Positions 1 through 64,000 are shown, numbered from the stretch's first letter. The stretch: DNA of 64,000 nucleotides from Thermodesulfobacteriota bacterium (GCA_965203965.1 CBDBDR010000017.1:608001-672000); one strand, 5' to 3'. Numbers and translations are program-made. The notes: generated by a model not told the origin, from the letters alone.

Positions 1-808
1 TTATTGCCTTTTCGGTATCTTCCTCACTTGCGACGCCTTTGAGCACTAACTTGCCCTTCCACATATCACGAATACGCGATACGTTCTCCTCGTTTAGTCT
101 TCCGGAAAAAGTTTCATTCATGAACCGTCCCAAACCTCTTAGATCAAGTCCCTTGGGCATGTAAGGGATTAAAGTTTCAAATTTTGGTTGACCGTGTATA
201 AGAGTGTTAATTGCCCATGCGGGTTTACCGATCATCTGAGCAACGTTTTTGATCGTCATTCTAGGAGGCATAGCAAGACCGTTTTTTATATCTTTTGGTC
301 TGTATCCAAAAGTAGGAACATCACACAAAACCACAAGTACTTTACATCCTGAATCTTCTGCCCTTTTTATTATCTTATCCCTCATTTCACGTTCGGTTGG
401 GTTGTATAATTGAAACCAAAATCTACCCTCGGTGATCTCGCTTATTTTCTCTATGCTACTTGTGCTTACCGTGCTTAAAATAAACGGCGAGTTATGATCA
501 TAAGCCGCTCTTGCAAGTATGTTTGCAGAATCAGGCCAGATAAGTCCCTGAAGTCCAATAGGTGAGATACCAAAAGGGGCATCATAAGTATTGCCAAACA
601 ACTCGGTGCTCATATCCGAACCTTTATATTCATTCAGATATACAGGTTTAAGTTCAACTTTGCTTATATCGGAGTTGTTTTTCTGCAGATTTATTTCCTC
701 ATTGCATCCCCCATCTAGATATTCAAACGCAAACTTCGGCATCCTGACCCTTGCTCTTTCCCGTAAGTCTTCAACGGTAGGATAGTTTGTATTGTAATTC
801 AGCTTCAT
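1..808 (-). CDS. FMN-dependent alpha-hydroxy acid dehydrogenase (LldD/lactate oxidase family), runs off window start
   Basis: Manual translation from ATG at 808: MKLNYNTNYPTVEDLRERARVRMPKFAFEYLDGG...APFGISPIG...WFQLY...DVPTFGYRPKD...WKGKLVLKGV, typical family motifs; absent from the ORF track because the stop lies outside the window. Confidence 0.9.
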   Translation of the reverse strand, partial: MKLNYNTNYPTVEDLRERARVRMPKFAFEYLDGGCNEEINLQKNNSDISKVELKPVYLNEYKGSDMSTELFGNTYDAPFGISPIGLQGLIWPDSANILARAAYDHNSPFILSTVSTSSIEKISEITEGRFWFQLYNPTEREMRDKIIKRAEDSGCKVLVVLCDVPTFGYRPKDIKNGLAMPPRMTIKNVAQMIGKPAWAINTLIHGQPKFETLIPYMPKGLDLRGLGRFMNETFSGRLNEENVSRIRDMWKGKLVLKGVASEEDTEKAI

Positions 809-1000
809 GCCTTCAGTTTCAACTTGGTGAACGTTAGAACTGTTTGAACTGTGATCATGTTTCATCTCTTTATCCCCGATCAAGTGGTTTTTATACTAAC
901 TACCATTATCGCAATAAATCAAGATAATTATGAGAGGATTTAACCATAAAATTGAATAAATAACAGGATAAAGTAGTTTAATAATCTGGGAATAAATTTC

Positions 1001-2722
1001 ATGAAATTATCCAATTATTTTATACCAACATTAAAAGAAAACCCCGCCGATGCAGAAATAATCAGTCATAAACTTATGATACGTGCGGGCATGATACGAA
1101 AGCTGGCTGCTGGTATCTATGACTATCTACCTCTTGGGCTTAAATGTATAAAAAAAGTAGAGAACATAGTTAGAGAGGAGATGAACAGGGCTGGAGCCAT
1201 TGAACTTCTTATGCCTTCTGTATTGCCAGCAGAGCTCTGGAAAGAAAGTAAAAGATGGGATTTTTACGGAAAAGAATTGTTAAGGTTCAAGGATCGTGCC
1301 GAGAGGGATTTTTGTATAGGTCCCACCCATGAAGAAATAATCACCGACGTTGTCAGAAAAGATATACGCTCCTATAAACAGCTACCCATAAATCTATACC
1401 AGATCCAGACAAAGTTCAGAGATGAGATTAGACCACGTTTTGGGGTGATGCGCGCAAGGGAATTTATAATGAAAGATGCCTACAGTTTTGATGCCACCGA
1501 TGAAGCTGCCGACAGATCCTACGTGCTCATGTATGAGGCATACAATAATATCTTTGAAAGATGTGGGCTTGAATTCAGAGCAGTCCTTGCCGACACGGGC
1601 AACATAGGAGGGAGTTTCTCCCATGAATTTATGGTGCTTGCACCAACTGGTGAAGACGTGATTATGAGCTCAACGGGATCGGATTATGCAGCCAACCTTG
1701 AGCTTGCGGAAATTGGTATTACCGATGATGAAAAAGAAGGTGAGAGGCATAGAAATAACTTGGAAGTTTTAACTGAAATAAGCACGCCAGATATGAAAAC
1801 CGTTGAAGAAGTAGCCAAAAACCTTGACGTTACAAACGACAGGTTAATAAAAACGCTAATTGTTCATACTGATAAAGAACCTGTTGCCGCTCTGGTCAAA
1901 GGTGACGCGGAACTCAGTTTAGCAAAGTTAAAAAAGACGATCGGTGCGGAATTTATAGAACTCGCAAGCCCGGAAACTATAAGAGAGTTTACAGGTGGAC
2001 CGCTCGGATTTAGCGGTCCCGTTGGTATGAAGAGAAAAATAAGGATAATCGCAGACAAATCCCTGCGAAATGTTCGGAACATGGTTACCGGGGCAAATAA
2101 GGAAGATAAGCATATAAAAGGTGTCAATCCGGGAAGGGATTTTGAAGCGGATATTTATGCTGATATTCGCGTCGCAAAGGACGGTGATAAATGCCCGGTT
2201 TCAAAAAACGGCACGCTGAAATCAACAAGGGGCATTGAAGTGGGACACGTTTTTAAACTCGGAACCAAATACAGCGAAGCTATGAACGCAACCTTCTCGG
2301 ATGAAAATGGAAAAGAAAAACCTTTTATAATGGGTTGTTACGGAATAGGTATTGGTAGAACAGTGGCAGCCGCGATTGAGCAGGGTAACGATGAAGCGGG
2401 AATTAAGATCCCCCCTTCAATAGCACCTTTTGAAATCTGTATTGTTCCCACTAATCTGAAAAATAAAAAGGTGAAATCCGTATCTGAAAAAATTTATGAA
2501 AGCCTGAAAAAAAACGGTTTTGACGTGCTTATTGATGATCGTAATGAAAGTGCAGGAGTTAAGTTTAAAGACGCCGATCTTATAGGAGTTCCTCAACAAG
2601 TGATCGTTGGTCCCAGAACTCTTGAAAATGAAGAAGTAGAGTTGAAAAACAGAATGACCGGGGAGTCACAAAGAGTAAAGATTGATGAGGTTGTTGGGGA
2701 AGTTAATAAATTATTAAGTTAA
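1001..2722 (+). CDS. proS: Proline--tRNA ligase
   Basis: GPTHEE, FRDEIRPRFG, editing insertion, GIEVGHVFKLG, MGCYGIG motifs. Confidence 0.98.
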   Translation: MKLSNYFIPTLKENPADAEIISHKLMIRAGMIRKLAAGIYDYLPLGLKCIKKVENIVREEMNRAGAIELLMPSVLPAELWKESKRWDFYGKELLRFKDRAERDFCIGPTHEEIITDVVRKDIRSYKQLPINLYQIQTKFRDEIRPRFGVMRAREFIMKDAYSFDATDEAADRSYVLMYEAYNNIFERCGLEFRAVLADTGNIGGSFSHEFMVLAPTGEDVIMSSTGSDYAANLELAEIGITDDEKEGERHRNNLEVLTEISTPDMKTVEEVAKNLDVTNDRLIKTLIVHTDKEPVAALVKGDAELSLAKLKKTIGAEFIELASPETIREFTGGPLGFSGPVGMKRKIRIIADKSLRNVRNMVTGANKEDKHIKGVNPGRDFEADIYADIRVAKDGDKCPVSKNGTLKSTRGIEVGHVFKLGTKYSEAMNATFSDENGKEKPFIMGCYGIGIGRTVAAAIEQGNDEAGIKIPPSIAPFEICIVPTNLKNKKVKSVSEKIYESLKKNGFDVLIDDRNESAGVKFKDADLIGVPQQVIVGPRTLENEEVELKNRMTGESQRVKIDEVVGEVNKLLS

Positions 2723-2742
2723 GTTCCACTCGCGGAATAATA

Positions 2743-3436
2743 ATGCTAAAGAAGGAAACCATAAAAAAGAAGGAAACCATAAAAAATATTTTGAAAGAAT
2801 TGGCACAGAAAAGGCCTGTTTCCCATTCAGAAGCAGATTTTCAATCTGCACTCGCTGGGGAGATAAAAAAGCAACAAAAATGTTTCAACATTGATGTTCG
2901 CCTTGAGTTTCCGTACCCGCTGAGGGGAGATAAGCGGGAGTACGCTGACATCAAGATCCTGCAGCGAAGCACCAAAAAAAAACGACCTGAGTGTGGAAAC
3001 AACCGTTATTGAACTGAAATACAAGACACAAGGTATTAAACTGACAGTAGATAATGAAACATTTCCTAATGAAACATTTTCTCTAAAAAACCAATCAGCT
3101 CAACCCCAAGATCTTTATGACTTTTGGAAAGATGTTGAACGCATTGAAGGACAAAATTCAGGTGGTTATGTCATATTACTCACAAACGATAATCAGTACT
3201 GGGAAGAATCTGAAAATAGTAATGTGAAAGATAAAGACTTCCGCTTGCATGATAATCGTGATGTCAATAGCAATGAGTTAAAATGGCAAAATGATCCAGC
3301 AGAAGGAACTATCGAAGGACGAGAAGACCCAATAAACCTGCGCAACAATTATAAAATAGAATGGTGTGATTATTACTCAGACAAGCGAACGACTTTCCGT
3401 TACCTGTTACTTGAAGTTAAAGGCAAACAGAATTAG
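2743..3436 (+). pseudogene. Frameshifted hypothetical protein with PD-(D/E)XK nuclease-like motifs
   Basis: ORFs 2743-3012 and 2993-3436 join into one frame if one A is removed from the A9 run at 2974-2982; motifs HSEADFQ...YADI...IELKYK. Confidence 0.65.
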
Positions 3437-3495
3437 CATCCTTCCGCAGGAATGACGGAGAGATAGAAGTGGCTACGTTAAACACCATCAACTTC

Positions 3496-6078
3496 TCATC
3501 CTTTAATAAAAACTAACTTCCCCTCATTGTTCAAAAAAACATACACGGTATTCCCTTCCTCAAACTCCCCTTTCAACAACTTTGAAGCCAGAGGATCCTG
3601 AATATATTTTTGTATGGTTCTTTTAAGAGGTCTTGCACCATACACCGGATCATAACCAAGTTCTGCAATATATTCATTTACCTCATCTCTAAGCTCTATC
3701 CCGATGTTTTTCTCAGCCAGCCTTTTCCTCAGATGCCCAATTTGTATACTGACTATTTTTACCAACTGCTCTATGGACAGCGGCTTGAAAATTATTGTCT
3801 CATCAATACGGTTTATAAATTCAGGCTTAAATGAACTTCTTAAAACCTCGTTGACTTTTTTAACCATCTTATCTTCATCGGATAAAAATTCCTGAATGTA
3901 GTGACTTCCCAGATTAGAGGTCATTATTATCACCGTGTTCTTGAAATCTACGGTTCTACCCTGTCCATCCGTAAGTCTTCCGTCATCAAGGATCTGTAGC
4001 AATATATTGAAAACGTCATTGTGTGCTTTCTCAATCTCATCAAACAGTATCACGGAATAGGGACGTCTCCTCACGGCTTCGCTCAACTGACCACCCTCTT
4101 CATAACCAACGTATCCGGGAGGTGCACCCATTAACCTTGAAACCGAGTGCTTTTCCATATACTCACTCATATCAACCCTGATCATTGCATGCTCATCATC
4201 AAACATAAACTCTGCAAGTGCCCTTGCAAGTTCGGTTTTACCCACACCCGTCGGGCCAAGAAATACAAATGAACCTATTGGCTTATTTGGATCCGATAAG
4301 CCCGAACGCGATCTCCTCAGTGCATTTGATACCGCCTTAATGGCTTCGGTCTGTCCGATCACTCTCTGGCTGAGTTTGTCCTCCATGTGAACCAGTTTTT
4401 CAACCTCACCTTCTATAAGTTTGGAAACGGGAATGCCAGTCCATTTGGAAACAATTGAAGCAACGTCTTCGGCTTCAACTTCCTCTTTGAGCATCTTTTT
4501 CTCTTTTTGTAGTTCGGAAAGTTTAAGACTGTTATCCTCAATCTCTTTATTCATTTTAGGCAGTTCTCCATAAAGAAATTCCGACGCTTTTGACAGATCT
4601 CCTTCCCGCTGTGCTTTTTCGGCGTTGGTTTTTTGCCGTTCTATCTTTTCTTTGATGCTACGGATGTTTGTTATAAGCTCTTTTTCTCTATGCCAGTGTG
4701 ATTTGAGAGTTCCCGATTCTTCCTTCAAATTCGCTATATTCTCCTCAATGGATTTCAACTTTTCTTTTGCAGCTTTATCCTTCTCTTTTTTTAGCCCTTC
4801 TCTTTCAATTTCCAACTGCAAGATCTTTCGCTCAACTTCATCTATCTCGGTTGGCATTGAGTCAATTTCCATTTTCAGTTTGGCTGCTGCTTCGTCAATA
4901 AGATCAACCGCTTTATCAGGCAGAAATCTCCCGGAGATGTACCTGCTGGAAAGAACACCCGCTGAAATAATTGCTTCATCTTTTATTTTGACACCGTGAT
5001 GAACTTCGTATTTTTCTTTCAATCCACGCAGAATTGATATTGTGTCTTCCACTGAAGGTTCATTAACGAACACCTGTTGAAATCTCCTCTCAAGTGCAGC
5101 GTCTTTTTCAATATATTTTCTATACTCGTCAAGAGTGGTTGCACCAATACAGTGCAATTCTCCCCTTGCAAGAGCAGGTTTTAGCATATTTGAAGCATCA
5201 AGCGAGCCTTCGGCACCGCCGGCACCAACGACAGTGTGAATTTCATCAATAAAAAGAACTATCTCACCCTGCGACTCAGATACTTCCTTCAACACGGCTT
5301 TCAGCCTTTCTTCAAACTGACCTCTGTATTTTGCACCCGCAAGTAGTGAACCAATATCCAGTGCTATCAGCCTTTTATTTTTTAATCCATCGGGAACATC
5401 CCCTTTTACAATACGCTGGGCAAGCCCCTCAACAATGGCAGTTTTTCCCACACCTGGCTCCCCTATCAAGACAGGATTGTTCTTTGTTCTTCTCAAAATT
5501 ACCTGTATAACCCTTCTTATTTCATCATCTCTTCCTATAACGGGGTCAATTTTCCCCTGATCCACAAGTTCTGTAAAATCCTTGCCGTATTTTTTAAGAG
5601 ACTGGAAAGTATCTTCTGGTGATTGTGTGTCCACTTTTTGATCCCCCCTGATCTTTTTTAGCACTTCCATTATCGCAGTTTTGGTAATGCCTCTCTTTTT
5701 AAGCCCGTCTTTCAATCCCGCCGGTGCATTTTCTACAATACCAATAAGCAGATGTTCGGTGCTTATATACTCATCATTGAAGGCTTTGGCTTCTTTATCG
5801 GCAGTATTGAAACATTGATTAAGCTCCCTACTTGCATAAACCTGATCGGATCCAGATTCAACCTTAGGAAGTTTTTTAATTTCATCTGATGCCAACTGCC
5901 TGATTTCCTGTATCTTTGATCCAATCCGTTCAATGATCTCCGTGGGAATTCCTGATTCTTCCAATAAAGCAACCATTAGATGAGAAACATCAACTATCTG
6001 GTTCTTTCCGTCTATTGCTATGTTTTGTGCATTAGCAACCGCTTCCTGTGCTCTTATCGTCAGTTTGTCAAACTTCAT
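3496..6078 (-). CDS. clpB: ATP-dependent chaperone ClpB
   Basis: Two AAA+ modules ([16 protein letters not shown]), coiled-coil middle domain, 860 aa. Confidence 0.98.
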
Positions 6079-6192
6079 GGTCTTAAAATATTAATGAATT
6101 TTGAGGAAGCAAGAGTAAATAAGAAACATCTTCATTCACAAAATGTTAATTAAATACTTGACTTTGACATTGTTCAAACTACCATTATTGTC

Positions 6193-6348
6193 GCTTAGTT
6201 TCAAAACGAGAACCCGATCTGTCGGGTCTCCATGAATAAAAAACCCAACAGGGAAATAAATGGAACATCCAAAACTCGTTTTGATGACTAAGCAAGGCCC
6301 GACGCCCGTGCGTCAGGGTAAAAAATTTAAGGAGGTGCTTAGTCATCA
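6193..6348 (+). ncRNA. Putative C4-like antisense/leader RNA with alternative pairings
   Basis: 6282-6294 TGATGACTAAGCA is the exact reverse complement of 6336-6348 (between SD and ATG) and also pairs with 6193-6210; GTCGGGTCT (6221-6229) pairs with AGGCCCGAC (6295-6303). Confidence 0.5.
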
Positions 6349-6824
6349 TGAGATTTTTTGTTTATCAATTGCTCTTAGCTTTAGTTGTTATATCAGTAAG
6401 TAGTTGTGCAACCATAATAAACAGTAGAACCCAAAGTGTTAGCGTTAACAGTTCGCCCAGTAAAGCTACAGTTAACATAAACGGCGTGTACAAAGGCTTG
6501 ACCCCATTGGTTACAGAGTTAAAAAGAAAGAAGGAACACATTGTAAAAATAAATTTGCAAGGTTATGAACCTTATGAGCTTGCCCTAAATCAAACAGTTT
6601 CCGGTTGGTTAGCAGGAAATATTGTGTTTGGTGGCATAATTGGGTTGGTAGTAGACGCTATGACTGGAGGGATGTACAAATTGGAACCTAACCAGATAAC
6701 TGCAAATTTAACCAAAATGGTTTCTACTTCACAGATTGTTGACGGCAATATCTATATTTCAGTTGTATTGGAACCCAAAGAAGATTGGGTGAAGATAGGA
6801 CAATTAACACCAATCTCCCAATAA
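6348..6824 (+). CDS. PEGA-domain lipoprotein
   Basis: Lipobox VSSC followed by ATII, SSPSKATVNING-YKGLTP PEGA pattern, GGIIGLVVDAMTGGMY hairpin; GGAGG SD. Confidence 0.8.
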   Translation: MRFFVYQLLLALVVISVSSCATIINSRTQSVSVNSSPSKATVNINGVYKGLTPLVTELKRKKEHIVKINLQGYEPYELALNQTVSGWLAGNIVFGGIIGLVVDAMTGGMYKLEPNQITANLTKMVSTSQIVDGNIYISVVLEPKEDWVKIGQLTPISQ

Positions 6825-7253
6825 AGGCCTGACAAAGAAATATTTCTCTATGGGGGAAAAACTGAAAAATGACCGAGACGTTTTTTAAGTAATTACTTAA
6901 TTTTTCTTGGGGGAATACCTGCCCTCACTTTCAAGGGGTTCAAACGGGAAAAATAATCGCTTGTTAAACACCGTTTAATCCCCATTTAAACCGTCAATAA
7001 TTCCGCCAAAAGACCTCTCTAATCCGCGTTTCTCTGGGGTTTATACTGGAACTTATTTGCTCTTTGCGATTGACTATTTTTTTCTTAGCAATGTCAATAA
7101 GCCTCTCATGATCGTTATCCGTTACGTTACAATCGTAATCTTAGACGTGTTGCAGATGTATGGCGGGTCAAGAAAAAAGAATGTTAACGCACTCTTTGCT
7201 CAAATACTCTGCTCAATTCTTCGAAGTTTTTCATAGGATTAAGCAAATACCAC

Positions 7254-7730
7254 TTACTCTATATCAATAATTATAAACTCCCTTATTCCCCCGGGAGTTC
7301 TTGTTTGCGTGTTGTCATTTACTTCTTTACCGATCAAAGACCTTCCAAGTGGAGACGTAATTGAGATCTTTCCCTCATTTGGATCCGATTCATCTGCACC
7401 TACAAGTTGATACTTTTTTCTCTCACCCGTATCAACGTCCTCAATTGTTACTGTCAGACCGAATACAACCCTGTCCCTGCTTGTTATGCTCTTGGGATCA
7501 ATTACCTCCGCCATCACCAGTTTCGCTTCAAGCTCCCTTATCCTACCTTCAACAAAAGACTGCTTATCCTTTGCCGTTTCATACTCTGCATTTTCAGAAA
7601 GGTCTCCCAGCGATCTGGCATATTCAATTGCTTTGATGACTTCGTGTCTATCAACAGTTTTTAGTTTTTGCAGCTCACTCTGCAAGCTCTTATAACCTTC
7701 CGGTGTCATTGGCACTCTACTTACCGACAT
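7254..7730 (-). CDS. greA: Transcription elongation factor GreA
   Basis: GDLSENAEY and ISITSPLG motifs; GGAGG just upstream of ATG 7730. Confidence 0.96.
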
Positions 7731-10700
7731 TTTTTCCTCCATTAGTCGTTTTATAATCTTGTATTGCTTTTACATTAAGTCCTTTCTTAATTAAAACCTC
7801 TATGGCTCCCACACCTGCCTTTGCTCCCGGTATGGTCGTAAAGTAAGGCACGTTATACATAAGGGCAGTTCTCCTGATAGACAAGGATTGTGCCACTTCC
7901 TTTTCTCCAAAAGTCGTATTTACCACAAGTTGAATGCCACCGTTCTTCAAATGATCGGTAACGTCAGGCCTGCCCTCCATCACCTTGTTTATCCTTTTGT
8001 TCTCTATACCGTTATCTGCAAGAAAAGCTGAGGTTCCCTTCGTGCACATCAGCTTAAAACCCAACTCATGCAGTTTTTTTGATACGTTCAACACCACCCT
8101 ATTTTTATCCTCATCCTTAACGCTTATGAACGCTGAACCACTGCGGGGGAGAGTATTTCCAGCCGCAACCTGAGATTTCAAAAAAGCCCCGTTCAGATCA
8201 ACGTCAATTCCCATGACCTCTCCCGTAGACATCATTTCGGGACCCAGCATTGGATCAACTCCCGAAAACCTTACAAAAGGGAACACCGACTCCTTGACGG
8301 AATAATGAGTAGGAATGATCTCTTCAGTATATCCGAGTTCCTTCAATGATTTGCCGGTCATGACCTTTGTTCCGAGATTTGCAAGCGGAACACCTATTGC
8401 CTTACTAATGAACGGTATTGTCCTGCTTGCCCTTGGATTTGCTTCAATCAAGTAAATGGTGCTGTCTTTTATTGCAAATTGAACATTGACAAGCCCCTTG
8501 ACTCCGAGTGCAAGAGCAAGTTCTTTGGTTTGTCTCCTTATCTCTTCAAGGATATTATCCTTAATTGAGAACGGTGGTAATACCATTGCACTATCCCCCG
8601 AATGTATGCCTGCCTCCTCAATATGCTCCAATATTCCCCCTATAACAACGGTCTCACCATCTGAGATCGCATCCACGTCAACTTCCCTTGCATCTTTTAG
8701 AAATTCATCAATAAGAACTGGATGGTCTTGCGATACCTGAACTGCCTCTTTTATATATCTTCCGAGAGCATCCACGCCATACACAACTTCCATTGCCCTG
8801 CCTCCAAGCACGTAAGAAGGTCTCACTATGACGGGGTAGCCGATCCTTTTCGCTATCCTTACGGCTTCGTCTTTACTCCTTGCGATCCCATTCTTAGGCT
8901 GCTTCAGATTTAATTTATGAACTACTTCTCTGAATCTCTCACGATCCTCAGCAAGATCAATACTGTCAGGGGATGTGCCTATAATTTTTATTCCATTTTT
9001 TTCAAGAGGGATTGCAAGTTTCAGAGGAGTTTGCCCTCCAAGTTGCACTATCACACCATCGGGTTTTTCCCTATTCAGTATCTCAAGCGTATCTTCAAGT
9101 GTAAGCGGTTCAAAATATAGACGGTCGGACGTATCATAATCCGTGCTTACGGTCTCTGGATTGCAATTCACCATTATTGACTCATAACCCTCTTCCTTTA
9201 AGGCAAAAGACGCGTGAACACAGCAGTAATCAAACTCTATGCCCTGCCCTATGCGATTTGGGCCACATCCGAGTATGACAACGCTTTTTTTCTCAGTTGG
9301 TGTTGCTTCGCTCTCGGATTCATACGTGGAGTAAAGATAGGGAGTGTATGCCTCAAATTCAGCGGCGCAAGTATCTACCATTTTATAAGCCGGATCAATA
9401 CCAAAATACTTTCTTTTTTCTCTTATTTCATCTTCATTACAACCGAGACAATCAGCCAGATAAATATCCGAATACCCAATCTGCTTGGCTTCTTTCAAAA
9501 TATCCCCGTTCAAACCCTCTATTTTTATCCCCTTTATTTCTGACTCAAAATCAACGATCTGCTTTATATTGTATAAAAACCAGCGATCTACACCGCTCAA
9601 ACCGTATATCTCTTCAAGATCCACACCACGTCTGAAGGCATCAGCTATGAACCATAATCTCTCGGCATTGGGAACTCTCAACTTCTCCTTTATCTTATCA
9701 AGGTCTGAACATTTGGTTTCAAGCCCGTAAGAATCAATCTCAAGAGACCTTATGGCTTTCTGAAGTGATTCCTTGAATGTTCTTCCAATTGACATAACCT
9801 CTCCAACCGACTTCATCATGGTGGTTAGGGTTGGGTCGGCTTGAGGAAATTTTTCAAATGCAAATCTTGGTATCTTTACCACGACGTAGTCAATCGTTGG
9901 TTCAAACGAAGCTGGAGTGTATTTTGTAATATCATTTGATATTTCATCAAGCGTATAACCAACCGCGAGCTTTGCCGCTATCTTAGCGATCGGAAAACCG
10001 GTGGCTTTTGAGGCAAGTGCAGAACTCCGAGACACTCTCGGATTCATCTCAATTATGACCATATCACCGTTTTCAGGGTTAATGGCAAATTGAATGTTGG
10101 AACCCCCTGTGTCAACTCCTATTTCTCTTATTATTTTTATTGAAGCGTCTCTTAACTCTTGATATTCCTTGTCGCTAAGGGTCTGGGTGGGTGCAACGGT
10201 TATGCTGTCTCCGGTATGAACACCCATAGGGGAAAAATTTTCAATTGAGCATATAATCACAACGTTGTCTTTACAGTCCCGCATTACTTCATATTCAAAT
10301 TCCTTCCATCCTATTACGGACTGCTCAACCAGAATTTCTGATACTGGACTCATATCCAAACCCGATTTTGCCTGCTCTGCAAACTCTTCTTTGTTGTATG
10401 CAATGCTCCCTCCAGTACCTCCCAGAGTGAATGAGGGTCTTATTATGATCGGATAGCCCACTTCCTCTGATATTTTCCAAGCCTCATCCATATTGTGGGC
10501 AATACCACTTCTTGGAACTTTCAAACCTATCCTCAGCATCGCGTCCTTAAAAAGCTCTCTGTTCTCGGCTTTCTTTATAGCCTCTAACTTTGCACCGATA
10601 AGTTCAACGTTGTTTTTTGCCAGCACACCGGACTCTGCCAACTCAACGGCAAGGTTCAAAGCAGTCTGACCCCCAAGAGTAGGCAAAAGTGCATCGGGCT

Positions 10701-10944
10701 TTTCAGTTTCTATGATCTTTTCAACTACTTCCGACACAATAGGCTCAACGTAAGTTCTATCCGCAAGGCTCGGGTCGGTCATTATTGTGGCTGGATTGCT
10801 GTTTACAAGTATTACCTTGTAGCCCTCGTCTTTAAGAGCCTTGCACGCTTGAACTCCCGAGTAGTCAAATTCACATGCTTGACCTATCACAATTGGTCCG
10901 GAACCAATGATCAATATACTGTTTAAATCTTCTCTTTTTGGCAT
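7717..10944 (-). CDS. carB: Carbamoyl-phosphate synthase large subunit
   Basis: MPKREDL...[17 protein letters not shown], duplicated ATP-grasp, MGS domain. Confidence 0.98.
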
Positions 10945-11231
10945 ATCTGTAAATTATTTCAAGAGATGGAAAGGAAACGAGAAACTCCTAAATCATAAGA
11001 TTTATACCTCAAAACGGGTATTGTGGCAACTATATAATGCAGATACTATGGAGTAGCTTTGCAAGCACCTTTGCTTTTCAAAACAAAAATAAATCATTCC
11101 CCTTCCCCTTCTGGTTATGAATCCCTGCTTTCGTATGAATGATGATATATGGGTTGATGTGATGACAAGCCTCATAATAGCCGTTACGTATAACTTTATG
11201 AAACTTGCCATTAAGTTTATTATTCACCTTT

Positions 11232-13133
<1,902 letters not shown>

Positions 13134-13244
13134 TTATATCAGAAAGAACTATTATTAGGCATTATTTTCCTAAGTTATAATTTGAGCCAAAGTTATGTTA
13201 TTTTTACAAACCAAAATATCAGTTTGAAGTATTACAGCTATTTT

Positions 13245-14273
13245 ATGAAAACCAATATACTCGGCATAGAATCATCATGTGATGAAACAGCGGCGGCGGT
13301 TGTCCGCAATGGTAAAGAGCTTCTTTCAAACGTGGTTGCATCACAGATGTCAACTCATGCAAAATACGGTGGGGTTGTCCCGGAAGTAGCGTCCAGAATG
13401 CACGTTGAGTCTATCTTGCCGGTTATTGACAGCGGATTGGACGATGCCGGATTATGCCTTGCAGACGTTGACGGAATCGCAGTTACGCAGGGACCAGGAC
13501 TTATTGGCTCGCTGCTTGTGGGACTCGCCGCCGCAAAGACCATTGCCTTTGCACTTCAAAAACCCCTTATCGGAGTGAATCACCTTGAGGCTCATATATC
13601 CGCAATTCATTTGGAAAACAAAGTGGATTTCCCTTTTATCGCACTGATAGCTTCAGGAGGACATACAAACCTCTTCCACGTTAAGGGCTATACGGATTTT
13701 GAACCGATCAGTAGAACAAGAGATGATGCAGCAGGAGAGGCTTTTGACAAAGCCGCAAAGCTAATGGGGCTGAGCTACCCCGGTGGAGTGGTCATTGACA
13801 AACTTGCTTCGCTCGGCAATCCTGAAAAATACAAATTTCCAATCCCATTTGACACAACAGACTCTTTTGATTTCAGCTTCAGCGGGATTAAAACTTCCCT
13901 GTCAAATTTTTTAAGGAAAAACAGTATCAAAACGGACAAAGATATACGCGACGTGTGTGCTGGCTATCAGGAATCTATAGTAAAAAGTCTTGTTAACAAG
14001 TCATTCAATGCCGCACTGAAACATAAAATTGATAGAATAGTAATTTGTGGTGGGGTGGCATGCAATTCAAGATTAAGACGTCTTACTAGTGAATCAGGTG
14101 ATAATTTGGACATTGAAATACTTTACCCTTCTCCACAATTATGCACTGACAACGCCGCAATGATAGCATCAATAGGCTATTTCAGATTTATTGAAGATAA
14201 AATATCGGGTCTGCATATTTCACCCTATTCCACTTCCAGGCCTAAAATAGTTCGTGGACGGACAAATTTTTAG
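13245..14273 (+). CDS. tsaD: tRNA t6A biosynthesis protein TsaD
   Basis: ILGIESSCDET, HLEAH, SGGHT, CTDNAAMI; start reassigned to ATG 13245. Confidence 0.96.
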   Translation: MKTNILGIESSCDETAAAVVRNGKELLSNVVASQMSTHAKYGGVVPEVASRMHVESILPVIDSGLDDAGLCLADVDGIAVTQGPGLIGSLLVGLAAAKTIAFALQKPLIGVNHLEAHISAIHLENKVDFPFIALIASGGHTNLFHVKGYTDFEPISRTRDDAAGEAFDKAAKLMGLSYPGGVVIDKLASLGNPEKYKFPIPFDTTDSFDFSFSGIKTSLSNFLRKNSIKTDKDIRDVCAGYQESIVKSLVNKSFNAALKHKIDRIVICGGVACNSRLRRLTSESGDNLDIEILYPSPQLCTDNAAMIASIGYFRFIEDKISGLHISPYSTSRPKIVRGRTNF

Positions 14274-14280
14274 TCGTCTT

Positions 14281-14583
14281 TTAGGCATTATAATCAACAA
14301 CTCTCCTTTCAGTTCTTACCTGTGATACAAACTCGGCAACTTTAACGTGATCTGGGTGCTTCTGATAAATTTCCAAATCCTCTTTTGTGTCAAAAGACGA
14401 GTAAAGAACAACGTCACAGGCAACTTCAGACTGATTGAAGTTTATCCCTACTTCAAGTTCTTTAATTTGGCTAATTTTCCCCGTGAGTTCCTCAAGCATA
14501 CTCTTGAGGTTTAATCCCAATTCATGTTTGTTAAGCCCATCATGGCTGTCTTTTATTTTCCACATAACAACGTGCTTTATCAT
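14281..14583 (-). CDS. Dabb family (stress-responsive alpha/beta barrel) protein
   Basis: MIKHVVMWK...YQKHPDH...VVDY pattern. Confidence 0.88.
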   Translation of the reverse strand: MIKHVVMWKIKDSHDGLNKHELGLNLKSMLEELTGKISQIKELEVGINFNQSEVACDVVLYSSFDTKEDLEIYQKHPDHVKVAEFVSQVRTERRVVDYNA

Positions 14584-14755
14584 TATAAGATCTCCTTAAA
14601 TTTATTTGAGGGACAAAAAATTTAATATCCACCTGAAATTACAGTATCAGGTAACGGTGGAATATAAAAGCCATAGAACAATGAATACACTATATGTATT
14701 GCCGAGATGAGATTTCCACAACGCCCATTTGCTTTCTTGATCCTAAATTGATATA

Positions 14756-15115
14756 TTGACATGTATGGGTTCAAGAATTTTTATAGTCTCATTACTATTA
14801 ATATTCACCTTGCACGTTATAGCGGGGATTGCCAGAGCGTGTTGTCAGGATGTAAGCAATACCGTTCAAGTTACACCAAATAGTGCTGATGAGCCCTGCC
14901 ATTCCAAGAGCGAAGAGCATAAGTCAAACTCCGATAACAGATCACAGGACCCAGATAATTGTTGTTGTGATATGGCACGGTGTCAAATGCAAATAATCGC
15001 TTTATCCTCTAGCATTTTAACTAGTCCCGCTTTATTTGGCTTGTTGCAACTTTCCTCAGCCGATAACCTTACCTCATACGTTCCGGGAACACCTGAACGA
15101 CCTCCAAAATGCTGA
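14756..15115 (+). CDS. Small exported Cys/His-rich putative metal-binding protein
   Basis: Signal-like N-terminus, ACC, PCH, NCCCD, C-terminal PERPPK; heads a metal-related gene cluster. Confidence 0.55.
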   Translation: MTCMGSRIFIVSLLLIFTLHVIAGIARACCQDVSNTVQVTPNSADEPCHSKSEEHKSNSDNRSQDPDNCCCDMARCQMQIIALSSSILTSPALFGLLQLSSADNLTSYVPGTPERPPKC

Positions 15116-15196
15116 TCTGATCCCTTCATTACACGGGAACTGTACCGTGGATCACAATATATATGTCTTTATATCACTAATAATTGGAGGTGTGAT

Positions 15197-15610
15197 ATGA
15201 CCAATATCATTATTTCATTAATAGCAATAATGCTTTTTACAGAAGTAGTTTCTTATGCAGCACATGATGAGACCCATAACGAACAAAAAGCAGTTGATAC
15301 CGTCAATATCAATGCACAAAAAGGCGAAGTAGTAATAATTGTGCATGGGATTGTTTGTTCATTTTGTTCTCAAGGTGTGGCAAAAAAACTATCCAAACTG
15401 CCTTTTATAGATAGTTCCAAATACACAAACGGCATCAAGGTTGAGATTGACAAACAGAAGGTAACAATCGCTGTCAAATCAGGATCAAACTTTGATATTG
15501 ACAAAGTATTCAAATCAATAAGATCAGGTGGTTATGAACCCGTAGTTGCTTACAAAAATCTGGGTAACGCAACTGTTACAATACATCCTGACGGAAGAGA
15601 AACAAAATGA
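15197..15610 (+). CDS. Exported heavy-metal-associated (HMA) domain protein
   Basis: Signal peptide, VHGIVCSFCSQGV CxxC motif, SGGYE end of domain. Confidence 0.8.
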   Translation: MTNIIISLIAIMLFTEVVSYAAHDETHNEQKAVDTVNINAQKGEVVIIVHGIVCSFCSQGVAKKLSKLPFIDSSKYTNGIKVEIDKQKVTIAVKSGSNFDIDKVFKSIRSGGYEPVVAYKNLGNATVTIHPDGRETK

Positions 15611-16479
15611 AAACTATTCTGTTCATTCTCCTCATATTGTTGTTGATCAATATATGTAATGCAAAAGCCGACCAGCCGGTGATGGATATGGCACCTCGCT
15701 GGGAAAATGGTTACGGAATTCAGATCAGGCAGGAGTTTTATGGCTCTGATAAATTGCTCAAGGGTAACAAGAAAATTAACAATCCTCTGGGGCTTGAGAG
15801 ATACGTCAGTAAAACTTGGCTTGAAGGCGTTTATACAATCAACCGCTCAATACGTACAACGCTTAAGTTGCCCTTCGTATATCAAAGACGGGTCAGGAAT
15901 GTAAACGGCGTCGGTATTGAACAGAAAAACAGTGGTTTAGGAGATTTGGTTCTGGGTATCCCACTGAAATATTACAGGAATAAAGGTGCTTATACGGACA
16001 ATTTCGGTATAACACCTTCGCTGAGGATACCCACGGGTGATAGTTCGGGAAATTTTCCGATCACAGACGGCAGTTGGGATGCAGGGTTAAGTATTTCCTA
16101 TAGTTTGGAAACACCAAAACTTTATTCGGTAGCTGAAATATTCTATTGGAAAAACAACTCAGGTAAAAATGACATGAGACTGGGAGATGAGTTTGGGGTT
16201 GAGATTGACCTTGGATACCACCCGTATCACAACAACGTAACAAACACCGGAATCTTCATTATGTGGGACTTCATATTAAGAAATAACGGTGCACCCAGTG
16301 CAGCGAACCTCACAACTTTTACTGGTGGAAAGTTAGTTCAAACGGGCCCGATACTTGTATTATACAAAAACAATATAATGTTCAGGGCAGAATATAAGCA
16401 CCCTGTCTATGAAAATGTAGATGGTGTTTCAAACTCAAGGGGGTCAGAGCTGAATATAGGTATTGGCTTTGCATTTTAG
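15607..16479 (+). CDS. Putative outer-membrane beta-barrel transporter
   Basis: Signal peptide, SGLGDL and PTG motifs, C-terminal aromatic GIGFAF. Confidence 0.65.
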   Translation: MKTILFILLILLLINICNAKADQPVMDMAPRWENGYGIQIRQEFYGSDKLLKGNKKINNPLGLERYVSKTWLEGVYTINRSIRTTLKLPFVYQRRVRNVNGVGIEQKNSGLGDLVLGIPLKYYRNKGAYTDNFGITPSLRIPTGDSSGNFPITDGSWDAGLSISYSLETPKLYSVAEIFYWKNNSGKNDMRLGDEFGVEIDLGYHPYHNNVTNTGIFIMWDFILRNNGAPSAANLTTFTGGKLVQTGPILVLYKNNIMFRAEYKHPVYENVDGVSNSRGSELNIGIGFAF

Positions 16480-16489
16480 GAAATATTAA

Positions 16490-16867
16490 ATGAACCAAAA
16501 AATCAAACCAAGAAAATGGGGATGGTTAGTATTGTTTACATCCACAAGCACACTTCTTTGCTGTGCCTTACCAACATTATTTGTAAGTTTGGGGATGGGC
16601 ATGGCCGTTGCCTCAATTGCAGCTAATGCCCCTTTGCTTATTAAGTTGAGTATGTATAAAAACTGGGTTTTTGCTTTTTCGGGATTGCTATTACTAGTAA
16701 GTGGGTGGCTTTTATACAGACGAGATAGATACTGCTCAACCGATCCTGAACTTTCAAGAATTTGTGAATACACAAACGTATGGAATCGGCGATTGTATTG
16801 GTGCTCCGTGATAATCTGGCTAATTGGTTTTTTCTTTGCTTTCCTTGCCGTGTATATCTTTTACTGA
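16490..16867 (+). CDS. MerT-like metal transport membrane protein
   Basis: TLLCCALP in first TM helix, Cys pair in loop (YC...IC), three TM segments. Confidence 0.75.
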   Translation: MNQKIKPRKWGWLVLFTSTSTLLCCALPTLFVSLGMGMAVASIAANAPLLIKLSMYKNWVFAFSGLLLLVSGWLLYRRDRYCSTDPELSRICEYTNVWNRRLYWCSVIIWLIGFFFAFLAVYIFY

Positions 16868-16956
16868 TTGAAAAAATAGGGATCATCAAAGGGAAAAACA
16901 ACTGCTATATTTAAATATTCCAATCTTGTTTCATAAGTAGATGATCAAGAGATTTT

Positions 16957-17958
16957 TCAGGGTATGTACAAACCCATCTTTTCAATTATCTCTTGCATAT
17001 TCTGCTTTGCTATTCTATGAGCTTTTCTTGTTCCCTCATAAAGGATCTCTTTAACCTGCTTGGGTTTTGATTCATATTCATTTCTTCTCTCAATATAAGG
17101 CTCAAGCATAATATTAATGGCTTTTGATAACTTTTTCTTAACCTCAACGTCTCCCACTTTTCCCGTTCTGTATCTTTCTTTTAAGTCCTCAACCTCATCC
17201 CTATCTTTATTGAAAGCATCATGGTAAATAAACACTGGGTTCCCTTCTACCTTTCCCGGTATATCTGCCCTTATACGGTTCGGGTCGGTGAACATGCTCA
17301 TCACTTTCTTTTGAACAGATTTTGGGTCATCCGAGATGTATATACAGTTTTCAAGACTCTTGCTCATTTTCCTGTTCCCGTCAGTTCCAATCAACCTTGA
17401 AGTTTCACTGATAACGGCTTCGGGCTCCTCAAAATACTCACCATATAAATGGTTAAACCTTCTTGCCAACTCTCTGGTCAATTCAATATGGCTCAGTTGA
17501 TCCTCGCCAATAGGCACTTTCGTAGCTTTGAACATCAATATATCCGCTGCCATTAATATCGGGTAGCCGAGGAGACCCACGGAATAGTTCTCTCCCACTC
17601 CCATATCCTGAATCTTTTCTTTCAGGGTCGGTATTCTTTGCGACCTCGCAACTGAGCACAGCGTTGAGAATATTGTTGAGAGTTGAGATATTTGGGCAAC
17701 CTGAGATTGAATATAGAACGTGGATATTTCAGGATCCATGCCAACGCTTAACCAGTCCAGCGTCATTTGAATTGTGTTATTTTCAACTTCACTGACCTTA
17801 TCGTAATGGGTTGTGAGCATGTGCAAATCCGCAACAAGAAAAAAACATTCATACTCGTTTTGATACTTCACCCTGTTTTGCAGTGATCCAACCAGATGCC
17901 CCAGATGAAGCCTTCCCGTTGGTCTGTCTCCCGTTACAAGTATTTTCTTATCGTTCAT
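16957..17958 (-). CDS. trpS: Tryptophan--tRNA ligase
   Basis: TGDRPTGRLHLGH, GEDQ, KMSKS. Confidence 0.97.
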   Translation of the reverse strand: MNDKKILVTGDRPTGRLHLGHLVGSLQNRVKYQNEYECFFLVADLHMLTTHYDKVSEVENNTIQMTLDWLSVGMDPEISTFYIQSQVAQISQLSTIFSTLCSVARSQRIPTLKEKIQDMGVGENYSVGLLGYPILMAADILMFKATKVPIGEDQLSHIELTRELARRFNHLYGEYFEEPEAVISETSRLIGTDGNRKMSKSLENCIYISDDPKSVQKKVMSMFTDPNRIRADIPGKVEGNPVFIYHDAFNKDRDEVEDLKERYRTGKVGDVEVKKKLSKAINIMLEPYIERRNEYESKPKQVKEILYEGTRKAHRIAKQNMQEIIEKMGLYIP

Positions 17959-17986
17959 ATTGGATCAATAAAAACTTTTTTATTAC

Positions 17987-18060
17987 CACGCCCGGAGGGA
18001 GTCGAACCCCCAACCTTGTGATCCGTAATCACACGCTCTATCCAGTTGAGCTACGGGCGC
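17987..18060 (-). tRNA. tRNA-Arg(ACG), CCA not encoded
   Basis: GCGCCCGTAGCTCAACTGGATAGAGCG-TGTGA-TTACGGA-TCACA-AGGTTGGGGGTTCGACTCCCTCCGGGCGTG cloverleaf. Confidence 0.97.
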
Positions 18061-18146
18061 AATTAAAAGTGGAAACTTTGTAATTATTACTATATCAATA
18101 TAATCTTCAAATTATCCTTAAATAGTTTTTAATCTTTTAACAAAAC

Positions 18147-18175
18147 TTGACAAAGTTAAAAAAATCAGTCATATT
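18147..18175 (+). promoter_or_regulatory. Sigma70-type promoter directly upstream of the octamer array
   Basis: TTGACA (18147-18152), 17-bp spacer, CATATT (18170-18175). Confidence 0.6.
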
Positions 18176-18177
18176 GT

Positions 18178-18517
18178 GAGCCAAAGAGCCAAAGAGCCAA
18201 AGAGCCAAAGAGCCAAAGAGCCAAAGAGCCAAAGAGCCAAAGAGCCAAAGAGCCAAAGAGCCAAAGAGCCAAAGAGCCAAAGAGCCAAAGAGCCAAAGAG
18301 CCAAAGAGCCAAAGAGCCAAAGAGCCAAAGAGCCAAAGAGCCAAAGAGCCAAAGAGCCAAAGAGCCAAAGAGCCAAAGAGCCAAAGAGCCAAAGAGCCAA
18401 AGAGCCAAAGAGCCAAAGAGCCAAAGAGCCAAAGAGCCAAAGAGCCAAAGAGCCAAAGAGCCAAAGAGCCAAAGAGCCAAAGAGCCAAAGAGCCAAAGAG
18501 CCAAAGAGCCAAAGAGC
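18178..18517. repeat. Perfect tandem repeat (GAGCCAAA)x42 plus GAGC
   Basis: 336 bp from 18178 to 18513 equals 42 octamers, followed by a half unit. Confidence 0.98.
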
Positions 18518-18545
18518 GGACGGAGTTCCCTTTTTGGCTCTTTTT
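18503..18545 (+). terminator. Intrinsic-terminator-like hairpin whose 5' arm is the repeat unit
   Basis: AAAGAGCCAAAGAG...CTTTTTGGCTCTTT stem ending in a T-run. Confidence 0.55.
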
Positions 18546-18580
18546 ATATAAAGGTTTATTTAAAAAATGGAGGAACTAAA

Positions 18581-18949
18581 ATGGAATTTGAAAGAATAGA
18601 TAATCCCACTGATGTAACTCACTCTAAAATAATAACTGCAAGTTTGAATGATAAAAAATTAAATAAGACAAACTGGAATAAATTAAGATCAAAATTGACC
18701 AAACTTGCGATACAGACTGGCTCTTCATTGGAAGAACTTAATGAAACAATTCCAGGTCTTAGTATTGTACAAGGAATAAAGAAACCATATGGTTGGCAAT
18801 ACAACACAAATGGCAATTTTTCTCTTAATGGTGTAAATGCAAAAACATGTTTAAAGAATATCAGAAAACTTGCGGAAATTTGCAACGCAAAAGTGTATAT
18901 AGAGTTTTCTTACAAAGAAGGGACAAACAAAGGGAAAATACAGATATAA
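18581..18949 (+). CDS. Hypothetical basic protein, 122 aa
   Basis: GGAGG SD at 18569-18573 before ATG 18581 (MEFERIDNPTDVTHSK...). Confidence 0.7.
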   Translation: MEFERIDNPTDVTHSKIITASLNDKKLNKTNWNKLRSKLTKLAIQTGSSLEELNETIPGLSIVQGIKKPYGWQYNTNGNFSLNGVNAKTCLKNIRKLAEICNAKVYIEFSYKEGTNKGKIQI

Positions 18950-18970
18950 CATTGAGATTGTTATGAAAAC

Positions 18971-19067
18971 CTAAACCTCATGAACCTTCTCAAAATAATA
19001 CTTTTTCCAATCATCAAGAATTTTGTACTGCACTTTCTGATTTCCTCCGAAACAGCACCGACATTTC
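18971..19067 (-). pseudogene. Downstream fragment of disrupted restriction endonuclease (MjaI-family-like)
   Basis: Reads NVGAVSEEIRKCSTK then, after a frameshift, LDDWKKYYFEKVH; continues the fragment at 23115-23170. Family assignment is from recalled sequence similarity. Confidence 0.6.
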
Positions 19068-19193
19068 ATTCCTGATGAAAAAAGAGAGGCTTTACGTGGT
19101 TGGTTTACGGCGATCAAGTTTTTTGACATGGAAAGAACCAAGATCTCATCTGGATCCGAGAGGTTGTTTATTATAGCAACAAAAAAGATTTGA
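19068..19193 (+). pseudogene. Copied 3' end of the SAM-dependent methyltransferase gene found at 63678-64000
   Basis: Encodes ALRGWFTAIKFFDMERTKISSGSERLFIIATKKI-stop, near-identical to the reverse complement of ~63678-63800. Confidence 0.9.
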
Positions 19194-19276
19194 AATTGAC
19201 TCATTCATAACTCTTTGTAATTGTTAAAGGAAAAGTTTACTCTGTTCAGCAGAAGAAAAAAATCATCAAAAGCAAG

Positions 19277-22048
19277 ATGACCACCATTAAGATCATTAAT
19301 TTTTTGCTGTTAATTCTCATTTTGTGCGGTTACGCAAAAGCTCAAGAACTGCCTACAGCAAAGTTGTCAAAGTTGCTTTTATCGGCGTCAGCAGAAGGTC
19401 AAACCGAAACTGTAATAGCTCTAATTGCCAAAGGAGCTGACGTCAATACTAAAACTAATAACGGCATTACGCCTCTACACACGGCTGCATTGGGAGGTCA
19501 CACTGCAACTGTAAAAGCCCTAATAGCCGCAGGGGTTGACATTGAAGCTAAAGATAATAACGGCATTACGCCTCTACACGCGGCTGCAGGGGAAGATCAC
19601 ACTGAAATTGTAAAAGCCCTAATAGCCGCAGGGGTTGACATTGAAGCTAAAGATAATAACGGCATTACGCCTCTACACGCGGCTGCATGGAAAGGTCACA
19701 CTGAAATTGTAAAAGCCTTAATAGCCGCAGGGGCCAACCTCAATACTAAAAGTAAAGACGTTGTTACGCCTCTACACGCGGCTGCATTGAGAGGTCACAC
19801 TGCAACTGTAAAAGCCCTAATAAACAAAGGGGTTGACATTGAAGCTAAAGATAATAACGGCATTACGCCTCTAAACTTTGCTGCATTGATAGGTCACACT
19901 GCAACTGTAAAAGCCCTAATAGCTGCTGGGGCTAACCTCAATACTAAAAGTAAAGACGTTGTTACGCCTCTACACGCGGCTGCAGGGAAAGGTCACACTG
20001 AAATTGTAAAAGCCCTAATAGCCGCAGGGGCTAACATTGAAGCTAAAGTTAATAACGGCAATACGCCTCTACACTTAGCTGCATTGGAAGGTCACACTGA
20101 AATTGTAAAAGCCCTAATAAACAAAGGGGCTAACATTGAAGCTAAAGATAATAACGGCAATACGCCTCTACAAGCGGCTGCAGGGGAAAGTCACACTGAA
20201 ATTGTAAAAGCCCTAATAAACAAAGGGGTTGACATTGAAGCTAAAGATAATAACGGCAATACGCCTCTACACCGGGCTGCATTCGAAGGTCGCACTGAAA
20301 TTGTAAAAGCCCTAATAGCCGCAGGGGTTAACATTGAAGCTAAAGATAATAACGGCAATACGCCTCTACACTGGGCTGCATTGGAAGGTCACACTGAAAT
20401 TGTAAAAGCCCTAATAAACAAAGGGGTTGACATTGAAGCTAAAAATAAAGACGGCGTTACGCCTCTACACATAGCTGCAGCTAAAGGTCACACTGAAATT
20501 GTAAAAGCCCTAATAAACAAAGGGGTTGACATTGAAGCTAAAGCTAATAACGGCAATACGCCTCTACACCGGGCTGCATTCGAAGGTCGCACTGAAATTG
20601 TAAAAGCCCTAATAGCCGCAGGGGTTAACATTGAAGCTAAAGATAATAACGGCAATACGCCTCTACACGCGGCTGCATTGGAAGGTCACACTGAAATTGT
20701 AAAAGCCCTAATAAACAAAGGGGTTGACATTGAAGCTAAAAATAAAGACGGCGTTACGCCTCTACACATAGCTGCAGCTAAAGGTCACACTGAAATTGTA
20801 AAAGCCCTAATAAACAAAGGGGTTGACATTGAAGCTAAAGCTAAAGACGGACTTACACCCCTACACTGGGTTGCATGGCACGGTCACACCGAAACTGTAA
20901 AAGCCTTGATTGCCGCCGGGGCTAATGTCAATACTAAAGATAAAGACGGCAATACACCTCTACGCTTGGCTGCAAAAAACGGTCACACTGCGACTGTAAA
21001 AGTCCTGAAAAACAGCAATATGTCTATACACATGGCTGCAGGGAAAGGTCGTACTGCAATTGTAAAAACTCTAATTGCCAAAGGGGCTGACGTCAATACT
21101 AAAGATAAAGACGGCAATACGCCTCTACACATGGCTGCAGGGAAAGGTCGTACTGCAACTGTAAAAACTCTAATTGCCAAAGGGGCTGACGTCAATACTA
21201 AAGATAAAGATGGCAATACCTCTCTACACTTGGCTGTAAGGAAAAGTCAAACCGAAACCGTAAAAATCCTGATCGCCAAAGGAGCTAACGTCAATACCAA
21301 AGATAAAGACGGCAATACGCCTTTACACTTGGCTGTAAGGAGAGGTCATACTGCAACTGTAAAAGCTCTAATTGCTAAAGGGGCTGACATTAATACTAAA
21401 GATAAATACGGTGATACATCTCTACACTTGGCTGTAAGGCGCGGTCGTGCTGTAACCGTAAAAGCCCTAATAGCCGTTGGGGCTAACGTCAATACTAAAG
21501 ATAAAGATGGCAATACCTCTCTACACTTGGCTGCACAGTACGGTCAAACCGGGGTCGTGAAAGCCTTAATAGCCGCCGGGGCTAACGTCAATATTAAAAA
21601 TAAAAACGGTCGTACGCCTCTACGCTTAGCTGCACATTACAGTCGTACTAAAACCGTAGAAGTCCTAAAAGAAGCCGATCTAAACTGGGCAGTACGGCGT
21701 GGTCATACTGCAACCATAAAAGCCCTAAGTCATGCTGGTGTTAAAGTCAATAATAAAGATAAAGATGGTAGTACACCCCTACATTTTGCTGCACAGTACG
21801 GTCGTACTGCAACCGCAAAAGCCCTAATTGCCGCCGGAGCCTATGTCAATACTAAAGATAAAAAAGGCAATACACCTCTACACTTGGCTGCACAGTACGG
21901 TCATACTGCAACCGTAAAAGTCCTGATCGCTGCCGGGGCTAAAGTCAATACTAAAAATAAAGACGGCAGTATGCCTCTAGACTTTGCTGCACATTACGGT
22001 CAAACTGAAATAGTAAAAATTCTGAAAGAAACTGGCGGAATACGATAA
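19277..22048 (+). CDS. Secreted ankyrin-repeat protein (copy A, roughly 26 repeats)
   Basis: Sec signal MTTIKIINFLLLILILCGYAKA, 33-aa TPLHxAAxxGH repeats with 99-bp DNA periodicity. Confidence 0.95.
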   Translation: MTTIKIINFLLLILILCGYAKAQELPTAKLSKLLLSASAEGQTETVIALIAKGADVNTKTNNGITPLHTAALGGHTATVKALIAAGVDIEAKDNNGITPLHAAAGEDHTEIVKALIAAGVDIEAKDNNGITPLHAAAWKGHTEIVKALIAAGANLNTKSKDVVTPLHAAALRGHTATVKALINKGVDIEAKDNNGITPLNFAALIGHTATVKALIAAGANLNTKSKDVVTPLHAAAGKGHTEIVKALIAAGANIEAKVNNGNTPLHLAALEGHTEIVKALINKGANIEAKDNNGNTPLQAAAGESHTEIVKALINKGVDIEAKDNNGNTPLHRAAFEGRTEIVKALIAAGVNIEAKDNNGNTPLHWAALEGHTEIVKALINKGVDIEAKNKDGVTPLHIAAAKGHTEIVKALINKGVDIEAKANNGNTPLHRAAFEGRTEIVKALIAAGVNIEAKDNNGNTPLHAAALEGHTEIVKALINKGVDIEAKNKDGVTPLHIAAAKGHTEIVKALINKGVDIEAKAKDGLTPLHWVAWHGHTETVKALIAAGANVNTKDKDGNTPLRLAAKNGHTATVKVLKNSNMSIHMAAGKGRTAIVKTLIAKGADVNTKDKDGNTPLHMAAGKGRTATVKTLIAKGADVNTKDKDGNTSLHLAVRKSQTETVKILIAKGANVNTKDKDGNTPLHLAVRRGHTATVKALIAKGADINTKDKYGDTSLHLAVRRGRAVTVKALIAVGANVNTKDKDGNTSLHLAAQYGQTGVVKALIAAGANVNIKNKNGRTPLRLAAHYSRTKTVEVLKEADLNWAVRRGHTATIKALSHAGVKVNNKDKDGSTPLHFAAQYGRTATAKALIAAGAYVNTKDKKGNTPLHLAAQYGHTATVKVLIAAGAKVNTKNKDGSMPLDFAAHYGQTEIVKILKETGGIR

Positions 22049-22340
22049 GCAGTTAATGCTTGAAACATCATAAAGATTAAACAGCAAAAACGCTCTTCTT
22101 AATCCTTAAACGGATCAAATTCATTTTTTCCAGCACTCATAATAACAACAAGTGGTTTTAATGTATGGAATATTCTAATAGAGTATTCTTACGTTCATTT
22201 AGAACATCTGAATCCGAGAGGTTGTTTATTATTGCAACAAAAAAGATTTGAAATTGACTCATTCATAACTCTTTGTAATTTTTAAAGGAAAAGTTTACCA
22301 TATTCAGCAAAAGGAAAAATCATCAAAAAGAAGGAGACTA
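22046..22340 (+). repeat. Inter-ankyrin spacer: conserved downstream flank plus conserved upstream flank
   Basis: Similar over its length to the reverse complement of ~61170-61460; first part also at 22985-23087 and 58822-58954, second part also at 19147-19276 and 63595-63725. Confidence 0.9.
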
Positions 22341-22342
22341 CA

Positions 22343-22987
22343 ATGAAAACTCAAAAACCATCTACTGATGTTCTTGCAGACCAAAACCCGGAAAAAGCAA
22401 AGTTGTCAAAGTTGCTTTTATCGGTGTCAAAAGAAGGTCAGACTGAAACCATAAAAACCCTAATAGCCAAAGGGGCTAATGTTAATACTGAAGATGAATA
22501 CGGCTTTACGCCCCTACATTTGGCTGCATCGAAGGATCATACTGCAACCGTAAAAGCCTTGATCACTGCTGGAGCTAACGTCAATGCTAATAAAAATAAT
22601 AAAGGTTATACGCCTCTACACTGGGCTGCACAGGAGGGTCACACCAAAACGGTAGAAGTCTTAATAGCCGCCGGGTCTAACATTGAAGCTAAAGATAAAT
22701 CCGGTCATACGCCTCTACACTGGGCTGCAGCGCAAGGTCAAACTGCAATGGTAGAAGACTTAATAGCCGCCGGGTCTAACATTGAAGCTAAAGCTAATGA
22801 CGGTTCTACACCTCTGCATTTGGCTGCAGATCACCGTCACACTACAACTGTAAAAGTCCTAATAGGAGACGCCAAAGCTGATGTCAATACTAAAGATAGA
22901 GACGGCAATACGCCTCTATACTGGGCTGAAACGAAAGGTTACACTGAAATCGTAAAAGTCCTGAAAGAAGCTGGGGGAGTACGATAA
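22343..22987 (+). CDS. Ankyrin-repeat protein (copy B, about 6 repeats)
   Basis: TPLHxAA repeats; AAGGAG SD; shares AKLSKLLLS N-cap with copy A. Confidence 0.93.
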   Translation: MKTQKPSTDVLADQNPEKAKLSKLLLSVSKEGQTETIKTLIAKGANVNTEDEYGFTPLHLAASKDHTATVKALITAGANVNANKNNKGYTPLHWAAQEGHTKTVEVLIAAGSNIEAKDKSGHTPLHWAAAQGQTAMVEDLIAAGSNIEAKANDGSTPLHLAADHRHTTTVKVLIGDAKADVNTKDRDGNTPLYWAETKGYTEIVKVLKEAGGVR

Positions 22988-23114
22988 GCAGTTAATGCTT
23001 GAAACATCATGAAGATTAAACAGCAAAAACGCTCTTCTTAATCCTTATATGGATAGAATTCATTTTCTCCAGCCATAACAACACCAATAAGCCCACGTTG
23101 AAACTACTAAACAG

Positions 23115-23170
23115 TTAAAATTCAACTGAAAACGATTCATTACACTGTTTAAAATCCATTCTTTAGCCAT
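23115..23170 (-). pseudogene. N-terminal fragment of restriction endonuclease (MjaI-family-like)
   Basis: ATG at 23170 overlaps the MTase 3' end and reads MAKEWILNSVMNRFQLNF before running into ankyrin-flank DNA. Confidence 0.65.
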
Positions 23171-24467
23171 TTATTACTGCCTCTCTTTCATAATTCAAAA
23201 ATCTTTTATAGTGCTTATATTCAAAACTTCTATCTGTTTCAGCAAAGCCATTTTTGATCAAATGTGCATTAATAAATGTTTTATTCTTTAAATACAGATA
23301 ACAAAGCAGATTGTTCTGTTCATCGTATTTCACTTCGTCAAATCTTAAAAATACTTTCTGACCTTTGGTTTTTTCTTTTAAGAACTTTTTCGCGGCAGAT
23401 AATTTCTCCTTGATTGGTTTAACGCCAATGAGCTTGACCTTCAAGCCGTCACTTAAAACTACTTCGTTCGGGGAATGAACCTCTTTAATCAAAAAATATT
23501 CATCTCTTTTACCGTTTGAACCATTGTCAATTCTTGAGCCAAATTGTAATTTTCTTGGATCAACCTCTTTACTTATTTTTACAGTATCTTTGAAAATATA
23601 GGGCAAACTACTTATATCCTTTTTGTAGTCTTTAACAACGTTGCTTGCACTAGTAAAATTAATTAAAGATCCTTCAAAAAGTTCTGGTTTGGATACGGCA
23701 AGTTTTTCCTTGATGATCGGCATAAATTCATCGTTTATTTCATATCCAATGGAATTTCTTTTTAAGTTAATTGCACTTAAACAGGTTGTCCCACTACCCA
23801 GGAAAGGATCCAATACAGTATCATCAACATAAGAAAACATTTTTATTAAACGGTTTGGTAGCTCCACGGGAAACATCGCAAGGTGTTTATCCTGTTTCTC
23901 ACCCGAAAAATTCCAATGACCGGAAAAATATTTATTCCATTCTTCTTTTGTGAGCTTAGACTTTTCCTTAATATGTTTGCTAACTTTCTTTGGTCTACCG
24001 GGTTTCTTAAACAACAATATAAATTCATAATCAATCTTTAAAATACCGTTCCTTGGATAAGGGTACGAACCCATTATGGTCGCCCCACCAGTAGTATTGG
24101 ATGTAATGATCTTTTGCCATATGATCGCCCCCATATAATCAAATCCAATAGTTTCACAAAATTTAATTACTTCAGTCCTTATGGGAATAACCTTATACCG
24201 TCTATAATAAACAGACCTAGCAAATTGGTCGCCAATATTTACACAGAGACGACATCCGTTATCCAGCACACGGTAACACTCGTTCCAGACAAGATTCAAA
24301 TTGTTGATGTAATCTTCATAAGAATCATCAAAACCTATCTGATCACTGTCCCCATAATCTTTAAGCTGCCAATACGGTGGAGATGTAACTACAATATGAA
24401 CCGAAGCGTCCTCAATCAAGTCCATATTCCTAGAATCTCCTATGACGATTTGATGATCGGTTTTCAT
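23163..24467 (-). CDS. Beta-class N4/N6 DNA methyltransferase fused to a C-terminal SNase-like domain
   Basis: VTSPPY (motif IV) precedes VLDPFLGSGTT (motif I); C-terminus VKLIGV...LLCYLYL...FINAHLIKNGFA; start reassigned to ATG 24467. Confidence 0.9.
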   Translation of the reverse strand: MKTDHQIVIGDSRNMDLIEDASVHIVVTSPPYWQLKDYGDSDQIGFDDSYEDYINNLNLVWNECYRVLDNGCRLCVNIGDQFARSVYYRRYKVIPIRTEVIKFCETIGFDYMGAIIWQKIITSNTTGGATIMGSYPYPRNGILKIDYEFILLFKKPGRPKKVSKHIKEKSKLTKEEWNKYFSGHWNFSGEKQDKHLAMFPVELPNRLIKMFSYVDDTVLDPFLGSGTTCLSAINLKRNSIGYEINDEFMPIIKEKLAVSKPELFEGSLINFTSASNVVKDYKKDISSLPYIFKDTVKISKEVDPRKLQFGSRIDNGSNGKRDEYFLIKEVHSPNEVVLSDGLKVKLIGVKPIKEKLSAAKKFLKEKTKGQKVFLRFDEVKYDEQNNLLCYLYLKNKTFINAHLIKNGFAETDRSFEYKHYKRFLNYEREAVING

Positions 24468-24712
24468 AAAAACAAAAAGGGAAAATCTATTTAACCATGA
24501 ATTCAAAGCCCAAGCACAACAAGATGTGCTAACTATGAAAATACCCAATTTGCACCTTAATTCCAAAACGTCCACGGGAACAATCCTGATACCAAACCAG
24601 CTTGATTTTCTATCCTTACACCAAATCACGGCAGGTTGAACTATCAAATTATTTACAGAGCTAAACCAACCCATATAATAGTGAGCTATATTTATAGATA
24701 ACAGAGGAAAAA

Positions 24713-25330
24713 ATGGACAATCTTGAAAAAAACCTGGATAGAGAGGTCAACAGCTATCTGCAAATTGTTGAAAGCAACCCTGAAGTGCAAAAACTACAAA
24801 ACGGGAGTATTACATCAGACGTTTATAGTAAATTCCTCAAAACGTTCTACGTTGTTGAATATTTAAGTCATAAAGCCGTAAAAAAGGCAAGTGAAAAGAC
24901 TACCAACTCACACCCCTATTTGAGCAAAAGATTTGATCTGTGCGCCAAGGGAGAACTTGGTCACGCTGAGATCGCCTTAAAAGACCTTTCCGATCTTGGC
25001 GAAACGGATCTTGAACTTAACAACAAGCAGATTGTTGACGAATACGATGACTTTCTTCAAAGGAACGCTGATGATTACCCACTGGGCATACTTGGTCATT
25101 CGTATCTTTTTGAGAATGTCTCGGGAATTTTATTTCCCAAGAACAACCCCCTTAATTTCCCTTCAAAGTTCATAGAGGTTCATGCAAAAGAAGACCCAAG
25201 ACACTCTCAGGCAATTAAGAGAACAGTTAGAAAAATAGAAAAAGACATCTCAGTAAATGATATTGAAAGGATCATTAGCATAACCAGAAAAAGCGGTAAC
25301 TACCTTTTAAAAGTGTTTGAAACTGCTTAA
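24713..25330 (+). CDS. Heme-oxygenase-like (HDO/CADD-like) iron redox protein
   Basis: Helical protein with GELGH, YLFE and HAKEDPRH putative diiron ligands. Confidence 0.7.
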   Translation: MDNLEKNLDREVNSYLQIVESNPEVQKLQNGSITSDVYSKFLKTFYVVEYLSHKAVKKASEKTTNSHPYLSKRFDLCAKGELGHAEIALKDLSDLGETDLELNNKQIVDEYDDFLQRNADDYPLGILGHSYLFENVSGILFPKNNPLNFPSKFIEVHAKEDPRHSQAIKRTVRKIEKDISVNDIERIISITRKSGNYLLKVFETA

Positions 25331-25341
25331 AATAAAACAGT

Positions 25342-26739
25342 ATGAGCAGTCCCTCCCTCCTTCTGAAACTGCGGGAATTAGTAAGTTGTAAGATCTCAAC
25401 GGACAAAGAGTTTCTTGAGCTATACGGAACCGACTGGACAAGGGAGTTCATTCCCAACCCACTGGCGGTAACATTCCCAAAAACTGTAGAAGACGTCAGG
25501 AAAATAACTACTTTTGCCAACGCAAACAAAATCCCGTTGACACCTTCGGGAGGAAGAACAGGTTTAAGTGCAGGTGCAGTAGCATCAGAAGGAGAGCTTG
25601 TAGTTTCATTTGAAAAAATGAACAAAATTCTCTCTTTCAATGAAATTGACCGTACACTGGAAGTGGAAGCTGGTGTTACCACGCAACAGGTGCAGGAATT
25701 TGCCTCAACAAAGGAGCTTTACTACCCCGTTGACTTCTCATCCAGAGGATCAAGCCAGATAGGTGGGAACATTGCCACAAATGCAGGAGGGATACACGTC
25801 ATAAGGTATGGTTCAACAAGGAATTGGGTAACGGGGTTAAAAGTTGTAACCGGTAGAGGTGAATTGCTTGATCTTAACATGGGTCTAACTAAAAACGCCA
25901 CGGGATATGATCTAAAAAATCTTTTTATCGGCAGTGAGGGAACTTTGGGGTTTATAGTGGAAGCCACCTTACAGTTGACCAGTAAACCTCGCCAATCATC
26001 CGTAATGTTGACCGGGACGGATGAAATTGGAAAATCGGTTGAAATTCTCAATATGTTCAGAGAAAAGATCACATTAAACGCATTTGAGTTTTTTTCGGCA
26101 AATGCCGTTGAACACATAACGTCAAAGACTGGAAAGAACTTTCCCATAAAAAACAGCTATATGTATTACTTGTTAATGGATTTTGAAACACCTACGGATA
26201 TTGAATTGGAAAAAGTTGACAAGATATACCGGCAAGCTGCTCGTAAGAAACTGATTGGAGAAACGGTGATCAGCCGGAGCACAGCACAGAACTCCAAACT
26301 CTGGGAGCTGCGCGAAAACGTTACGGAGTCAATATCAAAGTTTTTAACTTATAAAAACGATATTTCCGTGAGAACGTCGCAAATCCCTGCTTTTATAAAA
26401 GAGATAGAAGAAACTTTACAAAGAAAATACCCAGATTTCAGCACGATCTTGTTCGGACATATAGGAGATGGAAATATACATGTAAGCATTTTAAAACCTG
26501 AAAGTCTCAACAAGCAGAAGTTTTTGGAAACCTGTAAAAATGTGAACAAATCATTATTCGGGGTCGTGTCAAAATACAAGGGTAGCATATCTGCCGAGCA
26601 TGGCGTTGGTCTCATCAAAAAACCCTACCTGACCTACACACGAACAAAGGAAGAGATCAATATAATGAGGGGAATAAAAAAAGTTTTTGACCCCAATAAC
26701 ATCTTGAACCCCGGCAAGATATTTCCCGATCAGGTTTGA
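25342..26739 (+). CDS. FAD-binding oxidoreductase (GlcD/D-2-hydroxyacid dehydrogenase family)
   Basis: PSGGRTGLSAGA, IGGNIATNAGG, GSEGTLG, FGHIGDGNIH, SAEHGVG, DPNNILNPGK. Confidence 0.92.
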   Translation: MSSPSLLLKLRELVSCKISTDKEFLELYGTDWTREFIPNPLAVTFPKTVEDVRKITTFANANKIPLTPSGGRTGLSAGAVASEGELVVSFEKMNKILSFNEIDRTLEVEAGVTTQQVQEFASTKELYYPVDFSSRGSSQIGGNIATNAGGIHVIRYGSTRNWVTGLKVVTGRGELLDLNMGLTKNATGYDLKNLFIGSEGTLGFIVEATLQLTSKPRQSSVMLTGTDEIGKSVEILNMFREKITLNAFEFFSANAVEHITSKTGKNFPIKNSYMYYLLMDFETPTDIELEKVDKIYRQAARKKLIGETVISRSTAQNSKLWELRENVTESISKFLTYKNDISVRTSQIPAFIKEIEETLQRKYPDFSTILFGHIGDGNIHVSILKPESLNKQKFLETCKNVNKSLFGVVSKYKGSISAEHGVGLIKKPYLTYTRTKEEINIMRGIKKVFDPNNILNPGKIFPDQV

Positions 26740-27299
26740 ACCTCACTATGGCGGAAGCAGTCAATAACGTGATCATTCACAACACCAACGGCCTGAATAT
26801 GAGAATACAGAATGGTTGATCCTAAAAATTGAAATCCCTTGCCTTTTAGATCTTTTGCAATAGAATCAGAGAGTTTGGTGTTGGGAGGTATTTCCGACAG
26901 GTTTTTCCAGTTGTTAATAACTGGTTTCCCATCTACAAAACCCCAGAGATAATTACTGAAGCTTCCATATTTCTCCTGAATATCAATGAATTTTTTCGCA
27001 TTATTGACGGATGCCTCTATCTTTTTCCTGTTCCTGATGATCCCGGGATTCAGCAATAGTTCTTCAATTTTTTCATTACCAAAACCCACAACTTTTTCCA
27101 CGTTGAAATCATCGTAAGCCCTTCTGAAATTCTCTCTTTTTTTTAATATGGTGAACCAACTTAAACCCGCTTGTGCTGACTCCAGAACCAGGAACTCAAA
27201 CTGCTTTCGGTCATTAAATACCGGCAGCCCCCACTCTTCATCATGATACTTTATATACAAATCATGCCTGAGGCACCACTGGCATCTTTTCATACTCAT
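26730..27299 (-). CDS. tag: DNA-3-methyladenine glycosylase I
   Basis: RCQW, YHDEEWG, LESAQAGLSW, NDHVIDCF. Confidence 0.95.
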   Translation of the reverse strand: MSMKRCQWCLRHDLYIKYHDEEWGLPVFNDRKQFEFLVLESAQAGLSWFTILKKRENFRRAYDDFNVEKVVGFGNEKIEELLLNPGIIRNRKKIEASVNNAKKFIDIQEKYGSFSNYLWGFVDGKPVINNWKNLSEIPPNTKLSDSIAKDLKGKGFQFLGSTILYSHIQAVGVVNDHVIDCFRHSEVQT

Positions 27300-27346
27300 C
27301 ACAGAATTTTGCCATAATTTATGCAAAAACATACATCCAAAATTAT

Positions 27347-28096
27347 TTACCTGTAGAGCGGGTTTTCAAAATCAAATCTGCACCCCGCATCCCATTTAGA
27401 ACGCTGGTTACCATGTGCGGGGATTCCTCCTGCGTCTTTTATCATTCGTGCAAGGTGCATCAAGTTCCACGTCATAAAAGTAGTGTTACGATTGGTAAAA
27501 TCATTCTCGGGACCGCCAGACCCCTCATCAAGATAAGATGGGCCTGGGCCAGCTTCACCCAACCAACCAGCATCTGCCTGTGGAGGGATCACGTAGCCAA
27601 GATGTTGCAATGAATAAAGAATATTCATCGCACAGTGCTTTGCACCGTCCTCATTACCAGTTATCAAACATCCCCCAACGCGTCCATAGTAGGCGTATTG
27701 TCCTGCATCATTCAGATCACCGGATGTTGAATAAAGCCTTTCTATTACCTGCGTGCACACGGAAGACTTCTCTCCAAGCCATATAGGGGAAGTAATGACC
27801 AAAATATCCGAGTCAATCACCTTCTTATAAATATCAGGCCACTCATCCTTATCCCATCCATGCTCGGTCATATCACCCCATACTCCAAAAGCAACTTTGT
27901 AATCCACGGGTCTAAGGCATTCAACGCTTACCCCATTCTCTTCCATTATAAGCCTTGAAATATCAATCAAACCCTGGGTGTGTGATAATTCAGGGGATTT
28001 TTTCAGTGTGCAATTCAAAAAAATAGCTTTAAGATCATTGAAATCCCACTTACTCCCTTCACACATTTTTAGTTGTTTTTCATTAAGCTCAGTCAT
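27347..28096 (-). CDS. Flavodoxin family / NAD(P)H-dependent FMN reductase
   Basis: NCTLKKSPELSHTQG, SPIWLG, ITGNEDG. Confidence 0.85.
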   Translation of the reverse strand: MTELNEKQLKMCEGSKWDFNDLKAIFLNCTLKKSPELSHTQGLIDISRLIMEENGVSVECLRPVDYKVAFGVWGDMTEHGWDKDEWPDIYKKVIDSDILVITSPIWLGEKSSVCTQVIERLYSTSGDLNDAGQYAYYGRVGGCLITGNEDGAKHCAMNILYSLQHLGYVIPPQADAGWLGEAGPGPSYLDEGSGGPENDFTNRNTTFMTWNLMHLARMIKDAGGIPAHGNQRSKWDAGCRFDFENPLYR

Positions 28097-28229
28097 CGGA
28101 TTTCCTCTATTCCTAACCATTTGCACCGGACAGAACAGACCAGATCCTGATCGCTCCCCATAGAACTGTAAGGTAGGTTAAGGCTAAGAGAGTTTTGTTT
28201 GGCTTTTGAGAAACAAGACGATATTATCG

Positions 28230-29567
28230 CTAACACCCATCTTCAGTAACCTTAGTAATTTGAGTATTACCAGCATTAGTGCTCGCTTCAACCACCTTAT
28301 TAATTTCAATCATGCCTGAGTTAGCATACTCAATAATTTCATAGAACGTACTGGTTGCCTCTCCATTCTCATCAAATTCTATAGCGCCCGACACCCCATC
28401 GTAGTTAATATTATCATTCGTTTCATCGTCATCTGTTAGAAATCTAGCACATTCTCCATAAGTATTACAAGGTGTTCCACCACGGGAAACTTTGATCATC
28501 TCAGAAACATATTCGGTCGGTTCATTACTTCCAGCGGACAAAGATGCTAATGCAAGAATCACTAAGGCATCATACGCTTGAAACCCATAGTAAAAGCGAT
28601 CCAATTCTGGATTAACTTCTCTCAAATCTGCTTCAAAACTTTCAGATCTGCATAGATCACCGGATATTTGTACAGACTTGATACTACCACCAGCACCATT
28701 AATTGACGTTATTACCTCAGGGTCTAAATCTATACCAATTCCCAGATAGTATTCGGCGCCGTTGGGGATATCATTCCTGTCTACCACTTCTGCCAATATG
28801 GCCCTACCCTCTCCAAAAGAGAGGAGAACTATAACGTCAGTATTGCTGTCAGTAATACCTGAAATATCCGTGATTATAGACTCGGTATCTGCGGAAGGGG
28901 CATAAGACAGTGTTGACACTACTACATTTCTACCAACGAAATAATCATCAGAATCAATAATCCTTTCTATCTCTTCCGACAATCTCCTTCCCCAATCATC
29001 GTCACGATAAACAAGTGCTATGTCAACTGTGTCAAGAGAGGCAGTGTCCTCATCTATAGTATCTACAATTAATTCTGTTTTATGAACAGAATCCGAAACA
29101 GTGGTTCTATAGTAATAAGGATAATCAAGTCCCGTTCTGGCTAAAAAACGCTCATTGTATTCAGTTAGGCTTGGAGATGTGTTAGCAGGCGATACCATAA
29201 CTACCTCGCTTCCGATCACCCGATAGATTATGCCAAGAGAAACTCCAGAAGCATAAGCTCCGACAATACCATGAACACCTATATCTAAAAGTTCCCCTGC
29301 AACTTGATAAGCTGCACCAGGGTTACCTTCACTATCCCTAAAAATTAACTCGACGTCTCCCCCGGCTCCATTAATATCAGACGCCGCAACATCAATAGCT
29401 GCCTTCATGGCCGGGAAATCTGTGCCAGATTCAGGCAATATCACTCCTATACAGAGAGAATCCACACATGTTGTATCATCATCTTCCTCACAACCAACAT
29501 TAAACAACGAAAAACTCACTAAACTTAAAATTGAAACGATCAAAAAACTTAATTTTCTAAAATACAA
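28230..29567 (-). CDS. LivJ/K-type periplasmic binding lipoprotein
   Basis: Lipobox NVGC, IGVILPESG, GAYASGVS, SPANTSP, YDA, YDGVSGAIEFDENG. Confidence 0.85.
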   Translation of the reverse strand: MYFRKLSFLIVSILSLVSFSLFNVGCEEDDDTTCVDSLCIGVILPESGTDFPAMKAAIDVAASDINGAGGDVELIFRDSEGNPGAAYQVAGELLDIGVHGIVGAYASGVSLGIIYRVIGSEVVMVSPANTSPSLTEYNERFLARTGLDYPYYYRTTVSDSVHKTELIVDTIDEDTASLDTVDIALVYRDDDWGRRLSEEIERIIDSDDYFVGRNVVVSTLSYAPSADTESIITDISGITDSNTDVIVLLSFGEGRAILAEVVDRNDIPNGAEYYLGIGIDLDPEVITSINGAGGSIKSVQISGDLCRSESFEADLREVNPELDRFYYGFQAYDALVILALASLSAGSNEPTEYVSEMIKVSRGGTPCNTYGECARFLTDDDETNDNINYDGVSGAIEFDENGEATSTFYEIIEYANSGMIEINKVVEASTNAGNTQITKVTEDGC

Positions 29568-29659
29568 TTTTCTAACTCCTTTAATGAAATTGCTTACCCT
29601 TGTGTATTGAAGCAGAAAAATTATTTTAAGTCAATAAAAATTGATGCTGTTCAATTGGC

Positions 29660-31084
29660 TTAGGTGCAGTCTCCCGTAGGAGTTCCATCCAAATTGTACA
29701 CCGTTTCAGTCCTGCTACCGGCAACAGTAGTATCATACTCATAAACGGCATAGAACCCTTTGGTTATATCTTTCACATCGTTAAAATCTATCGGACCCGA
29801 AACTCCCTCGTAGTTAATATCGTTATTATTCTCATCACCATCCGTTAGCAGATCGGCACATTCCCTGTAACTTTCACAAGTTTCCCCAACTTCGGAAACT
29901 GGCTTCATATAATCAACATAGACTTCTGGGTCGTCACTCTTGGCAGCCAGAGAAGCCAGAGCCATAAGTACCAGGGCATCATAAGAATGATGTGAGAATG
30001 CAAAACTTGTCAATCCAACGATTTCATTCTGAAGACGTCTGTTAAAGTCTCCTTCTTTACACTTATCTGGGGCTGATGCAATTGCAATTATGCCATTGGT
30101 TAAATCTTTGTTAAAGGAAGGAGGTGGAGGACTTAAAATACTCTCTACTTCTACCAATCTTTCACCGATGTCCAAAGGAACAAACCCATCCCCTGTATAG
30201 TATCTAGCTAGACCAGGAACACCCAACGACGCTGTGCCGGTCGCACTCGTTGGATTTGGAATACCATCATCTTCTAACATAGCTCTCAATATATTAGCTC
30301 CTTCAGTAAAGGCAAAGAGGATTATTACATCCGCTTCCCCTATATCTCCAGTTGCGCTATCTTTAAGGTCATTAACTATCGTCCTAACTTGGATATTAGT
30401 TATAGGATTCTCTGATGTAATTTCAGGGTATTTTACTGTTTTGATAAGAGTCAAATTTGGGTTATTTTCAATCGAAAATTCCACCCCCTGTGATAAACTT
30501 TCTCCCCACCGATCATCACGATAGATTAAGGCTATCTGAGCTTTATTTGACTCTGTTGCACCGGTATCTGTTTTTATTCTTTCTATCATAAATGGTACAA
30601 TAAAGACATCTGAAGGAGCTGTTCTGTGGAAAAAAGTCTTTTGAAGAGCAAAAGGATCACTTAGAATAAATTCGTTTAATGCAGTAAAAGCAGGTGCTGT
30701 GGCAGAAGGAGATACCATAACTACGCGACTCGAGTGCACCTTTGTTAAAATTCGGCCAGAAACACTGGAAGAAGCGGCTCCAAGTACGCCTTCAATTCCA
30801 AGATCTAATAACTCTTCCGCTGCGAGAAAACCTACTTCCGGATCTTCACGACTATCTCTGTAAATAATCTTAATATTTCCACCAGCATTATTAATATCAG
30901 ACTCTGCCAGACTGGCACCCGCTACTGATGGGTCATCCTCGGGCAGAATTACCCCTATACAAAGAGTCTCGTCATCTAACGCACATTCATTACCTTCGTC
31001 ATCATCACAGGCAGATAACAAAAAACCACTCACAATTAACATCAAAGCTAAAAAATAGAAAATCACGCGACCTGATCGTTCCAT
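29660..31084 (-). CDS. LivJ/K-type periplasmic binding lipoprotein (paralog)
   Basis: Lipobox LSAC, GAASSSVS, RTAPSD, YEGVSGPIDF; SD supports ATG 31084. Confidence 0.85.
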   Translation of the reverse strand: MERSGRVIFYFLALMLIVSGFLLSACDDDEGNECALDDETLCIGVILPEDDPSVAGASLAESDINNAGGNIKIIYRDSREDPEVGFLAAEELLDLGIEGVLGAASSSVSGRILTKVHSSRVVMVSPSATAPAFTALNEFILSDPFALQKTFFHRTAPSDVFIVPFMIERIKTDTGATESNKAQIALIYRDDRWGESLSQGVEFSIENNPNLTLIKTVKYPEITSENPITNIQVRTIVNDLKDSATGDIGEADVIILFAFTEGANILRAMLEDDGIPNPTSATGTASLGVPGLARYYTGDGFVPLDIGERLVEVESILSPPPPSFNKDLTNGIIAIASAPDKCKEGDFNRRLQNEIVGLTSFAFSHHSYDALVLMALASLAAKSDDPEVYVDYMKPVSEVGETCESYRECADLLTDGDENNNDINYEGVSGPIDFNDVKDITKGFYAVYEYDTTVAGSRTETVYNLDGTPTGDCT

Positions 31085-31245
31085 AGAATTTAAACCTCCA
31101 TTGAAGACCAAAAGTCTAAAAACATGTTTTCGACATCAGAATTGTTCAACCTTTTTGATCTTATAGGTTTACCTTTTCTTTTTTTGACATAACTGAAATA
31201 TAATGCTGAGAAAAACGCCATTAGTTTGAGAATTTTTAAGCCCCG

Positions 31246-34203
<2,958 letters not shown>

Positions 34204-34301
34204 GCGAGGCATAAAAATCCTCAAAATTACCTTTCTATCGTAATACCTAATGGCACGTTTAATTACTCAGCATTATATTCAGTTGTCAAAGATCAAAATT
34301 A

Positions 34302-34374
34302 TGGAGGTGAGCGGGATCGAACCGCTGACCTTCTGCTTGCAAAGCAGGTGCTCTCCCAGCTGAGCTACACCCCC
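34302..34374 (-). tRNA. tRNA-Ala(TGC)
   Basis: GGGGGTGTAGCTCAGCTGGGAGAGCACCTGCTTTGCAAGCAG...CACCTCCA in the ITS. Confidence 0.97.
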
Positions 34375-34387
34375 CAATAGATTAGCG

Positions 34388-34461
<74 letters not shown>

Positions 34462-34549
34462 GCCCTGATAAAACTTTTATGAGAACACAAAAAATTTTAA
34501 TTTAATAAATAGCAGCAAAGAAGAAAGTTTTGAGTCAAATTCTCCGTTA

Positions 34550-36084
<1,535 letters not shown>

Positions 36085-36191
36085 ACTGAAAAACAATTTA
36101 TAAACTAATGGAATTTACCCTTAACTCGCTTCTTGCTGCTATTTAATTTTCAAAGATCAATAATAAACCTCGTAATAACGAGGGGAGATTT

Positions 36192-36219
36192 ATAATAGTC
36201 AATAAATGACCGATGTCAA
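36192..36219 (-). promoter_or_regulatory. rRNA operon promoter
   Basis: TTGACA-16 bp-TATTAT on the minus strand; boxA-like TGATCTTTGA at ~36150-36159 and again in the ITS at ~34286-34295. Confidence 0.7.
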
Positions 36220-36341
36220 TACAATAAATCTCAATTTATGAAAATAATATGAAAAGATCTAATTGTCCTGTCAGACTTGTGCCTGACACCCTAATCCGTA
36301 GTAGGTAAATTTCCTATTCCCTTTCCCTGACGGGGTGGCAT

Positions 36342-37022
36342 TTATCTTCTTGCAGGCAGTTTTATAACTTCCGCATCCTTTGGAGGTTTGAACCTAAAAA
36401 CACGGTCGGAGATATTTGTGTTCGTCCGGGGCTTTAACAGCGAGATACTGGTTTGATTACCAAATGGGTCAAAAAGGTAAATCGTATCTACAAGTGAACT
36501 TGACCTGTTTACGTTTATGACAATTCGGTTATTAACATCTTCTTTGTTCCCTTCCTTTGGAGTTAATTCAAGCAGGTCACCATTTTTTACACTCAAACTC
36601 TTATCATTTACAAATTTAACCTCGAATAGTTTTCTTATTTCTCCTAAACCTGAAAGGAGCATTGCAGAACCTGTATCCTCGCTGATATTTTCAAGTGTGG
36701 ATTCCATTACCTGATTGTCCTGCTCAAAGTAGTAAAAAACCTTCTTGCCATCTGAAACTATCTTATCCTTTGTAGGTGAATGGTAGCTCCACTTCATTTT
36801 ATCCGGCTTCTTAAACCAAACTTTTCCGAAAGATTTCTGTGTCTTTCCAAGAGCCCTTACCTCAACCTCCTGAGAAAAGTCAGCGTGGAAATCACTTATG
36901 TTCTTATATTTTTCTTGTAATTTATCCACAATCCTATTCAAGTCATATTCCTGACTTGAGAAAACCACCTGACTTGAAGCAACAAATGTAAAAATTAGAA
37001 CTGCATAAACTTTTCTTATCAA
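36342..37022 (-). CDS. lolA: Outer-membrane lipoprotein carrier LolA
   Basis: ADFSQ, KKPDKMKWSY, IVSDGK, FKPPKDAEVI; follows ftsK. Confidence 0.88.
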   Translation of the reverse strand: MIRKVYAVLIFTFVASSQVVFSSQEYDLNRIVDKLQEKYKNISDFHADFSQEVEVRALGKTQKSFGKVWFKKPDKMKWSYHSPTKDKIVSDGKKVFYYFEQDNQVMESTLENISEDTGSAMLLSGLGEIRKLFEVKFVNDKSLSVKNGDLLELTPKEGNKEDVNNRIVINVNRSSSLVDTIYLFDPFGNQTSISLLKPRTNTNISDRVFRFKPPKDAEVIKLPARR

Positions 37023-39262
37023 CTTCTTAACTCCTTTATTCGATCTACGTCAATATAAACTTCCCTTGGTTTTCCCGCAGACTCCTGCGGTCCTATGATC
37101 CCTTCCCTTTCCATCATCTCCACTATATTTGCAGCCCTGTTGTAACCTATCTTAAGTCTTCTTTGTAACATGGAAATAGAAACCTGTTTTGTATCAACAA
37201 TAATTTTCAAGGCTTCTTTGTATAACTCATCTTTCTCACTATCAAAGTCCCCAAGCTCTTCAGAATCGTCAATATGTGTAATATCTTCATTATATTCAGG
37301 ATGTCCCTGACGTTTAAGATAATCAGTTATCCTTTCCCTCTCACGATCTGATATTAAAGCCCCTTGTATCCTGATCAGTAACGGAGAACCCGGCTTCAAA
37401 AATAACATATCACCTTTTCCGAGGAGACTTTCAGCCCCACCCGTATCAAGGATTATCCTTGAATCAACTTTGGACGACACATGAAATGATATTCTTGATG
37501 GGAAATTTGCTTTTAAGAGACCAGCTACAATATCCGCCGAAGGTCTTTGTGTAGCAACTATAAGGTGGATACCCGCCGCCCGTGCTTTTTGGGAAAGTCT
37601 TGTGATAGACTCTTTAATTTCACTCGGTGCAACCATCATAAGGTCAGCCAACTCGTCAATTATAATAACGATATAGGGCATCCATTTATCCCACTTGTCT
37701 TCTGGGTCCTCAATCTTAATCTTTTGATTGTAGGTTTCCAGATCCCTTACTCCCTCTTGAGAAAGCAACTGGTATCTGCTCTCCATCTCGTTTACAGCCC
37801 ATTTAAGCGCTGCTGCCGCTTTAATCGGTTCCGTTACAACAGGATGTAATAAATGAGGAATTCCTTCATAAATTGATAACTCAAGCATCTTGGGGTCTAT
37901 CATAATGAACTTTAGCTCTCTCGGAGTCGACTTATAAACAAGACTCGCAAGGATCGCATTTAATAACACACTTTTTCCTGATCCCGTGGTTCCAGCTATC
38001 ATTAAATGAGGGGATTTTCTCAGGTCAGTGTAAAGTGGCTTCCCTGAAATATCTTTACCGAGTGCAATAGTGAGTGCCGAGTTTTTATCCATGAAGTCAG
38101 GAGATTCAATAAGCTCCCTTATAACAACTGTTTCCCGTTCTTGATTGGGCACTTCAATACCGACCACGTCCTTGCCAGGTATTGGAGCAATTATTCTTAT
38201 GCTTAACGCACTAAGACCCATTGCAAGGTCACTGTCCAAAGATGCTATCTTATTTATTTTTATCCCGGGCGCGGGCTTGTATTCAAACATCGTGATCACG
38301 GGTCCCGGCCTGATTTCCGTTACCTTACCCGTAACACCAAAGTCCTTCAGTTTATTCTCAATAAGTCTTGCTTCTCTATAAACGGCTTCCTTATCAACTT
38401 CTATTTGAGTATTGGTGCCCGGGTCAAGCATATCCGGTGGAGGAAGTTCAAAATTCCTTCTTAAAGGCGGGTCTGCCAACTCAATCTGATCCGATCCATT
38501 GCTCCCCGTCTCCAATTCTAAAACGATCTCAGGCTCGAAATCTTTATCCCCCGTCATGGTTTCATCAATCTCAGACCCGTTGGTGGGAACGTCAAGTACC
38601 GGTGCAGAAAAAACTTTTTGATTGTATTCTCTTTTTTCCTGAACCTTAGCTTTATTCCTATTGCTTATGACCACGGACAGACCGTAGACCTTTGCAACTG
38701 AATTATAAGTGGCTTTGGCCGTATGATTTATAGCTCCATTTAGTAACGCAAAAAGATGGGATAATTTAAATTCCGTTATTAACATCACACTCATTAAGAG
38801 AAACACCGTTACTATGATGTAAGACCCTATTGTCCCGGCAAAGATATTCTCCATTTTTGATGATAAAATTGCTCCTACCGCACCGCCGGCTGAGTTGTAA
38901 CCAAATAGATCTCCCGCGAATATCAGTCCCATAAGAGTTGTCAGGGACAAAATAAAAATAAAAGAAGAAAGAGTCTTTCTGTATAAATTTTGTCCCGGCT
39001 TACTTGTGAAAACAATGTAAGCCAAATAGAACATGGCAAACGGAATGAAAAAGGAGGTAACCCCGAAAAACTCCACCAATTTTCCAGATATAAAAACACC
39101 TATTGAACCCATGGTGTTTTCAATGTCATATCCCGATTCTGAACTGTAAAAGAATAAACTTAAAAAAGAAAAAATTCCGATTGTAAACAAGATAGCCGAA
39201 AGTATCTCATTGACTAAAGTAGTACCTGTGTTCTTGTATGCTTGATTTTTCCTTTTAGCCAT
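37019..39262 (-). CDS. ftsK: DNA translocase FtsK
   Basis: 4TM N-terminus, [22 protein letters not shown], gamma domain LQRRLKIGYNRAA. Confidence 0.97.
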   Translation of the reverse strand: MAKRKNQAYKNTGTTLVNEILSAILFTIGIFSFLSLFFYSSESGYDIENTMGSIGVFISGKLVEFFGVTSFFIPFAMFYLAYIVFTSKPGQNLYRKTLSSFIFILSLTTLMGLIFAGDLFGYNSAGGAVGAILSSKMENIFAGTIGSYIIVTVFLLMSVMLITEFKLSHLFALLNGAINHTAKATYNSVAKVYGLSVVISNRNKAKVQEKREYNQKVFSAPVLDVPTNGSEIDETMTGDKDFEPEIVLELETGSNGSDQIELADPPLRRNFELPPPDMLDPGTNTQIEVDKEAVYREARLIENKLKDFGVTGKVTEIRPGPVITMFEYKPAPGIKINKIASLDSDLAMGLSALSIRIIAPIPGKDVVGIEVPNQERETVVIRELIESPDFMDKNSALTIALGKDISGKPLYTDLRKSPHLMIAGTTGSGKSVLLNAILASLVYKSTPRELKFIMIDPKMLELSIYEGIPHLLHPVVTEPIKAAAALKWAVNEMESRYQLLSQEGVRDLETYNQKIKIEDPEDKWDKWMPYIVIIIDELADLMMVAPSEIKESITRLSQKARAAGIHLIVATQRPSADIVAGLLKANFPSRISFHVSSKVDSRIILDTGGAESLLGKGDMLFLKPGSPLLIRIQGALISDRERERITDYLKRQGHPEYNEDITHIDDSEELGDFDSEKDELYKEALKIIVDTKQVSISMLQRRLKIGYNRAANIVEMMEREGIIGPQESAGKPREVYIDVDRIKELRS

Positions 39263-39381
39263 AACAAACTTTTAACTATACTGCAAACAATCTTACCATA
39301 TAAAAATCTGGGAATTATCCCCTACAAAATTTAGGAACTCAGTGATTAACACCCCGTAACTTATAACACAAAAATTTTTAC

Positions 39382-40830
39382 TCAAAAAGGATTTACAGCT
39401 TTAACCGCAAATTCTATTGAATAAAGAGGAAACAGTCCAAAGAGCAAAGTTGCCAGTGATAGAACTCCTATGGAAATCGCTGAAGTCCGACTATAAGGCT
39501 CAAAACTGTATTTTTCATCCCGCATAAAGGCATAAACCAGAACTTTCAAATAATAGTAGGCTGATAACACGCTGTTTATTACCCCGATCACAACTAAAGT
39601 GTATAGCTGAACGTCGACAGCGGAAAGAAATATCCTGTATTTTGCAAAAAAGCCCACGGTAGGAGGAATTCCAGCAAGAGAGAACATAAAGATCCCTAGA
39701 CAGATCGCAGTGTATGGTTTTTTTATCCACAAACCTGATATACCGTCATAATCATTTCTCTCTTTACCCTCTCTGATCAGACAGCAGATAATTGCAAAAG
39801 CTCCCATGTTCATAACAGTGTAGGCACAAATGTAGTAAAGCACCTCACTCAACGCATTTGACTGACCTTTCATTTGGGCTATTATGCCAATAAGAACATA
39901 GCCTGTATGAGCTATACTTGAATAGGCAAGCATTCTCTTTATGCTTCCCTGAACGATAGCAGATACGTTACCGATCGTCATTGTCAGAATTGATATTATT
40001 ATCAGCACTTTTTCCACGCCCAACCCAGATATATTTATCCCTTGAAATAAAACCCTCAATAAAACTGCAAAAGCTGCGGCTTTAACAGCAACTGACATGA
40101 AAGCGGTTATGGTAGTGGGTGCACCTTCATAGGTGTCAGGTATCCATTGGTGAAGAGGCACCGCACCTATTTTGAAAAGAAACCCCACTAATACGAGAAT
40201 TGACCCTGTAAGGTAAAGAGGGTCCCCGGAATCAAAATTGGCAAGTATATTGTCCAGAAAAACAGAGCCTGTTGCACCATAAAGAAGCGCCATGCCGTAA
40301 AGAAGAATTGCTGATGAAAAACCGCCTAATACCAGATATTTAATACCTGATTCTGTAGATTTGACCGATTTCCTGTTGAACCCGCTGAGCACGTAAACTG
40401 AAATTGACATAATCTCAAATCCTATGAACAGTGATATAAACTCTTTCGCAGAACTCAAAAACATCATCCCCGTTGTACAAAGCAAAATAAGGGAAAAATA
40501 TTCGCCTATGTTCTCATCATTTTGCATATAATCCCTTGAGATCAATATTGTAAATAAAGCCCCAATAAGAAAGAGAGAGTTGAAATAGGCGGAGAAAACG
40601 TCAAGGGAAAGTGCACCGTCAAAAGCAATCCAATTCTCGCTGGGAGTTATGAACCGTTCTAAATTAAAGAAGAAGGAAAGACAAACACCAACAACGGCAA
40701 TCGCAAAACCGTAAGACCTGCTCTTTTCTCCAACCAAAGAAGTTACAAGAATAGCAACTAAAGAGGCAATAACTAAAATCAGTTCGGGGATTATAGAATA
40801 TACACTGGTAAGTAAAGAACTCAGCTCCAT
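39382..40830 (-). CDS. nuoN: NADH-quinone oxidoreductase subunit N
   Basis: ESGIKYL, FKIGAVPLHQWIPDTYEGAP, KRMLAYSSIAH, LAGIPP. Confidence 0.93.
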   Translation of the reverse strand: MELSSLLTSVYSIIPELILVIASLVAILVTSLVGEKSRSYGFAIAVVGVCLSFFFNLERFITPSENWIAFDGALSLDVFSAYFNSLFLIGALFTILISRDYMQNDENIGEYFSLILLCTTGMMFLSSAKEFISLFIGFEIMSISVYVLSGFNRKSVKSTESGIKYLVLGGFSSAILLYGMALLYGATGSVFLDNILANFDSGDPLYLTGSILVLVGFLFKIGAVPLHQWIPDTYEGAPTTITAFMSVAVKAAAFAVLLRVLFQGINISGLGVEKVLIIISILTMTIGNVSAIVQGSIKRMLAYSSIAHTGYVLIGIIAQMKGQSNALSEVLYYICAYTVMNMGAFAIICCLIREGKERNDYDGISGLWIKKPYTAICLGIFMFSLAGIPPTVGFFAKYRIFLSAVDVQLYTLVVIGVINSVLSAYYYLKVLVYAFMRDEKYSFEPYSRTSAISIGVLSLATLLFGLFPLYSIEFAVKAVNPF

Positions 40831-40913
40831 TTTAGTTGCAAAGCGAAAATAAGATTTGAGGGTTTTAGTATGTTTGAACGATGCTTATTGTCAAGAACCA
40901 TTGATAGAGAAAG

Positions 40914-41375
40914 TCAATCTATAATATCAAATTCGACACGTTCAAAGCAAGAGTCAGTTTCATTTAAATACCAGAGTCTTGCATCTTTGTATTTCCCTTT
41001 ATTTATTGAAAAAATAATGTATCCCCAACCCGGCGAGGCAATTTTTCTGTCGGTTTCAGATGGTTTTGAAGGATGATCAGGATGCGAATGGTAAATGCCC
41101 ATTATATCAAGACCGTTTTGCCTTGCCCAATTATCAGCTTCAATAAATGAGTTTGGATCCAACTCAAACCGATCCCTAAGACGCTCCTTATTAAGCTGAT
41201 TATAGGTCTTAAATTCCGTCTTTACACTGTCTTGAGAAATTAAATTTTTGCATTCCCTATGATTAGTTATCTCCTCTCCTTTTCCGATCATAACACCACA
41301 AACCTCATAGGGATAACCGCATTCGGCATGACCCATCATACCTTCATAGGCGGCTTTTTTTATTTTTACCACCAT
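40914..41375 (-). CDS. JAMM/M67 metallopeptidase (Mec-like)
   Basis: YPYEVCG and GIYHSHPDHPSKPSETD JAMM motif. Confidence 0.92.
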   Translation of the reverse strand: MVVKIKKAAYEGMMGHAECGYPYEVCGVMIGKGEEITNHRECKNLISQDSVKTEFKTYNQLNKERLRDRFELDPNSFIEADNWARQNGLDIMGIYHSHPDHPSKPSETDRKIASPGWGYIIFSINKGKYKDARLWYLNETDSCFERVEFDIID

Positions 41376-42280
41376 ATTCCCTCACTCAGATACCTAAAAC
41401 CACTGTCAGGCAGGACAGTTACGATCACTCCTGCATCCAGTTCTTTTGCATATTCAAACACGCAGTGCACCGCCGCACCTCCTGAGTGACCAATAAAAAG
41501 ACCCTTTTTATCCATGACCTTTTTCATCATTGTATATGATTTCTCTGTTTCGACCTCAACTATTTCGTCCGCAAAAGCCTCATTGTATATTTCGGGCACT
41601 ATTGAAGTGGATATGTGCTTTAAACCTTCAAGTCCATGAAGCGGTTCCGAAGGTTGCATAGCAATTACCTTAATATTTTTGTTGAATTCCTTCAATCCGG
41701 TTCCCGTTCCCATCAATGTGCCACTGGTGCCGATCCCGGCAAGAAAATGTGTTACACTGCCCCCAGTCTGGTGCCATATCTCGGGTGCCGTAGTTTTGTA
41801 ATGAGCTCTGGGATTTGCAGGATTATTGTATTGATCTGGCATAAAATACTTGTCGGGATTTTTCTCTTTTATCTTCTTTGCAAGCCTAATGGCACCATCT
41901 GAGCCTTCAAAAGGATTGGAGTTTATAATCTTTGCTCCGTATGCTTGAATTACCTTTTTTCTTTCAAAATTGACATTCTCCGGTATTACTAACTCAACTT
42001 TATATCCAAGTACGGCACCGATCATGGAATAAGCGATCGCGGTGTTGCCAGAAGATGAGTCCATTATAATTCTATCTTCGGTCAACTCACCCGAGTTAAT
42101 CCCATCCATTATCATTCCAAACGCCGGTCTGTCTTTTACGGAACCACCCGGATTAAACCATTCGGCTTTTGCGTATATCTCAACGTTTGACTTAATATCA
42201 GGGTCAATATTATTTAGTGATATGAGAGGCGTATTGCCTATCAAGTCAAGCAGGTTTTTAATATTTCTGCTGTTTTTCAC
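41366..42280 (-). CDS. cysM: PLP-dependent cysteine synthase (CysM type)
   Basis: NPGGSVKDR, SSGNT, GIGTSGT, PDSGFRYLS. Confidence 0.88.
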   Translation of the reverse strand: MKNSRNIKNLLDLIGNTPLISLNNIDPDIKSNVEIYAKAEWFNPGGSVKDRPAFGMIMDGINSGELTEDRIIMDSSSGNTAIAYSMIGAVLGYKVELVIPENVNFERKKVIQAYGAKIINSNPFEGSDGAIRLAKKIKEKNPDKYFMPDQYNNPANPRAHYKTTAPEIWHQTGGSVTHFLAGIGTSGTLMGTGTGLKEFNKNIKVIAMQPSEPLHGLEGLKHISTSIVPEIYNEAFADEIVEVETEKSYTMMKKVMDKKGLFIGHSGGAAVHCVFEYAKELDAGVIVTVLPDSGFRYLSEGIWW

Positions 42281-42310
42281 GGTTTTAACTGGAAATACTA
42301 CAGTTATAGG

Positions 42311-42550
42311 TCAGCAACGCTCAATCAGAATTTTGTAAAGATGAGAATCAGTCATGTAAATCTCCAATATCTTGTGTCCTTCTTGTTTAATGCTTTTAGG
42401 TAAGTTAGCTAATGACTCACCTTCCCTCAGACTAACTTCAAGTATCTGCCCCTTCTCCATTGTTGCAAGTTTGAGCTTCGTCTTAACAAAGGTCATAGGA
42501 CATATTTCTTTGGTAACATCAATTGACTGATCGTGCTTATATTCTGCCAT
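42311..42550 (-). CDS. TusA-family sulfur carrier
   Basis: IDVTKEICPMTFVKTKLKL, 79 aa. Confidence 0.88.
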   Translation of the reverse strand: MAEYKHDQSIDVTKEICPMTFVKTKLKLATMEKGQILEVSLREGESLANLPKSIKQEGHKILEIYMTDSHLYKILIERC

Positions 42551-42863
42551 AACGATAAAAGAGTATCTATATTGTATCCTGTCTTACTTTATCACAACCA
42601 ACCGTCTATAACAAAATAAAGTGAGTTCAAGAAAAAGTTGTAACCGCACGTTAAGATATTAACGTGTATATTGAAAGTAAAAATGGTGATGGTAGGTAGT
42701 CCACCCACGTCAGAATAAGCAGGTTGGTAGAGTCTTTTTTAATTTAATTCAAAAATTCTGCTCAATATAAAAACCACTGACGGGATACCCTCAAATTGAT
42801 CTTGTGCAATAACTTTATGAAACAGAAAACTGAAATTTTTCTCTTTCTCTAAAACTAAACCAA

Positions 42864-43571
42864 CTAATGAGACCCAACCCATGAAATAACCGATTCAAAT
42901 ATAAGCCTGCCTTGACTCCCCCCAGTTGTTGAGTGAGATGCTCTCTCGGGATGAGGCATCATACCAAGAACGTTATGTCCGGAGTTGCAGATCCCCGCAA
43001 CGTTGTGAGCGGAGCCGTTGGGATTTGCATCATCTGTTATATTGCCCTTGTCGTCGCAATACCTGAACACCACTCTTGAGTCATCTATAAGATATTTAAA
43101 CTGCTCATCAGACACATAATAGTTTCCCTCACCATTTGCAATGGGAACTCTCAAAATATCACCCTTTCTTAAATTACACGTGAAAGGTGTATTTGTGTTT
43201 TCAACTACAAGGTTTATCCACTTACAAACGAATTTTAATGATGAATTTTTTATAAACGCACCCTGCAACATTCCCGACTCAACTAGTATCTGAAAGCCGT
43301 TACATATTCCAATTACGGGCTTGCCATCTTCTGCAAATTCTTTTACCGCTTCCATCACTGGGGAGAATCTGGCTATGGAGCCGGTTCTGAGATAATCACC
43401 ATAGGAAAAGCCACCGGGTATCAAGATACAGTCAAGACCATCCAGACACGTTTCAAGGTGCCAGATATATTCACAACTTTGAGACAGGAAATCTCTTAGA
43501 ACGTGATAACAGTCGCGGTCGCAATTTGATCCGGGGAATACAACAACTCCGAAATTAGCCATACGGCTCAC
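42864..43571 (-). CDS. purQ: FGAM synthase glutaminase subunit
   Basis: FPGSNCD, PGGFSYGDY, GICNGFQ, MMPHPER. Confidence 0.97.
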   Translation of the reverse strand: MSRMANFGVVVFPGSNCDRDCYHVLRDFLSQSCEYIWHLETCLDGLDCILIPGGFSYGDYLRTGSIARFSPVMEAVKEFAEDGKPVIGICNGFQILVESGMLQGAFIKNSSLKFVCKWINLVVENTNTPFTCNLRKGDILRVPIANGEGNYYVSDEQFKYLIDDSRVVFRYCDDKGNITDDANPNGSAHNVAGICNSGHNVLGMMPHPERASHSTTGGSQGRLIFESVISWVGSH

Positions 43572-43825
43572 AACTCCTCTTGAACATTAATGAAGTAGTC
43601 TTCAATTACAGTATTGGATAACAGTTTGCGGCACATATCCGCAACGGAATTTTGGACTTCATCTAAAGAATCCGAGACAATTCTCATCTCTATTAGTTTT
43701 CCTATCCTTGAATCTGTAACCTGCTTATAACCAAGATTGTGCAGAGCAGAAAGCACTGCCTTCCCTTGGGGATCAAGAACAACGGGCTTTAATTTCACTT
43801 CAACTTTAACCAGAAATTTTTTCAT
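43568..43825 (-). CDS. purS: FGAM synthase subunit PurS
   Basis: VLDPQG, LLSNTVIEDY. Confidence 0.95.
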   Translation of the reverse strand: MKKFLVKVEVKLKPVVLDPQGKAVLSALHNLGYKQVTDSRIGKLIEMRIVSDSLDEVQNSVADMCRKLLSNTVIEDYFINVQEEL

Positions 43826-43839
43826 AGTGGCTTGAAGGT

Positions 43840-44703
43840 CTATACCCTTTTGGTAAGCAGTCCCATGAGTCTCTCAAATTCCTCATCGGAATAATATTGA
43901 ATTTCAATTCTGCCCTTATCCCTCTTACCTTTGATGCTGACTTTGGTGCCCAAGGTTCTTTTAAGCTCTTCCACCATGCCGGTGATAAACATGTCGTTTT
44001 CTACTGATACATTGCCTTGCCTATTGGATGATTGTAGTTTTCTCAACAATTTAACGTGGTTCTCAGTCTGCCTTACGGATAATTTTTTTTGAATTACAAG
44101 GTCAAGTGCCTTATCTATTTCATCCTGGTCTTCCAAAATAACAAGTGCCCTTGCATGACCAGTTGAGATCGTGCCATCCACAAGTGCCTCCTTGGCGCGG
44201 ACAGACAAACTCAAAAGTCGCAGTTGGTTTGATATTGTTGATCTGTCTTTTCCTATTTTCCTTGATATATCATCGTGGGTTAGACTATGGTTATCTATCA
44301 GTTGTTGATATGCTTCAGCTATTTCAACCGGGTTAAGGTCTTCTCTTTGTATATTCTCTACAAGAGCAATCTCAAGTGTTTCTTTCTCATCCGCTTCACT
44401 AACTATTACTGGGACACTCCTGATCCCCGCTATCTGGGACGCTCTCCATCTTCTTTCCCCCGCTATTATTTCATACGAATCACCTGTTTTCCTTACGGCA
44501 AGAGGTTGAATGATCCCCTTTTCCTTTATTGACTCTGAAAGCTCTTTGATAGATGAATCGTTGAAATTTCTCCTTGGTTGTAGGTTGTTAGGTTTTAACT
44601 TTTCTATCGGAAGTATCATTACAGTGCTCTCAGTTGATACCTCCGCGTTGTCCTTTTTGGGTATTAATGCATCCAATCCTTTACCCAACACGGATCTTTT
44701 CAA
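43840..44703 (-). CDS. parB: Chromosome partition protein ParB
   Basis: LGKGLDALI, IIAGERRWRA, ENIQREDL, HTH. Confidence 0.96.
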   Translation of the reverse strand: MKRSVLGKGLDALIPKKDNAEVSTESTVMILPIEKLKPNNLQPRRNFNDSSIKELSESIKEKGIIQPLAVRKTGDSYEIIAGERRWRASQIAGIRSVPVIVSEADEKETLEIALVENIQREDLNPVEIAEAYQQLIDNHSLTHDDISRKIGKDRSTISNQLRLLSLSVRAKEALVDGTISTGHARALVILEDQDEIDKALDLVIQKKLSVRQTENHVKLLRKLQSSNRQGNVSVENDMFITGMVEELKRTLGTKVSIKGKRDKGRIEIQYYSDEEFERLMGLLTKRV

Positions 44704-45491
44704 ATCAGGTATCCCCCATTGTCATGGTTGATGATCTCACGTGCCAGCGATAGATAGTTTTCCGCACCGGATGACCTGAGGTCGTAAAGCATAAGAGGCT
44801 TGCCAAAACTAGGAGCCTCTGCCAATTTGACGTTTCTTGTTATCACGGATTTAAAAACTTGCTTGTCAAAATAGTTCTTTATCTCATTTGCAACGGAATG
44901 ACAAATATTATTCCTCTTGTCAAACATGGTAAGAAGGTACCCCTCTACGTTAAGGTAGGGATTGAGTCTTTGACGTATTAAAGAAAGTATACTCTGAAGT
45001 TGACCAAGCCCTTCCAAAGCGTAATACTCACACTGTATAGGCACAAGGACCGAATTTGCCGCGGTAAGTGCATTAACCGTTAAGACCCCAAGTGAGGGAG
45101 GGCAATCAATTATAATGTATTCATATTTATCCTTGATCGTTGAGAGCATATTTTTTAAGACCAATTCTTTTTCATCAAACTGGAACAATTCTACTTCGGC
45201 ACCGGTCAGTTCTGTGTCAGAAGGAGCAATATCAAGAAAATTGTTAAGTTCTCTTTTATGAACTGGGTATATAGTTTCCTCAATTAATATCTCCCCAATC
45301 AAAGCGTGATATATGTTGCTTTCAATATCCTGCTTGTTTATACCAAGCCCGCTTGACGCATTACCTTGAGGGTCAAAATCTATAACAAGGGTTTTTTTAT
45401 CGGCAGCCGCTAAAGATGCACCAAGGTTCACGGTGGTGGTGGTCTTACCTACTCCACCCTTCTGATTTACAACGCATATCGTTTTTGTCAT
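44700..45491 (-). CDS. parA: Chromosome partition ATPase ParA/Soj
   Basis: NQKGGVGKTTT, IDCPPSLG, EAPSFG. Confidence 0.96.
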   Translation of the reverse strand: MTKTICVVNQKGGVGKTTTTVNLGASLAAADKKTLVIDFDPQGNASSGLGINKQDIESNIYHALIGEILIEETIYPVHKRELNNFLDIAPSDTELTGAEVELFQFDEKELVLKNMLSTIKDKYEYIIIDCPPSLGVLTVNALTAANSVLVPIQCEYYALEGLGQLQSILSLIRQRLNPYLNVEGYLLTMFDKRNNICHSVANEIKNYFDKQVFKSVITRNVKLAEAPSFGKPLMLYDLRSSGAENYLSLAREIINHDNGGYLI

Positions 45492-45605
45492 CTTAAGTTA
45501 GAAAAATTTGCTTTTAAGGATGATAGACATTATTGTAAATGAAACTAAAAAATATTAAAGATAAAGTATTTCTCTTACTCGTTTCTAAGTTAGACCCCAG
45601 CTAAA

Positions 45606-46064
45606 TTGCAAAACAGATTAGTAACTATTCTTGCGAGTTTCTTTTATCTTGGTCACTCACCTTTTGCACCTGGCACCATAGGAACAATCGGTGCATTACC
45701 CCTTTATTACCTCATGTCCCATTTTTTAACAAGTGTTCAATATCTATTTGTTTTAATAATTTTAATTCCATTTTGCACGTTCGTATCCTCAAAAGCTATC
45801 GGTATATACAAAAATAATGACCCAAAAGAAGTAGTGATAGATGAAGTTGTCGGATACCTCGTAGCAATGGTTTTTATAACGCCAACTGCTATAAATATTA
45901 CGATTGGTTTTTTACTGTTCAGATTTTTTGACATTGTAAAAATTTTCCCCTCAAATCAACTTGAGAGACTGAAGGGGGGAGTTGGGATTGTAATGGATGA
46001 TGTTGCAGCCGGAATATGGACAAATCTGGTTCTGATTGTAATAAATAATTATATAGTGAAATAA
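45606..46064 (+). CDS. pgpA: Phosphatidylglycerophosphatase A
   Basis: APGTIGT, DPKEVVIDEVVG, FRFFDIVK, MDDVAAG. Confidence 0.93.
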   Translation: MQNRLVTILASFFYLGHSPFAPGTIGTIGALPLYYLMSHFLTSVQYLFVLIILIPFCTFVSSKAIGIYKNNDPKEVVIDEVVGYLVAMVFITPTAINITIGFLLFRFFDIVKIFPSNQLERLKGGVGIVMDDVAAGIWTNLVLIVINNYIVK

Positions 46065-46076
46065 AGGCTAAAACTT

Positions 46077-47324
46077 ATGAAAAACATTGAATTTATAGCC
46101 ACGGGCAATGAAATAATGTCAGGCTTGACGGTTGACACTAATTTTTCATGGCTGGCGGAAAAGTTAATTGAATTTGGGGTATCCATCAAACACCGTTGCT
46201 CCGTAGGTGATTATAAAGATGATATTATTTCAGCATTGCAAAACGCATCAAAAAGATCGGATTTTGCGATAATGACGGGCGGACTGGGACCAACGGATGA
46301 TGATCTGGCTTCAGCTGCTGCATCTGATTTTTTTAATGTTCCTCTTATACTTAATGAAGAATGCTTACTGGATATTAAGAAAAAACTCCACGACAGAAAT
46401 AGGAAATTTCTATCTATACACAAAAAACAGGCGATCTTCCCCGAAAACTCTGTCATTATTAAAAATGAGGTTGGCACGTCCGCAGGATTTAAATTTAGCA
46501 AAGGTGGTGTCTCTTTCTATTTTCTTCCGGGAGTTCCGGGAGAATTTAAGCCTATGATTAAAGATTTTGTTCTGCCGGACATACTTACCAGTTCTAATTT
46601 GCGTATCAGGATAATTCAAAACACTATCAAAACAGTTGGACTTGGCGAGTCGGAAATAGCAGAAAAACTGAAAGATATTGCTTTTGACAATGTGGAATTG
46701 AGCTACAGGATATATCATCCCGAAATACATCTGAAACTAATGGCAAAAAATGAAAATGAAGAGGTTTCAAGAAAAAATATAGAGAAATACACGAACTTGC
46801 TGAAAGATAAACTTGGCGAATATATATTTGCATTTGATGACAAGAACCTTGAGGAGGTTGTTTCAAAATTACTTCTGGAAAATAGTTTAACAATCTCAAC
46901 TGCCGAATCATGCACGGGCGGGTTACTTGCAAGTATGCTCACTGATATTCCAGGCAGTTCTGGGTATTTTACAAGGGGCGTTGTAAGTTACAGTGACGGT
47001 TCAAAATCAGACTTGTTAAACGTTGCAAATGAACTTATTATAAAGTATGGTGCCGTTAGCTCTCAAGTTGTAGAAGCAATGGCAGAGGGAATCAAGAACA
47101 CGAGCAATACAGACGTAGGCATTGCGATCTCTGGTATCGCGGGACCCGGCGGAGGCAGTAAAGCAAAACCAGTCGGAACGGTTCACATAGGTATAGCTTT
47201 CAAAAATGAACCGGTTTACTCTCAAAGATACAGTTTTAGTGGAAACCGACGAGATATTAAGTTACAGTCAAGCAAATATGCACTTGATATTATAAGAAAG
47301 AAAATAGAAAATAAGTCACAATAA
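46077..47324 (+). CDS. cinA: CinA (MoCF domain plus PncC NMN deamidase)
   Basis: GNEI, GGLGPTDDD, PGVPGE, TAESCTGG, SGIAGPGGG. Confidence 0.94.
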   Translation: MKNIEFIATGNEIMSGLTVDTNFSWLAEKLIEFGVSIKHRCSVGDYKDDIISALQNASKRSDFAIMTGGLGPTDDDLASAAASDFFNVPLILNEECLLDIKKKLHDRNRKFLSIHKKQAIFPENSVIIKNEVGTSAGFKFSKGGVSFYFLPGVPGEFKPMIKDFVLPDILTSSNLRIRIIQNTIKTVGLGESEIAEKLKDIAFDNVELSYRIYHPEIHLKLMAKNENEEVSRKNIEKYTNLLKDKLGEYIFAFDDKNLEEVVSKLLLENSLTISTAESCTGGLLASMLTDIPGSSGYFTRGVVSYSDGSKSDLLNVANELIIKYGAVSSQVVEAMAEGIKNTSNTDVGIAISGIAGPGGGSKAKPVGTVHIGIAFKNEPVYSQRYSFSGNRRDIKLQSSKYALDIIRKKIENKSQ

Positions 47325-47344
47325 AAAAGGATTAGAGAATAATA

Positions 47345-48394
47345 ATGGCAAAAAACAACACGGCAAACAGTAATGACGGCAAGGAAAAATCTATAGAGAT
47401 CGCAATCTCTTCCATAGAGAAACAGTTCGGGAAAGGTTCTATAATGAGGCTGGGTTCTGATACTGCCATCCCGAGCCTTTCCGTAATCCCAACCGGTTCA
47501 TTGGGTTTGGATATTGCACTGGGAGTCGGAGGACTCCCTAGAGGAAGAATAGTTGAAATATACGGACCCGAATCTTCCGGTAAAACAACAATAGCACTGC
47601 ATGCAATAGCAGAATGTCAGAAATCAGGTGGTATTGCGGCTTTTGTAGACGCAGAGCATGCTCTTGATCCCATATATGCCAATAAACTAGGAGTCAAGAC
47701 CGACGACCTACTCATATCACAGCCCGATTTTGGCGAACAGGCACTCGAGATAGTGGATACTCTAATAAGAAGCAGTGCCGTTGATATGATTGTGCTTGAT
47801 TCCGTTGCAGCATTGACACCTAGAGCTGAAATTGAGGGCGAAATGGGAGATTCTCACGTTGGTTTACAGGCAAGGTTAATGTCTCAAGCTCTCAGGAAGA
47901 TCACCGCAAACGTTAGTAGATCAAAGACCATTGTTGTATTCATCAACCAAACACGTATGAAGATCGGTGTTCCCTCCTATATGAACCCCGAAACAACAAC
48001 TGGAGGAACGGCACTCAGATTTTATTCGTCCGTAAGAATGGATGTCCGCAGAATTGGATCCATAAAAGACGCTGAGCAGATTTTGGGCAATAGGACCCGC
48101 GTTAAAGCCGTTAAGAACAAAGTAGCTCCTCCGTTCAAGGAAGCGGAGTTTGACGTGATTTTTGGAAGAGGAATATCAAAACTGGGCGAGATTTTGGATC
48201 TGGGAGTCAAATACAAAGTAGTTGGGAGAAGCGGAACATGGTTTTCCTACGGAGATGAAAGACTGGGTCAGGGAAGAGATAATGCTAAAACTTTTCTCTC
48301 CGAAAACCCTGATATAAGAAACGAAGTATACTCAAAAATACTTGAGGAAAGTGGAATAATACAAAAGAAGAAAGCAAATGACCAATCAAACTAA
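47345..48394 (+). CDS. recA: Recombinase RecA
   Basis: [23 protein letters not shown]. Confidence 0.99.
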
Positions 48395-49550
48395 CAGTGA
48401 AACAAAACAAGTTAATAAAATAAGTATTAATGAAATATTTAAACTCGCCGTGCGTCTTGATGCTTCTGATATTCTGATCAAAGTAGGTAGTCCCCCTGTA
48501 TTCAGGATTAACGGAAAACTCTTAGATCTAAAGAAAGTCCCTCCAGTCAATTCAAGTGAAAGCGTTGAATACGCCAATACTGTTATGAACGATTGGCAAA
48601 AGAATAAGTTTAATGAAAACTTTGAAATGGACTTGACTTATAAACTGGACGGAAACTATGTATCAGTAAAAAGTGAACATATTGAATCTAACATAACTTA
48701 TGATATTCCCGAAGCCAGGTTCAGAGTTAATATATTCAAACAACGGGGTAGCATTTCCATTGTGGCAAGGGTCATCAAAAACGAAATATCTAATTTTGAC
48801 CAGTTGAACTTGCCACCCGTCATGGAGTCCATTGCCAAAGAAGAGAGGGGGTTGGTTGTAGTCACGGGAACCACGGGTAGTGGCAAATCAACAACGCTTG
48901 CCTCAATAATTGATCACATCAACAGCAACTCGAAAAAACATATAATAACGATAGAGGATCCAATTGAATATGTATATAAAGACAAACTCAGCTATATCAA
49001 TCAAAGAGAAGTGGGAGTAGATACAAGATCATTCAACGGTGCTTTAAGATCGGCTCTCAGGGAAGACCCAGATGTAATACTTATTGGTGAAATGCGAGAC
49101 TTGGAAACAATAGAGCTTTGCCTGACCGCTGCCGAGACTGGCCACCTTGTGCTTGCAACCTTGCACGCACTTGACTCACGGGAAACTATCAACCGTATTC
49201 TTGGTGTCTTCCCCATTGACCAGCAAAATGCTGTCCGCCACCAGTTTTGTAATACACTGAAAGCAATTATATCCCAGAGACTGGTGCCTTGCGCCGATGG
49301 AAAAAGTAGAGTTCCTGCTGTGGAAATATTGTTGTGCACTTCAAGGATCAGAGCTCTGTTATCCTCTCCCGAAACAACCGGCTCAATAAACGATGCAATT
49401 GCAGAGGGAAAAGATCACTACGGTATGCAGACGTTCGATCAGTGCTTGCTGGATTTTCATAATAAAAAATTAATCACCTATGAAGAGACAATGAAACAAG
49501 CTACTAATAAAGAGGATCTGGATCTCAAGATCAGAGGTGTTGGAAAGTAG
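48378..49550 (+). CDS. pilT: PilT/PilU-family type IV pilus retraction ATPase
   Basis: [36 protein letters not shown]. Confidence 0.88.
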
Positions 49551-49580
49551 AATAAAGTCTTTCCTGCTTTCTTCCAAAAC

Positions 49581-50270
49581 ATGAAATTAATCGGTATAGA
49601 CACGTCCTCTCACTTGGGAAGTGTTTCAGTTTTTGAGGACTGCAAACTGCTTGGGGAATGTTTGTTGAACTTGGGTCCTGCTCATTCTGAAAATTTGGTT
49701 GCTTCTGCTGACTGGCTACTTAATTCCCTAAAAATAAAAAGAAATGAACTTCAAGGTGTGGCCGTATCTATCGGTCCCGGCTCATTCACATCGCTCAGAG
49801 TTGGAGTAACGATGGCAAAATCTCTTGCCTACACGTTAAAGTTGAAAATCATTGGAGTATCATCGCTTGAGATCATTGCATCAAATATTGCCTACACCGA
49901 TAAAAAAATATGCGTTTTAACGGATGCCAAACGGAAAGAGGTATATTCGTCAATATTTGAATACAAAGAAGGGTCAATTAAACAAATAAGAAGCGAAAAA
50001 ATTCAAACGGTCGCAGAACTCTGCAACGACATAAATGACGGCACTGTCTTTGTTGGAGACGCAGTATCAATTTATAAAAATGATCTAAAAAGTTACCTTG
50101 GCAGTCTTGCAATAATAGCAGGTGAGCCATTTAACATGTCGGTTTCATCACGCTGTGCTTTAATTGGGTATAACAAGATAAAAGATGGATTGGAAGATGA
50201 CCCAGTTACATTGACGCCCAACTATTTAAGAAAGTCTGAAGTAAAACTCAAAGCGAAAAATAACCCATAG
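49581..50270 (+). CDS. tsaB: tRNA t6A biosynthesis protein TsaB
   Basis: IGIDTS, GPGSFTSLRVG, DAKRKEVY, PNYLR. Confidence 0.94.
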   Translation: MKLIGIDTSSHLGSVSVFEDCKLLGECLLNLGPAHSENLVASADWLLNSLKIKRNELQGVAVSIGPGSFTSLRVGVTMAKSLAYTLKLKIIGVSSLEIIASNIAYTDKKICVLTDAKRKEVYSSIFEYKEGSIKQIRSEKIQTVAELCNDINDGTVFVGDAVSIYKNDLKSYLGSLAIIAGEPFNMSVSSRCALIGYNKIKDGLEDDPVTLTPNYLRKSEVKLKAKNNP

Positions 50271-50366
50271 CCTTAATAACCAATTGAAAAATATTATTAT
50301 ACATATACGTTATTTGGTTTCAGTAGCTTATCTCAAAGACTTTGAGCGAATTTATAGGAGTTTATA

Positions 50367-52070
50367 ATGGCTAAGATGTTAGGTGCACAAATGTTTTTTG
50401 AAACGCTTCTTCACCAGGGCATTGACGTAGTGTTCGGACTGCCCGGTGGATACGTGCTTAAAGTCTATGACGTAATGACCGGTTATACTGACAGGATAAA
50501 TCACGTGCTTGCAAGACATGAACAAGCTGCAACACACATGGCAGACGGCTATGCCAGAGCTTCAGGAAAACCCGGCGTTGTACTATGCACGTCAGGACCG
50601 GCTGCCACAAACACGGTAACAGGTATAGCAACGGCACAAATGGATTCATCCCCCATTGTTATTTTTACCGGCCAGGTTCCAACACAATATCTGGGCAGCG
50701 ACGCATTTCAGGAAGCCGACCATATAGGAATTACAATGCCTTGCACCAAACACAACTATCTTGTAAGAAAAACGTCTGACCTACCTGGCACAATGCTTGA
50801 GGCTTTCCACATTGCTACAACTGGAAGGCCAAGTCCCGTACTTGTTGATATGCCAAAAGACGTTCTGGTGGGAGAAGATGAATTTATAATACCAAAACAA
50901 ATAAATGTCCGGGGATACAAACCCAACTTAAAAGGCAATCCATCTCAGATCAAAAAAGCAGTTGATCTTATACTAAAATCAAAAAGACCTGTGGTCTTCT
51001 GCGGAGGTGGGGTGATCTGCGCAAATGCAACAGAAGAACTGAAAAAGTTTGTGGATAAAACGCAGATACCCGTTTGCTCTACTTTAATGGGACTTGGTGC
51101 TTTTCCTCCCGATGACCCAATGTATGTAAACTTCCTCGGCATGCACGGCTCTTATGCTTCAAATATGACGATACACGAATCCGACCTTGTTATATCTATC
51201 GGTGCAAGGTTTGATGACAGGGCAACGGGTGGAAAATTTGACGAATTTGCTCCAACAGCCGAAATTATTCACATTGATATAGACCCTGCAACAATTGACA
51301 AAAACATATATGTAGAATGTCCAATTGTCGGAGATGCAAAGCAGGTTTTAAACCAGATAATGGAAGCCCTGCCGGAAACAATCAAAACAGACCGCAGAGA
51401 GTGGCTTGCTAAAATAGATGAATGGGACAAAAAACATCCCCTCAATCCCAATCAGAACGGGGATATGATCTCAACCTCTTATACAGTTGATCTGCTGTCC
51501 AAAATGACAAAAGGCGATGCGATCATTGTATCAGACGTAGGCCAGCATCAGATGTGGCTTGCCCAGTTCTATAAATTCAAAAAACCAAGAAGGTGGATAA
51601 ACTCAGGAGGACTGGGAACAATGGGATTTGGATTTCCCGCCGCTATGGGTGCTAAATTCGCAAAGCCCGATGACCTTGTTATAGCCGTATGCGGTGACGG
51701 TAGCTTCCAGATGAATTTTCAGGAGCTTGCAACCGCAGTTGAAAACAACATGGACCTAAAGATCATTGTATTCAACAACCAGCATCACGGAATGGTAAGA
51801 CAATGGCAGACGATGTTTTTTGAAAGCAACTTCTCCGCATCCAAGTTTGAGGTTTTGCCGGATTTCGTCAAGCTGGCACAAGCCTTTGGGGCAAAAGGTA
51901 TAAAAGCAGAAAGACCCGAAGATCTGGAATCCACTCTAAAAGAGGGAATAAATACAGAGGGCGTCGTACTTATGGAAATAGTTGTAGATCCCACGGAGAT
52001 GGTATATCCAATGATAACCCCAGGTGGAGCAATGAACGATATGATAATGCAGCCGGTTGACGTTGCCTGA
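50367..52070 (+). CDS. ilvB: Acetolactate synthase large subunit
   Basis: RHEQAATHMADGYAR, TSGP, GGLGTMGFG, GDGSFQM. Confidence 0.96.
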   Translation: MAKMLGAQMFFETLLHQGIDVVFGLPGGYVLKVYDVMTGYTDRINHVLARHEQAATHMADGYARASGKPGVVLCTSGPAATNTVTGIATAQMDSSPIVIFTGQVPTQYLGSDAFQEADHIGITMPCTKHNYLVRKTSDLPGTMLEAFHIATTGRPSPVLVDMPKDVLVGEDEFIIPKQINVRGYKPNLKGNPSQIKKAVDLILKSKRPVVFCGGGVICANATEELKKFVDKTQIPVCSTLMGLGAFPPDDPMYVNFLGMHGSYASNMTIHESDLVISIGARFDDRATGGKFDEFAPTAEIIHIDIDPATIDKNIYVECPIVGDAKQVLNQIMEALPETIKTDRREWLAKIDEWDKKHPLNPNQNGDMISTSYTVDLLSKMTKGDAIIVSDVGQHQMWLAQFYKFKKPRRWINSGGLGTMGFGFPAAMGAKFAKPDDLVIAVCGDGSFQMNFQELATAVENNMDLKIIVFNNQHHGMVRQWQTMFFESNFSASKFEVLPDFVKLAQAFGAKGIKAERPEDLESTLKEGINTEGVVLMEIVVDPTEMVYPMITPGGAMNDMIMQPVDVA

Positions 52071-52100
52071 GAAGCTAATGCTCTTAAATTGTGAAGGGAT

Positions 52101-52583
52101 ATGACAATGTTAAGATTTTTACTAATTTTAGTTATTGTTTCAGTCTTTTCGTTACCTGTAAAGGTTAATTCAGAAACTTTATCTGGGTGGATTTATAACG
52201 AATCTGTTGACGAATTTACAGATGAACTTAGTTCTGTTGGGGCAGGAATCCACAAAGGAGGTAATTTGGTCGCATTAGTAACCTGTTTGTTAAAAGAAAA
52301 AGAGAATTTATTATTTTTTGTGATAAGTCCTGAAAGTTATTTTAGTCTAAAAGATAGTGATGAAGTAAAAATAAGAATTGACAAAGACAATATGGAAATT
52401 TATCAAGCACAAGTTATGTCAGGAAGAAGTCAAAGGGTTTTCATAGGCTATCCTCACGGTTTAGCGAAAAGAATGATGCGGGGCAATAAAATGATCATAA
52501 AAGTGGGTAATTCAGATACTATAAGGGTTTCATTAAAAGGCTCTGCAAAACCGATCCAAAGAGTTTTAGATAAATGTAAGTAA
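52101..52583 (+). CDS. Hypothetical exported protein
   Basis: Signal peptide, W-x6-DEFTD, two Cys, AT-rich; sits between ilvB and ilvN. Confidence 0.7.
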   Translation: MTMLRFLLILVIVSVFSLPVKVNSETLSGWIYNESVDEFTDELSSVGAGIHKGGNLVALVTCLLKEKENLLFFVISPESYFSLKDSDEVKIRIDKDNMEIYQAQVMSGRSQRVFIGYPHGLAKRMMRGNKMIIKVGNSDTIRVSLKGSAKPIQRVLDKCK

Positions 52584-52652
52584 TATTTGTCTGTTTGGTA
52601 TTATCATCCTCTTTTATATAATTAGACAATCAATCAACAAGGGAAAAAGAAA

Positions 52653-53141
52653 TTGAGACACACTATATCATTATTAGTTGATAACAAATCAGGTGTTCTT
52701 TCCCGCGTTGCTGGTCTATTCAGTGCACGTGGGTTTAATATTGAGAATCTGAACGTCGCACCAACCCATGACCCAGAAACATCTAGGATCACGCTGGTTA
52801 CAACGGGAGACGACTATATTATCCAACAGGTCATCAAGCGATTTAACAATATGGTCAACGTAATTAAAGTTACAGACCTGACGGAAATGAAACACGTGGA
52901 AAGAGAGATGGTGCTTGTAAAAGTTGATGCATTAATTAACAACCGTGCTGAAATTCTCCGTATATCGGACATTTTCAGAGCAAAAGTCGTTGACATCAGC
53001 CAGCAAACGTACACTCTGGAACTCACTGGAGATATTGAAAAAATAAACGCATTTATTGAAATGCTAAAACCATTTGGGATAAAAGAAATTGCTCGCACGG
53101 GCACCGTTGCAATGGCTCGTGAAAAAAAAACAGGCTTCTAA
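52653..53141 (+). CDS. ilvN: Acetolactate synthase small subunit
   Basis: NKSGVLSRVAGLFSARGFNI ACT domain, EIARTG. Confidence 0.96.
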   Translation: MRHTISLLVDNKSGVLSRVAGLFSARGFNIENLNVAPTHDPETSRITLVTTGDDYIIQQVIKRFNNMVNVIKVTDLTEMKHVEREMVLVKVDALINNRAEILRISDIFRAKVVDISQQTYTLELTGDIEKINAFIEMLKPFGIKEIARTGTVAMAREKKTGF

Positions 53142-53174
53142 GTAAGTAATTCAAATCAATTAAGGAGATATTAA

Positions 53175-54193
<1,019 letters not shown>

Positions 54194-54194
<1 letters not shown>

Positions 54195-54850
54195 TGTTTA
54201 AAAAATTCACACCAATATCTCCTGAAGGTGTGCCAATGATATTGCTCACGGGTATTGCAGGATGGATATTGGCATTCTTTGAGTTTCAATTACTATCTTT
54301 TGTTCTTTTTGTACTGACAATCGCTTTAATTTTTTTCTTCAGAGATCCCAAGAGAAATACCGTCAATGACCCGGACGCTGTTGTATCACCTGCCGATGGG
54401 GAAATAATAAGCATATTAAATGCCACCGAGACAGAATTTTTAAAGAAAGACTGCTTGAAAATAAGTATATTCCTATCCATCCTTGATTGTCATGTAAACC
54501 GTTTTCCAGTCTCCGGGAAAGTTCTGGCTACAAAATATAAACACGGCAGATATAATTTGGCTTATAAGTCGGAACTTTCCAGTGAAAATGAACAATTGAT
54601 GACTTATATAGAACTTAAAGACGGCTTAAATATAGTATTTTCTCAAGTTGCCGGCTTTTTGGCTCGCAGAATCGTATCTTATGCCGACGTTGGCAGTTAC
54701 TATAATCAGGGTGATAAATTTGGAATAATAAAGTTTGGTTCTAGAATGGATATTTACCTACCGGTCAATTCCGTTTTGGAGGTTCAGGAAGGAGACAAAG
54801 TAAGAGCAGGAGAAACCATAATAGCATGGCTCATAGAAAAAACAGATTAA
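54194..54850 (+). CDS. psd: Phosphatidylserine decarboxylase proenzyme
   Basis: FFRDP, SPADG, HVNR, FGSRMD cleavage motif. Confidence 0.93.
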
Positions 54851-55680
54851 GCAGAAAAAATCTGAAACTGAAAAAGGAAAAATTAATTCCCTTATTTCCA
54901 AATATTATAACAACGGGAAGTCTAACCCTTGGGCTTGCTTCAATTATGAGTTCACTCCAGATTTTATCTATTAAATCAGTTCCAGGTGCCGATCTTGAAC
55001 AACTCTTTGGTAAATTCTGGTGGGCTGCCAGCTTTATTGGTTTAGCGATCGTATTTGATATGCTTGACGGCAAGGTCGCACGTGCGCTTGGATCAGATAG
55101 TAAATTTGGCGTCTCTTATGATTCATTGTCAGATTTGGTTTCTTTTGGGATTGCACCCGCAGTTTTGTTATACGTTTGGTGTCTCGCCGACGCAGGCAAA
55201 ATGGGACTTATGGCTTTGTTGTTTTACATTATTTGCACTGCACTGAGACTTGCAAGGTTTAACATACAGGCTCAAAAAGAGGAAAAATACAACTTTTCAG
55301 GACTGCCAAGTCCTATGGCAGCCGGGTTAATGTTTGCACCAGTAATGCTTTTTTCAGAATTCAATCGCATCCCAACTCAGGAAGTCGTATGGTATTACCT
55401 AATTTTAGCACCACTCGCCGGTATTATAATGGTCAGCAACATCCCGTATAGAAAATTCTTAGAGTTAAAACTTAAAGGACAGTTCAATACTTTGGTAATT
55501 GTCGCAATAATCATATCTGCCATTGTTTCCAATCCATCCGCAATGGTGCTGATCATAGTCTATCTGTATTTCCTGTTGGGTATTGCAACATACATTTATA
55601 ACTTCAGCAGGGATCGCCGCGGACTGAAAAAACCACTTTCAGAACAAGAAGTGCTTGACGCATCCAAACCTAAAAAATGA
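54826..55680 (+). CDS. pssA: CDP-diacylglycerol--serine O-phosphatidyltransferase
   Basis: DMLDGKVAR...DSLSDLVSFG, LRLARFN. Confidence 0.93.
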   Translation: MAHRKNRLSRKNLKLKKEKLIPLFPNIITTGSLTLGLASIMSSLQILSIKSVPGADLEQLFGKFWWAASFIGLAIVFDMLDGKVARALGSDSKFGVSYDSLSDLVSFGIAPAVLLYVWCLADAGKMGLMALLFYIICTALRLARFNIQAQKEEKYNFSGLPSPMAAGLMFAPVMLFSEFNRIPTQEVVWYYLILAPLAGIIMVSNIPYRKFLELKLKGQFNTLVIVAIIISAIVSNPSAMVLIIVYLYFLLGIATYIYNFSRDRRGLKKPLSEQEVLDASKPKK

Positions 55681-55715
55681 ATTCAGAACTGACTTTGAGA
55701 GTCCGTTTAGCTAAT

Positions 55716-58373
55716 ATGAAGAATTTTATCATAATAGTCTTGATATTGTTTTCCTCAAATATATTCAAGGAGAATCTAATGAGTGCAGAGCTTACTGATA
55801 AACAAGGAGTATCCAAGTTTCTTTTGGACAATGGATTGACGGTAATATTACAAGAAAACAACTCATCCCCGGTAACCGCGGTGAACGTATGGGTAAAAAC
55901 CGGAAGCACTTGCGAAGTTGAAGGAGAATACGGATTGGCTCACGTCCACGAACACATGCTTTTTAAGGGAACTGAAAAACGTGCTCTGGGAGAGATAGCT
56001 AAAACTATTGAAGCAGGAGGCGGAGATATAAACGCCTATACATCGTTTGATGAAACCGTTTATTACGTTGTCAGTGCAAGCAGGTTTTTAAGGTCCACGT
56101 TGGATATCCTTGCAGATGTAATGCAAAACTCCACTTTTGACCCCATAGAACTTGAAAAAGAACTTGAGGTAGTTCAAGAAGAAATCAGGAGAGGCAATGA
56201 TACGCCCGGCAGAGTGTTGAGCCAGAAATTGTTTTCAACGGTTTATGATAAACATCCTTACAAAAGACCTATAATTGGCACAAAAGAAAGCGTTGATTCG
56301 TTTACCAGAGAAAAGATCCTGAATTTTTATAACAAATGGTATAGCCCTCAAAATATGGCACTGGTAATTGTGGGAGACTTCAAAAGCAAAGAGATCATTC
56401 CGGTCATTCAAAAAACATTTGGAAAACTCAAAAAAAGAAATTTTTCTGAATGCAAAATTCCCGTTGAGCCAAAGCAGAAAACAATCAAGACTTTTGTTAT
56501 AGACAAGGATATAAACGAAGCATATTTTTCCCTTGCCTTTCACGTCCCAGATATTAAGCACGAGGACACCCCGATAATCGACGTTATATCCAATATTCTG
56601 GGTGGAGGAGAAAGCTCAAGGATGAACAGGAAAGTAAAAGAGGAAATGGGTCTTGTAAACTCAATTTACTCATACTCATACACTCCAAAACACAGCGGCA
56701 TCTTCGTAGTTGGTGGAACTCTTCAACCGGACAAGGTTGATGACGCTTTTAGAGAAATTATCAAACAGGTTTATAAACTGAAGCATCTGACCGTTGGCAA
56801 TGAAGAGCTTAAAAAAGCACGGGTCAATATTGAAAGTGAGTTTATCTACTCAAAAGAGACAATGCAGGGACAAGCACAAAAGCTCGGGACATTTGAAATT
56901 GACGCTGGTGATTACAGATATGAACATCAGTATATTGATAAGATAAGCAATGTAACACCTGAGAAAATAAAGCAAGTTGCCAATAAGTATTTTACGGATT
57001 CAAATATCACGGCAGGTGTATTACTTCCATCCGACCAGAAAACAACCACCAAAGACGAGCTGAAAAGCACTGTACTTGACCAAGTGAGACTTATTGAGTC
57101 CGAGTATGCCAAAAAGCCAATACCGAGTGCTGAAAACAAAACCACCAGAAAGGTATTGAAAAATGGAATAAGGGTATTGATCAAGGAAAATCATTCTGTC
57201 CCTATATTTTCCGCAAAAGCGATATTCTTAGGCGGTGTAAGATATGAAAATGAAGACACGAACGGACTTTCAAATTTCCTGTCCGAGATGTCTACAAGGG
57301 GAACTAACAATCGCACTTCAGAGGAAATAGCACTGGAAATTGATTCTATCGCCGGAGAGCTTAACGGGTTTTCAGGAAGAAACAGCGTCGGGGTTACAGT
57401 TGAATCATTGAGCAAGAATTTCCATCAAGCAATGGAGTTGTTTGGAGACGTTGTTTTAAATCCCTCTTTTCCAGAGGAGGAAATAGAAAGGGCGAGGAGA
57501 AATATTATCTCGGACATAAAAAAACAGGATGACAACCTGCTTAGAAAATCTATCAATCTTTTTCTAAAATCTCTCTATACCGAACACCCTTACCGTTTCA
57601 GCACACTTGGTAACATGGAAAATGTTAAAAAGTTCAATAAAAACGACCTTATCACCTTTTACAAAAAATTAGCTGACCCCTCTAATCTTGTAATATCTAT
57701 CGTTGGAAGTGTGAACACGGATGAAGCAATGGCATTAATAGAAAAACATTTCGGCAACATGAAAGGGTCAGGTCTTGTTAGACTTACTCTCCAGAATGAG
57801 AAAAAACAGGACGATATAAGGGAAAAAACAGCTTACGAAACGGACAAATCCCAAACTCACATTATACTTGGTTTTCAGGGACCCACTTTTTACGATAAGG
57901 ACTACCACGCCTTTAAGGTTCTCAATGCAATACTTGCAGGGCAAGGAGGCAGACTGTTCATTGAATTGAGAGACAAAAAAAGTATGGCTTATGTAATCAC
58001 CTCGTTTCTATCTCCTGGAATTGAGAATGGATTTTTTGGAATTTATATAGGAACTGCCCCAAGTAAGGAAAAAGAAGCAATAGAAGGAATAAAAAATGAG
58101 ATTACAAGACTGCTTCAGAATGGGATCACGGATGAGGAATTAGAACGAGCAAGAAACTACCTTGTCGGTGGCTTTGAAATAGCCTTACAGCAGAACTCCG
58201 CTCAAGCTAGTAGGATCGCTTCTGATGAGATCTATGGCATAGGATGGGATTCGTATTCCAAATATTCGGAAAAAATATTTGCCGTAAGTAAAGATGACGT
58301 TATGAGAGTAGCAAAAAAGTTTTTTGACCTTAATGCCTACACGCTCGCAATCGTGAAAAACGAGGATAATTAA
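55716..58373 (+). CDS. M16 family zinc peptidase (start uncertain: 55716 or 55779)
   Basis: HVHEH (HxxEH) motif, NAYTS, duplicated M16 halves. Confidence 0.92.
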   Translation: MKNFIIIVLILFSSNIFKENLMSAELTDKQGVSKFLLDNGLTVILQENNSSPVTAVNVWVKTGSTCEVEGEYGLAHVHEHMLFKGTEKRALGEIAKTIEAGGGDINAYTSFDETVYYVVSASRFLRSTLDILADVMQNSTFDPIELEKELEVVQEEIRRGNDTPGRVLSQKLFSTVYDKHPYKRPIIGTKESVDSFTREKILNFYNKWYSPQNMALVIVGDFKSKEIIPVIQKTFGKLKKRNFSECKIPVEPKQKTIKTFVIDKDINEAYFSLAFHVPDIKHEDTPIIDVISNILGGGESSRMNRKVKEEMGLVNSIYSYSYTPKHSGIFVVGGTLQPDKVDDAFREIIKQVYKLKHLTVGNEELKKARVNIESEFIYSKETMQGQAQKLGTFEIDAGDYRYEHQYIDKISNVTPEKIKQVANKYFTDSNITAGVLLPSDQKTTTKDELKSTVLDQVRLIESEYAKKPIPSAENKTTRKVLKNGIRVLIKENHSVPIFSAKAIFLGGVRYENEDTNGLSNFLSEMSTRGTNNRTSEEIALEIDSIAGELNGFSGRNSVGVTVESLSKNFHQAMELFGDVVLNPSFPEEEIERARRNIISDIKKQDDNLLRKSINLFLKSLYTEHPYRFSTLGNMENVKKFNKNDLITFYKKLADPSNLVISIVGSVNTDEAMALIEKHFGNMKGSGLVRLTLQNEKKQDDIREKTAYETDKSQTHIILGFQGPTFYDKDYHAFKVLNAILAGQGGRLFIELRDKKSMAYVITSFLSPGIENGFFGIYIGTAPSKEKEAIEGIKNEITRLLQNGITDEELERARNYLVGGFEIALQQNSAQASRIASDEIYGIGWDSYSKYSEKIFAVSKDDVMRVAKKFFDLNAYTLAIVKNEDN

Positions 58374-58457
58374 TCCAATTAAGAAATATGAGACTAAAAC
58401 CCTCGTAATTCCATCTAATGGGCTCAAAAAACAAACAACTTTTTCAGCACAAGTTGT

Positions 58458-58757
58458 TTACTCGCCTTCAAGCAAATATTTATCGTAAACTTCTTTTGCC
58501 CAGAACAACTCAGTGCCGGACGATACCAATGCCACTTCCATTATAGCCTCTGCTATTTCCTCTTTACTGAAACCCGCTGCCATAGCTTTTTTTATCCTTG
58601 AACCGGTACAGTGGGGACACCTACCTTGAATAGCAACGGCAAGTGCTATCATCGCTTTTGATTTCTGGTCTAATTTGCTTTCACCTTCACAGGAATTGTA
58701 AAACTCCCACCACCCTTTTGCCATATCTGGTGCTTTCTCTTCAAACCATAGTGCCAT
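58458..58757 (-). CDS. Carboxymuconolactone decarboxylase / AhpD-like protein
   Basis: LDQKSKAMIALAVA...CPHC...EEIAEAI. Confidence 0.88.
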   Translation of the reverse strand: MALWFEEKAPDMAKGWWEFYNSCEGESKLDQKSKAMIALAVAIQGRCPHCTGSRIKKAMAAGFSKEEIAEAIMEVALVSSGTELFWAKEVYDKYLLEGE

Positions 58758-58951
58758 TTGATAAATCCTCCTTAATTGAAATAAATTTTATGATTAGCAG
58801 ACATTATACCACTAAATTGCACCAAAATGTGCTTCATACATTGAAAGCCATTTGGTGTTGTTATGGCTGGAAAAAATGAATTCTATCCATATAAGGATTA
58901 AGAAGATCGTTTTTGCTGTTTAATCTTTATAATGTTTCAAGCATTAACTGC

Positions 58952-61015
58952 TTACCATATTCCGCCAGCTTCTCTTAGGACTCTTACGGTTTCGGTATAA
59001 CCGTACTGTGCAGCCAAGCGTAGAGGCGTTTTGCCGTCTTTATTTTTAGTATTGACTTTAGCCCCGGCAGCAATCAAGGCTTTTACAGTTGCAGTTTGAC
59101 CGTACTGTGCAGCCAAGTGTAGAGGCGTAGAACCGTCATTAGCTTTAGCTTCAATGTTAGCCCCGGCAGCAATCAAGGCTTTTACAGTTGCAGTTTGACC
59201 GTACTGTGCAGCCAAGTGTAGAGATGTAGAACCGTCATTAGCTTTAGCTTCAGTGTTAGCCCCGGCAGCAATCAAGGCTTTTACAGTTGCAGTTTGACCG
59301 AGAAATGCAGCATCATGTAGAAGTGTAAAACCGTATTTACCTTTAATCCCAACAGCTTTCAGGATTTCTACTACTGTAGTGTGACGGTACCGCGCAGCCA
59401 AGTGTATAGGCATATTGCCGTCTTTATCTTTAGTACTAACGTCAGCCCCGGCAGCCATTATGGTTTTTACGATTTCGGTATGACCTTTCCTCGCAGCCAA
59501 ATGTATAGGCATATCGCCGTCTTTATCTTTAGTACTAACGTCAGCCCCAGCAGCTATCAGGGCTTTTACGATTTCGGTGTAACCCCTATTTACATGCCAA
59601 TGCAGAGGTATATTGCCGTCTTTATCTTTAGTCTTGACATCAGTTCCGGCGGCTATTAGAGCTCTTACGTTTTCGGTGCGACCCCAAAATGCAGCCCAGT
59701 ATAAAGGAGTATTACCGGATTTATCTTTAGCTTCAATGTTAGCCCCAGCAGCTATTAAAACTTTTACCGTTTCGGTGCGACCCTTATCTGCAGCCACGTG
59801 TAGAGGCGTACTGCCGTCTTTATCTCTAGTGTTGACGTTAGCCCCGGCAGCTATTAGGACTTTCACCGTTTCGGTGCGACCCTTATCTGCAGCCCGGTAT
59901 AAAGGCGTACCACCGTTTTTATCTTTAGCTTCAATGTTAGCCCCGGCGGCTATTAGGACTTTCACCGTTTCGGTGTGACCTTTTCCCACAGCCACGTGTA
60001 GAGGCGTACTGCCGTCATTAGCATCTTTAGCTTTAATATTGGCCCCAGCAGCTATTAAAACTTTTACCGTTTCGGTGCGACCCTTATCTGCAGCCACGTG
60101 TAGAGGCGTACTGCCGTCTTTATCTCTAGTGTTGACGTTAGCCCCGGCGGATAGTAAGGCTTTTACGGTTGTAACATTGTAACCGTACTGTGCAGCCAAG
60201 CGTAGAGGCGTACTGCCGTCTTTATCTCTAGTATCGACATCAGCCCCGGCAGATAGTAGGGCTTTTACGGTTGTAACGTTGTAACCGTACTGTACAGCCA
60301 AGCGCAGAGGTGTATCGCCGGATTTATTTTTAGTACCGACATCAGCCCCGGCAGATAGTAGGACTTTTGCGGTTGTAGTGTTGTAACCGTACTGTGCAGC
60401 CACGTGTAGAGGCGTATTGCCGTCTTTATCTTTGGCATTGACATAAGCCCCAGCGGATAGTAGGGTTTTTACGGTCGCGGTATGACCATACTGTGCTGCA
60501 AAATGTAGAGGTGTACTGTAGTCTTTATCTCTAATATTGACTTTAACACCAGCATAACTTAGAGTTTTTATGGTTGCAGTATGGCCACGCTGTACAGCCA
60601 AATGTAGATCGGATTCTTTCAGGACTTTTATGGTTGTAGTTTGACCACAATGTGCAGCCAAGCACAGAGGTGTATCGCCGGATTTATTTTTAGTATTGAC
60701 TTTAGCCCCGGCGGATAGTAGAACTTTTATGGTTGCAGTACGACCGTACTTTACAGCCCAGTGTAGAGACGTATTACCTTTTTCTTTATCTTTAGTATTG
60801 ACGTTAGCCCCCGCGGCTATTAAGGCTTTTACGATTTCTGTGTAACCTTTCCCCGCAGCCAAGTGTAGAGGTGTATCACCGTAGTATTTAGCTTTAGCTT
60901 CAATGTTAGACCCTGTGGCTATTAGGGTTTTTACGGTCTCGGTGTGACCTTCCCGTACAGCCAAGTGTAGAGGTGTAAGGCGGCCTTTATTATCTTTAGT
61001 TTCAATGTTAGGCAT
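58952..61015 (-). CDS. Ankyrin-repeat protein (copy C, roughly 20 repeats)
   Basis: TPLH repeats; start placed at ATG 61015 (GGAG upstream), homologous to the copy D start. Confidence 0.9.
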   Translation of the reverse strand: MPNIETKDNKGRLTPLHLAVREGHTETVKTLIATGSNIEAKAKYYGDTPLHLAAGKGYTEIVKALIAAGANVNTKDKEKGNTSLHWAVKYGRTATIKVLLSAGAKVNTKNKSGDTPLCLAAHCGQTTTIKVLKESDLHLAVQRGHTATIKTLSYAGVKVNIRDKDYSTPLHFAAQYGHTATVKTLLSAGAYVNAKDKDGNTPLHVAAQYGYNTTTAKVLLSAGADVGTKNKSGDTPLRLAVQYGYNVTTVKALLSAGADVDTRDKDGSTPLRLAAQYGYNVTTVKALLSAGANVNTRDKDGSTPLHVAADKGRTETVKVLIAAGANIKAKDANDGSTPLHVAVGKGHTETVKVLIAAGANIEAKDKNGGTPLYRAADKGRTETVKVLIAAGANVNTRDKDGSTPLHVAADKGRTETVKVLIAAGANIEAKDKSGNTPLYWAAFWGRTENVRALIAAGTDVKTKDKDGNIPLHWHVNRGYTEIVKALIAAGADVSTKDKDGDMPIHLAARKGHTEIVKTIMAAGADVSTKDKDGNMPIHLAARYRHTTVVEILKAVGIKGKYGFTLLHDAAFLGQTATVKALIAAGANTEAKANDGSTSLHLAAQYGQTATVKALIAAGANIEAKANDGSTPLHLAAQYGQTATVKALIAAGAKVNTKNKDGKTPLRLAAQYGYTETVRVLREAGGIW

Positions 61016-61457
61016 TATATAATCTCCAATTAACATAATATAAAGGCATAAAACCATCATTACCTTTAGCTTCAATGTTAACCCCAGCGGCTATTGAAAC
61101 TTTTACAGTTCTGGTGTGACCCTTCCCTGCAGCCCAGTTTAATAGCAAAATTTGAATGATCTTAATAGTAGTTACCTTCTTTTTGATGATTTTACTTCCG
61201 CTGAACAGAGTAAACTTTCCCTTCAACAATTACAAAGAGTTATAAATAAATCAGCCTCAAATCTTTTTTGTTGCAACAATAAACAACCTCTCGGATACAG
61301 ATGTTCTAAATTAACGTAAGAATACTATTAAAATATTTCACACACTAAAACCACTTGGTGTTGTCATAGCTGGAGAAAATGAGTTTGATCCGTATAAGAA
61401 TCAAGAAGAGGGTTTTTGCTGTTTAATCTTTATGATGTTCCAAGTATTAACTGCTCA

Positions 61458-63434
61458 TCATATTCCGCCAGCTTCTTCCAGGATTTTTACGGTTTCGGTG
61501 TGACTGTGAAATACAGCCGCGCGTAGAGGCGTATTGCCGTATTTATCTTTAGTATTGACATTAGCCCCAGCAGCGAATATTAGGACTTTTGCGGTTGTAG
61601 TGTGACCTTTCTCTGCAGCCGCGTGTAGAGGCGTATTGCCGGATTTACCTTTAGCTTCAATGTTAGCCCCGGCAGCTATTAGGACTTTTGCGGTTGTAGT
61701 GTGACCTTTCTCTGCAGCCGCGTGTAGAGGCGTATTGCCGGATTTATCTTTAATATTGACATCAGCTTCGGCGGCTATTAGGACTTTTGCGGTTGTAGTG
61801 TGACCTTTCTCTGCAGCCGCGTGTAGAGGCGTATTGCCGGATTTATCTTTAATATTGACATCAGCTTCGGCGGCTATTAGGACTTTTGCGGTTGTAGTGT
61901 GACCTTTCTCTACAGCCGCGTGTAGAGGCGTATTGCCGTATTTATCTTTAGTATTGACATCAGCTTCGGCGGCTATTAGAACTTTTACGGTTTCTGTGTA
62001 CCCCCCCACTGCAGCCATGAGTAGAGGCGTACCAACGAATTCATTTTTAGTATTGACGTTTGCTCCAGCCACTATCAGGGCCTTTACGGTTTCAGTGCGA
62101 CCCCCAAATGCAGCCATGCGTAGAGGTGTATCACCGGATTTACTTTTAGCTTCAATATTGGCCCCGGCGGCTATTAGAACTTTCACCGTTTCAGTACCCC
62201 CAAATACAGCCCAGTATAGAGGTGTATAACCGGATTTATCTTTAGTATTGACATCAGCCCCGGCGGCTATTAGGACTTTCACCGTTTCAGTGCGACCCCC
62301 AAATGCAGCCATGCGTAGAGGTGTATCACCGGATTTACTTTTAGCTTCAATATTGTCCCCGGCAGCTATTAGAACTTTTACGATTTCAGTGTAACCTTCT
62401 CCCGCAGCCCGGTGTAGAGGTGTAAAGCCTTTATTAGCATCTTTAGCTTCAATGTTAGCCCCAGCGGCTATTAAGGCTTTTACGGTTACAATACGACCTT
62501 TCCGTACAGCCAAGTGTAGAGGCGTATTGCCGTCTTTATCTTTGGCATTGACATCAGCTCCGGCGGCTATTAGGATTTTTACGGTTGTAGTGTGACCTTC
62601 CCCAGCAGCCACGTGTAGAGGTGTAAAGCCTTCATTGGCATCTTTAGCTTCAATGTTATTAGCCCCACCAGCAGCTATTAAAACTTTTACGGTTGTAACG
62701 TTGTAACCGTACTGTACAGCCAAGCGTAGAGGTGTATTACCGGATTTATTTTTAGTATTGACTTTAGCCCCGGCAGCTATTAAAACTTCTACAGTTGTAG
62801 TGTTGTAACCGTACTGTGCTGCCAAGTGTAGAGGCGTATTGCCGTCTTTATCTTTGGCATTGATATAAGCCCCAGCGGATAGCAGAGTTTTTACGGTTGC
62901 GGTATGACCGTACTGTGCTGCAAAATGTAGGGGTGTACTGTAGTCTTTATCTCTAATATTAACTTTAACACCAGCATAACTTAGAGTTTTTATGGTTGCG
63001 GTATGACCACGCCGTACAGCCAAATGTAGATCGACTTCTTTCAGGACTTTTATGGTTGTAGTGTGACCGTAATGTGCAGCCAAGTGTAGAGGCGTATTGC
63101 CGTTTTTATTTTTAGTATTGACTTTAGCCCCGGCGGATAGTAAGGCTTTTGCGGTTGCAGTACGACCATATTGTGCAGCCCAGTGTAGAGACGTATTGCC
63201 TTTTTCTTTATCTTTAGTATTGACTTTAACCCCCGCGGCTATTAAGGCTTTTACGATTTCTGTGTAACCTTCCCCAGCAGCCATGTGTAGAGGCTTATCA
63301 CCGTAGTATTTAGCTTTAGCTTCAATGTTAGACCCTGTGGCTATCAAGGATTTTACGGTCTCAGTGTGACCTTCCCCAGCAGCCACGTGTAGAGGTGTAA
63401 TGCCTTTATTATCTTTAGCTTCAATTTTAGTCAT
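61458..63434 (-). CDS. Ankyrin-repeat protein (copy D, roughly 19 repeats)
   Basis: TPLH repeats; N-terminal ~250 aa highly similar to copy C. Confidence 0.92.
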   Translation of the reverse strand: MTKIEAKDNKGITPLHVAAGEGHTETVKSLIATGSNIEAKAKYYGDKPLHMAAGEGYTEIVKALIAAGVKVNTKDKEKGNTSLHWAAQYGRTATAKALLSAGAKVNTKNKNGNTPLHLAAHYGHTTTIKVLKEVDLHLAVRRGHTATIKTLSYAGVKVNIRDKDYSTPLHFAAQYGHTATVKTLLSAGAYINAKDKDGNTPLHLAAQYGYNTTTVEVLIAAGAKVNTKNKSGNTPLRLAVQYGYNVTTVKVLIAAGGANNIEAKDANEGFTPLHVAAGEGHTTTVKILIAAGADVNAKDKDGNTPLHLAVRKGRIVTVKALIAAGANIEAKDANKGFTPLHRAAGEGYTEIVKVLIAAGDNIEAKSKSGDTPLRMAAFGGRTETVKVLIAAGADVNTKDKSGYTPLYWAVFGGTETVKVLIAAGANIEAKSKSGDTPLRMAAFGGRTETVKALIVAGANVNTKNEFVGTPLLMAAVGGYTETVKVLIAAEADVNTKDKYGNTPLHAAVEKGHTTTAKVLIAAEADVNIKDKSGNTPLHAAAEKGHTTTAKVLIAAEADVNIKDKSGNTPLHAAAEKGHTTTAKVLIAAGANIEAKGKSGNTPLHAAAEKGHTTTAKVLIFAAGANVNTKDKYGNTPLRAAVFHSHTETVKILEEAGGI

Positions 63435-63677
63435 TATATAATCCCTAATTAAATGTAATATAAAGGCGTAAAACCGTCATTACCTTTAGCCTCAATGTTA
63501 GTCCCGGCAGCTATTAGAGTTTTTACAGTTACAGTTTGACCTTTCCCTGCAGTTCAGTGTAACAGCAAAAATTGAATGGTCTTAATGGTAGTCATCTTCT
63601 TTTTGATGATTTTTCCCTCTGCTGAACAGAGTAAACTTTTCCTTCAACAATTACAAAGAGTTATGAACAAGTCAATT

Positions 63678-64000
63678 TCAAATCTTTTTTGTTGCAACAA
63701 TAAACAATCTCTCGGATCCAGAAGAGATCTTGGTTCTTTCCATGTCAAAAAACTTGATCGCCGTAAACCAACCACGTAGAGCATCTCTTATTTTCTGCAA
63801 AGAAAAAGCCCTTTCATAAAGCGTCTCTTCATGTTCCAGATATTGGTTATTGTCCAAATGCTCAAATATCCTCAGATGCCATTCATATATTGAACTGGAA
63901 TGAGAGACGTTCGTTATCAACACGTTCCTTTCAAATTCATGAACTAAAGGGGATGATCTTGAAAGTTTCTTCAACTTGTATTCCGTATTTGTATCAAATA
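63678..64000 (-). CDS. 3' part of probable class I SAM-dependent methyltransferase (runs off window end)
   Basis: Frame open to the window edge: FDTNTEYKLKK...EHEETLYERAFS...SERLFIVATKKI, resembling the C-terminal half of this family. Confidence 0.65.
   Translation of the reverse strand, partial: FDTNTEYKLKKLSRSSPLVHEFERNVLITNVSHSSSIYEWHLRIFEHLDNNQYLEHEETLYERAFSLQKIRDALRGWFTAIKFFDMERTKISSGSERLFIVATKKI

Follow-up and report, generated by a model that had tools for sequence, protein, structure and literature searches.

An ankyrin-bearing insert, probably a dispersed segmental duplicate of chromosomal DNA, interrupts an RE_MjaI-family endonuclease gene next to its methylase gene

Orphan DNA methyltransferases can arise by decay of Type II restriction-modification pairs. 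In the stretch of 64,000 nucleotides of a Thermodesulfobacteriota bacterium analyzed here (the window), a DNA methyltransferase gene (MTase) is followed by two short pieces resembling the start of a restriction endonuclease gene (REase), separated by about 4 kb with two ankyrin genes. The locus thus raises the question of whether a single endonuclease gene was split and, if so, where the intervening DNA came from and whether it moved as a mobile cassette or as an ordinary piece of chromosome.

An RE_MjaI-family endonuclease gene, directly 3' of an intact MTase-SNase gene, is broken after codon 18/19 by the ankyrin-bearing insert. Intact homologues of 210 aa begin right after homologues of the MTase-SNase, match PF09568 (RE_MjaI) over the whole model with an E value of 4e-48, and have N-termini that correspond to the two pieces in the window. 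A tblastn search of the whole 1.99-Mb genome with one of them (L014) returned three matching pieces only, all on the minus strand: residues 1-18 at 23170-23115, residues 21-35 at 19065-19021, and residues 35-48 at 19024-18983. Residues 49-210 were absent anywhere in the genome. The two pieces therefore align to residues 1-18 and 21-48 of one protein family, as the first-pass annotation had proposed for RE_MjaI. The RE_MjaI profile had no match in the whole genome, and the fragments alone had no Pfam match, being too short for either search. About 48 of the 210 codons survive, and no full-length uninterrupted frame of ~210 aa is present. The position directly 3' of the cognate N6_N4 methylase is that found in a genome of the same family (G001) and at 37 of 66 testable loci (those whose sequence continues for 750 nt or more past the methylase), which have a full endonuclease; two more have a partial one and 27 have none. 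In addition to the split, the 3'-ward fragment contains a 1-nt deletion near 19024/19025 that shifts the frame and, if AAT at 19070-19068 is endonuclease-derived, a stop at codon 20; its homology stops near 18978, so that the gene is truncated 3' as well as split. The earlier wording that the insert was "replacing a defence nuclease" is overstated: the insert interrupts the gene, whereas codons 49-210 were lost separately, and the same endonuclease is also missing or truncated in G003, G027, and G023.

The empty site sought in related genomes was found in G001, where both REase pieces are contiguous in an uninterrupted gene pair. In blastn, G001 aligned with the window in two stretches separated by 4 nt, one of 89 nt at 84% identity and one of 1,366 nt at 76%, and the DNA alignment of the 5' fragment to the intact gene stops at TTTTAA. 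If AAT at 19070-19068 is endonuclease-derived, the insert comprises 19071-23114 (4,044 nt), with 0 target bases lost and 1 nt duplicated; starting the right piece at 19067 instead gives a target loss of 2 nt and a left filler of 10 nt. The span given previously, 19068-23114, thus keeps its right edge, and its left edge moves to 19071 on the AAT reading. The ~27 bp of filler noticed at 23088-23114 stood up to a genome-wide search, which revealed no second copy at up to 4 mismatches. Microhomology at the junctions, judged by eye in the alignments, is at best an imperfect T-rich 7-mer and is not significant.

Repeated sequence abounds in the region (99-nt repeats and three paralogous pairs), and the assembly holds an unplaced ankyrin contig (C3); an assembler could have made a chimeric join from the ankyrin repeats, leaving the endonuclease gene not truly interrupted. 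We consider this highly improbable: both junctions lie in unique sequence, outside the repeats, and, set against the G001 sequence, the two REase pieces meet at the exact base, which a misjoin would not give. Further, we inspected Logan contigs of four runs from two studies (one run may be the assembly's own source sample). Error-free contigs bridge the left junction with at least 31 nt on each side in three of the four runs (X1, X2, and X6) and the right junction in two (X1 and X6), run X3 bridges the 23087/23088 boundary only, and no empty site is among the joints listed in these contigs.

Table 1. Features of the split endonuclease locus, its insert, and the donor-type locus (coordinates of the window)
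Feature	Coordinates	Strand	Description
Island relative to G002	18065..24642	.	6,578 nt; tRNA-Arg and haem-oxygenase-like gene 43 nt apart in G002
REase 3'-ward fragment	18971..19070	-	codons ~19/20 to 48; tblastn, blastn, alignment to G001
Left junction filler CCTGATG	19071..19077	.	7 nt (10 nt if REase piece starts at 19067); alignments
X tail and ank 5' UTR, left end of copied chunk	19078..19276	+	X tail 116 nt (19078-19193, including stop), UTR 83 nt
ankA	19277..22048	+	923-aa ankyrin-repeat protein; Pfam Ank families, 24 Ank stretches
ankA-ankB composite intergenic region	22049..22342	.	~50 nt ankA 3' UTR; rtcB tail; X tail; ankB 5' UTR
ankB	22343..22987	+	214-aa ankyrin-repeat protein; Pfam Ank_2, E 5e-55
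rtcB 3' remnant, right end of chunk	23038..23087	-	stop and ~16 codons; translation corresponds to C-terminus of G001 RtcB-family protein
Right junction filler	23088..23114	.	27 nt; origin unexplained; homology to other 3' flanks stops at 23087
REase 5' fragment	23115..23170	-	codons 1-18 and 2 nt; start overlaps methylase stop
MTase-SNase	23163..24467	-	N6_N4 DNA methyltransferase with C-terminal SNase; 434 aa from MKTDHQ start
Donor-type locus	58852..63793	-	X tail, ankC, (rtcB tail and X tail of 47 nt), ankD, rtcB tail

The contents of the insert (Table 1) correspond to a second locus in the window, with homology extending from 19078 (equivalent to 63793) through 23087 (equivalent to 58852). 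The left end is 92.5% identical over 213 nt to 63793-63582 (blastn and alignment), and its X tail matches residues 194-238 of gene X (hmmer); the insert does open with a copy of the 3' end of the 63.7-kb gene, as first noted. At the right end, the region of the rtcB remnant is 96% identical over 103 nt to 58852-58954. The intergenic region between ankA and ankB, which gave blastn matches at 19147-19290 and 61162-61463, contains a remnant of an rtcB tail on the opposite strand (22099/22102-22211; tblastn, alignment, and translations) and, from 22205, a duplicate of the final 47 nt of X. The ankA product has an N-terminal hydrophobic signal-like segment, and its gene contains 99-nt repeats; no signal peptide is visible in ankB. 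The genome holds three pairs of paralogous ankyrin genes, six in all.

Gene X, a class-I SAM methyltransferase gene, is intact beside the donor-type locus (from 63678 upward), and the other side is occupied by an ahpD-like CMD gene (58458-58757, with a CMD Pfam match). The tail belongs natively to X: homologues in five other genomes (61 searched, 7 matching) are full length and align over residues 1-236/237 of 238. In G001, the X, rtcB, and ahpD-like genes are still neighbours, and X and rtcB converge. Residues 364-398 of the G001 RtcB protein match 61297-61401 (80% identity) and 22102-22211 in tblastn, and opposite-strand translation of the 3' flanks of the ankyrin genes gives the RtcB C-terminus in five of five cases; beyond these tail remnants, rtcB has no other match in the genome. 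Judged from sequence, the conserved flanks of the cassettes are leftovers of the ancestral neighbours of the ankyrin genes and not ends of an element. Only at 58.8-63.8 kb are the tails of X and rtcB found in native, syntenic surroundings, in agreement with the earlier suggestion that this type of locus was the donor. The X-rtcB-ahpD synteny in G001 thus points to 58.8-63.8 kb as the ancestral site and to the insert as a dispersed segmental duplication with arbitrary ends, and the homology of the donor paralogue indeed runs into dead fragments of its own neighbours. We hold it probable, at roughly 0.75, that the 4-kb insert is such a duplication of chromosomal DNA and not a mobile cassette. 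Against this reading, the flanks are 92-96% identical between copies, compared with less than 88% for the ankyrin bodies, which could reflect maintenance of the flanks by selection or gene conversion.

Some observations would suit the opposite direction or an outside source, with the copy at 19-23 kb being the original or the island having arrived with its insert from a sibling strain. The methylase-endonuclease (M-R) module is clearly mobile, lying in a different context in each of five carrier genomes, and the whole island is missing from G002. We nevertheless regard a reversed or external origin as unlikely: the two tails are native at 58.8-63.8 kb only, so the source must have been a locus of that type. 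The DNA may have come from a sibling strain that had such a donor locus, which would alter the place of the event, not its nature.

The first-pass annotation had reported no target-site duplication (TSD), no terminal inverted repeat (TIR), and no nearby transposase, and all three absences were confirmed. End-to-end alignment for a TIR scored 6.5, compared with a shuffle mean of 8.0 and maximum of 12; duplication amounts to no more than 1 nt in comparison with G001; and no transposase or integrase Pfam match was obtained for the 46 window ORFs of 110 aa or more. A transposable element (IS, transposon, or MITE-like) was rejected on these three grounds. An element of the IS200/IS605 type was also rejected: the 3' flanks lack subterminal hairpins, folding no better than shuffles (z from -1.4 to +0.3, with one flank at -2.5), and the single Y1_Tnp match in the genome is weak (37.7 bits) and lies 14 kb before the window. 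The Y2_Tnp model had no match in the genome, a result that is uninformative because the same model was silent in 14 of 14 control genomes. As to an integron gene cassette, likewise rejected, the 3' flank consists of a 50-nt UTR and the rtcB tail, and the only two Phage_integrase matches genome-wide are Xer-like frames of ~300 aa far from the window.

Copy-and-paste spread of effector cassettes by an unidentified mechanism, which the same annotation had inferred, was not supported: the flanks are leftovers of X and rtcB, and the intergenic region carries the scar of an earlier tandem duplication, and therefore the moved piece appears to be an arbitrary chunk of chromosome without ends of its own. 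One finding counts against arbitrary ends because they do not predict it: contig C3, which carries a third copy, ends at the same X-tail position as the left homology boundary of the insert. Two dispersed copies starting at one X-tail base would fit a non-autonomous mobile unit with defined ends, moved in trans by a Y1 (IS200-IS605-like) or reverse-transcriptase route, as would the clean target (0-2 nt changed), the better conservation of the flanks than of the coding bodies, and the presence in the genome of the Y1_Tnp match and of three RVT_1 matches, on contig C1. The final 31-40 nt of C3, up to the point where the contig ends, match the 63.7-kb locus without a difference, but the assembly may have broken here at a shared 40-mer. 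Both ends of the putative unit are pieces of the ordinary neighbours X and rtcB, TIR and, in the 3' flanks, subterminal hairpins are lacking, and the internal duplication used another X-tail end point (47 nt compared with 116 nt). Further, among five family genomes the flanks were found only in this one, no metagenome contig was found with them, and no sigma-70-like promoter that could start a transcript lies upstream of 63793, although this is a weak test. A mobile unit is thus doubtful in our judgment, and we give as little credence to its more specific form, in which the pair was copied with a left end fixed 116 nt before the X stop and pasted cleanly into unrelated targets, with neither TSD nor TIR, by a trans-acting route, either RNA-templated through a reverse transcriptase or single-stranded through the Y1-type enzyme.

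Under the preferred reading of a dispersed segmental duplication, the locus would have had the following history. The starting arrangement, visible in the synteny, was X converging on an RtcB-family gene, followed by the ahpD-like gene; an ankyrin gene may then have come between the two converging stop codons. Tandem duplication of the last 47 nt of X, the ankyrin gene, and the last ~110 nt of rtcB, to which the scar bears witness, produced the pair, after which most of rtcB was deleted. Next, a chunk comprising the last 116 nt of X, the ankyrin pair, and the last ~16 codons of rtcB, an extent read from the insert itself, would have been copied and pasted, inverted and ~36 kb away, into codon 19/20 of the RE_MjaI-type gene, part of a horizontally acquired M-R module in a 6.6-kb island by tRNA-Arg. 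Because filler of 7-10 nt and 27 nt lies at the junctions, with almost no target loss and no TSD, TIR, or recombinase, pasting most likely occurred by illegitimate recombination of the end-joining or template-switch type; a Ku gene was not found in the genome, and classical NHEJ is therefore unlikely. After insertion, the endonuclease gene would have decayed further by the stop, the frameshift, and the loss of codons 49-210.

The methylase gene has fared differently from its partner. The MTase matches N6_N4_Mtase (E 1.4e-45) and SNase (E 1.7e-09) in Pfam, its open frame extends upstream to 24674, and its translation contains SPPY and FLGSGT, which we take to be the catalytic motifs of the methylase. 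It is 76% identical to the G001 and G003 proteins, with pN 0.13 compared with pS 0.70 against G001, values that span the whole divergence and not just the time since endonuclease loss. With an open and conserved frame and a broken partner, it is, as far as can be read from its sequence, effectively an orphan methylase. Loss of the endonuclease with the methylase kept is seen in three of four related genomes: G027 has a 49-aa internally deleted remnant beside an open methylase frame, G003 has no endonuclease beside an open methylase frame, and G023 has none beside a methylase with a damaged 3' part. The island holding the module lies at the 5' side of tRNA-Arg, and the positions just outside it, 18064 and 24643, correspond to 2855 and 2899 of G002. 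It contains an 8-nt repeat array, an orfY fragment, the broken endonuclease gene with the ankyrin insert, and the methylase gene; no integrase was found at it among the window ORFs with Pfam.

The locus resembles several known systems without coinciding with any of them. It shares with orphan methylases from Type II decay a conserved methylase by a destroyed cognate endonuclease, and the same loss in relatives, but the first visible lesion here is a 4-kb paralogous duplicate and not an IS, point mutation, or deletion. As in the MjaI system, whose recognition site is CTAG, RE_MjaI homologues lie directly after the methylase; here, only ~48 of 210 codons are left, and the methylase has a C-terminal SNase domain. 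A discrete block breaking a gene with almost no target loss recalls inactivation by an IS or transposon, whereas this block has no transposase, no TIR, no TSD of more than 1 nt, and ends that are fragments of donor neighbours. Non-functional copies of 3' ends mark moved DNA here as in gene-tail scars of the icd/e14 type; in the latter, the duplicated tail comes from a gene that adjoins or contains the integration site, but here the tails went with the cargo to a distant site.

The stretch is present in contigs of runs labelled sponge metagenome, and the bacterium is sponge-associated. Ankyrin proteins and restriction-modification systems are both enriched in sponge symbionts according to passages of a review (PMC4850255). 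The six paralogous ankyrin genes in three pairs, together with the sponge-metagenome runs, recall these ankyrin expansions, with the difference that the path of duplication is readable here from gene-tail scars, whereas those passages give no origin of the copies. Overall, the insert is a well-resolved case of an already known process, and its outcome was that the endonuclease was inactivated and two ankyrin genes were gained. Should copying with a fixed end nonetheless be true, it would represent an undescribed route by which a symbiont multiplies its host-interaction genes at the cost of its own defence genes.

The stop codon of the methylase gene is overlapped by an ATG (23170), and the frame read from it holds 18 sensible codons followed by noise. 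Scanning a single genome for each species gave 575 methylase relatives; in many of the best 80, which were kept, a 210-aa gene begins at the same overlapping position, and its N-terminus corresponds to both window pieces in succession. Two of these neighbour proteins score PF09568 (RE_MjaI) with an E value of 4e-48, covering the full model. With one 210-aa RE_MjaI protein as tblastn query against the whole 1.99-Mb assembly, we obtained the three endonuclease matches listed in the table below, and residues 49-210 gave no match in that assembly. Further, the RE_MjaI HMM matched nowhere in the genome, and the ORFs of the endonuclease fragments were assigned to no family by Pfam, PADLOC, or PHROGs. 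Because the intact neighbours match PF09568 and tblastn maps their N-terminus to the window pieces, the MjaI-family assignment made in the first-pass annotation is correct. The methylase-SNase fusion itself occurs very widely across phyla, archaea included, at 61-75% identity (575 matching stretches on genome contigs, best 80 loci kept).

Coordinates of the methylase, the endonuclease pieces, and the repeat array in the window
Feature	Position	Strand	Details
N6_N4 DNA methylase with C-terminal SNase domain	23163-24467	minus	open, 434 aa; Pfam E 1.4e-45 (N6_N4), 1.7e-09 (SNase)
Endonuclease residues 1-18	23170-23115	minus	tblastn
Endonuclease residues 21-35	19065-19021	minus	tblastn
Endonuclease residues 35-48	19024-18983	minus	tblastn
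Perfect 8-nt tandem array GAGCCAAA x 42.5	18178-18517		100% matches; left part of island

Close methylase homologues were found in four of the 41 related genomes searched (G001, G003, G023, and G027) as well as in this genome. G001, whose genome is complete and belongs to the same family, carries the uninterrupted pair (endonuclease at 9750-10385 and methylase at 10390-11703 of its stretch L089), and both window pieces are contiguous in its DNA (84% identity over 89 nt and 76% over 1,366 nt). G001 thus shows the empty site at the DNA level. In the base-level alignment to G001, the left endonuclease piece ends with TTTTAA at 23115. Read from 19070, the right piece implies that no target bases were lost and one A was duplicated, with codon 20 a stop; read from 19067, the start originally proposed, it implies the loss of 2 nt of target. 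An origin of the split by tandem duplication or inversion was rejected because both pieces lie in simple-insertion order and orientation, abutting to the base. The alignment also reveals a 1-nt deletion in the right piece near 19024/19025 and an end of endonuclease homology near 18978, ∼28 nt from the end of a converging ORF. Because of this stop, deletion, and end of homology, we conclude that the endonuclease gene is not only split but also has a stop, a frameshift, and a truncation that leaves ∼48 of 210 codons.

Support for the junctions came from Logan contigs placed on 18700-23400. They derive from two studies with four runs in all, some labelled sponge metagenome, others given a coded organism name, and one possibly the assembly's own source. 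Error-free contigs extending 31 nt or more to either side bridged the left junction in three of the four runs, and the right junction was bridged by error-free contigs in two of four; in run X3, a variant contig crosses 23087/23088. Both insert junctions are therefore real. No empty-site joint was among the joints listed for the four runs, although contigs drop rare variants and cannot show absence.

The homology of the insert to the second ankyrin locus at 58.8-63.8 kb runs from 19078 (equivalent to 63793) to 23087 (equivalent to 58852), with identities of 92.5% in the first 213 nt, 85% in the 308-nt intergenic region, and 96% in the last 103 nt, compared with <88% in the ankyrin bodies. At its left end the insert consists of the final 116 nt of gene X, whose 238-aa product is a class-I SAM methyltransferase (Pfam Methyltransf_25 among other families); 7 of 61 genomes searched matched X. 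The tail is native to X, because homologues in five other genomes, which belong to several genera, can be aligned across residues 1-236/237. The neighbour of X in G001, 23 nt further on, is a converging RtcB-family gene (NCBIfam E 2.4e-27, under the curated cut-off), and an ahpD-like CMD gene comes next. Here, the second ankyrin locus has X on one side and the CMD orthologue on the other, and rtcB is reduced in this genome to tail remnants: residues 364-398 of the G001 RtcB protein match window positions 61297-61401 and 22102-22211, and all five ankyrin 3' flanks, translated on the opposite strand, give the RtcB C-terminus. The conserved flanks of the supposed cassette are thus the X tail plus an 83-nt UTR on the left and a 50-nt UTR plus the rtcB tail on the right. 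The intergenic region of each ankyrin pair consists of ∼110 nt of rtcB tail followed by 47 nt of X tail, a circularly permuted order, as expected at a tandem-duplication joint. On its right, the insert breaks off at 23087, after ∼16 codons of the rtcB tail, and the 27 nt that follow occur nowhere else in the genome.

We consider it probable, at roughly three chances in four, that the insert is a plain chromosomal chunk put in by illegitimate recombination, because its ends lie inside unrelated neighbour genes, the earlier tandem duplication has a different end point in X, and filler is present at both junctions. One ankyrin gene would first have become wedged between two converging genes, tandem duplication would then have produced the ankyrin pair, and dispersed copies would have followed, with illegitimate recombination the presumed means of the pasting step. 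The reading of the insert as a mobile effector cassette was not borne out: its ends are fragments of X and rtcB, no terminal inverted repeat was found at the insert ends, no target-site duplication exceeds 1 nt, and no transposase or integrase was present among the 46 window ORFs that reach 110 aa (64 kb covered). That the ankyrin pair is a mobile unit is improbable; its main support is that the unplaced 4.5-kb contig C3, which holds a third ankyrin pair, ends at the same X-tail base as the insert homology boundary. The last 31-40 nt of C3 are identical to the 63.7-kb locus, and its end may be either an assembly break at a common 40-mer or a common element end.

C3 was rejected as a strain allele of the second locus because identity exceeds 88% only in its first 273 nt and one 100-nt stretch; its pair is an old paralogue. 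The first ankyrin genes of these two pairs (window 63555-63595; C3 stretch L091 near 4250) have in common a deletion fusing a signal-like segment to an ankyrin repeat and are sister copies relative to ankA. These two of the six ankyrin genes look inactivated, each separately, at the 5' end: an early stop affects one, and the other has no start codon.

The ankyrin flanks were not found in four other same-family genomes and gave 0 matches in exact-pattern scans of metagenome contigs. Ku was not found in the genome; Y2_Tnp had no match there, nor in control genomes, which makes this negative uninformative. Genome-wide searches detected two Xer-like recombinases and a single weak match to Y1_Tnp, located 14 kb ahead of the window, and recA lies inside the window. 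RNA folds of four 3' flanks revealed nothing notable, a pattern scan detected no sigma-70-like promoter on the ankyrin strand at either X-tail boundary, and terminator-like pattern matches fall within ankyrin repeats and are likely spurious. All three genomic RVT_1 matches (best 132.7 bits, 520-aa frame) are on contig C1 (38 kb, outside the window), which may be a mobile element or plasmid.

The endonuclease is intact only in G001 among the five genomes with the methylase-endonuclease module: G027 retains a 49-aa internally deleted remnant, G003 has no endonuclease, and in G023 the endonuclease is absent and the 3' part of the methylase is damaged. The same endonuclease has been lost independently in three related genomes. 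More widely, among the 66 loci whose sequence continues downstream of the methylase for 750 nt or more (from the best 80 of 575), the endonuclease at that position is full in 37, partial in 2, and absent in 27. The methylase is conserved relative to G001 (pN 0.13, pS 0.70), an average that spans the whole divergence and not only the period after the endonuclease break.

The module's neighbourhood differs in each of the five genomes, and it behaves as a mobile module. In G001 it lies exactly between carB and thiC; greA, carB, and thiC are adjacent here (7254-13094, carB-thiC gap 288 nt), and therefore the module is sited differently in each genome, and here the carB-thiC position is unoccupied. 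Beside the G001 endonuclease, a 257-aa gene (L089 8606-9379; PADLOC REase_II E 2.2e-09, no Pfam family) may encode a second nuclease of that module. In the related genome G002, 43 nt separate tRNA-Arg(ACG) from a haem-oxygenase-like gene, compared with 6,578 nt here (18065-24642). The island begins 3-4 nt upstream of the tRNA 5' end (17986-18064, compared with G002 stretch L110), and therefore the tRNA's ancestral upstream (promoter) region, common in G002 to the tRNA and the divergent haem-oxygenase-like gene, has been displaced by 6.6 kb. The 8-nt array starts ∼115 nt from the tRNA 5' end and leaves several frames open; it may have expanded recently or reflect an assembly artefact. It takes the place of the N-terminal stretch of ∼60 residues expected in a phrog_24708-like protein; orfY (18581-18949), searched against Pfam, PADLOC, and PHROGs, matches only phrog_24708 (profile positions 62-167 of 185), whose function is unassigned in PHROGs.

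Orphan methylases left by endonuclease loss are well known, and dispersed segmental duplication via illegitimate recombination is a known process. The split endonuclease with its ankyrin insert is a real, neatly reconstructable, and fresh instance of such processes; neither is new in kind, and what the case adds is a clean reconstruction and a correction of the mobile effector cassette reading. Two papers report that ankyrin proteins and restriction-modification systems are abundant in sponge symbionts (PMC4850255; PMC8163846). Overall, the locus provides a concrete route from a Type II restriction system to an orphan methylase and a base-resolved case of ankyrin family growth in a sponge-associated bacterium with no visible mobile element, in which gene-tail scars still record each step of the spread.
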